Origin: a virus
Taxonomy: Duplodnaviria > Heunggongvirae > Uroviricota > Caudoviricetes
DNA: 26,847 nucleotides
IMG/VR virus record: IMGVR_UViG_2645727810_000007
Reading direction: 5' to 3' (one strand)
In this document: one piece after another, positions 1-26,847 of the stretch
Layout of the letters: the number at the start of each line of letters is the position of its first letter
Numbering within the stretch: position 1 is the first letter of the stretch
The notes under the pieces: generated by a model
The model's database searches: none
What the model saw: the letters and a program-made list of their open reading frames with translations, nothing else
Told to the model about the DNA's origin: nothing
Position numbers and translations under genes: made by a program

Positions 1-651
1 ATCCGCATAATTCATCGCTGCCGCTTTTGCTGTTGCAGCAAGCGTTTCAGATTCGGATACCCTTGATGATGTAAGTTGAACAATTCCTTTCTGTGTCGTA
101 GTTGAATCCTGAGTTTTGTTTTGCAAAGATTTTATGTCCGTATAGTTTTGCGCGACAGCATTAGCTGTGGCTGCAATATCCTCTGCACCCGATACCCGCG
201 ATGACGTTAACCGGACTAAACCCACCTGTGTTGTTGATGCGTTTTTAATACCAAGGTATGAAAGAATATCTTTCCACCCGGCACCATTGCTGTTTGGATC
301 AGATAGATTTCCTTCTGTTGTGTTAATGAATATTCTTTCCCCATCGTCCGAGATGAGCATCGCCCCTGACGGATATCCAGAAATCTCCGAAGCAAATTCA
401 GAATCAAAAGTATTCAGCGCCCCGGTGCTCGACCATCTACCAAGAGCCGAAAGTTCGTATAAAATTTGGTTCATATCCTGGCCTTTTGGCGGCAAACCGC
501 CAGCAGATTTCAGGATCATTGTTATTGGAGGAAACCCCTGTTCATACGATGCTGAGTTATCTCCTGCAGGGGTGGTTGGCAATATTGCCACTCTCTGTCC
601 ATTAACTCCAAATGGCTTAGGTTGTTTTTTAGGTGAGTCAGAACGATTCAT
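1..651 (-). CDS. Tail fibre protein, N-terminal 217 codons; gene continues beyond window start
   Basis: ATG at 651..649, 5 bp after the upstream stop. The frame is open to position 1 by my own translation (MNRSDSPKKQPKPFGVNGQRVAILP...). It contains phage tail-fibre repeat-like segments (TTQVGLVRLTSSRVSGAEDIAATANAV; KGIVQLTSSRVSESETLAATAKAA) resembling the P2 gpH repeat. Not in the ORF track because it is open-ended. Confidence 0.75.
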   Translation of the reverse strand, partial: MNRSDSPKKQPKPFGVNGQRVAILPTTPAGDNSASYEQGFPPITMILKSAGGLPPKGQDMNQILYELSALGRWSSTGALNTFDSEFASEISGYPSGAMLISDDGERIFINTTEGNLSDPNSNGAGWKDILSYLGIKNASTTQVGLVRLTSSRVSGAEDIAATANAVAQNYTDIKSLQNKTQDSTTTQKGIVQLTSSRVSESETLAATAKAAAMNYAD

Positions 652-653
652 GC

Positions 654-1292
654 TTAATTCCTATAAAATGTGCCGTCATTAAATGGATATGCATCTGTAG
701 CAAAACCAAAGTATGGGCTTACAATTTGTTTGATATTTACCTGAACTCCACTTGGTACAGGAGTCACATCGTAATTTGTTAAAATCGATTCTTCGTAGGG
801 AGCAAGTGAGAACTCAAAATTTATACCAATGGTCATATCTCTGTAATTGACACAATATGCTCTGCCTCGTTGATAAAAAAGTATTTTAAGAAATTTATTT
901 ATATCAGGAATGGTTGCCACACTGATGTTAGTAAAAGCCTTGCAGAGTATTAATGTTCTGTAAGCATCATCCCCAAGCCTGACATTCGTTGATTCCTTAA
1001 TGCCGCCGTAAAACGGAGAATTATTAAATGGTGCCGGGTAATCAGTACTCCCATCATCTGCTTCGCTAAATCCAAATGAATCGCTATCTATTGGCGCAAC
1101 AATATATCTGCTTATGCCAACAATTTTCCCCCAAATATCAAGCCCGAATGTTTCGCAGGTAGTTAAATCCCATACCTTTTTAATGAATTCCTCAGTGAAA
1201 TCATCAAGGCTCACTGCCTGGTTAAATGTGTCTATGATGGACAATAATTTTTTACTTGCTGAGTATTGGGTAAGTATTGTGTCTTCCCACAT
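654..1292 (-). CDS. Baseplate/tail protein, P2 gpI / Mu gp48-like by position
   Basis: 212-aa ORF with ATG at 1292..1290 preceded by a GAGG-type Shine-Dalgarno. Sits between the baseplate J-like gene and the tail fibre gene. Assignment is by synteny only. Confidence 0.45.
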   Translation of the reverse strand: MWEDTILTQYSASKKLLSIIDTFNQAVSLDDFTEEFIKKVWDLTTCETFGLDIWGKIVGISRYIVAPIDSDSFGFSEADDGSTDYPAPFNNSPFYGGIKESTNVRLGDDAYRTLILCKAFTNISVATIPDINKFLKILFYQRGRAYCVNYRDMTIGINFEFSLAPYEESILTNYDVTPVPSGVQVNIKQIVSPYFGFATDAYPFNDGTFYRN

Positions 1293-1302
1293 GCCTCACC
1301 CC

Positions 1303-2532
1303 TCACGATAAAGTTACGGTAATATCTGATTCCTGAATTGTCGGAACCTGGTCGATACCCATTGTTATTGCTGGCCCATAGGCTGATCCATCAATGGAGA
1401 CTTCAAGTGATAAAATCACAACGGTGTCAGGTGATATTGAAATAACCGGAGCGTAATACTTAGCGGCGTTAATGGTAGAGCCTATCCTTGCCTTCCCGAT
1501 CCCATCATAACCACCATTGAAAACTGATACGATCATGCTTTTCACTTGTGATGTGATATCACTAGGTGGATTAAGAGATCTATCCAGCTCAACGCTAAAA
1601 TAAACCCTCGTCGGAGTTGCTTTTTGCCACTGCATTACATAGGAAGGGTATGGAGGCAGATAGTTAACATTGTCGTAAACCGTGTACGAGGTATCTCCGT
1701 TCAGATTTGCTCCAGGGTTGTACGTCTGGAAAATTGACTCCGCTACATCCTCATCAGTTCCACCATACACACAAATGTAAATAGAGTGCGCCACCACAGG
1801 GAAGTTAGTAGCTCCCTGATTTACTGTGGCTGCAGTTCTGTTTGACCATACATAGGCATCCAGCACACCATTCGTAGCCAGCAAGGCAGATAGTGTCGAT
1901 GCGTCCTGATTGCGGCTATTTCTCGCGACCGACTGCTTGCGACGTGTTTCAAATGCAATACGTGATTCAACATCAACGCCAACAACGCCTGGGCTCGCGT
2001 TCGTGATCGCATCCCATCCAGATACTGCACGGTAAATCTGATTTAATGCACCTGCTGCACAGGGTATTGGTCCGGTTGTGTTATTTACAAACTGAACATC
2101 AATGCTTCCTGATGCTGGTATTGTTGCGATGTCGATAGACCGGTAAATATATCCATTGGTATCAATGGCTGTGCTTCCCGCGGGGATTGTCGTTCCGACC
2201 TGACCAATGCATGTTGCCGTAACAACTGTCCCCTGAGCAGCGATCCGTTCCATAAAGTAAATCCGGCCAATCCCGTCCTGGAATCTGCCAGTTGAAAAGT
2301 CAGGATTAATTTGATTAAACAAACAAAGAAGCTTGTCGTATTCCTGAGCGATAATTTCAGTATCAGACTGTGCGATCTGCCCTTGCGGTGAACTCAGTGA
2401 TTGACTTGCACCACCACCAAGAGCCGTTGACATGTCTGTAAGTCTTCCCGCCAGCACATCCGCTATGTCGGGAACTGAAAGACCGTTTTCAGTGATGGTT
2501 ACATCAGGAACAGCCGTATTTAATATCGTCAT
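1303..2532 (-). CDS. Baseplate J-like protein
   Basis: 409-aa ORF. Its ATG (2532..2530) overlaps the upstream stop as ATGA. Size and position upstream of the gpI-like and fibre genes fit the baseplate J / gp47 family. Confidence 0.55.
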   Translation of the reverse strand: MTILNTAVPDVTITENGLSVPDIADVLAGRLTDMSTALGGGASQSLSSPQGQIAQSDTEIIAQEYDKLLCLFNQINPDFSTGRFQDGIGRIYFMERIAAQGTVVTATCIGQVGTTIPAGSTAIDTNGYIYRSIDIATIPASGSIDVQFVNNTTGPIPCAAGALNQIYRAVSGWDAITNASPGVVGVDVESRIAFETRRKQSVARNSRNQDASTLSALLATNGVLDAYVWSNRTAATVNQGATNFPVVAHSIYICVYGGTDEDVAESIFQTYNPGANLNGDTSYTVYDNVNYLPPYPSYVMQWQKATPTRVYFSVELDRSLNPPSDITSQVKSMIVSVFNGGYDGIGKARIGSTINAAKYYAPVISISPDTVVILSLEVSIDGSAYGPAITMGIDQVPTIQESDITVTLS

Positions 2533-2888
2533 AAGGTGGCCTGTGCAATATTACCATTGATATATGTAACGCGGATTGTGCCGCGAGTTGTGCGTGTATT
2601 CTTGTCAAAGAAAACTGATGCCAGAGCATCCTCAACGACAGGTAATTTGAGTGCTTCAGCCTGCATTTTCTGAGCAATAAAACCAGGAGATGGTCGCCTG
2701 CCAAGAACTTCTGCCTTCCATGGAATCCCAAGCGTATTGTCGTAATAACACTCTCCAGAAAACACCAGGCACGCACTGGCGACATCCTGAGCAACAGAAT
2801 ATGATTCTTCTGCGATCGCCAGATTGCCATTTCCGTCAAGCGTCAAGTCCCACGTAGAAGTGTCCAGTTGCATAGTTCTGTATGTCAT
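2529..2888 (-). CDS. Small baseplate protein (P2 gpW / T4 gp25-like by position)
   Basis: 119-aa ORF, ATGA-coupled to the upstream gene at 2885-2888, immediately before the baseplate J-like gene. Confidence 0.45.
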   Translation of the reverse strand: MTYRTMQLDTSTWDLTLDGNGNLAIAEESYSVAQDVASACLVFSGECYYDNTLGIPWKAEVLGRRPSPGFIAQKMQAEALKLPVVEDALASVFFDKNTRTTRGTIRVTYINGNIAQATL

Positions 2889-3577
2889 GTCGGTTTATCC
2901 GTTGCATTGGAATTTATTGTTGCTCCACCACTTTGTACACCTGAAACAGAATGTTTGTGATTGTTATAGTTGTCCCTTAAATTTTTAACAGTAGATGACT
3001 GTGAACTTGCGTTATCCTGAATATCACCGCTAACTTTAAGTAAAGGAGTATTCATGTTGACTCCATCAGGAGCATCAATATTTAACGATGAACATTTAAT
3101 ACTTAGTGGGTTAGGCGTGGTTATGTTTATTGCACCATCAGCAAATTCAATGAATTGAGTAGGTGCAATATTTAATACCCCACCAAGATAAATTGCATCA
3201 GATTTACTGTGTCGCCTTTTGCTTCCAGGTACTGATTCTTTACGATTTTTTCTTACCAGTGATGTGTCTTTGTCGCATATCGCAATCAGACCAATATCAC
3301 CCGCCACAGGGTCCATAATTACAGCGCTGTTTCCTCTCTGCAACCGCCATACGGGAAGATCATATAAAACCGAGTTAGAAATCATTTTTCCTGTACGGTC
3401 TGTTCTGGTTAGTAAAGGAAGAGCGTCAACAACTAAATCCGGTGCTTCCCCCCTGACTTCCTGAACTCTCGCTAACTCAATGAAGAAATATCCAGACATC
3501 AGCATCTCAAAAATATATTCCTGAGATTGTGCCTCACTTACCTGAGCAGGTGTTGGAGTAAATAGTTGCTTATCCAT
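2885..3577 (-). CDS. Baseplate spike/assembly protein (gpV-like by position)
   Basis: ORF track gives 2885..3670, but the first ATG that does not run far into the upstream gene is at 3577..3575 (MDKQLFTP...), overlapping the upstream stop by 8 nt. Function is from gene order. Confidence 0.4.
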   Translation of the reverse strand: MDKQLFTPTPAQVSEAQSQEYIFEMLMSGYFFIELARVQEVRGEAPDLVVDALPLLTRTDRTGKMISNSVLYDLPVWRLQRGNSAVIMDPVAGDIGLIAICDKDTSLVRKNRKESVPGSKRRHSKSDAIYLGGVLNIAPTQFIEFADGAINITTPNPLSIKCSSLNIDAPDGVNMNTPLLKVSGDIQDNASSQSSTVKNLRDNYNNHKHSVSGVQSGGATINSNATDKPT

Positions 3578-4451
3578 TATTCTGTTGTGCCTCTGCTCTT
3601 TGTTCTGCTGTTCTGGCGGCAATACATATTGAGTGCCACGAACCATTTGGCATCCATGATGATAATTCATGCCGAACGGAGGTTAACTTATACCTTCCGC
3701 TTGCATGTGGTAGTTCTGTTTTGATATCCACATATCTTCCAATGCAAAGGAGAGATGAATATTGCGTCTGAAACATCAGTCCCCCATTTGAAAATACAGG
3801 ATATCCAACAAGTCCGTATTCTCTGGATATAAACGGAATTACATCGTCTCTGTTTTTTTCTGAAGGCCAGAACTCTACTTTTGTCGGTGGCGTGGCTGAC
3901 ATCGCCAGTCCATAATCTGAACAGACCCTATAAAGTTGCTCAAAAACACTTCCTTCAAAATGCGGACTTCCTGATGTTGTCATCCCTTTTACATTATTAA
4001 ACACAGCCTCATAACCTGCACTTGCACAAATGGATGAGATGACATCTTCAACACTTTGCGCACCCTGCGCTGTAAACGGGCTTGCTGGCATGTTCTGTAA
4101 ATCAACATTAGAAGAGGCTGTTATCATCAGACTGCTTTCAGGAGCAGAATTCATGTTTGCTATTGATGAAAGCATCGTGCCGGAGAAAACAAGAGAATCA
4201 TCAGCAAATACCTCAACATTTAACTTCTGACCTTCCCCAACAATACCATCAGCCTTCCCTGATATATCAGCAAGTCTTTCAATTCCTAACCCGTAAAGAG
4301 ATATATCAGCCTGAGCACCTCCCCGACCGGTAACAAAGTTCAGGGATACTGTTGACTTAACATTTCTGATAGAGATTTTATTGTTTCCATTTTTATCAAA
4401 TGCTGATGATTCATTCGTGAAGTCAAACCGAAGACTGTGATTTTTATACAA
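3570..4451 (-). CDS. Tail/baseplate hub-like protein (Mu P / P2 gpD position)
   Basis: Long ORF 3570..4559. Both in-frame Met codons lie inside the preceding gene. An in-frame TTG at 4451..4449 with a GAGGA Shine-Dalgarno 9 nt upstream overlaps the upstream TAA. Start is uncertain. Confidence 0.35.
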   Translation of the reverse strand: MYKNHSLRFDFTNESSAFDKNGNNKISIRNVKSTVSLNFVTGRGGAQADISLYGLGIERLADISGKADGIVGEGQKLNVEVFADDSLVFSGTMLSSIANMNSAPESSLMITASSNVDLQNMPASPFTAQGAQSVEDVISSICASAGYEAVFNNVKGMTTSGSPHFEGSVFEQLYRVCSDYGLAMSATPPTKVEFWPSEKNRDDVIPFISREYGLVGYPVFSNGGLMFQTQYSSLLCIGRYVDIKTELPHASGRYKLTSVRHELSSWMPNGSWHSICIAARTAEQRAEAQQNNG

Positions 4452-4746
4452 GCTCGTTTTCCTCGATGTAATACAACAAGTAACGGCTACCCAAGCCTTC
4501 CCATTGCGGGTCCGATTCCCCATCGTTATCAATGAAAATAAGGTCTCCCTTAAATCCAAGGTAGGAATATCTTACCATTTTATTCCCATACAGACATGGA
4601 ACGCCCTGCATAATTGGAACTTCATTAACAGTTAAATCCATGTACATAAAACTCTGTCGCTGAACAAGTTTTATATTACATTGCTGACCAGCCAGACTTA
4701 CCGAAATGGACTGAGATTTGCTGGGAAGAACAGATACTGTAATCAT
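4444..4746 (-). CDS. Hypothetical tail protein
   Basis: 100-aa ORF. ATG at 4746..4744 overlaps the upstream stop as ATGA (translational coupling), inside the tail gene string. Confidence 0.4.
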   Translation of the reverse strand: MITVSVLPSKSQSISVSLAGQQCNIKLVQRQSFMYMDLTVNEVPIMQGVPCLYGNKMVRYSYLGFKGDLIFIDNDGESDPQWEGLGSRYLLYYIEENELV

Positions 4747-5558
4747 GTACTCGCCTTAACTATATTTTTTGCAATATCTGCCGCTTTTTTTGTTGCGCTG
4801 TTTGTAACTTCGAGTATTGGTTTAGACACCGTATCAAGAGCACTCTGAAATTCAGTCGTGATTGTGCCGGAGATTTTTCCAGTGATTCCGCCAACAGATG
4901 ACTTCAGTGATGACCATGATTTACTTAGCTCATCGACAGTAGATTCCCTGGCTCCGCCATTGGTTATTTGCGGATCAACTCCTACATCTCCCTGTGACTT
5001 ATTGTTATCCGTTGGCTTCTGTTCCGACTGAGATCCAGAGAGGATAACCTCCATTTGCTGAATGACCTCCTGAAAATCAAGATAAACCGTCAGAAGAGTC
5101 ACCCCTTTTTGAGAGTTAACTTCGTAATAGTGGTCAACAAGGTCGAAACTCTCCAGAGTTTCCTTTGGCGTTTCAATGTCGTATGTTTTTGCAGAGGACA
5201 GCATCGTTTTGATTGTGTTCAGCGTGCTGTTCTGGCTTGTGAATGTTAGATCGAAAATATTCGGGATATTGCCGGAAAAACCAGTAAGACCATTTACGAT
5301 GATTGCGCATCTTACCCTGGCGGGTTCTTTAACTTTGTTGATGGACTGGTATTTCCCTTTCTCCACCGGAGCGTTTGTTATTTGCGCCCTGCCACTTGGC
5401 TGTACGGATGCCATACCACTGAACTCAAGAGCAACCTCGCCAGTTTCCCTGTCACGAATCACATACTGAGGATGCAGAACGCCGTCGATGATCGAAAGCG
5501 GAGAGCCACCACCGATAGCATTGAATATGTCTGCTGTGTTTAAATCGATTATGCCCAT
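4743..5558 (-). CDS. Tail protein, first gene after the accessory island
   Basis: 271-aa ORF. ATG at 5558..5556 with a GGAG Shine-Dalgarno directly downstream of a minus-strand terminator. No recognisable motif; assigned by position. Confidence 0.4.
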   Translation of the reverse strand: MGIIDLNTADIFNAIGGGSPLSIIDGVLHPQYVIRDRETGEVALEFSGMASVQPSGRAQITNAPVEKGKYQSINKVKEPARVRCAIIVNGLTGFSGNIPNIFDLTFTSQNSTLNTIKTMLSSAKTYDIETPKETLESFDLVDHYYEVNSQKGVTLLTVYLDFQEVIQQMEVILSGSQSEQKPTDNNKSQGDVGVDPQITNGGARESTVDELSKSWSSLKSSVGGITGKISGTITTEFQSALDTVSKPILEVTNSATKKAADIAKNIVKAST

Positions 5559-5570
5559 CTACTCTCCATT

Positions 5571-5595
5571 AAACAAAAACCCAGCCGAAGCTGGG
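5571..5595 (-). terminator. Intrinsic terminator after the KilAC-type gene
   Basis: Hairpin cccagc-cgaa-gctggg (5580-5595). On the minus strand it is followed by TTTTTGTTT (plus a-run 5571-5579). A T-run also follows on the plus side (5596-5605), so it may act in both directions. Confidence 0.55.
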
Positions 5596-5618
5596 TTGGT
5601 TTTTATAAAAAGATTTAA

Positions 5619-6344
5619 TTAGGCTGCGGTAGAAACATTAACTAGATTTCTCAATACTTCAACTCCTTTTGAGTTGTAGCGGAATGCTTCCACCTGTTTG
5701 CTGGAATGCGCAGATTTATCCAGGAAGAACTTCCCGTACTGCTCAGTTTTGAGGTTGTTTGCGTTAGCAATGCGACCACTCTTGTTTGCCGTTACTCCAA
5801 GCTGCTCTGCAACCTCCCCTGCTGAGTAGTAATGCTCTTCTATTGCCGGAAGAGGTATTGCATTAAAACCAACGAGCGGGTTGATTATACTTGCTGCCGC
5901 TGTCTGCTTTGCCTCAGGCGCAAGATTTGGCATCAGATCGAACAGATTGGTAACAGCTTCAACCGTCATTTTCAATGTTCGCGCTTGACGATACTCAACA
6001 AGTCCACTCGACGATTTACCGCTTTTAATGTGCGCTTCTTGCATACTTTCAAGTTTGTCTACAAGTGTTCGGCGAACTGCTTTAGATTCGCGAGCAGCAA
6101 CACGAAGCGCCTGCTTGATAGTCATGGAGATAACATCAATGTCAGCCCCGTTTTTCCGACCTACACTTTTTGTGTAGGTCTCGCCCTCCAATTCATCCTC
6201 AATTTTCTCGATGAATTTGTTGTTACGTACTGATGGCTCTCCACATAACTTGCGAGCTTCATTAACCATCATCAGAAGACTTTGGCTGTCAATGGTTTTA
6301 TCCGTGACAACGGATCCGATGTTTGCTACATTCTTCAAAGTCAT
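5619..6344 (-). CDS. Antirepressor-like protein, KilAC-type C-terminal domain
   Basis: ORF track gives 5619..6395. ATG at 6344..6342 has an AAGGAA Shine-Dalgarno. The C-terminal segment (YSAGEVAEQLGVTANKSGRIANANNLK...NSKGVEVLRNLV) resembles the KilA-C/ANT antirepressor domain; this is recalled from memory, not searched. Confidence 0.5.
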   Translation of the reverse strand: MTLKNVANIGSVVTDKTIDSQSLLMMVNEARKLCGEPSVRNNKFIEKIEDELEGETYTKSVGRKNGADIDVISMTIKQALRVAARESKAVRRTLVDKLESMQEAHIKSGKSSSGLVEYRQARTLKMTVEAVTNLFDLMPNLAPEAKQTAAASIINPLVGFNAIPLPAIEEHYYSAGEVAEQLGVTANKSGRIANANNLKTEQYGKFFLDKSAHSSKQVEAFRYNSKGVEVLRNLVNVSTAA

Positions 6345-6413
6345 TAGGCATTCCTTATGTGGTAGTAAGGGTGTGACATAGGCCGCCAGCAGCACACTGG
6401 CGGTTTTCTTTTT
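6339..6413 (+). ncRNA. Predicted sar-like antisense RNA B, antisense to the start of the KilAC-type gene
   Basis: Plus-strand extended -10 TGcTACATT (6324-6332), followed about 50 nt later by a strong plus-strand intrinsic terminator: stem ccgccag (6383-6389) / ctggcgg (6397-6403), loop cagcaca, then TTTTCTTTTT (6404-6413). The RNA would cover the start codon (6342-6344) and Shine-Dalgarno of the KilAC-type gene. Confidence 0.35.
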
Positions 6414-6432
6414 GCGCCGTCCGGCGCACCAA

Positions 6433-7059
6433 TCAATGAATCCATTCCTCGCCGCGCAGTTTTGCCAGCATTGGCTGAGCGTTCTTTACGACAAAATTGT
6501 TGGTATCAAGATTCTTCATTTCACGAAGAAGTGATTTCTTGGTTTCTTCTGACATATAGCGAGTCTCATATGCGATATCGTAAATCCTTCCTGAAAGCTC
6601 AGAACAAATTTGCTTCATTCCTGGGTAGATGTGTTTGCACATTTGTTGACTCTTCTCCATCCACAATTGTAAGTAGCAGAGATTAACCAGCTCTTCGTCA
6701 GTGAACTGTTTTGCAATCGGTGAGCATTCTGTCTGCCGATCCAAAATATCCAGCACCCAGCGGCGGAACTCTTTGGCTACCGGAGTGCGAGCAAACATCG
6801 CGATTAGGTGGGCACCGCGTAGTGAGAAAACTCGCACTTTTTTGCGATAATTTCCTGAGGTACTCACTTCGAGTACCTGAGTCATTCCGGCGCTAAACTC
6901 ATCGCTATACTTGTTATAAATCATTGTTACTGCACGACTATTTGCGCATTTAAGTGCAGATGCAATATTAGATGATGTAAACCAAACACCATGCATATCA
7001 CGGGTGGGCACCAACTCAACTCCGTGGAAGTTGTAATCTGATTTTGCTACAATATTCAT
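6433..7059 (-). CDS. Antirepressor-like protein with Bro-N domain
   Basis: ORF track gives 6433..7143. ATG at 7059..7057 has an AAGGAAA Shine-Dalgarno. The N-terminus (FNFHGVELVPTRDMHGVWFTSSNIASALKC...VRVFSLRGAHLIAMFARTPVAKEFRRWVLDIL) fits the Bro-N pattern. Lies directly downstream of the Arc-like gene, as ant does in P22 immI. Confidence 0.6.
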   Translation of the reverse strand: MNIVAKSDYNFHGVELVPTRDMHGVWFTSSNIASALKCANSRAVTMIYNKYSDEFSAGMTQVLEVSTSGNYRKKVRVFSLRGAHLIAMFARTPVAKEFRRWVLDILDRQTECSPIAKQFTDEELVNLCYLQLWMEKSQQMCKHIYPGMKQICSELSGRIYDIAYETRYMSEETKKSLLREMKNLDTNNFVVKNAQPMLAKLRGEEWIH

Positions 7060-7136
7060 GTTAGTTTCCTTGCATACGGTTACTGACATAGAGGCCCGGT
7101 TTGTGTTCGCGCACTGCCGGGCTTCACTATTTTTAT
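7060..7136 (+). ncRNA. Predicted sar-like antisense RNA A, antisense to the Bro-N gene ribosome-binding region
   Basis: Plus-strand extended -10 TGcTACAAT (7045-7053) just inside the Bro-N gene start. A plus-strand hairpin gcccgg (7094-7099) / ccgggc (7117-7122) followed by a U-rich tract (cuucacuauuuuuauu, 7123-7136) lies in the arc/Bro-N intergenic region. Geometry matches the P22 sar RNA. Confidence 0.35.
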
Positions 7137-7306
7137 TGGGCATTATCTCTTTCCTCTCTCAGGCTTTTAGCCAGTCGCTGCACAATCGCAGAGTTGATAG
7201 AAATTCCATCCATTTCAGCAACACGTCTAATCTCCTCCTTCATTCGCGCTGGCAAACGAAGCTGGAAACTTTGACTTTTACGACCTGTGTAAAGCACATC
7301 TTTCAT
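7133..7306 (-). CDS. arc: Arc-like ribbon-helix-helix repressor
   Basis: ATG at 7306..7304 with a GGGAGG Shine-Dalgarno (the ORF-track start at 7321 is GTG). SFQLRLPARMKEEIRRVAEMDGISINSAIVQRL aligns with P22 Arc (QFNLRWPREVLDLVRKVAEENGRSVNSEIYQRV). Confidence 0.7.
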   Translation of the reverse strand: MKDVLYTGRKSQSFQLRLPARMKEEIRRVAEMDGISINSAIVQRLAKSLREERDNAQ

Positions 7307-7328
7307 AAGTAATCCTCCCACAATGATA

Positions 7329-7381
7329 CCAACTTGGTTCTAGAACCAATTTAACACCATTTATTTTGATGTCAAGTTGGT
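7329..7381 (-). promoter_or_regulatory. Divergent immI-like control region: Pant-like promoter and palindromic operator
   Basis: Minus strand: -35 TTGACA (7375..7370), 16-nt spacer, -10 TAAATT (7353..7348), about 40 nt upstream of the arc ATG. Perfect 16-bp palindrome TTGGTTCTAGAACCAA at 7335-7350 overlaps the -10/+1. Flanking 9-bp inverted repeat accaacttg (7329-7337) / caagttggt (7373-7381). Confidence 0.55.
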
Positions 7382-7417
7382 GCTATTGTTTAGCGAACAT
7401 CTTTACGTTGAGGTCAT

Positions 7418-7738
7418 ATGAGCAAGTTCCCTAGTCATGAAATGGATAGGTTCAATATCAGGCTTCCTGCAGGAATGCGGGATGCTATAGCTGAACGAGC
7501 AAAACGTAACGGCAGATCAATGAACTCAGAGATTGTTCAGATACTGGAAGATGCCTTGAATGCAGAAAATACACTCGGGGAAATAGCAGACAAAATCAAC
7601 AGCGTCTCAGTTCCGCTAAATGTTGATGCGCTAGTTCAACTTCAAGCCCAGGTTATCGCCATGCAAAAAGAAATACAGGAAAAGTTCAGAGAGCAAAACG
7701 AAAAGTTGAGAGAACTGCTAAACAAAAAACCCACCTGA
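7418..7738 (+). CDS. mnt: Mnt-like ribbon-helix-helix repressor
   Basis: ATG at 7418 with a GAGG Shine-Dalgarno. FNIRLPAGMRDAIAERAKRNGRSMNSEIVQILEDAL aligns with P22 Mnt (FNFRMPMEVREKLKFRAEANGRSMNSELLQIVQDAL). C-terminal heptad-like tail. Divergent from the Arc-like gene. Confidence 0.75.
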   Translation: MSKFPSHEMDRFNIRLPAGMRDAIAERAKRNGRSMNSEIVQILEDALNAENTLGEIADKINSVSVPLNVDALVQLQAQVIAMQKEIQEKFREQNEKLRELLNKKPT

Positions 7739-7745
7739 CGGTGGG
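7721..7745. terminator. Terminator between the convergent mnt-like gene and the 7754..8722 gene
   Basis: Hairpin cccacc-tgac-ggtggg (7730-7745) overlaps the mnt TGA. On the minus strand it is followed by TTTTTTGTT (strong); on the plus strand by a short TTT (weak). Confidence 0.6.
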
Positions 7746-7753
7746 TTTCATAA

Positions 7754-17039: not shown

Positions 17040-17519
17040 TTAGCTCCAGGTGCCCATCTGAATCAACTCGCCAGCCTCGCCAGCACTGCCAACAACAAAT
17101 TTTGTTTCAACGTAATCCGAGATTGACGCCCCGGCATCGCCAGCGGTAATAGTTCCATCTGACAGTTTGGCGAAAATCTTCTGCCCTACGGTTGCCGCAC
17201 CGGCCGTTTTCACCCAGTAGTCACCAGCAGTCATCAATGTCATCTGAACTCCAGGCTGAATAGTCATAGATGATTCACCAAGCCATGTGGTGACAGACGC
17301 CTGCCCTTCCCGATGAACGAAACCGGCAGGAGCACCGGTTCCAGTGTTATTGACAACACCATTGCTTACCCATGCAAAGCGACCAACAACAACCCCATTT
17401 GCACCGGCAACAAGAGCTCCCTCACCTGCAAGAAGACTTGCTTTAGGGTTAGCCGAAGCGAAATCCCCTTCAACTCCTGGCGCCTGTTGCTGATTAATTA
17501 CACTTTGAAAGCCACTCAT
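17040..17519 (-). CDS. Head structural / decoration-like protein
   Basis: 159-aa Gly/Ala-rich ORF between the scaffold and major capsid genes. GGAG Shine-Dalgarno 8 nt before the ATG. Confidence 0.4.
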   Translation of the reverse strand: MSGFQSVINQQQAPGVEGDFASANPKASLLAGEGALVAGANGVVVGRFAWVSNGVVNNTGTGAPAGFVHREGQASVTTWLGESSMTIQPGVQMTLMTAGDYWVKTAGAATVGQKIFAKLSDGTITAGDAGASISDYVETKFVVGSAGEAGELIQMGTWS

Positions 17520-17522
17520 TTC

Positions 17523-18749
17523 TTAGCTCCGTTTCAGTTTAGTTGCGCCAGGAAATGCCTTGGCGAAAGAATTGGTTGCGGCAGCATCCATACCCATACC
17601 ATGAGATGGTTTGCGAACTACCTCTTTCTGGCTGATAGCAAATTCAACCATCGATTTAAGTGCTGAAGGATGAACGCCTTTATGTTCAGCACCAATTGAA
17701 TCAAGAGCAAAGCGATAAATAGACTCTGCGGAATCCATAGCTACCAGACTCACATCACCAACCAAAGCACGAACGCATTCTCGAGCCTCATTGGCTTGAC
17801 GGATACGCCCCATCACATTCTCTTCAGCTTTTCGAATTAATGCGGCATCCATAGCTGTTTTATTCTCATCATCGTCTTCATCCTCGGCAGTCTTTTTATC
17901 CTTGCCGTCATCATCTTCGTCTTCCGCTTCTTTGCGGTCACGATCGCGATCCTTTCGCTCACGTTCTTCACGCTCTTTTAGTTCATCCTCTTCACGTTTC
18001 AGATGCTCTGCTTCTGACTCATTATCTCTCTCAGCCTGAGTGGCTTCGTCTTCAACAACCTTTTGCACTTTCTTTTCCACTTCTTCTGGCTTCTCATCAC
18101 TGGCCAGCATCGGCGTGATAACTGCCATCAACTTTTTAGTAAGTTCTGACATTGATTTCATTCCTGTTGGTATTGAATCCCCGACAACAACGTCGGATCC
18201 GGCTCTTCCCTCTGTTACGAGAGCAACGTGGTTCCCGACGATATCGCGCATTACACCATCGTATGGCTGGCCTTCATGCACGCCGGGGGTCATGTCAGCT
18301 ACATATCTGTAGGCCGACGAAAGTTCTTTCTTCTCGTCTGTCTCGATTCCAGCGATAGAATCTGCGTCCCAGACGACAAGCGAGTTCTTGAGATAAGTCC
18401 CGTCAAACTCAGCATCAGTACCAGTAGAACCAACCACAGCCATCTTCTGAGGGTCTGAAGCAGTAACCGGAATGTGTTCGTTAAGGAGCGGGATGTTGTT
18501 GAATGTAGATGCTGCTTTGGCTAACTCTTTCGGGTCGCGAAGCAGGTAGTAAACTTTGTCAGGCTGTAAACCTAGCGATCTGTAATTAGGGATTTCGCGT
18601 CCATAATAAGGGCAAACGTTAGCCTTACTGATTGGCGTCACTTCGATATGCAAACGCCCATCCTTATCAAAGGAGCGCACCGTTGCCTTGTCGAATGCCA
18701 ATCCGTGATATCCCCATTGCCAGTCGCCTTTAACTTTGCGTAATGGCAT
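17523..18749 (-). CDS. Prohead scaffold/protease-like protein
   Basis: 408-aa ORF with an AAAGG Shine-Dalgarno. Contains a long highly charged low-complexity tract ([45 protein letters not shown]) typical of scaffold proteins. Lies between the head morphogenesis and capsid genes. Confidence 0.45.
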
Positions 18750-18772
18750 GCTTTTACCTTTCGGCAGGCAAT

Positions 18773-18792
18773 AAAAAAGCCGCAGTAGCGGC
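18773..18792 (-). terminator. Intrinsic terminator-like hairpin inside the head gene cluster
   Basis: Hairpin gccgc-agta-gcggc (18779-18792) followed on the minus strand by TTTTTTAT (plus a-run 18773-18778). Lies between the head morphogenesis and scaffold genes. Confidence 0.45.
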
Positions 18793-18883
18793 CATTATTT
18801 CCTCTTGGGCATAGCTATTTTCAGTAGTGCAATCATTAAGCAACCAAAAATCAACACTAAGCCCAGAGACCATAAAACCTCAA

Positions 18884-19702
18884 TCATTTTCTATCTATCC
18901 TAGGGATAACAGGAGACCACGTACAACGGCAGTTGATAGCCTCTCCCGGCAGCACCCATTCACCATCGAGATACAGCCCTTTATCGAGGTCGAACTCTTT
19001 ACCGTCAGCTTTCACATGGGATGGCCTTGGCTGCTTCCCGGCGTGTGAGTGACGCCAGATTCCTTTGGTGATGCCTAACTTCTTCTGCCGTTCAGACTGA
19101 ATTACCGCTGTAGCTTTGTTGTTCTGGTCGCGTGCAATCGTCTCAGCGCGTCTGCATGTAATGCCATATCGCTTAACCAGTTCATCAGTGAGATAGCCAA
19201 GGTCGCGACCACGGCTGACAGACTGCATGACTATCGTCTCAACCTGTGTGTGATAATGTTCAGGTATGGATTTAATCAGGTTGGCGTTCTCGTTAACGAC
19301 AGCCTGCATCACGTTCTTAAGCTCGTCATTCATTGTGAACTTAACGGTAAATCCGCCAGCCTTTAACGCTGAGTGTAACGAAACGTCGGTGTTGCGCAGT
19401 GTCTTATCAACGAAGCGATCAGCCAGTTTCTCAGCCAGTTCATTGAATTTATGCTCCCACTGCTTGCCCAGTCTGGACAACCTGCGCTTTAACTCATTCG
19501 CAGGACTGGAATCCATCGCCATGTTGTTTTTGTATGCACCCTCAAGCCAGTATCGGTATGACTTGTCCATCTCCCTAACCAGCTTGAGAAGCTCAGAGCG
19601 ATACCACTCATGAACTCCGGCGTTAGCTCTGACTGGACGAAGGGTTTTCCGGGTCTTCGAATCCTTCTTCGATGGACTCGTTTTCGTACTCTTCTTCGTC
19701 AT
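18884..19702 (-). CDS. Head morphogenesis protein, Mu F / SPP1 gp7 family
   Basis: 272-aa ORF. C-terminal signature ...[39 protein letters not shown] matches the conserved Mu F-like NCRC motif (from memory). Overlaps the portal 3' end by 80 nt. Confidence 0.65.
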
Positions 19703-21158
19703 ATTCTGATTCCATCATGTGGTATGGGCTGGCCTTATCCGACTGGCGCATGCTTCTTATTGCATCAAGGTCGAACACGCCAGCTTCGGCATAGTTCTTA
19801 TCAGCCTCAGACTGATGTTTCATGATCTCGGCTTTCTCTGCTTCTGTAAGTTCGTACAGCGGCAGGAATTCAAAATCAATGTCAGGGTCAATCTCGCCAA
19901 ATTCATTCAACTGGATAACATCCAGCACTGTTTTCAGCGGCACCCTGAACAGATTCTCCTGCATGGCGTGTATTGAGTCATAGAAGACGCGGATTTCGCC
20001 ATCAGATGAAGCGTTTAGCCCGTTAGGAGTGATGCCAAGGAGCTTAACCAGAGGAATGCTTGATACCGATGCCATTTGTTCCTGCGCTTGCGCCTGAAGA
20101 GCATCAACTCCGGACAGACTTGTCACAAACTGGAAGAATTCTTCTCCATCCTTATCAATAAGGAACATTCCGCGATTGTCGCGAACCTTATTAAAGAGCT
20201 CGGCACGCATAAACAGGTTTGGGTCTGCAATTCCAGATAAGGCATTCTGCATGTTCGTCTTCAGCCCGTAGACCACAAACGAATGAACCAGATCACTAAC
20301 GCTGTCACGTGTTCTCAGCCAGTTTTGCACATATGGCTCTGCCATCTGACTCAGCGACAAGCCGCCGAAGTTGTACGCCGCTTTGAGAATGTCTGGCACC
20401 TGGCGAGAAATCATTGTCAACATGCGACTGGCGTGAACCGTGCGCCCCATAACATACCATTCAGATGGATTGAAGAAGTCAGGGCTTAGAGGGTTATCAG
20501 CGTTATACACACCAGGGTATGTCCACATGGCCTCGATAACGCGGAAACCATTCAGGCTTCCTTTGGTAATCTTGCGCGGGCTGATATAGAGCTTCTTATC
20601 CAGTTCGTCGGGAACCAGCCAGGCTGAGTTACCGCTTGGCGTCTTCACGTCGATATAAATCTGTCCGCGCCCGAAGTAACCATCATGTTCCGCCGCCTCG
20701 CGAAACTTCTCTCGCACTCTGAAACGCTTTAATGCGTCGTCAAGCTGACGAATCTTATCGGCCTTGTCGTCACCATCGTCTTTACCTACATGCTTCAGCT
20801 CAATCCATTTTCGCGTCATCTCTTCTGCTATCGTGCCAGTAATCTTGCGATACTCCGGCAACTGAGCAAGTTGAGACAGATATGGGTAGCCAGGAAATCC
20901 ACCGTAGCCATATGCGGTGATGTTTGCTGAGTTAAGGTAACTGTACGGTGTGGAGTCCATCGCCAGAGCTGACTCCCCAATATGTTCAGGAATAACGCCA
21001 GGCGGGGGTACGTATCGCTCAATTCTACGCAGTGCCTCGCCTTCATTTTTAATTCGCTCCTGTTCGTTAATAATCGCAAGAACATTCGCCAGAGACATTG
21101 GCTGTTTCGCCTCTTCTTTCTGAGGCTCAGATTTTTTCTTTCTCAAAAAATTAAACAC
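19623..21158 (-). CDS. Portal protein
   Basis: 511-aa ORF immediately after the large terminase gene. Start is GTG at 21158 overlapping the TerL TAG; an alternative ATG is at 21098. Acidic C-terminus. Assigned by conserved order and size. Confidence 0.65.
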
Positions 21159-22678
21159 TATGCGAGCCTCAAAAGGTCTTCAGATATACGTAACGGACCA
21201 TTGCCATTTTTCATCTCATCGATGGCATCCATCATCGGATCAAGCTGGTCGTCGTGCGTATTGAAATCAGGATTAATAGCTTCCATCTCAACGAGGAAGT
21301 CGTTGATGAATGGTGCGTTGCTGGGGAGCTTGATGTAACCGGACTCGATATAACCCTGTACGTCCATCAGTCGCGTGTACTTATCCTTATCGCGCTGAAT
21401 TGCTTTGATGGGGCATATCGCTTTTTTACGGATGTTCTGTATCAGGCCTGTGCCGGATGACTTGTCCTCTATCGCCATGTGGCGAAGTGGCCCATTCTTT
21501 AGAGTTTTGCACTTTTCCCAGAATGCAACAGCACGGCGCTGTAATTCATCGGCCTCCCATTTGCCGCGAATCATGTCTATCAGGTAGATATACCCGTCAG
21601 TGCCAAGTCCCCAGTGCTCGAATACTGAGAAGTCGTTGACCTCTTTTGTTTTCTGTGCGGTGTCTCCATAGACGGCACGCCATTGCATGGGAGGGAGTAC
21701 CGAATATTCACCAAACCATTCAGACTTAATAAGCCCCCCGCCTTTGGCGGTTGGTCGTTGCTGATAAAGGGCATTCCATACAAGAGAACCGCGCTGTTTG
21801 CACTTCTCTACGAACTCTCTCGGCATGCGCTCAGGAAACAGAATTTCACCGGGATTGCGCAGTCGATACACATTACCGTTGAGTTCATGAATCTCTTCCT
21901 TTTCAGCCTCCATTGGGAAGCTAACTACGCGCCAGCGTTCCCCGCCCTCTTCAGCTAGTTTTAATAACTGTCCGGCGAGATCGTTTTGATGCCAGCGTGT
22001 CAGGATGATGACGATGCCGTTTATCTTCGGGTCAACACGAGTGAAGAATGTCGTGTCATACCAGTCCATCACCGCTTCCTGGTAAGTTGGAGACGATGCA
22101 GTTTTGTAATCTTTCGCGGGGTCATCAATAACCCCAATGTTCATACCCTGACCAGTGATGCCACCGTTAACACCAGCAGAACGATATGAGCCGCCGTGTA
22201 GTTCGCCTTTGGCATCAACTGGTTCCCATAGCTCGGTTTTGTTGATGCCTCCCGCCAAACTGCGTCCTGAAGGTATTTTCACGTCAGGGAAAACATCAGC
22301 GTACTTGTCAGAGGTGATAATGCGTTTAACGTCACGGCTCATTCGGTCTGACAGGTCAGAAGAATATGAGCACGAGATAATGTTCCATGATGGATGCTGT
22401 CCTAACACATACGCCGGGAAGCGGCGAGAGCACAACTCACTCTTTCCTGAGCGCGGAGGGGCAAACACCATTAGCCTGGGCATGTTTCCGGCTTTAACTT
22501 CATCCAGAAAGTAATCCAGCTCCGCGCAAAGAAGCTCGTTAAACCATCCTGTTTCATATTGCGGATTAGTATACAAAGTGAAATCGAGAAGGCTTTTTCT
22601 TGCTGATCGGATAGCCAACTCTTTGTGCAACTCATAAATCTGAGCGTTTCGATTCAAGCTGATTGGAGCGCCTGCCAT
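21158..22678 (-). CDS. Terminase large subunit
   Basis: ATG at 22678 with an AAGGAG Shine-Dalgarno (the ORF-track start at 22684 is TTG). Walker A-like [10 protein letters not shown] near the N-terminus. Follows the small subunit gene. Confidence 0.85.
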
Positions 22679-23222
22679 TACCAAGCTCCTTCAGTTTCTC
22701 TTCAAGTAACTCTTCTGACATATCGGCATAACGAACAGGCCCGCCATCAGCGCCAGTAATTTCTGTAGATGTTTGCTCTTTAAACGCCTGAACAGAAACA
22801 TGCTTACCAAGAAGTTCGAGGTTTTTGACTTTATCAGGCCATTTAATTTTCTTCAGAAGTGCGGCGCTATCTGCGGATACCATCTCAACAACATCCATTC
22901 CTGATAGCGTTGTGCGCCATACCTTAGGCCAGTCTTTAATGGGTTTTAGCTCACCGTTTTGCAGGAGAATGTCGAGCACATCCATCTGGTCGATTTCAAC
23001 CAATCTACGAAGAACATAGGCGGCATCTATACCCGTCTGCTCAACGCGGGCAGATTTAAGTTCAGCAACGAATTTTTGAACATTAACATTTGCTAATAAT
23101 CGAGATGCCTGCTCATTGGCGGTCTTCTCGCTGTAGCCCGCCCTGATAGCTGCCTGTGTGCCGTTCAGATCTTTCAGGTACTCACGGGCAAACAGCTCTT
23201 GTTTGTCGGTGAGCTTTGCCAT
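22632..23222 (-). CDS. Terminase small subunit
   Basis: 196-aa ORF. N-terminal MAKLTDKQELFAREYL...GTQAAIRAGYSEKTANEQASRLL is typical of the Terminase_2-type small subunit. Its 3' end overlaps TerL by 47 nt. Confidence 0.75.
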   Translation of the reverse strand: MAKLTDKQELFAREYLKDLNGTQAAIRAGYSEKTANEQASRLLANVNVQKFVAELKSARVEQTGIDAAYVLRRLVEIDQMDVLDILLQNGELKPIKDWPKVWRTTLSGMDVVEMVSADSAALLKKIKWPDKVKNLELLGKHVSVQAFKEQTSTEITGADGGPVRYADMSEELLEEKLKELGNGRRSNQLESKRSDL

Positions 23223-23451
23223 TATTTGTGCTCCGTTTATCCGTTAAAAGGGATATCAGTTAAGTTATCCCGTGTAGGGTATAAGGCATTGTCGAGACCA
23301 CTCATTGAATGGCCTCTGCAATAACCGATGTCTTTCCATCAGTCCGCCACCACAAAGAATCTTTTTTGCCATAAGGCTGGAGGTTTATCTTTCAGTGGCT
23401 GCCAGTGTTATTTCCCCACTTACTGGCTTGGGTTGTTTCGCTGTACTGCTG

Positions 23452-23994
23452 TTAATTAGTGAGTCCGGGGATTACGGTTTGCCCGTGCTGTTCAAGGCGT
23501 TCAATTCTCGCCATTAGCTGAGGCTTCTTAATTTTTCCCCAGCGATTAAGCAGGCGACCTGACATGCTGGCAACATCCTTCTCTTTCATGTACTCCAGCA
23601 TTACGGCATTTCTCTCTTCTTCAAATTGACGATGACCAACCTGAAGCATGGCGTACATCCAGTTAAATGCGTTGATGTAAGCAATTTTGATACGCATTGC
23701 TTCTTTTTTGGTGTAGGACATAACCAAAAGCATCAACCCATCCTTGCGGAGACGGTAGAATTTTTGCGGCTTACCATTCTGTAACTCATTGTTTTTATAG
23801 CAAAGCTCAAAGTTGAGCTTTGTATCAAACTCAGGAGGGCAAGCTTCTATGGTTCGCTCAATGTCGCGAACTACGTTCTTCGGCAGCTTTCCAAATGCTT
23901 TTGCCACCATAAAAGAATCTGTAACCGGATCGTTGTTTGCCACAAAAATCAGATCTCGGAAATCGATGCCGTTAACGATAGTTGGATAATTCAT
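23452..23994 (-). CDS. Rha-family phage regulatory protein
   Basis: 180-aa ORF with an AAGGTGA Shine-Dalgarno. N-terminal VTDSFMVAKAFGKLPKNVVRDIERT...GKPQKFYRLRKDGLMLLVMSY resembles the Rha family (from memory). Confidence 0.55.
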   Translation of the reverse strand: MNYPTIVNGIDFRDLIFVANNDPVTDSFMVAKAFGKLPKNVVRDIERTIEACPPEFDTKLNFELCYKNNELQNGKPQKFYRLRKDGLMLLVMSYTKKEAMRIKIAYINAFNWMYAMLQVGHRQFEEERNAVMLEYMKEKDVASMSGRLLNRWGKIKKPQLMARIERLEQHGQTVIPGLTN

Positions 23995-24141
23995 CAGTGC
24001 TCACCTTTTAGTGATGAACCTTGTCACACAGGATTCCGGCCCACAGAAAGGCACCGATCACCAAACCGGCATCCTCAAGGGTCATCCTGAAAGGTTCTGT
24101 GTTCATAAGTCGCGCGTGTGAAGCGCGTTTACTGCGGACAT

Positions 24142-24164
24142 AAAAAAGCCCCGCATCGCGGGGC
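24142..24164 (-). terminator. Intrinsic terminator downstream of the lysis cassette
   Basis: GC-rich hairpin gccccgc-atc-gcggggc (24148-24164) followed on the minus strand by TTTTTTA (plus a-run 24142-24147), about 30 bp after the Rz stop. Confidence 0.6.
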
Positions 24165-24196
24165 TCATTAAATGGACTTTGTGATTTGCAAAAAAA

Positions 24197-24634
24197 TTAT
24201 TTCAGGCATTGCGTCCTGATGTACTCCTGCAAGTAGTTAACCTGCGCGGTTATCTTGTCGATTCCACTTCGGAGACGGTAATAATTGAGTTCAGCATCTG
24301 CTGTAAGTCTTGGGCTTTCTCCATCGCCCATGCTGCTGGATCCGGTAGTTGACTTTGCACAGGTGGCGGCGACTTGCAGGCGCTTACGACCAGCAGAAAC
24401 ATCAGCACGGAGACTTTCGATAGTCGCGTTAGCATCAGCAAGCTCCTTTGTGTATCTGGCGTCGAGTTCTGCTACATCACGTTGCCGCTTCTGCATATCA
24501 GCGATGATGGATGTGGCTTTATCGCGCTGCTCTTTGTAGGCGATGGCGTTATCACGGTAATGATTAACAGCCCATGACAGGCAGACGATGACGCAGATAA
24601 CCAGAGCGGAGATAATCGCGGTTACTCTGCTCAT
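24197..24634 (-). CDS. Rz: Spanin inner-membrane subunit Rz
   Basis: 145 aa, closely similar to lambda Rz ([14 protein letters not shown]...[10 protein letters not shown]...). ATGA-coupled to R. Confidence 0.9.
24250..24435 (-). CDS. Rz1: Spanin outer-membrane lipoprotein Rz1, embedded in Rz in another frame
   Basis: ATG at 24435 (the ORF-track start at 24441 is TTG). Signal peptide plus lipobox VVSAC, then a proline-rich stretch KSPPPVQ, as in lambda Rz1. Confidence 0.8.
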
Positions 24635-25107
24635 ACCTCAATCTCTCTGACCGTTCCGCCAGCCTCTTTGAATTTTGCAATCAGGCTGTCAGCCTTATGC
24701 TCGAACTGACCATAACCAGCCCCCGGCAGTGAAGCCCAGATATTGCTGCAACGGTCGATTGCCTGACGGATATCACCGCGATCAATCATCGGCAAAGCGC
24801 CACGCTCTTTAATCTGTTGCAATGCCACAGCGTCCTGGCTTTTCGGAGAGAAGTCTTTCAGGCCAAGCTGCTTACGGTATGCATCCCACCAACGTGAAAG
24901 AAGCTGGTAACGTCCGGCTGCTGTTGATTTGAGTTTGGGGTTTAGCGTGACAAGTTTGCGAGGGTGATCAGAGTAATCAGTGAATAGCTCTCCGCCTACA
25001 ATGACGTCATAACCATGATTTCTGGTTTTCTGTCGTCCGTTATCAGTCCCCTCTGACCACGCCAGCATATCGAGGAACGCCTTACGTTGATTATTGATTT
25101 CCACCAT
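24631..25107 (-). CDS. R: Endolysin (lambda R-type lytic transglycosylase)
   Basis: 158 aa, near-identical to lambda R as recalled ([50 protein letters not shown]...). Confidence 0.95.
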
Positions 25108-25414
25108 CTTCTACTCCGGCTTTTTTAGCAGCGACGCGTTTGATAAGCGAACCAATCGAGTCAGTGCCGATGTAGCCGATGAACACGCTCGTTATATAAG
25201 CGAGATTGCTACTTAGTCCGGCGAAGTCGAGAAGGTCACGAATGAACCAGGCGATAATGGCGCACATCGTTGCGTCGATTACTGTTTTTGTAAACGCACC
25301 GCCATTATATCTGCCGCGAAGGTACGCCATTGCAAACGCAAGGATTGCCCCGATGCCTTGTTCCTTTGCTGCGAGAATAGCGGCTAACAGGTCATGTTTT
25401 TCTGGCATCTTCAT
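25091..25414 (-). CDS. S: Holin/antiholin (lambda S, S107/S105 dual start)
   Basis: 107 aa, near-identical to lambda S ([34 protein letters not shown]...). Met1 at 25414 and Met3 at 25408, preceded by the ccccttattggggg stem-loop at about 25422-25435. Confidence 0.95.
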
Positions 25415-25659
25415 GTCTTACCCCCAATAAGGGGATTTGCTCTATTTAATTAGGAATAAGGTCGATTACTGATAGAACAAATCCAGGCTACTGTGTTTAG
25501 TAATCAGATTTGTTCGTGACCGATATGCACGGGCAAAACGGCAGGAGGTTGTTAGCGCGACCTCCTTCCACCCGCTTTCACGAAGGTCATGTGTAGAAGG
25601 CCGCAGCATAACTATCACTGATGAATTCATGATAGCCAGTGGCTACGGCTCAGTTTGGG

Positions 25660-25710
25660 TTGTGGCGGCCGGAATCGAACCGGCTTCCATCGGTGCGCTG
25701 CCGATTGCAG
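25660..25710 (-). other. tRNA-like fragment (T-arm plus anticodon-arm-like hairpin, no acceptor stem)
   Basis: Minus-sense GCCGG-TTCGATT-CCGGC (plus 25668-25684) is a canonical tRNA T-arm. Preceding it is a 5-bp stem / 7-nt loop ATCGG-CAGCGCA-CCGAT (plus 25689-25705). I could not pair any 7-bp acceptor stem. Confidence 0.3.
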
Positions 25711-25860
25711 TACGCGCGGCGGTCAGCTACATGACTAGTATTTTCACTGTCGCCTATCTGCTAGCTCGCCATTGAGCTTCACCACAACGATGAGAGCACT
25801 GCGCGGCACCTTTCACCAATTCCGCGAGGTCTGCGGGTTCAATGCTCTTACCTGTTGTGC

Positions 25861-25946
25861 AAACAAAAAAAGCCACCGTTGCAACTTAAGAGTCACATAA
25901 CGGCAGCTTATGTGAATAGTGTTGCTCATTTGCTCAATGATGTCAA
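25861..25946 (-). promoter_or_regulatory. Late promoter (PR'-like) and tR'-like terminator immediately downstream of Q
   Basis: Minus strand: TTGACA (25946..25941) 7 nt after the Q stop. About 35-75 nt further on, hairpins (cacataa/ttatgtg 25894-25914; GCUGCCGUU/AACGGUGGC 25872-25907) followed by UUUUUUUGUUU (plus a-run 25861-25871). The -10 element is not clear. Confidence 0.4.
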
Positions 25947-25952
25947 CACGTT

Positions 25953-26441
25953 CTATGCTACATGTTTAATTTTCTCTACACATTTCCGATTTTTAAACGC
26001 ACTATCCAGAACCGGGTGAATCATAAACAACGAGGCATTAAGGATTTCGTCAACTTCCCGTCGACAGGTTGCGAGCGATGGTTTTTGAATGCGCCCGCCG
26101 CCACGGCATAACATCTTGCGAGGTCTTGCGACGCGATGATAGTAAGATGCAATGGCGTGCTTGGAAGAGCCATGAGCGTAGTAGCTGAGGAGGATTCCAA
26201 AGGCTTTCTTGTCAATGTACATGACGGAATCGACGACCTGAGAAATCAACATTCCATCATCATCATTGCACATTGGCCTTGTCATAACTCTTCCCGGCTC
26301 TACGCTCTCCATGAACTTAGCTATTACGCTGCTCATGCGCTTTTCCAGACGACCTGAATAAACCCATGCTCCCCACAGTTCAAGCCATCCATTCAGCCAA
26401 TCGTGCTGCTCTTTGGTGAGGTTTAGTTCTCTTATGCTCAT
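25953..26441 (-). CDS. Q: Late-gene antiterminator Q (non-lambda Q type, 162 aa)
   Basis: Position between ninH/rusA and the lysis cassette. 162 aa with four Cys, followed directly by a promoter-plus-terminator unit. ATGA-coupled to ninH. Family assignment is from memory and synteny. Confidence 0.65.
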   Translation of the reverse strand: MSIRELNLTKEQHDWLNGWLELWGAWVYSGRLEKRMSSVIAKFMESVEPGRVMTRPMCNDDDGMLISQVVDSVMYIDKKAFGILLSYYAHGSSKHAIASYYHRVARPRKMLCRGGGRIQKPSLATCRREVDEILNASLFMIHPVLDSAFKNRKCVEKIKHVA

Positions 26442-26626
26442 CGTCTTCCCCTCTTGCCCTGTTTGACCATCAGGACGCCGTTAACTATTGCGTGACGCTC
26501 GCCTTTGCTGTCTCGGTTGTACTTGAGCACTGTTCCTCTTGCGCAGGAAAGCATCCTCGCCACTTCGGTCTGATTGCCTCGTGTCTGGATAAGAAGCTCT
26601 GGTATCGTTTGAATTGTGGCGTTCAT
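26438..26626 (-). CDS. ninH: NinH-like protein
   Basis: 62 aa. MNATIQTIPELLIQTRGNQTEVARMLSCARGTVLKYNRDSKGERHAIVNGVLMV resembles lambda NinH (...YGNQTEVARRLKCSRGTVRKY...HAIVNDVLMV) as recalled. Confidence 0.7.
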   Translation of the reverse strand: MNATIQTIPELLIQTRGNQTEVARMLSCARGTVLKYNRDSKGERHAIVNGVLMVKQGKRGRR

Positions 26627-26847
26627 ACGTTCTCCAGTTCGGTGATTTTTATTCCAAGCCGTCCGCCTGGTACTTTCACACCACGAATTACGCGAATGTC
26701 ATCGAATTGCTCGTCGTCTTCCGCAAATCCGGCGTGGATAAGGGAGTCGAGTAAACCTTTCAGGATGTTGTCGAGGTCGCGGCGGCGGGAGTCTGGAACG
26801 TCTGCGATGACTTTGATGCGGAGTCGTGATTTGGTGAAAATGTCTAA
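26623..26847 (-). CDS. rusA: Holliday junction resolvase RusA, C-terminal 74 codons; 5' end beyond window
   Basis: My translation of the minus strand gives ...RRRDLDNILKGLLDSLIHAGFAEDDEQFDDIRVIRGVKVPGGRLGIKITELENV*, matching the RusA DxDN catalytic region. The TGA overlaps the ninH ATG. Confidence 0.85.
   Translation of the reverse strand, partial: LDIFTKSRLRIKVIADVPDSRRRDLDNILKGLLDSLIHAGFAEDDEQFDDIRVIRGVKVPGGRLGIKITELENV

Follow-up and report, generated by a model that had tools for sequence, protein, structure and literature searches.

Predicted sar-like antisense RNAs for each of two antirepressor-type genes in a P22-type immI cassette

Each of the two antirepressor-type genes in a P22-type immI cassette probably has its own short cis-antisense RNA gene. 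The cassette lies in a stretch of 26,847 nucleotides of DNA from a virus of the Caudoviricetes (IMG/VR record IMGVR_UViG_2645727810_000007), which in its full length is called the window and whose first letter is position 1. For each gene, an extended −10 promoter located in the first codons of the target would fire against the operon, and its product would be an RNA of about 75 nucleotides terminated by a hairpin in the upstream intergenic gap. The RNA predicted for ant is termed RNA A, and that predicted for the second gene is termed RNA B. Because antirepressors decide prophage silence, their control matters for induction and for cross-talk between prophages.

The cassette spans positions 5578 to 7738 of the window and comprises mnt, arc, ant, and a second antirepressor-family gene (gene 2), wherein the order mnt, arc, ant agrees with that annotated for immI of P22. 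The mnt-like gene for a ribbon-helix-helix repressor (7418–7738, plus strand; Pfam Arc domain, E 1.6e-20) is divergent to arc, as is likewise the case in P22. On the minus strand are the arc-like repressor gene (7133–7306; Pfam Arc domain, E 9.3e-12), ant (6433–7059; Pfam Bro-N and P22_AR_C; PHROG 245), and gene 2 (5619–6344; 241 amino acids), which has no Pfam match and belongs to the antirepressor family by PHROG 1726 (“anti-repressor”, E 2.5e-96), so its function as an antirepressor is a prediction. The earlier description of both minus-strand genes as antirepressor-type therefore holds. A promoter scan located a Pant-like promoter (7348–7375, minus strand; TTGACA, a 16-bp spacer, and TAAATT with an upstream TG) that points into arc and is predicted to drive arc, ant, and gene 2, and the sequence includes a palindrome, TTGGTTCTAGAACCAA (7334–7349), that overlaps the −10 element of this promoter. 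A terminator predicted by scan to act on both strands (5578–5597) closes the cassette 3′ of gene 2. Outside the cassette, all ORFs of at least 120 amino acids are on the minus strand, except for a few that are overlapping or small. Thus, the cassette sits within a late structural operon in the same orientation, an arrangement resembling the “ant moron” of P22-like phages (PMC2629481). A megablast search with window positions 1 to 5600 against phage records, made to find the virion type, gave no match.

A first-pass annotation had proposed one sar-like antisense RNA for each antirepressor gene, and all of the motifs it quoted are present where it had placed them. Indeed, a plus-strand extended −10 element resides inside each of the two genes (A, TG at 7045–7046 and TACAAT at 7048–7053; B, TG at 6324–6325 and TACATT at 6327–6332), and a plus-strand hairpin with a U-tract is located upstream of each (A, hairpin 7091–7125 and T-run 7130–7134; B, hairpin 6380–6406 and T-run 6404–6413). 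The statement that no plus-strand coding gene exists there also stands. We considered a plus-strand protein gene ending at the B terminator and rejected it, because the mechanical ORF at 6211–6381 is unconserved, with its start lost or stops acquired in relatives. The two predicted RNAs show perfect complementarity to the ribosome sites of their respective genes, which read AAGGAAACUAAC-AUG in the ant mRNA and AAGGAAUGCCUA-AUG in the gene-2 mRNA. Both RNAs had been thought to cover the Shine–Dalgarno sequence and the start codon. This prediction is retained for RNA B, which would also span the gene-2 AUG and codon 2, whereas for RNA A it is retained only for the Shine–Dalgarno sequence. By homology with P22, RNA A would start at G7060, just past the start-codon complement, and would thus span the Shine–Dalgarno sequence without the AUG.

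The Psar-type extended −10 of RNA A, TGcTACAAT (7045–7053, plus strand), lies within codons 3 to 5 of ant and aligns with the annotated P22 Psar, TTGCTATACT. Among 42 distinct ant leaders, nearly all retain this element. RNA A itself is placed at about 7060–7137 of the plus strand, with its start set by the 5′ end of P22 sar. Its minimum-free-energy fold (−33.3 kcal/mol, z = −4.76) includes a 5′ hairpin (7060–7087) with the anti-Shine–Dalgarno sequence UUCCUU in the loop, and a terminator hairpin (7091–7125) with the tail ACUAUUUUUAUU. The T-run (7130–7134) falls about 5 nucleotides past the stem, which is a noncanonical layout also found in P22 sar. As in the Rfam consensus structure, there are two stem-loops, the first of which presents the anti-Shine–Dalgarno sequence. 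The same correspondence is seen in the layout of the locus, wherein the extended −10 (7045–7053), the predicted start G7060, the ant ATG (7059–7057), and the arc stop codon (7135–7133) parallel the P22 record, which has sar at 15021–15090, its promoter at 15097–15125, and ant from 15091. The 3′ end of RNA A overlaps the arc stop codon, as does that of P22 sar.

Pairwise alignment of this region with P22 reveals shared sequence from the promoter to the terminator. The promoter core TTGCTAyAmT is common to both, directly followed by ATTCAT, which sets the spacing to the start-codon complement, and by GTTrGTTT, the first transcribed bases. Farther downstream are TTACTGACA, which forms the 3′ arm of hairpin I in both RNAs, and the terminator flanks GCCC...GGGCTTCAaCT. 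We collected 80 loci encoding relatives of the window ant and compared their leaders, which grade continuously from the sequence of the window to P22-like ones. A covariance model termed R2 (alignment A5) was made from 26 distinct leaders, comprising P22 sar and 25 ant leaders. R2 scores P22 sar at 57.6 bits and RNA A at 82.5 bits (E 9.8e-14), the latter match being by construction because the leader of the window is included in the model. RNA A is thus linked to P22 sar through intermediates by R2 and by the pairwise alignment. In the MAFFT alignment of the sar-family 5′ hairpin, the 3′ arm moves one column between subfamilies.

The Rfam model for sar (RF00262) has no match in the window at its gathering score (43 bits) or even at E ≤ 10, and it scores P22 itself at 97.8 bits. 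Orthologous leaders of ant relatives nevertheless pass the Rfam threshold (L161, 59.4 bits; L127, 48 bits; L168, 45.2 bits), which shows that RNA A is missed owing to a narrow seed and model. From these comparisons, candidate A is a diverged member of the sar family and the orthologue of P22 sar. The sar-likeness claimed in the first-pass annotation is therefore borne out for RNA A in both position and sequence, and for RNA B it holds as a shared design in a separate family.

The promoter predicted for RNA B by scan (6304–6332, plus strand) comprises a −35 element GTGACA (6304–6309), a 17-bp spacer, the extended TG (6324–6325), and a −10 element TACATT (6327–6332), and occupies codons 5 to 14 of gene 2. 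In an alignment of 20 diverse leaders, the TG, T−12, A−11, A−9, and T−7 (TGnTAnAnT) are invariant. We also examined 66 distinct coding sequences of gene-2 relatives, which together offer 163 codon columns that vary in amino acid. The third base is invariant in only six of these columns, and three of the six correspond to promoter positions in codons 5, 7, and 12. Codon 5 (N or T) is always xxT, giving the fourth base (A) of the −10 element; codon 7 (A, S, or T) is always xCA, giving the T of the extended TG; and codon 12, which encodes any of six residues, is always xxT, giving the last A of the −35 element. At codon 6 of these coding sequences, GTA is the only codon used for Val and TTA the only one for Leu, and the neighboring Asn codon 8 is freely AAC or AAT. 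The B promoter, as predicted, offers a clean example of dual coding, wherein an antisense promoter imposes a visible constraint on codons of the gene that it would regulate. The conserved −35 element GTGACA coincides with conserved Val-Thr codons, such that the promoter signal is partly confounded with protein constraint at this element. A subgroup of the L029 type has a weaker −10 element (AATATT) and a poor T-run.

The RNA predicted from this promoter and its terminator, RNA B, is a sar-like antisense RNA candidate of about 75 nucleotides (about 6339–6413, plus strand), which a covariance model built from the B unit (R1) scores at 84.5 bits. Its parts are an outer 5′ stem (6340–6343 paired with 6374–6377), the start-codon complement (6342–6344), the anti-Shine–Dalgarno sequence UUCCUU (6351–6356), and a terminator with a stem at 6380–6406, followed by TTTTCTTTTT at 6404–6413, that was identified by scan on the plus strand only. 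The first-pass annotation had called for a check by folding, whose outcome is favorable for RNA A (z-score given above), whereas the fold of RNA B has only a modest advantage over shuffled sequence (z = −1.86). Among 24 distinct RNAs, 95.8% of the cells of the B terminator stem are paired and the core of 7 bp is unbroken. Four pairs have changed on both sides in a compensatory manner, with examples being GCCGCCAG/CTGGCGGC, GCCGATAG/CTATCGGC, GCCAATAG/CTATTGGC, and ACCAGCAG/CTGCTGGT. This covariation score was reached by none of 500 shuffles, and slid controls were only 26 to 48% paired. For the outer GUCA/UGAC stem, pairing is 86.5% and a single compensatory pair is seen, in a part of the alignment that is imperfect. 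A conserved inner 5′ hairpin was considered for RNA B and set aside, as RNAalifold retained the terminator alone. A role for the B hairpin in terminating the ant mRNA was likewise rejected, since the mRNA strand has no T-run after the hairpin; among the relatives compared, the T-run of the B unit is always on the antisense strand. In sum of its parts, B has the design of a sar-like cis-antisense RNA, in that its promoter is convergent and lies in the first codons, its intrinsic terminator is conserved and located upstream of the gene, and the RNA would cover the ribosome site.

The two modules had been described as a duplication, a view that the comparison of A with B does not favor. R1 matches neither A nor P22 sar, and R2, which covers sar broadly, has no match at B with E ≤ 10. 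Nor does the Rfam scan report anything at B, whether at gathering score or at E ≤ 10. Significant similarity between A and B is limited to about 24 nucleotides around the promoter, where local alignment (score 26) pairs ATCTGAT-TTTGCTACAATATTCA with ATCCGATGTTTGCTACATTCTTCA; this score was reached by 3 of 2000 shuffles and by no other segment of the window. In addition, the 3′ arm UGACAUAG precedes the terminator in both RNAs. Given the failure of the two models to detect each other's members and the confinement of similarity to the promoter segment, we rejected B as a recent duplicate of A. Homology of B with sar extends, by alignment, to the promoter segment only. As judged by these models, B constitutes a sequence family of its own that has the architecture of A, and the two perhaps share an old origin along with their design.

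The pair had also been regarded as unusual, yet the tandem arrangement proves to be standard for this ant lineage. R1 has one match directly downstream of ant in all 80 of the retrieved ant loci, and in all 80 an extended −10 (TGCTAnnnT) lies 41 to 57 nucleotides before the B hairpin. Relatives of gene 2 were gathered from 80 viral-contig loci and 34 genome loci, 10 of the latter with full-length relatives (Serratia, Citrobacter, Kluyvera, Proteus, Dryocola, Erwinia, Buttiauxella, an unclassified Enterobacterales bacterium, and one record titled Chryseobacterium). R2 matches lying 0.7 to 1.1 kb upstream of gene 2 were obtained for 75 of the 80 viral loci and for 9 of the 10 genome loci with full-length relatives. 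On the basis of these matches, the tandem arrangement is the rule rather than a rarity for this ant lineage. The full-length relatives of gene 2, down to 58% protein identity, all keep GTGACA, 17 bp, and TGnTAnAnT on the antisense strand, and all keep the start-codon complement 9 nucleotides past the −10 element, followed by the anti-Shine–Dalgarno sequence, the hairpin, and the T-run. Directly past the T-run, similarity between loci gives way to at least five unrelated upstream contexts. Thus, the extent of conservation matches that of the predicted transcription unit.

Arc and Mnt shut only Pant, and the cassette is in line with the late operon, which implies that each gene needs a translational block that is independent of the promoter. 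In P22, arc and ant are also transcribed from PLATE, and sar counters translation of the late transcript, with arc named as the target (PMC12111858); P22 sar RNA binds the ant mRNA (PMC11016777). By the mechanism we propose, transcripts that read through from the late operon would evade the repression of Pant by Arc and Mnt. Pairing of each antisense RNA with its mRNA would block ribosome binding, whichever promoter had made the mRNA, and the duplex may, in addition, induce cleavage of the mRNA. We infer the firing of both promoters, the exact ends of the RNAs, and, by analogy with P22 sar, repression by pairing.

Other explanations were weighed against this proposal. One is that the promoter-like and terminator-like sites coincide by chance. 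Single matches to the extended −10 are not enriched in the window (8 found versus 14 expected), as would fit this explanation; specifically, TGNTANANT occurs eight times on both strands, with three occurrences in the cassette, at A, B, and Pant. The longer 11-mer TTTGCTACAWT, in contrast to such single matches, has only two exact sites in the window, which are those of A and B. We also defined a strict composite, wherein an extended −10 is followed after 35 to 95 nucleotides by a perfect 7-bp hairpin and a T-run. This composite is found once in the 53.7 kb of strand sequence that make up the whole window, at B, and the B hairpin is the sole strict terminator on the plus strand. As position, orientation, and spacing are moreover conserved across genera, with covariation, coincidence is exceedingly improbable and in our judgment effectively refuted by the comparative data. 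Somewhat less remote, though still quite improbable, is that no RNA B is made, in which case the hairpin and T-run would only insulate against stray plus-strand transcription and TGnTAnAnT would reflect constraint from an N-terminal peptide and from initiation. The motif does lie within coding sequence, and the short N-terminal peptide MTxxN[VL]A[NV] is common to proteins that otherwise differ. Reduced synonymous change is also common at the 5′ ends of coding sequences and can arise without an antisense promoter. Against this, the third bases that are invariant despite amino acid change map exactly to the TG, the −10 element, and the end of the −35 element, whereas the neighboring Asn codon 8 varies freely. 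The distance from promoter to hairpin, moreover, stays within the narrow range noted above in every one of the ant loci, and the terminator has no other plus-strand promoter or gene to serve. An insulator with a constrained peptide is disfavored given the third-position pattern and the fixed spacing.

A further alternative accepts that RNA B is made and holds that it acts mainly in cis rather than by blocking the ribosome site, either through interference, with polymerases colliding with Pant or late-operon transcription, or through RNase III, which would uncouple gene 2 from ant. The B promoter converges on the operon, like Psar in P22, and the duplex formed by RNA B would be about 75 bp, which is enough for RNase III. 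In the fold of the window RNA B, moreover, the anti-Shine–Dalgarno sequence is partly buried in a stem and not exposed in a loop. A strong conserved terminator about 75 nucleotides from the start would, however, give a discrete small RNA that is better suited to pairing in trans, and the region covered is always the ribosome site. The P22 homologue of RNA A is, in addition, described as translational (PMC11016777, PMC12111858). We therefore regard a predominantly cis-acting RNA B as unlikely, and we favor the ribosome-site block for both RNAs.

Among known systems, the closest is the sar RNA of Salmonella phage P22 (Rfam RF00262; Liao et al. 1987, Wu et al. 1987, and Schaefer & McClure 1997, cited in PMC2629481). 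RNA A resembles it in its location in the arc–ant gap, its promoter core in the first ant codons, its start point, its two hairpins, and its overlap with the arc stop codon, and differs in being too diverged for the narrow Rfam model. RNA B resembles P22 sar in having a promoter in the first codons with the core TTTGCTACAWT, a length of about 75 nucleotides, complementarity to the ribosome site, and two hairpins. It differs in that its target is the second operon gene, its terminator is different and canonical (GCCGCCAG...CTGGCGG plus a T-run), the start-codon complement is predicted to be included, and neither Rfam sar nor R2 detects it.

The c4 antisense RNA of phages P1 and P7 (icd-ant operon) is another small phage RNA that silences an antirepressor gene translationally. 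It is processed from the transcript of its own targets, upstream of them, and pairs with short repeated sites. Unlike A and B, c4 is not a convergent cis-antisense RNA and has no promoter of its own inside the target gene. No Rfam family has a match in the window at gathering score, and c4 is not among the weak matches in positions 5500–7900. The weak Rfam matches are at the level of terminators only, with symR at A (E 0.43) and sroH and rsmX elsewhere. OOP RNA (lambda and P22; anti-cII/c1) and P22 a23 are, like A and B, short and convergent antisense RNAs, each with a promoter and terminator of its own; however, their overlap is with the 3′ end or interior of the target rather than its ribosome site, and they lie in other regions. 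R2 gives a weak match, at terminator level, to the P22 oop region (18.5 bits, E 0.23).

No RNA is marked in the A and B region by Rfam or in the annotated records examined, and the B unit is without RNA annotation both in the phage records containing it (JEP4, phiKp_30, KP12) and in RefSeq E. coli genomes. Our search, which covered the papers of a searchable library, found no account of a second sar-like RNA and no report of expression or translational repression by either RNA. A is thus assigned by sequence to the known sar family, and B to a predicted family of sar-like RNAs that is absent from Rfam, which leaves an annotation gap wherein the Rfam sar model misses most of the sar family and the B family is not represented. 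Our results suggest that sar-type control reaches beyond P22, with a second RNA family associated with many antirepressor-type genes in Enterobacterales prophages.

The gene that follows the B-type unit encodes a gene-2 relative, ORF6N, Rha (Phage_pRha), or KilA-N with KilAC, which together represent at least four antirepressor-type families. These proteins share only their first 8 to 14 codons (MTxxN[VL]A[NV]...), which are the codons of the antisense promoter. We tentatively consider that the B-type unit could be a portable cassette, with its promoter in a leader peptide of 8 to 14 codons, that is grafted by recombination onto unrelated antirepressor-type genes (recipients may be the PHROG 1726, ORF6N, Rha, and KilA-N plus KilAC genes) and whose RNA may act in trans. 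This is a speculative reading to which we give well under even odds. If it were true, each second gene of the immI moron would arrive with a private translational lock, and this RNA lock could act on the matching cassettes of other phages, whether co-resident or incoming, amounting to RNA cross-immunity between prophages. Of 5426 complete E. coli genomes, 458 have a match to the cassette region, and 12 of these contain at least 80% of it; in E. coli 55989 (NC_011748, 2671537–2673613), the cassette is 94.5% identical. In some relatives a further complete sar-ant module is located beyond gene 2.

The first 8 to 14 residues (MTxxN[VL]A[NV]) are common to otherwise unrelated proteins encoded at the second position of the cassette, namely ORF6N, Rha, KilA-N plus KilAC, and PHROG 1726 proteins. 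This shared N-terminal segment corresponds to window positions 6344 to 6300 (codons 1 to 15 of gene 2, the second antirepressor-family gene), and equivalents are present in loci L127 to L162 of our collection of ant and gene 2 relatives. Recombination joints seem to fall just within the coding sequence, past the embedded antisense promoter. Directly 3′ of the T-run of RNA B, the predicted sar-like antisense RNA at gene 2, lie a short GC hairpin (GCGCCGTCCGGCGC) and a conserved block, GCGCC[AG]TCC (window 6414–6432). Both elements accompany the sequence that flanks the Bro-N/P22_AR_C ant gene on its 3′ side; they are missing wherever the unit comprising the embedded promoter and its hairpin/T-run terminator is preceded by another first gene.

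In some relatives, an additional sar-type match is located 1 to 2 kb past gene 2 (minus strand, L054 4796–4871 and L052 4751–4827; plus strand, L047 4159–4235 and L150 4984–5047), and therefore one cassette can hold three predicted antisense units. The match in L054 is accompanied by a sar promoter identical to that of P22 (TTGCTATACT) and by an ant-like ORF that begins MKSIATAV. A divergent subgroup of gene 2 relatives (L029, L030, L044, and L045; about 2425–2548, minus strand), wherein the N-terminus and leader have been replaced, uses a GTG start codon and a −10 element of sequence TGCAATATT; its hairpin also differs, and the T-run there is poor. No sar match is present upstream of these four genes, in which antisense control may have been lost or altered.

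The Rfam model for sar (RF00262) recognizes just part of this RNA family. The sar orthologue of the window (7060–7137) is missed entirely by the model, and related leaders pass at 45 to 59 bits (L161 2431–2499, L127 2431–2499, and L168 1776–1845). The RF00262 seed thus appears too narrow.

Essentially the whole window is made up of a minus-strand late operon, the distal part of which (1–5600) carries Dit-like and baseplate-type genes; a megablast search of this part against 50,697 phage records returned no match. Yet the immI cassette is common to the P22-like podovirus JEP4, Klebsiella phages phiKp_30 and KP12, and Salmonella phage SPN3UB; hence it travels among phages of unrelated virion type.

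A perfect 16-nt palindrome, TTGGTTCTAGAACCAA (7334–7349), is located in the interval that separates arc from the divergently oriented mnt. It overlaps the −10 element of a leftward Pant-like promoter (7375–7348) and probably serves as an operator of the Arc or Mnt type. Upstream of mnt, further moron cargo occupies positions 7754 to 9405, where a minus-strand P63C-domain gene (PHROG 2384; 8722–7754), followed by a strong minus-strand terminator (7749–7726), is found along with a rightward 157-aa ORF (8932–9405) whose N-terminus resembles a signal peptide.

Follow-up and report, generated by a model that had tools for sequence, protein, structure and literature searches.

A probable P22 immI-like module with two complete antirepressor-type genes and candidate antisense RNAs in a lambdoid prophage

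The locus described here lies within a window of 26,847 nucleotides (the whole stretch of DNA analyzed; IMG/VR record IMGVR_UViG_2645727810_000007) from a phage with a contractile tail. An earlier note on this DNA had recognized two consecutive genes, each with its own ribosome-binding site, and both observations hold. The two minus-strand open reading frames, here termed gene 1 and gene 2, begin at the same start codons as in RefSeq at 98%-identical loci (coding sequences of 627 nt and 726 nt, respectively), and the motif AAGGAA stands 6–7 nt upstream of each ATG. Ahead of them come, in this order, an Mnt-like ribbon-helix-helix (RHH) gene of divergent orientation, a P_ant-like promoter and arc (Table 1). 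This island is placed between the tape-measure and baseplate genes, and the Q, lysis, terminase, tail and baseplate genes around it are all on the minus strand. In sibling prophages, the slot that this island occupies is a hot spot for cargo and carries Panacea-domain, LexA-family and P63C proteins. The gene for the prophage repressor is outside the window.

Table 1 Features of the locus (positions are those of the window)
Feature	Position	Strand	Basis or remarks
Intrinsic terminator closing the arc–gene 1–gene 2 operon	5578..5597	-	Terminator scan
Gene 2, regulator of 241 aa	5619..6344	-	Rha-like N-domain (~14-105) and unclassified C-terminal half (~105-238)
Second, sar-like candidate antisense unit across the gene 2 start	6304..6415	+	Promoter/terminator scan and conservation
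Gene 1, short P22-type antirepressor of 208 aa	6433..7059	-	Bro-N (residues 23-105) and P22_AR_C (residues 117-184)
sar-homologous candidate antisense unit for gene 1	7045..7135	+	Homology to annotated P22 sar
arc, Arc-type RHH repressor of 57 aa, first gene of the operon	7133..7306	-	Pfam Arc, E 1.2e-11
Candidate Arc/Mnt operators	7320..7389	.	Inverted repeats; putative role, from position only
P_ant-like sigma-70 promoter (TTGACA, 16 nt, TG-TAAATT)	7348..7375	-	10/12 matches, with TG
Mnt-like RHH repressor gene, 106 aa	7418..7738	+	Divergent from arc

The Mnt-like protein matches the Pfam Arc domain over residues 7–54 (E = 1.6e-20) and PHROG 1287 (E = 2e-47), and a 98%-identical copy of its gene is annotated in RefSeq as an "Arc family DNA-binding protein". 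The P_ant-like promoter is the best site that a promoter scan found in the region; it precedes the arc ATG by 42 nt and is unchanged in the P22-like prophage L002. Two candidate operator elements are seen around it: a perfect 16-bp palindrome, TTGGTTCTAGAACCAA, at 7332–7347, and a pair of 17-nt inverted arms (7320–7336 and 7373–7389) that overlap the −35 element and the start region of the promoter. arc is preceded by the ribosome-binding site GGGAGGA and corresponds to a 174-nt coding sequence in a 98%-identical RefSeq locus. At the other end of the operon, 21 nt beyond the stop codon of gene 2, an 8-bp stem with five GC pairs is followed by TTTGTTT; this terminator hairpin is symmetrical, with T-runs flanking both sides.

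Gene 1 is already a whole short antirepressor of the P22 type, because the two modules of such a protein are both present. The Bro-N domain recognized in the earlier note is confirmed by HMM search (36.8 bits against a Pfam cut-off of 25.6), and it is followed by a P22_AR_C domain (PF10548; 50.1 bits against a cut-off of 22.4) that had been overlooked. The protein belongs to PHROG 245, "anti-repressor Ant" (E = 1.5e-50), its start codon aligns with that of P22 ant, and the gene is 93.5% nucleotide-identical to a gene of phage SPN3UB annotated as "anti-repressor Ant". Gene 1 combines several attributes of a P22-type Ant: P22_AR_C, an N-terminal module from the Bro-N/P22_AR_N/AntA set, and a place after arc in a P_ant operon that an Mnt-like repressor opposes, with a putative sar antisense RNA across its ribosome-binding site. 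NCBIfam has no model for either protein, and nothing meaningful came from PDB sequence searches with each of them or with a profile built from the gene 2 C-terminal half.

Gene 2 belongs to PHROG 1726, "anti-repressor" (E = 2.5e-96). Searched as the whole protein and as each half, it gave no Pfam match at E ≤ 10, Phage_pRha (PF09669) and ANT included. Its residues 14–105 are 72% identical to residues 112–203 of RCS47 Ant1, a P1-family antirepressor (92 residues, E = 4e-44), and so share the core of the P1-family Ant1/Ant2 proteins. When an alignment of 161 gene 2 N-domain sequences was compared with one of 85 Rha N-domains by hhalign, the two matched over 85 columns with a probability of 98.8% (E = 5.5e-17). 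As controls, the same comparison gave 1.6% for the gene 2 N-domain against Bro-N, by which a Bro-N assignment is rejected, and 5.3% for Bro-N against Rha. The N-domain is best described as Rha-like, and it is recognized as such only profile against profile; the comparison ties the core of P1 Ant to the Rha fold. Among 17 relatives, four carry this N-domain with a KilAC partner.

The C-terminal half of gene 2 had been read as a KilAC-type region, and this reading did not survive. The Pfam ANT model (PF03374), which recognizes RCS47 Ant1 and KilA with E values near 1e-30, is silent on gene 2 at E ≤ 10, and hhalign gave probabilities of only 0.3–0.4%, below 1% in each case, against KilAC alignments of 6 and of 111 sequences. 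The AlphaFold model of gene 2, which is of moderate quality (pLDDT 71, pTM 0.36), presents the C-terminal half as helices and a winged HTH, with the topology HTH, β-hairpin and helix. Foldseek retrieves antirepressor, KilA and Rha proteins from BFVD with this model. Against the PDB, the whole model has no match at E ≤ 0.001, and the C-terminus shows a local likeness, at E > 0.1, to winged HTH domains of the MerR/RacA/Xis type. The C-terminal half resembles KilAC in position and topology only, a likeness that shows analogy of position and does not establish homology. On sequence criteria it is an unclassified C-terminal domain family for which Pfam has no model; at E ≤ 0.001 the family numbers some 1100 representatives. 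Among 53 distant relatives scanned as representatives of the 150 listed, its fusion partners are Bro-N (16), KilA-N (12), ORF6N (8), Rha (7), P22_AR_N (3) and AntA (3); 49 of the 53 have a single N-terminal module. These partnerships indicate that the N- and C-terminal halves of gene 2 shuffle independently. Iyer, Koonin and Aravind reportedly described in 2002 a domain-shuffling network of phage regulators, in which Bro-N, Rha, AntA and KilA-N are combined with KilAC and P22AR-C. The network is also summarized in PMC9043618. As in that network, gene 1 and gene 2 each consist of one N-terminal and one C-terminal module, and the gene 2 C-terminal half joins the same set of N-modules. Gene 2 departs from it in a C-terminal half that no Pfam model covers and in an N-domain too divergent for Pfam Phage_pRha.

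Each gene probably has a small antisense RNA of its own as a brake, in support of the earlier suggestion of separate antisense control. For gene 1 this view comes from homology, as the spacer between arc and gene 1 aligns with the annotated sar, P_sar and t_sar of P22. The places that coincide in the alignment are the terminator stem (GAAGCCC..GGGCTTC), GTCAGTAA and the TTGCTA −10 motif. The unit has an extended −10 element (TGC-TACAAT, 7045–7053) with a predicted start at ~7060, and two hairpins (7058–7089 and 7091–7125) before a U-rich tail. Its predicted fold (−35.1 kcal/mol, z −5.65) has the same two-hairpin shape as P22 sar (z −5.26).

For gene 2, the view comes from a conserved promoter and terminator on the opposite strand. 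The promoter consists of a −35 element, GTGACA (6304–6309), and TGC-TACATT (6324–6332), with a predicted start at ~6339, and the terminator of a hairpin (6380–6406) and a T-run. A simple promoter scan by itself is not above chance (4 sites found vs 3.7 expected). The promoter and terminator elements are kept in 34 of 36 unique intergenic alleles, and the hairpin is present in all 15 of 15 diverse loci, with compensatory changes at four pairs. Synonymous codon entropy in gene 2 is 0.17 bits over codons 2–16 compared with 0.90 over codons 17–56; conservation of the 5′ codons could in part reflect a constraint on translation initiation and not the promoter. The sar-like unit accompanies gene 2 into phage phiKp_30. 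Conservation of the elements is observed, and the RNAs are predicted from it as candidates. Compared globally, the two units are identical at 65 of 82 aligned bases, with many gaps (z 3.7 vs mononucleotide shuffles), which is only suggestive of an origin by duplication. A literature search directed at antirepressors in general found no paper on the gene 2 family or on a second antisense RNA. A scan of positions 5000–9500 at E ≤ 1 assigned no curated Rfam family; the sub-threshold matches, at chance level, were miRNA-like on a long hairpin (8715–8820), rsmX on the operon terminator and symR (E = 0.81) on the sar-like region.

As in P22 immI, P_ant is flanked by divergent genes for Mnt-like and Arc RHH proteins, the ant-type gene contains P22_AR_C, and the module is co-directional within the late operon; the spacer between arc and ant is homologous to sar, its terminator stem and −10 position agreeing with those of P22. 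P22 has one ant gene after arc, as the earlier note had stated, whereas here a second regulator and a second antisense unit stand before the terminator. Unlike P22 Ant, the Ant of this locus has 208 aa, with Bro-N apparently replacing P22_AR_N, as judged through the 309-aa Ant of prophage L004. The module also differs in its place, between tape-measure and baseplate genes of a phage with a contractile tail and not before the tailspike. Gene 2 for its part resembles P1 Ant2 in overall layout, in which a Rha-like core precedes a C-terminal HTH-containing domain. However, P1-family Ant ends in a bona fide KilAC (E = 2.6e-30 for RCS47 Ant1), which the C-terminal half of gene 2 is not detectably, and gene 2 has no N-terminal extension. 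In P1 immI it is c4 and icd that lie upstream, whereas gene 2 is preceded by arc and a P22-type ant, and there is no icd gene. Translation of P1 Ant is under the control of the c4 small RNA (PMC8546580); small-RNA control would be common to both systems, with the candidate cis-antisense RNA in the place of c4 for gene 2. The locus is an ordinary, undescribed variant of immI and not a new kind of system.

The earlier note had supposed that one antirepressor function is split over the two genes. In its heteromeric form, this reading makes the two products parts of one antirepressor that work only together, with a precedent in P1 Ant1 and Ant2, which act as a heterodimer (PMC8546580). Linkage of the two genes is indeed tight: for 65 of the 80 viral loci, the ORF 5′ of gene 2 is of the P22_AR_C type, and the spacer of ~88 nt is conserved; among 5426 complete E. 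coli genomes, 68 contain the pair and 76 contain gene 2, counts that rest on phylogenetically redundant loci. Such co-occurrence could signal functional coupling instead of independence. Genes like gene 2 and AntA/P22_AR_C genes also occur together in Stx2a phages, in another context, and the fusions of the C-terminal half to Bro-N noted above, as well as one in Bacillus phage SDFMU_Pfc, agree with a split. Both proteins, however, already possess N- and C-terminal modules. Gene 2 also comes after full-length, 300-aa Ants (288–338 aa; Bro-N/P22_AR_C and P22_AR_N/P22_AR_C), so nothing is missing from its partner. In phiKp_30, gene 2 is found without any Ant, only a 3′ stub of gene 1 being left, and in SPN3UB an unrelated ORF6N protein comes after the gene 1 homologue, in the place of gene 2. 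P22 and the sibling prophage L005 (one 304-aa Ant, without gene 2) function with a single Ant, no fusion of gene 1 with gene 2 is seen among the 53 representatives scanned, and translational control appears to be separate for each gene. Fission of a single gene is rejected on these grounds, and a split antirepressor is quite improbable. As judged from the predicted proteins, gene 1 and gene 2 are complete, unrelated antirepressor-type genes and not halves of one. The evidence favors what the earlier note had offered as its fallback, two independent proteins of antirepressor type, each with its own ribosome-binding site and putative antisense RNA.

Independence leaves room for gene 2 to act otherwise than on a repressor, with gene 1 as the sole true antirepressor. 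Gene 2 would then be a regulator directed at the host or at phage DNA. It might modulate SOS/RecA, as does the C-terminal domain of Listeria AriS, inhibit growth or division in the manner of P1 KilA or phi11 Gp07, or be a DNA-binding transcription factor of the Rha type. Proteins that join an AntA, Bro-N or pRha N-domain to a C-domain can have dual or host-directed activity. AriS of a Listeria phage is a dual-function regulator in which AntA and KilAC have separate activities, and its example shows that an "antirepressor" annotation need not imply repressor binding (PMC9043618); phi11 Gp07 is described as having such an architecture and activity (PMC5944126). [quoted passage not shown] The activities of AriS and KilA are not transferable to the C-terminal half of gene 2, since that half is not detectably KilAC. 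A Rha-like N-domain and a winged HTH of a type typical of DNA binders would suit such a regulator, although the PDB matches behind the latter have E > 0.1. The 72% identity of the N-domain across phages as unrelated as the P1-like and the lambdoid would be odd if the target were a phage-specific repressor; a conserved target in the host, or a generic one, would account for it better. Gene 2 is found also in early-left operons, beside anti-RecBCD and exonuclease genes, and tight antisense gating would suit a toxic product. Against this stand the closest characterized relative of the N-domain, which is the P1-family antirepressor (PMC8546580), and the location of gene 2 in an ant operon controlled by Arc and Mnt. 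We regard a gene 2 directed at the host or at phage DNA as possible, though unlikely. Far less credible is the anti-defence (counter-immunity) role that the earlier note had suggested for one of the two genes, which would then be cargo of the variable slot. This role is in keeping with the hot spot in sibling prophages, and it found no support: PADLOC returned no match, a weak test because its library models defence systems and not anti-defence proteins; all detectable homology leads to the Ant/Rha/Bro regulator network; and expression is wired into the Arc/Mnt immunity circuit.

It is fairly probable that the locus is a secondary immunity module of the P22 immI type within the late/tail operon of a lambdoid prophage, in which two complete regulators, each translated separately, come after arc. 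The following scheme builds on the gene structure, domains, homologies, modularity and antisense-element conservation as observed, and on protein activities that we infer throughout. In the lysogen, the Mnt-like RHH protein would hold P_ant shut. Upon infection, or on loss of Mnt, P_ant would fire briefly until Arc closes it again. Late transcription antiterminated by Q would have to pass through the module, and each gene would therefore be blocked additionally at translation by its own cis-antisense RNA, the sar homologue covering the ribosome-binding site and start codon of gene 1 and the second, sar-like RNA those of gene 2. Once made, the gene 1 product would, like P22 Ant, bind and inactivate a repressor of the CI/C2 type. 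Gene 2 would act independently, either as a further antirepressor whose target differs or by regulating some function of the host; it may be a portable cassette, with a Rha-like core of the P1 Ant type and a winged-HTH half in the place of KilAC. A bolder version, which we consider rather doubtful, is that gene 2 and its cis-antisense RNA together form a self-contained, portable "gated regulator" that recombines behind many ant alleles and into early operons, whose near-invariant core recognizes a conserved host or common phage component, not a phage-specific repressor, and whose exchangeable C-terminal half sets the target. If that were true, tandem sar-type RNAs would be a general means of silencing several toxic regulators in a late operon subject to read-through.

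Antirepressor modules determine when prophages awaken, and their action can extend in trans to other prophages (PMC3121763). In E. coli and Salmonella they thereby affect gene transfer and the induction of toxin phages. In the Stx phage phi24B, deletion of a P22_AR_C-type Ant affects induction (PMC3064807). The module described here is common and mobile in enterobacterial prophages. For gene 2, the analysis predicts a second sar-like antisense RNA, and it revises how the domains of a recurrent module are read; RefSeq labels gene 2 of this module "hypothetical protein". The same arc–gene 1–gene 2 block, at 97–98% nucleotide identity, is present with automatic annotation in RefSeq E. coli prophages and in Escherichia phage JEP4 (Lederbergvirus; JEP4_15 to JEP4_17). 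There, gene 1 is misnamed "Rha protein", being in fact Bro-N/P22_AR_C, and gene 2 "KilA protein", being in fact Rha-like and non-KilAC. JEP4 differs from the present locus in that a C2-like repressor gene is divergent from arc and a 73-aa ORF follows gene 2.

The island spans positions 5559-9407 of the window, within a minus-strand late operon in which Rz, the small terminase and a sheath-like DUF3383 protein are also encoded, and its immI-like module is co-directional with that operon, as is P22 immI. The calls of the earlier note for gene 1 and gene 2 were correct in their coordinates, both starts being identical in the RefSeq annotation of loci 98% identical, and each gene indeed has its own ribosome-binding site (AAGGAA, 6-7 nt 5' of the ATG). 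The single ant gene after arc in P22 was confirmed, whereas in the window gene 1 is followed by gene 2. Compared with P22 immI, of which it is a variant, the module has an additional, cassette-like regulator and an additional sar-like unit. The window shares an identical mnt/arc control region with a P22-like E. coli prophage, which has the same four-gene block at the immI position, ahead of the tailspike; in phage JEP4 the block of arc, gene 1 and gene 2 recurs at 97% identity.

Features of the island and the surrounding late operon
Feature	Coordinates	Strand	Remark
Dit-like gene	4743-5558		baseplate J next
Intrinsic terminator	5578-5597	-	
Gene 2	5619-6344	-	
Predicted gene 2 antisense promoter	6304-6332	+	GTGACA, 17 nt, TGC-TACATT
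Predicted gene 2 antisense terminator	6380-6406	+	with T-run
Gene 1	6433-7059	-	
arc	7133-7306	-	
Promoter-like site, strong	7375-7348	-	TTGACA, 16 nt, TG-TAAATT
Perfect 16-bp palindrome			after the promoter-like site 7375-7348, minus-strand reading
Mnt-like RHH gene	7418-7738	+	divergent
P63C-domain gene	7754-8785	-	
Tape-measure-like protein	9408-11225		605 aa, SLT (lytic transglycosylase) domain
Q antiterminator	25953-26441		late operon gene around the island

Gene 1 is a whole antirepressor rather than half of one. Pfam confirms the Bro-N domain named in the earlier note, at residues 23-105, and adds the P22 antirepressor C-terminal domain (P22_AR_C) at residues 117-184, both over the gathering cut-off; PHROGs assigns the protein to "anti-repressor Ant" families. 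The Ants in the equivalent slot of related prophages (304-309 aa) have P22_AR_C too, preceded by Bro-N or P22_AR_N, and a middle part longer than that of gene 1. A 206-aa short form, AntA with P22_AR_C, is found in Stx2a phages, and gene 1 shares 93.5% DNA identity with a Salmonella phage SPN3UB gene that is annotated as Ant.

Gene 2 is a complete two-domain protein, and its C-terminal half (residues ~105-238) is not the KilAC-type region that had been proposed. KilAC membership failed every test run: Pfam gave nothing for the whole protein or its halves even at E<=10, and hhalign against KilAC profiles of 6 and 111 sequences gave probabilities below 1%. NCBIfam and PDB sequence searches were likewise empty, and PHROG 1726 ("anti-repressor") matches over the full length. 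The N-domain of gene 2 is Rha-like (hhalign against the Rha N-domain profile, probability 98.8%, E 5.5e-17; no match to Bro-N, 1.6%). Gene 2 residues 14-105 share 72% identity with residues 112-203 of Ant1/Ant2 from RCS47, a P1-like phage; the remainder of Ant1/Ant2 is a bona fide KilAC domain. In the AlphaFold model (pLDDT 71), long linker helices connect a beta-alpha-alpha-beta-beta-alpha N-domain to a C-terminus of HTH, beta-hairpin and helix. Among viral models, Foldseek retrieved antirepressor, KilA and Rha proteins at E values as low as 2e-8; with the C-terminus alone it retrieved MerR/RacA/Xis-type winged helices from the PDB, at E>0.1. A search of 1.84 billion representatives gave 1168 relatives. 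The two halves occur independently of each other: among 53 proteins sharing only the C-half, the module before it is Bro-N (16), KilA-N (12), ORF6N (8), Rha (7), P22_AR_N (3) or AntA (3), and 4/17 sharing only the N-domain end in KilAC. By this independent pairing the C-half belongs to the same shuffling repertoire, as a so far unclassified member; its position is that of KilAC elsewhere, which is why some pipelines and the earlier note named it so.

Predicted antisense control with one unit per gene, as the earlier note suggested, is well supported by comparison. For gene 1, the annotated P22 sar gene aligns with the arc-gene 1 spacer, with the terminator stem GAAGCCC...GGGCTTC, the GTCAGTAA block and a TTGCTA-containing extended -10 within the first codons all in register (P22 TGCTATACT, window TGCTACAAT). 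The predicted RNA of ~74 nt folds into two hairpins as in P22 sar (z -5.65 vs -5.26). For gene 2, a promoter scan found 4 promoter-like sites vs 3.7 expected, no better than chance, so the case rests on conservation. The -35, TGn -10, hairpin and T-run occur in 34/36 distinct intergenic alleles, and in a diverse set of loci the hairpin is intact in 15/15, four of its pairs having changed in a compensatory way. Where the upstream ants differ, homology between loci stops just past the T-run. Synonymous codon entropy across 38 distinct alleles is 0.17 bits for codons 2-16, which overlie the antisense promoter, vs 0.90 bits for codons 17-56. The two units may have a common origin, their global alignment scoring z 3.7 vs shuffles. 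They look alike at 7040-7136 and 6320-6418 (+) (TTGCTACAaTaTTCA vs TTGCTACAtTcTTCA), and a TGACATAGGCC block precedes the terminator in both. Given the co-directional position in the late operon, antiterminated late transcripts would carry both genes whatever Mnt/Arc do, and a translational block would then be needed for each.

We are confident that the pair is not one antirepressor split in two, as the earlier note proposed. A split predicts gene 2 only beside truncated Ants and never alone; the reverse was observed. Among sibling prophages that share the flanking tail genes, one has gene 2 behind a 304-aa Bro-N/P22_AR_C Ant, another (L004) has it behind a 309-aa P22_AR_N/P22_AR_C Ant, and a third with a single 304-aa Ant has no gene 2. 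In 80 viral contigs with gene 2 relatives (68-100% identity), an ORF of 71 to 338 aa ends within ~135 nt upstream (88 nt in most), with P22_AR_C in 65, Bro-N in 67 and P22_AR_N in 5 of the 80 loci. Klebsiella phage phiKp_30 has the gene 2 cassette without a whole gene 1, in the early-left region beside anti-RecBCD-like and exonuclease genes. SPN3UB follows its gene 1 homologue with an unrelated 262-aa ORF6N-domain protein (1684-2472) in place of gene 2, so that various members of the same regulator network fill the second slot of immI-like operons. Together these loci show that this slot is modular and that each gene is able to stand alone. An obligate heteromer or split function is quite unlikely. 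Linkage is strong (the pair in 68/5426 complete E. coli genomes, gene 2 in 76/5426) and speaks for possible cooperation; the loci are closely related, so it is not independent evidence.

On balance we lean towards a single operon under Arc/Mnt control, gated twice by antisense RNA, that encodes two independent regulators, gene 1 being P22 Ant-like and gene 2 a second antirepressor. Gene 1 would act on a CI/C2-type repressor, with P22 Ant and phi24B Ant as precedents; deletion of the latter affected late-promoter induction (PMC3064807). Gene 2 would be a relative of P1 Ant, which serves as an antirepressor in the form of an Ant1/Ant2 complex (PMC8546580). That gene 2 is instead a regulator aimed at the host or at DNA seems rather improbable, if worth considering: its C-terminus resembles a winged HTH, its N-domain is unusually conserved between P1-like and lambdoid phages, and by analogy the two domains of the Ant-annotated AriS act separately, one of them on the SOS response of the host (PMC9043618). 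An anti-defence role is very improbable, as PADLOC returned no match.

Temperate phages commonly carry Ant/Rha/KilA-type genes in tandem (ant1/ant2 then kilA in RCS47), and the module would not surprise a specialist. Public genomes already contain this DNA: RefSeq labels the pair "hypothetical protein" and "P22AR C-terminal domain-containing protein", and JEP4 "KilA protein" and "Rha protein"; the names used in JEP4 are at odds with the domains identified. A limited literature search found no paper on the gene 2 family, its C-terminal domain or the second antisense RNA.

In phiKp_30 (~3190-3290) a ~25-nt stub of the gene 1 3' end, and nothing more of gene 1, lies upstream of the cassette, which retains its antisense promoter and terminator, the mark of a recombination that removed gene 1. 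A 73-aa ORF without Pfam match comes straight after gene 2, overlapping its stop, in JEP4 (5725-5946), in the sibling prophage L004 (2610-2831) and in loci L034, L045 and L058; it is missing from the window, where the terminator comes immediately after gene 2. Stx2a-converting phages (Stx2a_F451, 3030-5243) have, near int/xis in the early-left operon, a relative of gene 2 (62% identity) separated by ~1 kb from an AntA/P22_AR_C protein; an Ant pseudogene lies between the two.

The slot between the tape-measure/SLT and Dit-like genes is a cargo hot spot in sibling E. coli prophages (L003-L006); among its variable contents are a P22-type Ant on its own, a LexA-family repressor together with a P22_AR_N Ant, a Panacea-domain protein, P63C proteins and several small ORFs. 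The P63C-domain protein of the island (343 aa from a TTG start, 322 aa by the RefSeq call) belongs to PHROG 2384, labelled function unknown, and its gene matches part of phage vB_EcoP-611R6 at 97.7% identity. Also in the island, at 8932-9405 (+), is a 157-aa ORF whose N-terminus is hydrophobic and which matched no family. The P63C upstream/intergenic region contains a long, imperfect hairpin (8715-8822) that may serve as a regulatory palindrome or terminator; the Rfam matches that it gave, to miRNA families, were spurious and sub-threshold (best E 0.0039). A canonical Rha protein (Phage_pRha and ORF11CD3; 23452-23994, -) separates the lysis genes from the small terminase, like rha in P22, and brings the Bro/Rha/Ant network members in the window to three. 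The 26,652-bp contig IMGVR_UViG_3300015184_000023 encodes an identical gene 2 product (100%) among the same neighbours and is probably the same prophage or a nearly identical one.

Follow-up and report, generated by a model that had tools for sequence, protein, structure and literature searches.

An immI-type antirepressor cassette predicted in the tail operon of a contractile-tailed prophage and its comparison with phage P22

The closest described system is the immI region of phage P22, whose components, the concept of the 'ant moron' and the late read-through of this moron to gene 9 were set out by Villafane et al. (2008, PMC2629481). Degraded versions of the module were noted in some P22-like phages in the same ε34 paper (PMC2629481). 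In Kapi1, a P22-like phage of E. coli, mnt was reported to be unexpressed in lysogens (PMC12922286), a silence which suggests that the P22 rules may not transfer fully to the locus described here. Arc/Ant/Arc-like modules were already annotated in the tail clusters of siphoviruses, namely Salmonella vB_SosS_Oslo, Stx2a_WGPS8 and Klebsiella ST11-VIM1phi8.1. Antirepressors of the Gifsy type are reportedly controlled by LexA (SOS) (Lemire et al. 2011).

The DNA analysed (hereafter the window, 26,847 nt) contained a 3.85 kb island encoding ant2, ant, arc, mnt, a P63C-domain gene and orf157 (Table 1). It was concluded that the portion comprising ant2, ant, arc, the operators and mnt is probably a moron of the immI type, bounded by terminators, functional-looking as judged from its sequence, and inserted in a contractile-tailed prophage, within its late tail operon. 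Modules of this kind are known; what is new is the location, not the mechanism. The initial annotation had recognized the mnt/arc switch but had overlooked ant, ant2 and the predicted sar-like antisense RNA or RNAs.

Table 1. Features of the island and of the immI-type cassette (window coordinates)
Feature	Position	Strand	Basis
Inserted island	5559..9407	.	tape-measure stop at 9408; first baseplate/Dit-like gene start at 5558
immI cassette (ant2, ant, arc, operators, mnt)	5575..7747	.	blastn of the window against L002 and megablast match H28
Bidirectional terminator-like hairpin, left cassette edge	5578..5597	.	terminator scan, both strands
ant2, second antirepressor-family gene, 241 aa	5619..6344	-	phrog_1726 'anti-repressor', E=3e-96
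Predicted second sar-like antisense unit, 'sar2'	6324..6413	+	promoter and terminator scan, conservation
ant, antirepressor, 208 aa	6433..7059	-	Bro-N and P22_AR_C domains
Predicted sar-like antisense RNA	7045..7137	+	nucleotide alignment with P22 sar and Psar, fold, paired-base conservation
arc-like RHH repressor, 57 aa	7133..7306	-	Pfam Arc, E=9e-12
Composite operator ACCAAC-TTGGTTCTAGAACCAA (predicted)	7328..7349	.	16-bp palindrome and overlapping 11-bp palindrome
Pant-like promoter	7348..7375	-	-35 TTGACA (7375..7370), 16-nt spacer, TGt + TAAATT (7356..7348; hexamer 7353..7348)
Imperfect dyad in Pant spacer, candidate Arc operator	7354..7370	.	positional equivalent of P22 Oarc
Upstream site GTCAAGTTGGT and predicted Pmnt extended -10	7371..7389	+	repeat search and conservation
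mnt-like repressor, 106 aa	7418..7738	+	Pfam Arc, E=1.6e-20
Bidirectional terminator-like hairpin, right cassette edge	7726..7749	.	terminator scan

The backbone of the window encoded a sheath-bearing tail, with an SLT-domain tape-measure gene, a DUF3383 sheath gene and a baseplate J gene; hub and wedge genes were also identified. As first annotated, the module was found between the tape-measure and baseplate genes of this tail and not at the canonical P22 location. That location was occupied by a nearly identical copy in a P22-like E. coli prophage (L002), where the immI region was 98.6% identical to the cassette (blastn) and was flanked by DNA-transfer genes on one side and by the tailspike gene on the other. 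Each homology breakpoint, 5575 on the left and 7747 on the right, coincided with a terminator-like hairpin, and the right hairpin formed the end of mnt on the + strand and of the P63C gene on the - strand. The P63C gene also adjoins mnt in Lederbergvirus vB_EcoP-611R6.

In most relatives of the backbone the island was absent and the tape-measure and baseplate genes were adjacent; the former ended 5-270 bp before the Dit-like gene in L011, L013, L014, L015-18, L019 and L023. The comparison with related prophages proposed at the outset thus revealed an empty site in most cases, and these island-free relatives, along with the copy in the P22-like prophage, bear out the earlier suggestion that the cassette moves as an independent module. 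No near relative of the backbone was found among the sequenced phages of INPHARED, the sole match being a Vibrio phage of 70% identity.

Other antirepressor modules were recorded at the same junction in E. coli KCJ3K291 and STEC299, in Pluralibacter and in Yersinia nurmii, so that all three E. coli genomes found for this backbone, as well as two other genera, carried one there. In Y. nurmii Mnt was replaced by an HTH-S24 repressor, and STEC299 had an HTH-domain protein at the junction (HTH/S24-repressor variants at this site: loci L010 and L108). From the recurrence of such modules, some with S24/HTH instead of Mnt, it was argued that the backbone uses an antirepressor module. It was also considered whether the cassette might be a passenger without a role, that is, a recent, selfish or decaying moron whose Ant is blind to the repressor of the host prophage and whose effect is transcriptional only. 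The exact cassette type was far commoner beside a P22-type tailspike (13 IMG/VR loci) than in the backbone of the window, most relatives of which lack it, and decay of the module is documented in P22-like phages, as cited above. However, all ORFs and signals of the cassette were intact and the junction was repeatedly occupied by antirepressor modules, and a mere passenger was judged very unlikely. A functional-looking moron remained the preferred reading.

The initial assignment of the two divergent genes as clear homologues of mnt and arc was upheld by reciprocal structure matches and by direct alignment to the P22 proteins. Against solved structures, the Mnt-like protein matched Mnt (PDB 1mnt, 6.7e-8) and Arc (3.5e-5), and the Arc-like protein matched Arc (2e-5) and Mnt (0.058). 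By BLASTP, the former was 54% identical to P22 Mnt over 37 aa (residues 12-48) and the latter 42% identical to P22 Arc over 43 aa. The entry PDB 9PIO ('Arc family DNA-binding protein') was discarded as irrelevant, for it traces to a ClpXP substrate study. The Mnt-like protein was composed of an N-terminal RHH domain and a long C-terminal helix. Its AF2 model was built from the single sequence with no alignment and was of low confidence (mean pLDDT 66), and its secondary structure alone was used: helices at residues 18-30, 36-62 and 69-102, the last comprising 34 residues at a pLDDT of about 82-85. No sequence similarity was detected by BLASTP between the C-terminal domains of this protein and of P22 Mnt. 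The mnt gene was monocistronic, lying between a promoter and a terminator, and arc was the first gene of an arc-ant-ant2 operon (arc stop 7133, ant start 7059, same strand).

RHH proteins may also serve as antitoxins of toxin-antitoxin systems or as ParG/omega-type partition proteins. The first of these roles, with the two small proteins unrelated to immI regulators, had been named in the initial annotation as the case against it, and the proteins did show weak secondary Pfam matches to HicB and FitA-like RHH. Moreover, Mnt homologues are called 'partition protein ATPase' by PHROG families and RefSeq, but the same label is attached to P22 mnt itself and is therefore a propagated misannotation. 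An adjacent toxin or ParA gene was absent, and neither toxin domains nor a PADLOC match were found. The arc gene was followed by two antirepressor-family genes, the first with Bro-N/P22_AR_C domains, mnt stood by itself, and the best structure matches included Mnt and Arc themselves. Antitoxin or partition functions were thus regarded as extremely unlikely, and the two proteins are treated below as immI regulators.

The ant product matched Pfam P22_AR_C (4e-13) and Bro-N (8e-9) and phrog_245 'anti-repressor Ant' (1.5e-50). Its identity to P22 Ant (29%) was confined to the C-terminal 69 aa, the N-terminal domain here being Bro-N. The ant2 product, the start codon of which was adopted from the RefSeq annotation of near-identical copies, had no match in Pfam, NCBIfam or PADLOC; for the island cargo, PADLOC and NCBIfam gave nothing useful. 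The primary repressor targeted by the antirepressors was not encoded in the window.

The arc and mnt genes were separated by 111 bp (7307-7417), and all elements originally ascribed to this divergent region, including the -35 TTGACA and the -10 TAAATT reading toward arc, were present. Pant was the best sigma-70 match in 5500-9500 (10/12), with a TG-extended, near-consensus -10 and a predicted start near 7341; its hexamers and TG reached 90% conservation or more across the 25 distinct homologous intergenic regions compared. The perfect 16-bp palindrome reported earlier was found as well, although one base away from its first coordinates (7334-7349, not 7335-7350), and it spans the last 2 bp of the Pant -10 to about +8. 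Similarly, the flanking 9-bp repeat was present with its right arm at 7373-7381 as given, but the left arm was corrected from 7329-7337 to 7328-7336. A longer, imperfect inverted repeat of 17 nt (7320-7336 / 7373-7389, 82% complementary) has this repeat as its core. The longer repeat was rejected as an RNA structure, given that one of its arms is upstream of the start predicted for Pant; the Pmnt -10 proposed below and the -35 of Pant account for part of the upstream arm.

The palindrome alone was unremarkable, because shuffling gives about 0.4 perfect palindromes of at least 16 bp per 26.8 kb, and two occur in the window. It gains weight from where it lies, immediately after the -10 in the 111 bp between the divergent genes, and from the conserved outer TTGG/CCAA, which was retained in 25 distinct homologous intergenic regions within the conserved footprint TTGG-N3-TAG-N2-CCAA-N-TTG, and in 40 of 41 modules whose Mnt is of the window's class. 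An 11-bp palindrome ACCAACTTGGT at 7328-7338 overlaps the 16-bp one, and the two were combined into a predicted composite operator.

The protein bound by this operator was sought by covariation in 83 distinct homologous modules, the intergenic regions of which are not phylogenetically independent. The motif TGG-N8-CCAA was present in 40 of the 41 modules with the Mnt beta-strand R-N-R and in none of the 42 with other Mnt classes. The same motif was common to five Arc beta-strand classes (S-Q-R, V-N-R, Q-S-R, R-T-N and A-N-R); modules of Arc class S-Q-R were divided into 32 with it and 17 without it, and it was absent where this class was paired with Mnt classes R-T-R or K-M-R. The motif thus tracks the beta-strand class of Mnt rather than that of Arc, which makes the Mnt operator the most likely identity of the palindrome. 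All differences between the window and its sister prophage fell within the block 6412-7465, in which ant, arc, the operators and Mnt codons 1-16 are located; therefore, the operators and the N-terminal arm and beta strand of Mnt travel together. The palindrome is located directly 3' of the Pant -10 and over the predicted start, as is Omnt in the P22 record, its sequence being unrelated to that of Omnt.

The roles might instead be reversed, the palindrome being an autoregulatory operator of the Arc-like protein and Mnt binding elsewhere, e.g., at the site overlapping the -35. The palindrome does lie nearer to arc, its centre TCTAGA includes TAGA, the box of the P22 Arc operator, and its central TAG is invariant in homologues. 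However, this TAG falls at the predicted transcription start, which offers another reason for its conservation, the P22 operator directly after the -10 belongs to Mnt, and the persistence of the motif with five Arc classes, as well as its loss when Arc S-Q-R meets Mnt R-T-R or K-M-R, argues against reversed roles. Such a reversal was considered unlikely, and the palindrome was retained as the predicted operator of Mnt.

For Arc itself, the comparison of intergenic regions by Arc class singled out no clear site for the class of the window. The candidate dyad in the Pant spacer reads ACATCA-N5/6-ATGGTGT in the arc direction and is weak in this class; modules whose Arc is of class V-N-R have a perfect CACCAT-N5-ATGGTG in the Pant spacer, and this in two Mnt contexts. 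The upstream site GTCAAGTTGGT (7371-7381) is a 9/11 copy of the 11-bp palindrome and overlaps the Pant -35. It is followed by the predicted Pmnt extended -10 TGcTATTGT at 7381-7389, with a start predicted near 7396. Pmnt was not called by the consensus promoter scan because of its weak -35, and we infer it from the block ATAGCACC.ACTTGACA, which was conserved to 90% or more among 25 distinct intergenic regions from the window's Mnt class and whose + strand includes the TGCTAT of the proposed extended -10. A P22-like Pmnt inside the Pant spacer (TCTAGA-17-TATTTT) was rejected, since this stretch, unlike the TGcTATTGT sequence, was not conserved among homologues. No LexA box (CTGT-N8-ACAG, at most one mismatch) was found in 7307-7417.

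One or two sar-like antisense RNAs were predicted in the cassette. The first would start near 7060 from an extended -10, TGcTACAAT (7045-7053), located inside ant codons 2-5, and the conservation of this -10 is confounded by its overlap with conserved ant codons. The predicted RNA has a 5' hairpin (7060-7087), crosses the ant ribosome-binding site and ends at the arc stop codon with a terminator hairpin (7091-7125) and a U-run. The region was aligned to P22 sar/Psar through intermediates, and its fold had an energy of -33.3 kcal/mol (z=-4.76). In 17 variants, pairing in the terminator helix amounted to 98.7%; two pairs showed compensatory changes, and many G·U pairs were possible on the + strand only. 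The Rfam sar model (RF00262) gave no match, whether 4.1 kb was searched at E<=1 or 201 nt at E<=10; P22, the positive control, scored 97.8 bits. A weak match to Rfam SymR (7057-7128) was treated as chance, merely flagging a structured antisense-like element.

The second unit, sar2, has an extended -10 TGcTACATT at 6324-6332 and would start near 6339, crossing the start codon (6342-6344) and Shine-Dalgarno sequence of ant2 before a hairpin (6381-6405) and a T-run. The TGCTAnnnT motif, the GCCGCCAG/CTGGCGG hairpin and the T-run were kept in 18 distinct variants and in L006, the loops being variable. The fold of sar2 was not significantly better than that of shuffled sequences (z=-1.76).

By analogy with P22, the following sequence of events was proposed. 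In a lysogen, the Mnt-like protein would be produced from the weak extended -10 promoter Pmnt and would bind as an oligomer to the ACCAA/TTGGT operator at 7328-7349, and perhaps at 7371-7381. Binding would block Pant, keep the antirepressors off and free the overlapping Pmnt from competition with Pant. Upon entry of the DNA into a cell free of Mnt, or upon loss of Mnt, Pant would fire, and Arc would shut it down after the burst. Cis-antisense RNAs arising from the 5' ends of ant, and probably of ant2, may pair with the ribosome-binding sites and thus limit translation. Ant and Ant2 may bind and inactivate a primary repressor of the CI/C2 type, belonging either to their own or to a co-resident prophage, resulting in induction. 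Late tail transcripts would have to pass two terminators to reach the baseplate genes, as those of P22 do to reach gene 9.

A broader, combined reading was regarded as possible but doubtful. It joins an interchangeable ('plug-and-play') 'specificity unit', a sar-type RNA for each antirepressor and an immI immunity and cross-induction shared across morphotypes. The Mnt N-terminal 16 residues, the operators, arc and ant would recombine as a block at mnt codon 17, and single beta-strand changes would map to single half-site bases (R-N-R with GCACCAA, R-T-R with GCATCAA). Each of the two antirepressor cistrons would possess its own sar-type cis-antisense RNA. If this were true, the same allele in P22-like podovirus and myovirus-like prophages would form an inter-prophage communication network across morphotypes.

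The known immI mechanism is left unchanged by these findings. The immI/antirepressor switch occurs beyond the P22-like podoviruses: as a cassette bounded by terminators, it moves into the tail operons of siphovirus-type and contractile-tailed prophages. This bears on the prediction of cross-induction and cross-immunity of co-resident Enterobacterales prophages, including Stx phages with a sister allele. It is further predicted that both tandem antirepressor genes may be guarded by antisense RNAs of their own. The Mnt beta-strand classes paired with operator half-sites constitute a natural specificity dataset, which could extend the classic studies of Arc/Mnt recognition.

Compared with the SOS-controlled modules, the cassette resembles them by analogy in that antirepressor genes lie away from the main immunity region and would inactivate the primary repressor in trans. 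In contrast to them, the window has no LexA box in 7307-7417 and no S24 repressor, the regulators being Mnt-like and Arc-like.

The likeness to P22 immI includes the divergent Mnt and Arc homologues, ant immediately 3' of arc, the placement within the late operon, and a strong arc-ant promoter with the order -35, -10, palindrome, Shine-Dalgarno, arc. An antisense promoter TGcTAyAnT in the first ant codons and a predicted two-hairpin antisense RNA ending at the arc stop are also shared. Neither the Omnt core GGTCCACGGTGGACC nor the Oarc ATGATAGAAGCACTCTACTAT annotated for P22 in NC_002371 shows a sequence relationship to the palindrome of the window, in agreement with the operator difference noted in the initial annotation. 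The half-sites are ACCAA/TTGGT in the window and GGTCCAC in P22, and the Mnt beta strands are R-N-R and H-N-R, respectively. The predicted position of the Pmnt -10 is outside the Pant -35 here, and in P22 the Pmnt -10 is within the Pant spacer; Oarc of P22 lies in that spacer, between -35 and -10, where the window has a weak dyad and no clear Oarc. The C-terminal domain of Mnt is longer than that of P22 and dissimilar in sequence, and Ant has a Bro-N N-terminal domain and only P22_AR_C in common with P22 Ant. A second antirepressor gene, to which a separate antisense unit apparently belongs, distinguishes the window from P22, and the Rfam sar model matches P22 but not the window. The P22 module adjoins the tailspike gene, whereas the present one has the tape-measure gene on one side and the baseplate genes on the other, in a tail of the myovirus type.

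The cassette is also like the 'ant moron' of P22-like phages, a variable, independently expressed insertion of the late operon with mnt, arc and ant, and the module of vB_SosS_Oslo has a palindrome and an Mnt N-terminus identical to those of the window. Unlike the morons of P22-like phages and siphoviruses, this one is carried by a sheath-bearing backbone, with its insertion at the tape-measure/baseplate junction.

Both divergent ORFs of the switch, which lie 111 bp apart, matched Pfam Arc (see the table). Against solved structures, the mnt-like protein scored better with P22 Mnt (6.7e-8) than with Arc (3.5e-5), and the arc-like protein better with Arc (2e-5) than with Mnt (0.058). In direct comparison the identities were 54% over 37 residues to P22 Mnt and 42% over 43 residues to P22 Arc, which bore out the divergent Mnt and Arc homologues of the initial annotation. 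In a single-sequence AF2 model of Mnt, which supports the secondary structure only, the two helices of the RHH fold are followed by a C-terminal helix of 34 residues. The product name of Mnt homologues, P22 mnt included, is given as "partition protein ATPase" (NC_002371; PHROG families 795 and 2685), a misannotation that has spread by propagation and could lead automated readers astray.

Two genes absent from the initial annotation, ant and ant2, were found downstream of arc on the same strand; the alignment of Ant with P22 Ant was limited to the C-terminal domain. It had been considered that the two small proteins might be RHH toxin-antitoxin components. That reading was rejected on gene content, as antirepressor genes follow arc and no toxin, ParA or defence-system gene was found by domain, family and PADLOC searches. 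The remaining cargo, a P63C-domain gene and orf157, gave no PADLOC or NCBIfam match. At 8722-8811 (-), a stretch that precedes the P63C gene and extends over its start, a TTGCTT-18-TATAAT promoter is surrounded by a 10-bp element, ATGCAAGCAT/ATGCTTGCAT, present four times in alternating orientation; the last copy overlaps the start codon. The set looks like an operator array for a regulator; Rfam miRNA matches at the same place were dismissed as merely the hairpin formed by these repeats.

Predicted features of the immI-like cassette (P22 immunity I type) and of the adjoining cargo
Feature	Coordinates	Strand	Details
arc-like gene	7306..7133	-	57 aa; Pfam Arc (PF03869) 9e-12
mnt-like gene	7418..7738	+	106 aa; Pfam Arc (PF03869) 1.6e-20
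mnt Shine-Dalgarno	7410-7413		GAGG
Pant, promoter toward arc-ant-ant2	7375..7370 and 7353..7348	-	TTGACA, 16-nt spacer, TG-extended TAAATT; promoter scan
Pmnt, predicted extended -10	7381-7389	+	TGcTATTGT; start near 7396
ant, antirepressor	7059..6433	-	208 aa; Bro-N and P22_AR_C domains; phrog_245 "Ant" 1.5e-50
ant2, second antirepressor-family gene	6344..5619	-	phrog_1726 3e-96
sar-like RNA, extended -10	7045-7053	+	TGcTACAAT inside ant codons 2-5; predicted start near 7060
sar2, predicted second sar-like unit opposite ant2 start	6324-6413	+	TGcTACATT 6324-6332; hairpin 6381-6405
P63C-domain gene	7754-8722	-	322 aa; phrog_2384, unknown function
orf157	8932-9405	+	157 aa; hydrophobic N-terminus; no family match

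The perfect 16-bp palindrome TTGGTTCTAGAACCAA reported initially was present, but at 7334-7349, one base to the left of the position first assigned. The flanking 9-bp inverted repeat (7328-7336 / 7373-7381) was likewise found, its left arm corrected from 7329-7337, and it formed the core of a 17-nt imperfect repeat. The consensus -35 and the -10 toward arc were recovered by the promoter scan, in which Pant was the best sigma-70 match within the 4-kb neighbourhood. Given the position of its -10, the palindrome spans the last two -10 bases to about +8. The window has two perfect 16-bp palindromes, against 0.4 per window in shuffled sequence; such a palindrome is not rare by itself, and this one is meaningful because of where it lies and because homologues conserve it. 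The second one, TCGATAATATTATCGA at 14261-14276, lies ~20 bp from 14294/14298, where the sister prophage of E. coli KCJ3K291 has an extra HNH endonuclease gene; a polymorphic homing site is a possible explanation. Within the tail-fibre region (577-590), the perfect 14-bp palindrome TGGCAATATTGCCA resembles the TGCCA/TGGCA half-sites of Stx-phage class mnt-arc intergenic regions, probably by chance.

To assign the palindrome to Mnt or Arc, 83 distinct mnt-arc modules from the fetched loci were classed by the three DNA-facing beta-strand residues of each protein. The window belonged to Mnt class R-N-R and Arc class S-Q-R, whereas P22 has H-N-R and Q-N-R. The motif TGG-N8-CCAA after the -10 was carried by 40 modules of Mnt class R-N-R and missing from 1, while all 42 modules of the other Mnt classes lacked it; for Arc class S-Q-R it was present in 32 and absent from 17. 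Phylogenetic independence does not apply to these counts, but it does to the recombinant combinations. The motif was found alongside five Arc classes, and Arc S-Q-R together with Mnt R-T-R or K-M-R was accompanied by different palindromes (GCATCA-N3-TGATGC or GTCAC-type). Judged by this covariation, the palindrome is most likely the Mnt operator, positioned like Omnt, the Mnt operator of P22. At the positional equivalent of the P22 Arc operator (7354-7370) only a weak dyad was seen in the window; modules of Arc class V-N-R keep a clean CACCAT-N5-ATGGTG there, in two Mnt contexts.

The conserved footprint of Mnt class R-N-R, ATAGCACC.ACTTGACA ... TG.TAAATTGG...TAG..CCAA.TTG, covers the two promoters, the palindrome's outer TTGG/CCAA and an 11-bp palindrome that overlaps the larger one, ACCAACTTGGT (7328-7338); a 9/11 copy of the 11-bp palindrome lies over the Pant -35 (7371-7381). 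The invariant central TAG falls at the predicted Pant start site. Since inner palindrome positions differ among relatives, conservation applies to a group of ACCAA/TTGGT half-sites and not to the 16-mer as a perfect palindrome. Among IMG/VR loci (L130-L188, L027-L106), R-N-R occurs with GCACCAA/ACCAA and R-T-R with GCATCA half-sites; with a difference of one residue and one base, the two may form a natural pair for a recognition code.

Conservation of 90% or more across all 25 distinct intergenic regions of Mnt class R-N-R was seen for the block ATAGCACC.ACTTGACA, which borders the Pant -35 on its outer side, and the predicted Pmnt -10 lies within it. The P22 Pmnt -10 is instead inside the Pant spacer. 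RNA polymerase footprints at the two promoters of the window would overlap, and therefore the P22 promoter logic could hold: strong Pant would exclude weak Pmnt, and Mnt would relieve this exclusion.

The window and the KCJ3K291 prophage were about 93-99% identical except at 6412-7465 (9916-11230 in KCJ3K291). Besides ant, arc and the operators, the replaced block takes in precisely codons 1-16 of mnt, and its right-hand junction is at mnt codon 17. Hence, Mnt specificity and operators appear to have been exchanged as one unit, the arm and beta strand that determine Mnt specificity evidently travelling with the operators.

In the P22 record, the antisense RNA sar begins a short way upstream of the ant ATG and extends to the arc stop codon, and its promoter is within the first ant codons. 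The arrangement at the 5' end of ant in the window matched it, with TGcTACAAT in place of the P22 TGcTATACT. The predicted RNA contains a 5' hairpin, after which come a terminator hairpin rich in GC (7091-7125) and a U-run, and the 81-nt stretch folded at -33.3 kcal/mol (z=-4.76). Across 17 distinct variants, P22 included, the terminator helix was 98.7% paired, with five pair types at one pair and a GC/CG exchange at another. Several helix positions were G·U, which would be A·C mismatches on the ant-sense strand; pairing changes and G·U pairs valid only in the antisense orientation indicate that the structure is selected on the antisense transcript. The Rfam sar model RF00262 gave no match in the window and detected P22 at 97.8 bits, so the predicted RNA is regarded as a diverged sar homologue by alignment and structure, not by the curated model. 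A second antisense RNA before ant2 is probable. Its plus-strand hairpin in the ant-ant2 spacer is followed by TTTTCTTTTT, and the ant2 start codon (6342-6344) lies within the unit. TGCTAnnnT, the T-run and the stems of the hairpin were seen again in 18 distinct variants and a Klebsiella phage, with variable loops and variable N-terminal coding sequences downstream. The fold of this sar2 was not significantly better than shuffles (z=-1.76).

The cassette (5575-7747) was 98.6% identical to that of a P22-like prophage of E. coli 19KM2326N, where it occupies the canonical immI position between DNA-transfer genes and tailspike. Both ends of homology coincide with bidirectional terminator hairpins (5578-5597 and 7726-7749). 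The exact cassette type adjoins a P22-type tailspike in 13 IMG/VR loci, and a P63C gene lies beside mnt in a Lederbergvirus too. In the window it is surrounded by a contractile-tail cluster comprising sheath (DUF3383, phrog_205), SLT-domain tape-measure protein, baseplate hub, wedge/J and plug. Among IMG/VR loci, this myovirus-like setting of the exact cassette was shared with one identical contig, and the exact combination of island (5559-9407) and flanks occurred in no complete E. coli RefSeq genome. The contig, IMGVR_UViG_3300015184_000023 (26,652 bp; L033/L110), has an identical island and flanks, with protein identities of 100% for tape-measure, orf157, P63C and Dit and 99% for ant and ant2. 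The window and this contig are probably one and the same element.

The comparison with related prophages envisaged initially covered 20 backbone loci from other Enterobacterales. In most of them the site is empty, with 5-270 bp from the end of the tape-measure gene to the Dit-like gene, and two relatives carry mnt/arc(/ant) elsewhere, past the tail-fibre genes. Different modules were found at the same junction: KCJ3K291 has the same mnt C-terminus with different arc and ant, Pluralibacter (L008, 5878-7935) has Mnt with CCCCACGGTGGGG palindromes resembling P22 Omnt, and Mnt is replaced by an HTH-domain protein in E. coli STEC299 (L108, 3110-5762) and by an HTH-S24 (CI/LexA-like) repressor in Yersinia nurmii (L010, 3155-6242). 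Differing antirepressor modules at one junction make it a recurrent landing site, and together with the empty sites they bear out the independently moving module proposed initially. The concept is not new: in P22-like phages the region is known as the "ant moron", described as highly variable (PMC2629481), Arc/Ant/Arc-like modules are annotated in siphovirus tail clusters (vB_SosS_Oslo, an Stx2a phage and a Klebsiella phage), and module mobility is already documented in principle.

For the cassette, the P22 model is the best supported. Mnt made by the prophage would hold Pant off; in its absence, a burst of arc-ant-ant2 transcription would follow, to be curtailed by Arc and the antisense RNA(s). 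Acting in cis or in trans, the antirepressors would inactivate a repressor of the CI/C2 type, which is encoded outside the window. As the island puts two minus-strand terminators within the tail operon, baseplate expression must depend on late read-through, which has been reported for P22 gene 9 (PMC2629481). In the transcriptome of a P22-like E. coli phage, mnt was unexpressed in lysogens (PMC12922286), which cautions against carrying over every P22 rule.

The initial observation was confirmed, and its interpretation was supported and extended. Of value to specialists are the covariation of Mnt class and operator, the block swap at mnt codon 17 and the predicted second antisense RNA. The system itself is well known; the module adds a new allele of it, in a new genomic setting.

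Follow-up and report, generated by a model that had tools for sequence, protein, structure and literature searches.

On the minus strand of the 26,847-nt stretch of viral DNA (Caudoviricetes) analysed here (the window), positions 25656-25790 encode an intact tRNA-mimicking RNA from a phage RNA family that has gone unannotated. The RNA folds as a near-complete tRNA, its helices are kept by compensatory change, and it recurs in several phage groups and leader contexts. We think it fairly probable that it is excised from its transcript, dimerises and acts in trans. What had been taken for a scar is thus a well-supported structured RNA family that is missing from Rfam 15, in which no family matches it, and from genome annotation.

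Anatomy of the element in the window

A lambdoid late region closes the window on the minus strand, with a Q-type ORF, a tR'-like terminator, a 450-nt leader and the genes S, R and Rz. A reading of the sequence alone had noticed a tRNA-like remnant between the late promoter and the holin gene, and the location stands: the element follows pR'/tR' and precedes the lambda-type S holin gene. The features of the locus are as follows.

25953-26441, minus strand: Q-type antiterminator gene, from the ORF list, assigned by its position relative to Q of HK75 and CUS-3
25865-25908, minus strand: tR'-like intrinsic terminator, recognised from sequence as AGCUGCCGUU...AACGGUGGCU plus a U run, after the late promoter
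25791-25859, minus strand: slot A, the upstream neighbour of the tRNA-like element, with stem UAAGAGCAUU/AGUGCUCUCA, a 40-nt interior and CACAAC before it
25656-25790, minus strand: complete tRNA-like element, the sole match in the window to covariance model R1 (136 model positions)
25780-25788, minus strand: 5' strand of the acceptor-like stem P1, GUUGUGGUG, pairing with 25659-25667
25764-25777, minus strand: D arm GCUC-AAUGGC-GAGC with a G18G19-like GG, from the minimum free energy (MFE) fold and ARAGORN
25707-25761, minus strand: long arm of 56 nt at the anticodon position, with no 7-nt anticodon loop
25734-25739, minus strand: hexamer ACUAGU, self-complementary, within the long arm's apical loop; 37 of 37 variants have a palindrome in these columns
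25689-25705, minus strand: long variable arm AUCGG-CAGCGCA-CCGAU, placed by ARAGORN as a class II variable arm
25668-25684, minus strand: T arm GCCGG-UUCGAUU-CCGGC, unique in the window
25656-25667, minus strand: 3' strand of P1, CGCCACAAC (25667-25659), plus CCA, the final C of the former being the first C of the latter
25415-25655, minus strand: late leader, 3' portion as far as the S start codon, nearly invariant in an alignment of the window, HK75, CUS-3 and lambda
25091-25414, minus strand: lambda-type S holin gene, 107 aa, from the ORF list and the Holin/S annotations in HK75, CUS-3 and lambda

A hairpin equal to the tR'-like terminator carries the annotation Tr' in HK75, and the counterpart of 25415-25655 in CUS-3 is annotated 'bsq3 boundary sequence'.

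The MFE structure of positions 25650-25800 is a full cloverleaf, with an acceptor stem of 8-9 bp, a D arm with GG, a long variable arm and a canonical T arm. Two of these parts had been seen in the sequence-only reading. The T arm, GCCGG-TTCGATT-CCGGC, is present at 25684-25668 as described, and its motif has no match in 100 shuffles even when 2 mismatches are allowed. The hairpin ATCGG-CAGCGCA-CCGAT is likewise present, at 25705-25689, but it occupies the variable-arm position and is not the anticodon-arm-like element it was taken for. The matching acceptor and D stems that were then reported as missing do exist: CGCCACAAC pairs with GUUGUGGUG and the D arm lies at 25777-25764, the 5' acceptor strand and the D arm (25764-25788) falling at or beyond the upstream edge of the range considered in that reading. 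The junctions are in tRNA register, with 2 nt (AA) between the acceptor stem and the D arm and 0 nt between the T arm and the acceptor stem, and the acceptor-T coaxial helix and D/T elbow expected of substrates of RNase P and tRNA processing are present in the predicted secondary structure. As modelled, the window RNA retains the class II tRNA parts that form the L-shape and elbow.

The anticodon position has no 5-bp stem with a 7-nt loop and no U33; since a 56-nt arm replaces the anticodon arm, the window RNA cannot decode. This arm consists of an outer stem GCAG/CUGC, a conserved internal loop AUAG / GCGCGUA and an inner stem of at most 9 bp, which in the window copy has 7 standard pairs below an apical loop of about 19-20 nt. 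The helix P1 extends beyond the usual acceptor length, reaching 9 bp in the window and about 17 bp in the copies found in N leaders, and because it runs on in this way the RNA is a non-ideal substrate for RNase P.

The window copy scores 156.7 bits against R1 (E 1.2e-34), a value obtained by construction because its sequence is among the 37 used to build the model. Support for the fold independent of R1 comes from the MFE cloverleaf and from an ARAGORN call at 25787-25656 made with relaxed thresholds and introns allowed. Taken by itself, the window copy has an ordinary folding z-score (-0.97); an N-leader homologue folds likewise with z = -5.07.

Performance of tRNA and non-coding RNA detectors

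The sequence-only reading had allowed that a complete tRNA or a known RNA model might score at this locus, which would make it a real gene. ARAGORN with default settings reports 0 tRNA genes in the window, and Rfam at gathering thresholds gives 0 matches there and none on ten related loci. Because no complete tRNA or known RNA is called while the fold is complete and apparently selected, the element is neither a standard gene nor a remnant. A canonical tRNA (RF00005/ARAGORN) was rejected for want of a call at standard thresholds and for the failed anticodon arm. When the interior of the long arm is swapped for an arbitrary 7-nt loop, ARAGORN at defaults calls an 89-nt class II tRNA, and since the program accepts this arm-swapped version, the scaffold is tRNA-like in all arms except the decoding arm.

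ARAGORN calls the natural locus only with relaxed thresholds and introns allowed, as a tRNA-Ala(GGC) with a 38-nt intron. The decoding tRNA that this call proposes, with the long arm spliced from the transcript as an intron, is hardly credible: the forced solution puts an A.A mismatch into the anticodon stem and A33 in place of U33, which leaves an unconvincing anticodon loop that is not conserved as such, and the supposed intron is itself a conserved, covarying hairpin. The tRNA introns known from bacteria and phages are, moreover, group I introns, far longer than 38-56 nt.

A permissive Rfam scan gave as its best match the tmRNA model RF00023, over the T arm and the 3' acceptor strand, with 20.2 bits (E 3.4e-6) as compared with a gathering score of 47. 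Given this score and its coverage of the T arm and acceptor only, and with nothing found by ARAGORN in tmRNA mode even at relaxed thresholds, we rejected a tmRNA. A tmRNA-like tag frame in the long arm, noticed by eye only and not kept in the N-leader type, was also dropped. Searching E. coli genomes with BLAST for a parental tRNA returned nothing but copies of the element, with no similarity to any E. coli tRNA, and descent from the 933W tRNAs ileZ, argN or argO was set aside for lack of specific similarity. The window type and E. coli tyrU have an AGCAG...CUGC stem and A73 in common, a weak lead that is too slight to claim as kinship.

Conservation and covariation of the fold

Alignment A4 comprises 37 distinct variants, whose pairs were counted against the cloverleaf. 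Paired cells make up 95.3%, as against 84.1% in shuffles and 26-49% in slid controls, and 18 of 39 pairs show changes on both sides (11.6 in shuffles, 0-5 in slid controls). The covariation score is 0.306, compared with 0.134 for shuffles, none of 500 of which reach the observed value, and 0.01-0.09 for slid controls. These cell counts overstate the number of independent events, because many variants are close relatives.

All helices but the D stem, six of seven, show compensatory change; the D stem varies on one side only. Helix 1 (the acceptor stem, P1) is 98.5% paired with compensatory change at 4 of 9 pairs, and the long-arm helices 3 and 4 have such change at 3/4 and 5/9 pairs, so the acceptor stem and the inner long-arm stem covary too. 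Helix 6, the variable arm, is 100% paired and occurs as AUCGG/CCGAU, AUCAG/CUGAU and AUAGG/CCUAU. The T stem has the versions GCCGG/CCGGC, GCUGG/CCAGC, GAUGG/CCAUC, GCAGG/CCUGC and GGUGG/CCACU, and the stem at the anticodon position has GCAG/CUGC, GGG/CCC, GCGA/UCGC and, in Pantoea phage PdC23, GUGU/ACAC. The D-loop GG and T-loop UUCGA are invariant across the family, as is the D arm, in part because the search patterns required the D arm and T loop. The 3' CCA is not kept in the N-leader or Klebsiella copies.

The covariance model R1, built from A4, gives its training members 138-160 bits and three copies outside the training set 123.5-149.8 bits; genuine tRNAs score weakly against it (9-25 bits). 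Identity within the family ranges from 74 to 100% across phages of E. coli, Salmonella, Klebsiella, Pantoea and Superficieibacter, the diverged copies standing at 74-77%, and no copy is disrupted except by single mismatches. Judged from these alignments, the family is maintained by purifying selection and is not decaying. The suggestion of a decayed or truncated tRNA does not survive an element that is complete, with 37 variants paired as described; that of a structured element within the late leader, offered alongside it, was right as far as it went.

A palindrome in the apical loop

The hexamer in the apical loop is ACUAGU in the window and UCUAGA, UCGCGA or UCCGGA in other variants. Read as pairs, its positions are 100% maintained, with AU in 20 variants and UA in 17 at the outer pair and UA in 25, GC in 10 and CG in 2 at the centre, and the switches amount to three compensatory double changes. 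An A-rich run lies on its 5' side. No nearby partner with the identical hexamer was found except once, and the variable-arm loop is excluded as the covarying partner because it is invariant. Small alternative hairpins within the apical loop were discarded: they have no register in common between variants, and only the palindrome reading is consistent. A heterodimer with the palindrome of a neighbouring CUS-3-type element was rejected as well, since the match is confined to one locus (L132) and absent in other contexts, which makes it a chance match. Selection for a self-complementary loop, to which the variants point, is what one would expect of a loop-loop (kissing) homodimer, whose contact through ACUAGU, 6 bp and AU-rich, would be weak.

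Alternatively, the symmetry of the hexamer could be caused by a dimeric DNA-binding protein, which would explain the symmetric change of the palindrome. More broadly, the element could be a DNA-level feature in which the inverted repeats GTTGTGGTG/CACCACAAC serve as recombination or boundary sites and the hexamer as a protein-binding or restriction-type site; many unrelated interiors do occur within the same arms, the CUS-3 depositors annotated 'boundary sequences', and homing-endonuclease genes lie close by in some loci. We regard this as improbable. The G.U pairs fit only the strand that is transcribed with N or S, and being wobbles they would turn into A.C mismatches on the opposite strand, or have no meaning in duplex DNA; because they are confined to the sense strand, RNA rather than DNA structure is favoured. 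Internal helices far from the boundaries covary, and the fold fits tRNA geometry down to its 2-nt and 0-nt junctions.

Distribution and genomic contexts

The sequence of the window element also occurs in HK75 and other phages, and window-type matches are present in 164-175 of 5,426 complete E. coli genomes. Among the E. coli matches listed, just one has an annotated feature beneath it, a 'hypothetical protein' (H87). A few phage records name the element 'hypothetical protein', 'polyubiquitin-A' or 58-nt 'tRNA-Ser', the last being a partial annotation by one depositor that covers the 3' 58 nt, and literature searches found no description of the family. A scan of species-representative genomes gave 3 matches in all; one of these, on a Cellvibrionaceae MAG contig, looks like enterobacterial phage contamination.

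The copies occupy several contexts. In E. coli prophages and P22-like phages the element sits between nutL and N, 30 nt upstream of the N start codon, where it substitutes only the top of lambda's N-leader hairpin, with flanks identical to lambda. These N-leader homologues, as distinct from the window copy, stand on the same lower helix as the lambda hairpin, between nutL and the N ribosome-binding site. The Superficieibacter copy is in an N-like leader, a Klebsiella prophage copy is in a late-type leader ahead of head genes, and Pantoea phage PdC23 carries the element in its late leader.

Salmonella phage records account for 83 of the 92 phage-collection matches, and the two examined closely, vB_CECAV_048 and Skate, are both Skateviruses or Skatevirus-like. 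Here slot A and the element are encoded on the opposite strand to the genes on either side, in a gap where no ORF exceeds 49 aa. A promoter-like site (TTGACA-17-TAGATT) precedes them and a terminator-like hairpin follows; a plain consensus scan turned up one signal of each kind, roughly as many as in shuffles. From its sequence, the arrangement looks like a stand-alone non-coding transcription unit. In loci L132 and L142, 3 nt separate the element from a downstream tRNA-Arg(UCU) and 3 more separate that gene from tRNA-Met(CAU), which bears out the link to tRNA cargo downstream of Q made in the sequence-only reading. The 3' side of the element in these loci must be defined by maturation of the two tRNAs.

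The view that the locus is a decayed or truncated tRNA gene, left as a scar of cargo exchange, draws on the failure of any tRNA caller or Rfam model to accept it, on the real tRNAs that Stx phages have at the same place and on the partial 'tRNA-Ser' annotation. It is very improbable, given that all four arms are present, at 74-100% identity and with compensatory change in 6/7 helices, and purifying selection across several phage groups and genomic contexts argues against a scar in particular.

Exchangeable cassettes in phage leaders

The Q-S comparison that the sequence-only reading had suggested was made with lambda, together with HK75 and CUS-3. Throughout, the flanks are identical and the interiors exchanged. 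Across 120 viral contigs, the late leader contains two adjacent slots, A and B. The closing stem of slot A, UAAGAGCAUU/AGUGCUCUUA, covaries (for example AAGAGCGUU/AGCGCUCUU) around a swapped interior, of which there are at least six unrelated kinds. In L079 (7185-7231) this interior has a type I hammerhead-like core in which the core nucleotides shown in the alignment are all consensus, with a score of 24.7 bits (E 8e-4) that falls short of the gathering value of 34. The hammerhead-like core belongs to slot A of other phages and not to that of the window; such a putatively self-cleaving core in the neighbouring slot offers a precedent for processing. Slot B closes with GUUGUGnUG/CAnCACAAC, in which the n pair is C:G in lambda, G:C in the window and A:U in L049, and contains a 68-nt interior in lambda, the tRNA-like RNA, or a family that CUS-3 exemplifies.

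The CACAAC before slot A is able to pair with the GUUGUG of P1. This alternative pairing lengthens stem A to about 18 bp, and it is here that the two predictions part, the MFE structure using P1 and the centroid the extended stem A. One lineage has the compensatory CACAAAA/UUUUGUG at the CACAAC/GUUGUG pairing.

At the N-leader site, at least 12 unrelated structured interiors stand on the lower helix between lambda-identical flanks. One of them (L176) is again tRNA-like, an independent second module that has a canonical D arm. In comparison with R1, no kinship with the tRNA-like family is detectable in the slot interiors of CUS-3 type, lambda type or other types. The tops of leader hairpins are hypervariable RNA cassette sites, and the pL-N and pR'-S leaders are linked by a common design in which swappable RNA cassettes sit on conserved processing helices.

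This exchangeability suits a purely cis-acting account, in which the element would be a cleavage or insulator signal, interchangeable with the lambda RNase III hairpin or a hammerhead, that cuts the downstream mRNA off from nutL or qut/tR' RNA or fixes the 5' end of that mRNA, the excised RNA being functionless. Exact replacement of the lambda N-leader hairpin top, a swappable late-leader slot, the possible hammerhead-like core next door and the dozen or more unrelated N-leader interiors all fit such a module. A cleavage signal, however, needs only the acceptor, T arm and elbow, which leaves the internal loop, the invariant variable-arm loop and the covarying palindrome unexplained, and the Skatevirus cassette lies on the other strand from the gene at each side, in a gap without ORFs longer than 49 aa. 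We give this account some chance of being right, though a minor one.

Proposed processing and function

We favour instead a model in which the RNA is excised and has a job of its own, because of the tRNA-array context in L132 and L142 and the stand-alone-like unit of Skatevirus. The element belongs to the Q-antiterminated late leader, atop a conserved leader helix. Host enzymes of tRNA maturation probably recognise the folded module, with RNase P acting at the 5' side and trimming at the 3' side, and/or RNase III acts on the flanking leader helices. Excision would detach the lysis-gene mRNA from the promoter-proximal part of the leader, in the manner of RNase III in lambda, and release a stable RNA of about 130 nt. 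Two copies of this RNA could join by their palindromic loops, and it would act in trans on a tRNA-binding factor of host or phage. That the tRNA-shaped body has no anticodon suggests, as its partner, something able to recognise the form of a tRNA.

Processing of such leaders has precedents in lambda. The N leader of this phage has extensive structure, RNase III cleavage in its helix is known from the literature, and N expression is activated by RNase III (PMC5725501; PMC9032294), while N and Nus factors at nutL repress N translation, a repression modulated by RNase III (PMC5725501; PMC9032294; PMC5371410). Daniels et al. 1988, a reference of PMC7547250, name RNase III sites in the Q-dependent late transcript of lambda in their title.

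A more specific proposal is that the family is a dimerising tRNA decoy set free from the leader, which titrates or inhibits a host factor that targets tRNA, such as Septu or retron-Eco7 PtuAB, and that the hairpin tops of lambdoid leaders, in the N leader and the two late-leader slots, are a hypervariable hotspot of 'RNA accessory cargo'. The immunity nucleases Septu and retron-Eco7 PtuAB cut the variable arm of tRNA-Tyr, and phage tRNAs are documented as supplement or decoy (both PMC13096335). Because nucleases that cut variable arms and decoy phage tRNAs are both documented, this role is a testable speculation, though we hold it to be unlikely. Such a decoy would keep the acceptor, elbow and long variable arm of a class II tRNA but not the anticodon, and would not enter translation. 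The one hint of this role in the sequence is the stem and A73 in common with tyrU. The family is in any event a concrete candidate for RNA-based phage-host conflict or control of RNA processing, and a natural tRNA scaffold with a putatively self-pairing extra arm may be useful in RNA structure and engineering.

Comparison with known systems

The element most resembles class II tRNAs (Tyr, Ser and Leu in bacteria), with which it shares an acceptor stacked on a 5-bp T stem, the UUCGAUU loop, the D-arm GG, a long variable arm and the 2-nt and 0-nt junctions, and in L132 it sits in a tRNA array. Unlike them, it has a 56-nt arm instead of a 5-bp anticodon stem, 7-nt loop and U33, its acceptor has 8-9 bp starting with U:A, U8 is replaced by A, and CCA is not conserved. 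The tRNA-like domain of tmRNA also has an acceptor and T arm with a large insertion between them, whereas the element has a complete D arm and a variable arm, and its score is far under the gathering value of 47.

The RNase III hairpins of the lambda N and late leaders occupy the same genomic positions on the same lower helices, and the GUUGUGnUG/CAnCACAAC stem is common to the late leaders, with a compensatory change in lambda. The lambda hairpin tops, by contrast, are unrelated in sequence and have no tRNA features.

Kissing-loop dimerisation sites such as the HIV-1 DIS present a 6-nt self-complementary sequence flanked by purines in a 9-nt hairpin loop. The phage element likewise has a 6-nt self-complementary loop sequence with purine flanks, for which compensation is observed; its loop is larger, at about 19-20 nt compared with 9, and its dimer is a prediction.

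The nearest functional analogues are T4 species 1 RNA (rnaC) and tRNA-like processing modules such as mascRNA. The former, some 140 nt long, is encoded in the tRNA array of T4 under the annotation 'small, stable RNA', and its 3' domain has an acceptor-like stem, a hairpin at the variable-arm position and a canonical T arm. It differs in scoring 13.9 bits against R1, within the range of ordinary tRNAs, and lacks sequence homology; it has a 5' extension and no long arm at the anticodon position, and the palindromic loop was not seen in it. In mascRNA (MALAT1) and viral tRNA-like structures, the host tRNA machinery cleaves a tRNA-shaped module and frees a small tRNA-like RNA. These are eukaryotic or RNA-virus systems unrelated in sequence. 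Like mascRNA, the phage element is a tRNA-shaped module within a longer transcript; its cleavage is a prediction.

Exchangeable interiors of slot A

Window 25791-25859, minus strand: slot A, the late-leader stem adjoining the tRNA-like element
L079 7185-7231, plus strand: type I hammerhead-like core

Slot A is also found in L003, L006, L007, L011, L079 and other compared phage and prophage loci. When these loci were compared, the stem UAAGAGCAUU/AGUGCUCUUA was found to be kept and covarying, with the L007 version reading AAGAGCGUU/AGCGCUCUU, while its interior differs from phage to phage by swapping, with at least six types. Upstream of slot A lies a CACAAC that can pair with the GUUGUG of P1, the acceptor-like stem of the tRNA-like element, so that formation of the acceptor stem rules out the lengthened stem A (about 18 bp) and vice versa; the MFE structure and the centroid choose opposite alternatives.

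One slot A interior, some 180 nt long (L079 type; also in L041, L053, L077 and L102), opens with a hammerhead-like core of the form CUGACGAG-stem-CGAAAC-stem-GUC. Judged from its sequence, this would be a candidate self-cleaving ribozyme of the lambdoid late leader, its match to Rfam Hammerhead_1 (24.7 bits, E 8e-4) being below the gathering score of 34.

A second cassette family on P1 and the leader preceding S

L132 1215-1345, minus strand: CUS-3-type cassette, also in L002 (CUS-3), L018, L025, L049 and L166
Window 25415-25655, minus strand: 240-nt non-coding leader preceding the S start codon

The same P1 stem carries a second cassette family, here termed CUS-3 type (90-210 nt), which starts at its 5' end with AAUGCRCAGGCUGAUGYGY and closes with a 3' hairpin, GYYGGAGUUCAGCACCRRC, directly abutting the P1 3' strand. 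These cassettes matched neither Rfam nor the covariance model of the tRNA-like element; in L132, one stands in tandem with a tRNA-like element. Although non-coding, the leader preceding S, named boundary sequence bsq3 by the CUS-3 depositors, hardly varies between the window, HK75, CUS-3 and lambda; the 54-aa ORF within it (25466-25630) is probably spurious. A late leader nearly identical to that of HK75-type coliphages was also seen on a 9.7-kb contig of a 'Cellvibrionaceae' MAG (L129, JAUVQU010000080.1), probably reflecting contamination or mis-binning.

Inserted genes, tRNA calls and a cassette opposite its flanking genes

L025 and L091, between slots A and B: late-leader insertion with an ORF of about 190 aa
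L132 795-951 and L142 6212-6368, minus strand: genuine late-leader tRNA-Arg(UCU) and tRNA-Met(CAU) genes
L144 8704-8774, plus strand: 71-nt 'tRNA-Ser(UGA)' called by ARAGORN
L222 (PQ186186, Salmonella phage vB_CECAV_048) 2300-2760, plus strand: slot A plus tRNA-like cassette

The inserted ORF lies immediately upstream of a CUS-3-type element and, by eye, resembles a free-standing HNH/AP2-type homing endonuclease, a putative assignment; HNH or homing endonuclease genes are annotated near the tRNA-like element in BIS08P22 and PdC23. In L132 and L142, the tRNA-like element is followed by the tRNA-Arg and tRNA-Met genes with 3-nt spacers. The L144 call, which falls short of class II tRNA length, is in the immunity region, where it precedes a tRNA-like element of the N-leader type by about 150 nt.

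The Salmonella phage cassette lies on the strand opposite to both flanking genes, with its own promoter-like and terminator-like signals, and the depositor annotation covers just its final 58 nt, labelled 'tRNA-Ser'. Other records overlay the tRNA-like element with CDSs named 'hypothetical protein' or 'polyubiquitin-A'.

Structured interiors of the N leader and comparison with T4

L225 (T4) 2909-3047, minus strand: rnaC (species 1 RNA)

Between AAGCUUUGGGGUGUG and CACACCACCAAAGCU, the lambda-type hairpin of the N leader is topped by at least 12 different structured interiors, 60-220 nt long and unrelated to one another (loci L166, L169-L172, L176-L180, L182, L185, L188-L191, L193-L195, L197, L199, L200, L203, L217 and L219). 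That of L176, called 'tRNA-Pro(AGG)' by ARAGORN with a mismatched anticodon stem, is an independent tRNA-like module; that of L217 combines a canonical T arm with a GGAAUAGGCGG motif similar to the internal loop of the tRNA-like element family.

No rnaC-like tRNA signal was seen in T4 rnaD. The fold of T4 rnaC has a z of -4.57, and its 3' 100 nt include an acceptor-like stem, a canonical T arm and, where a tRNA has its variable arm, a hairpin.
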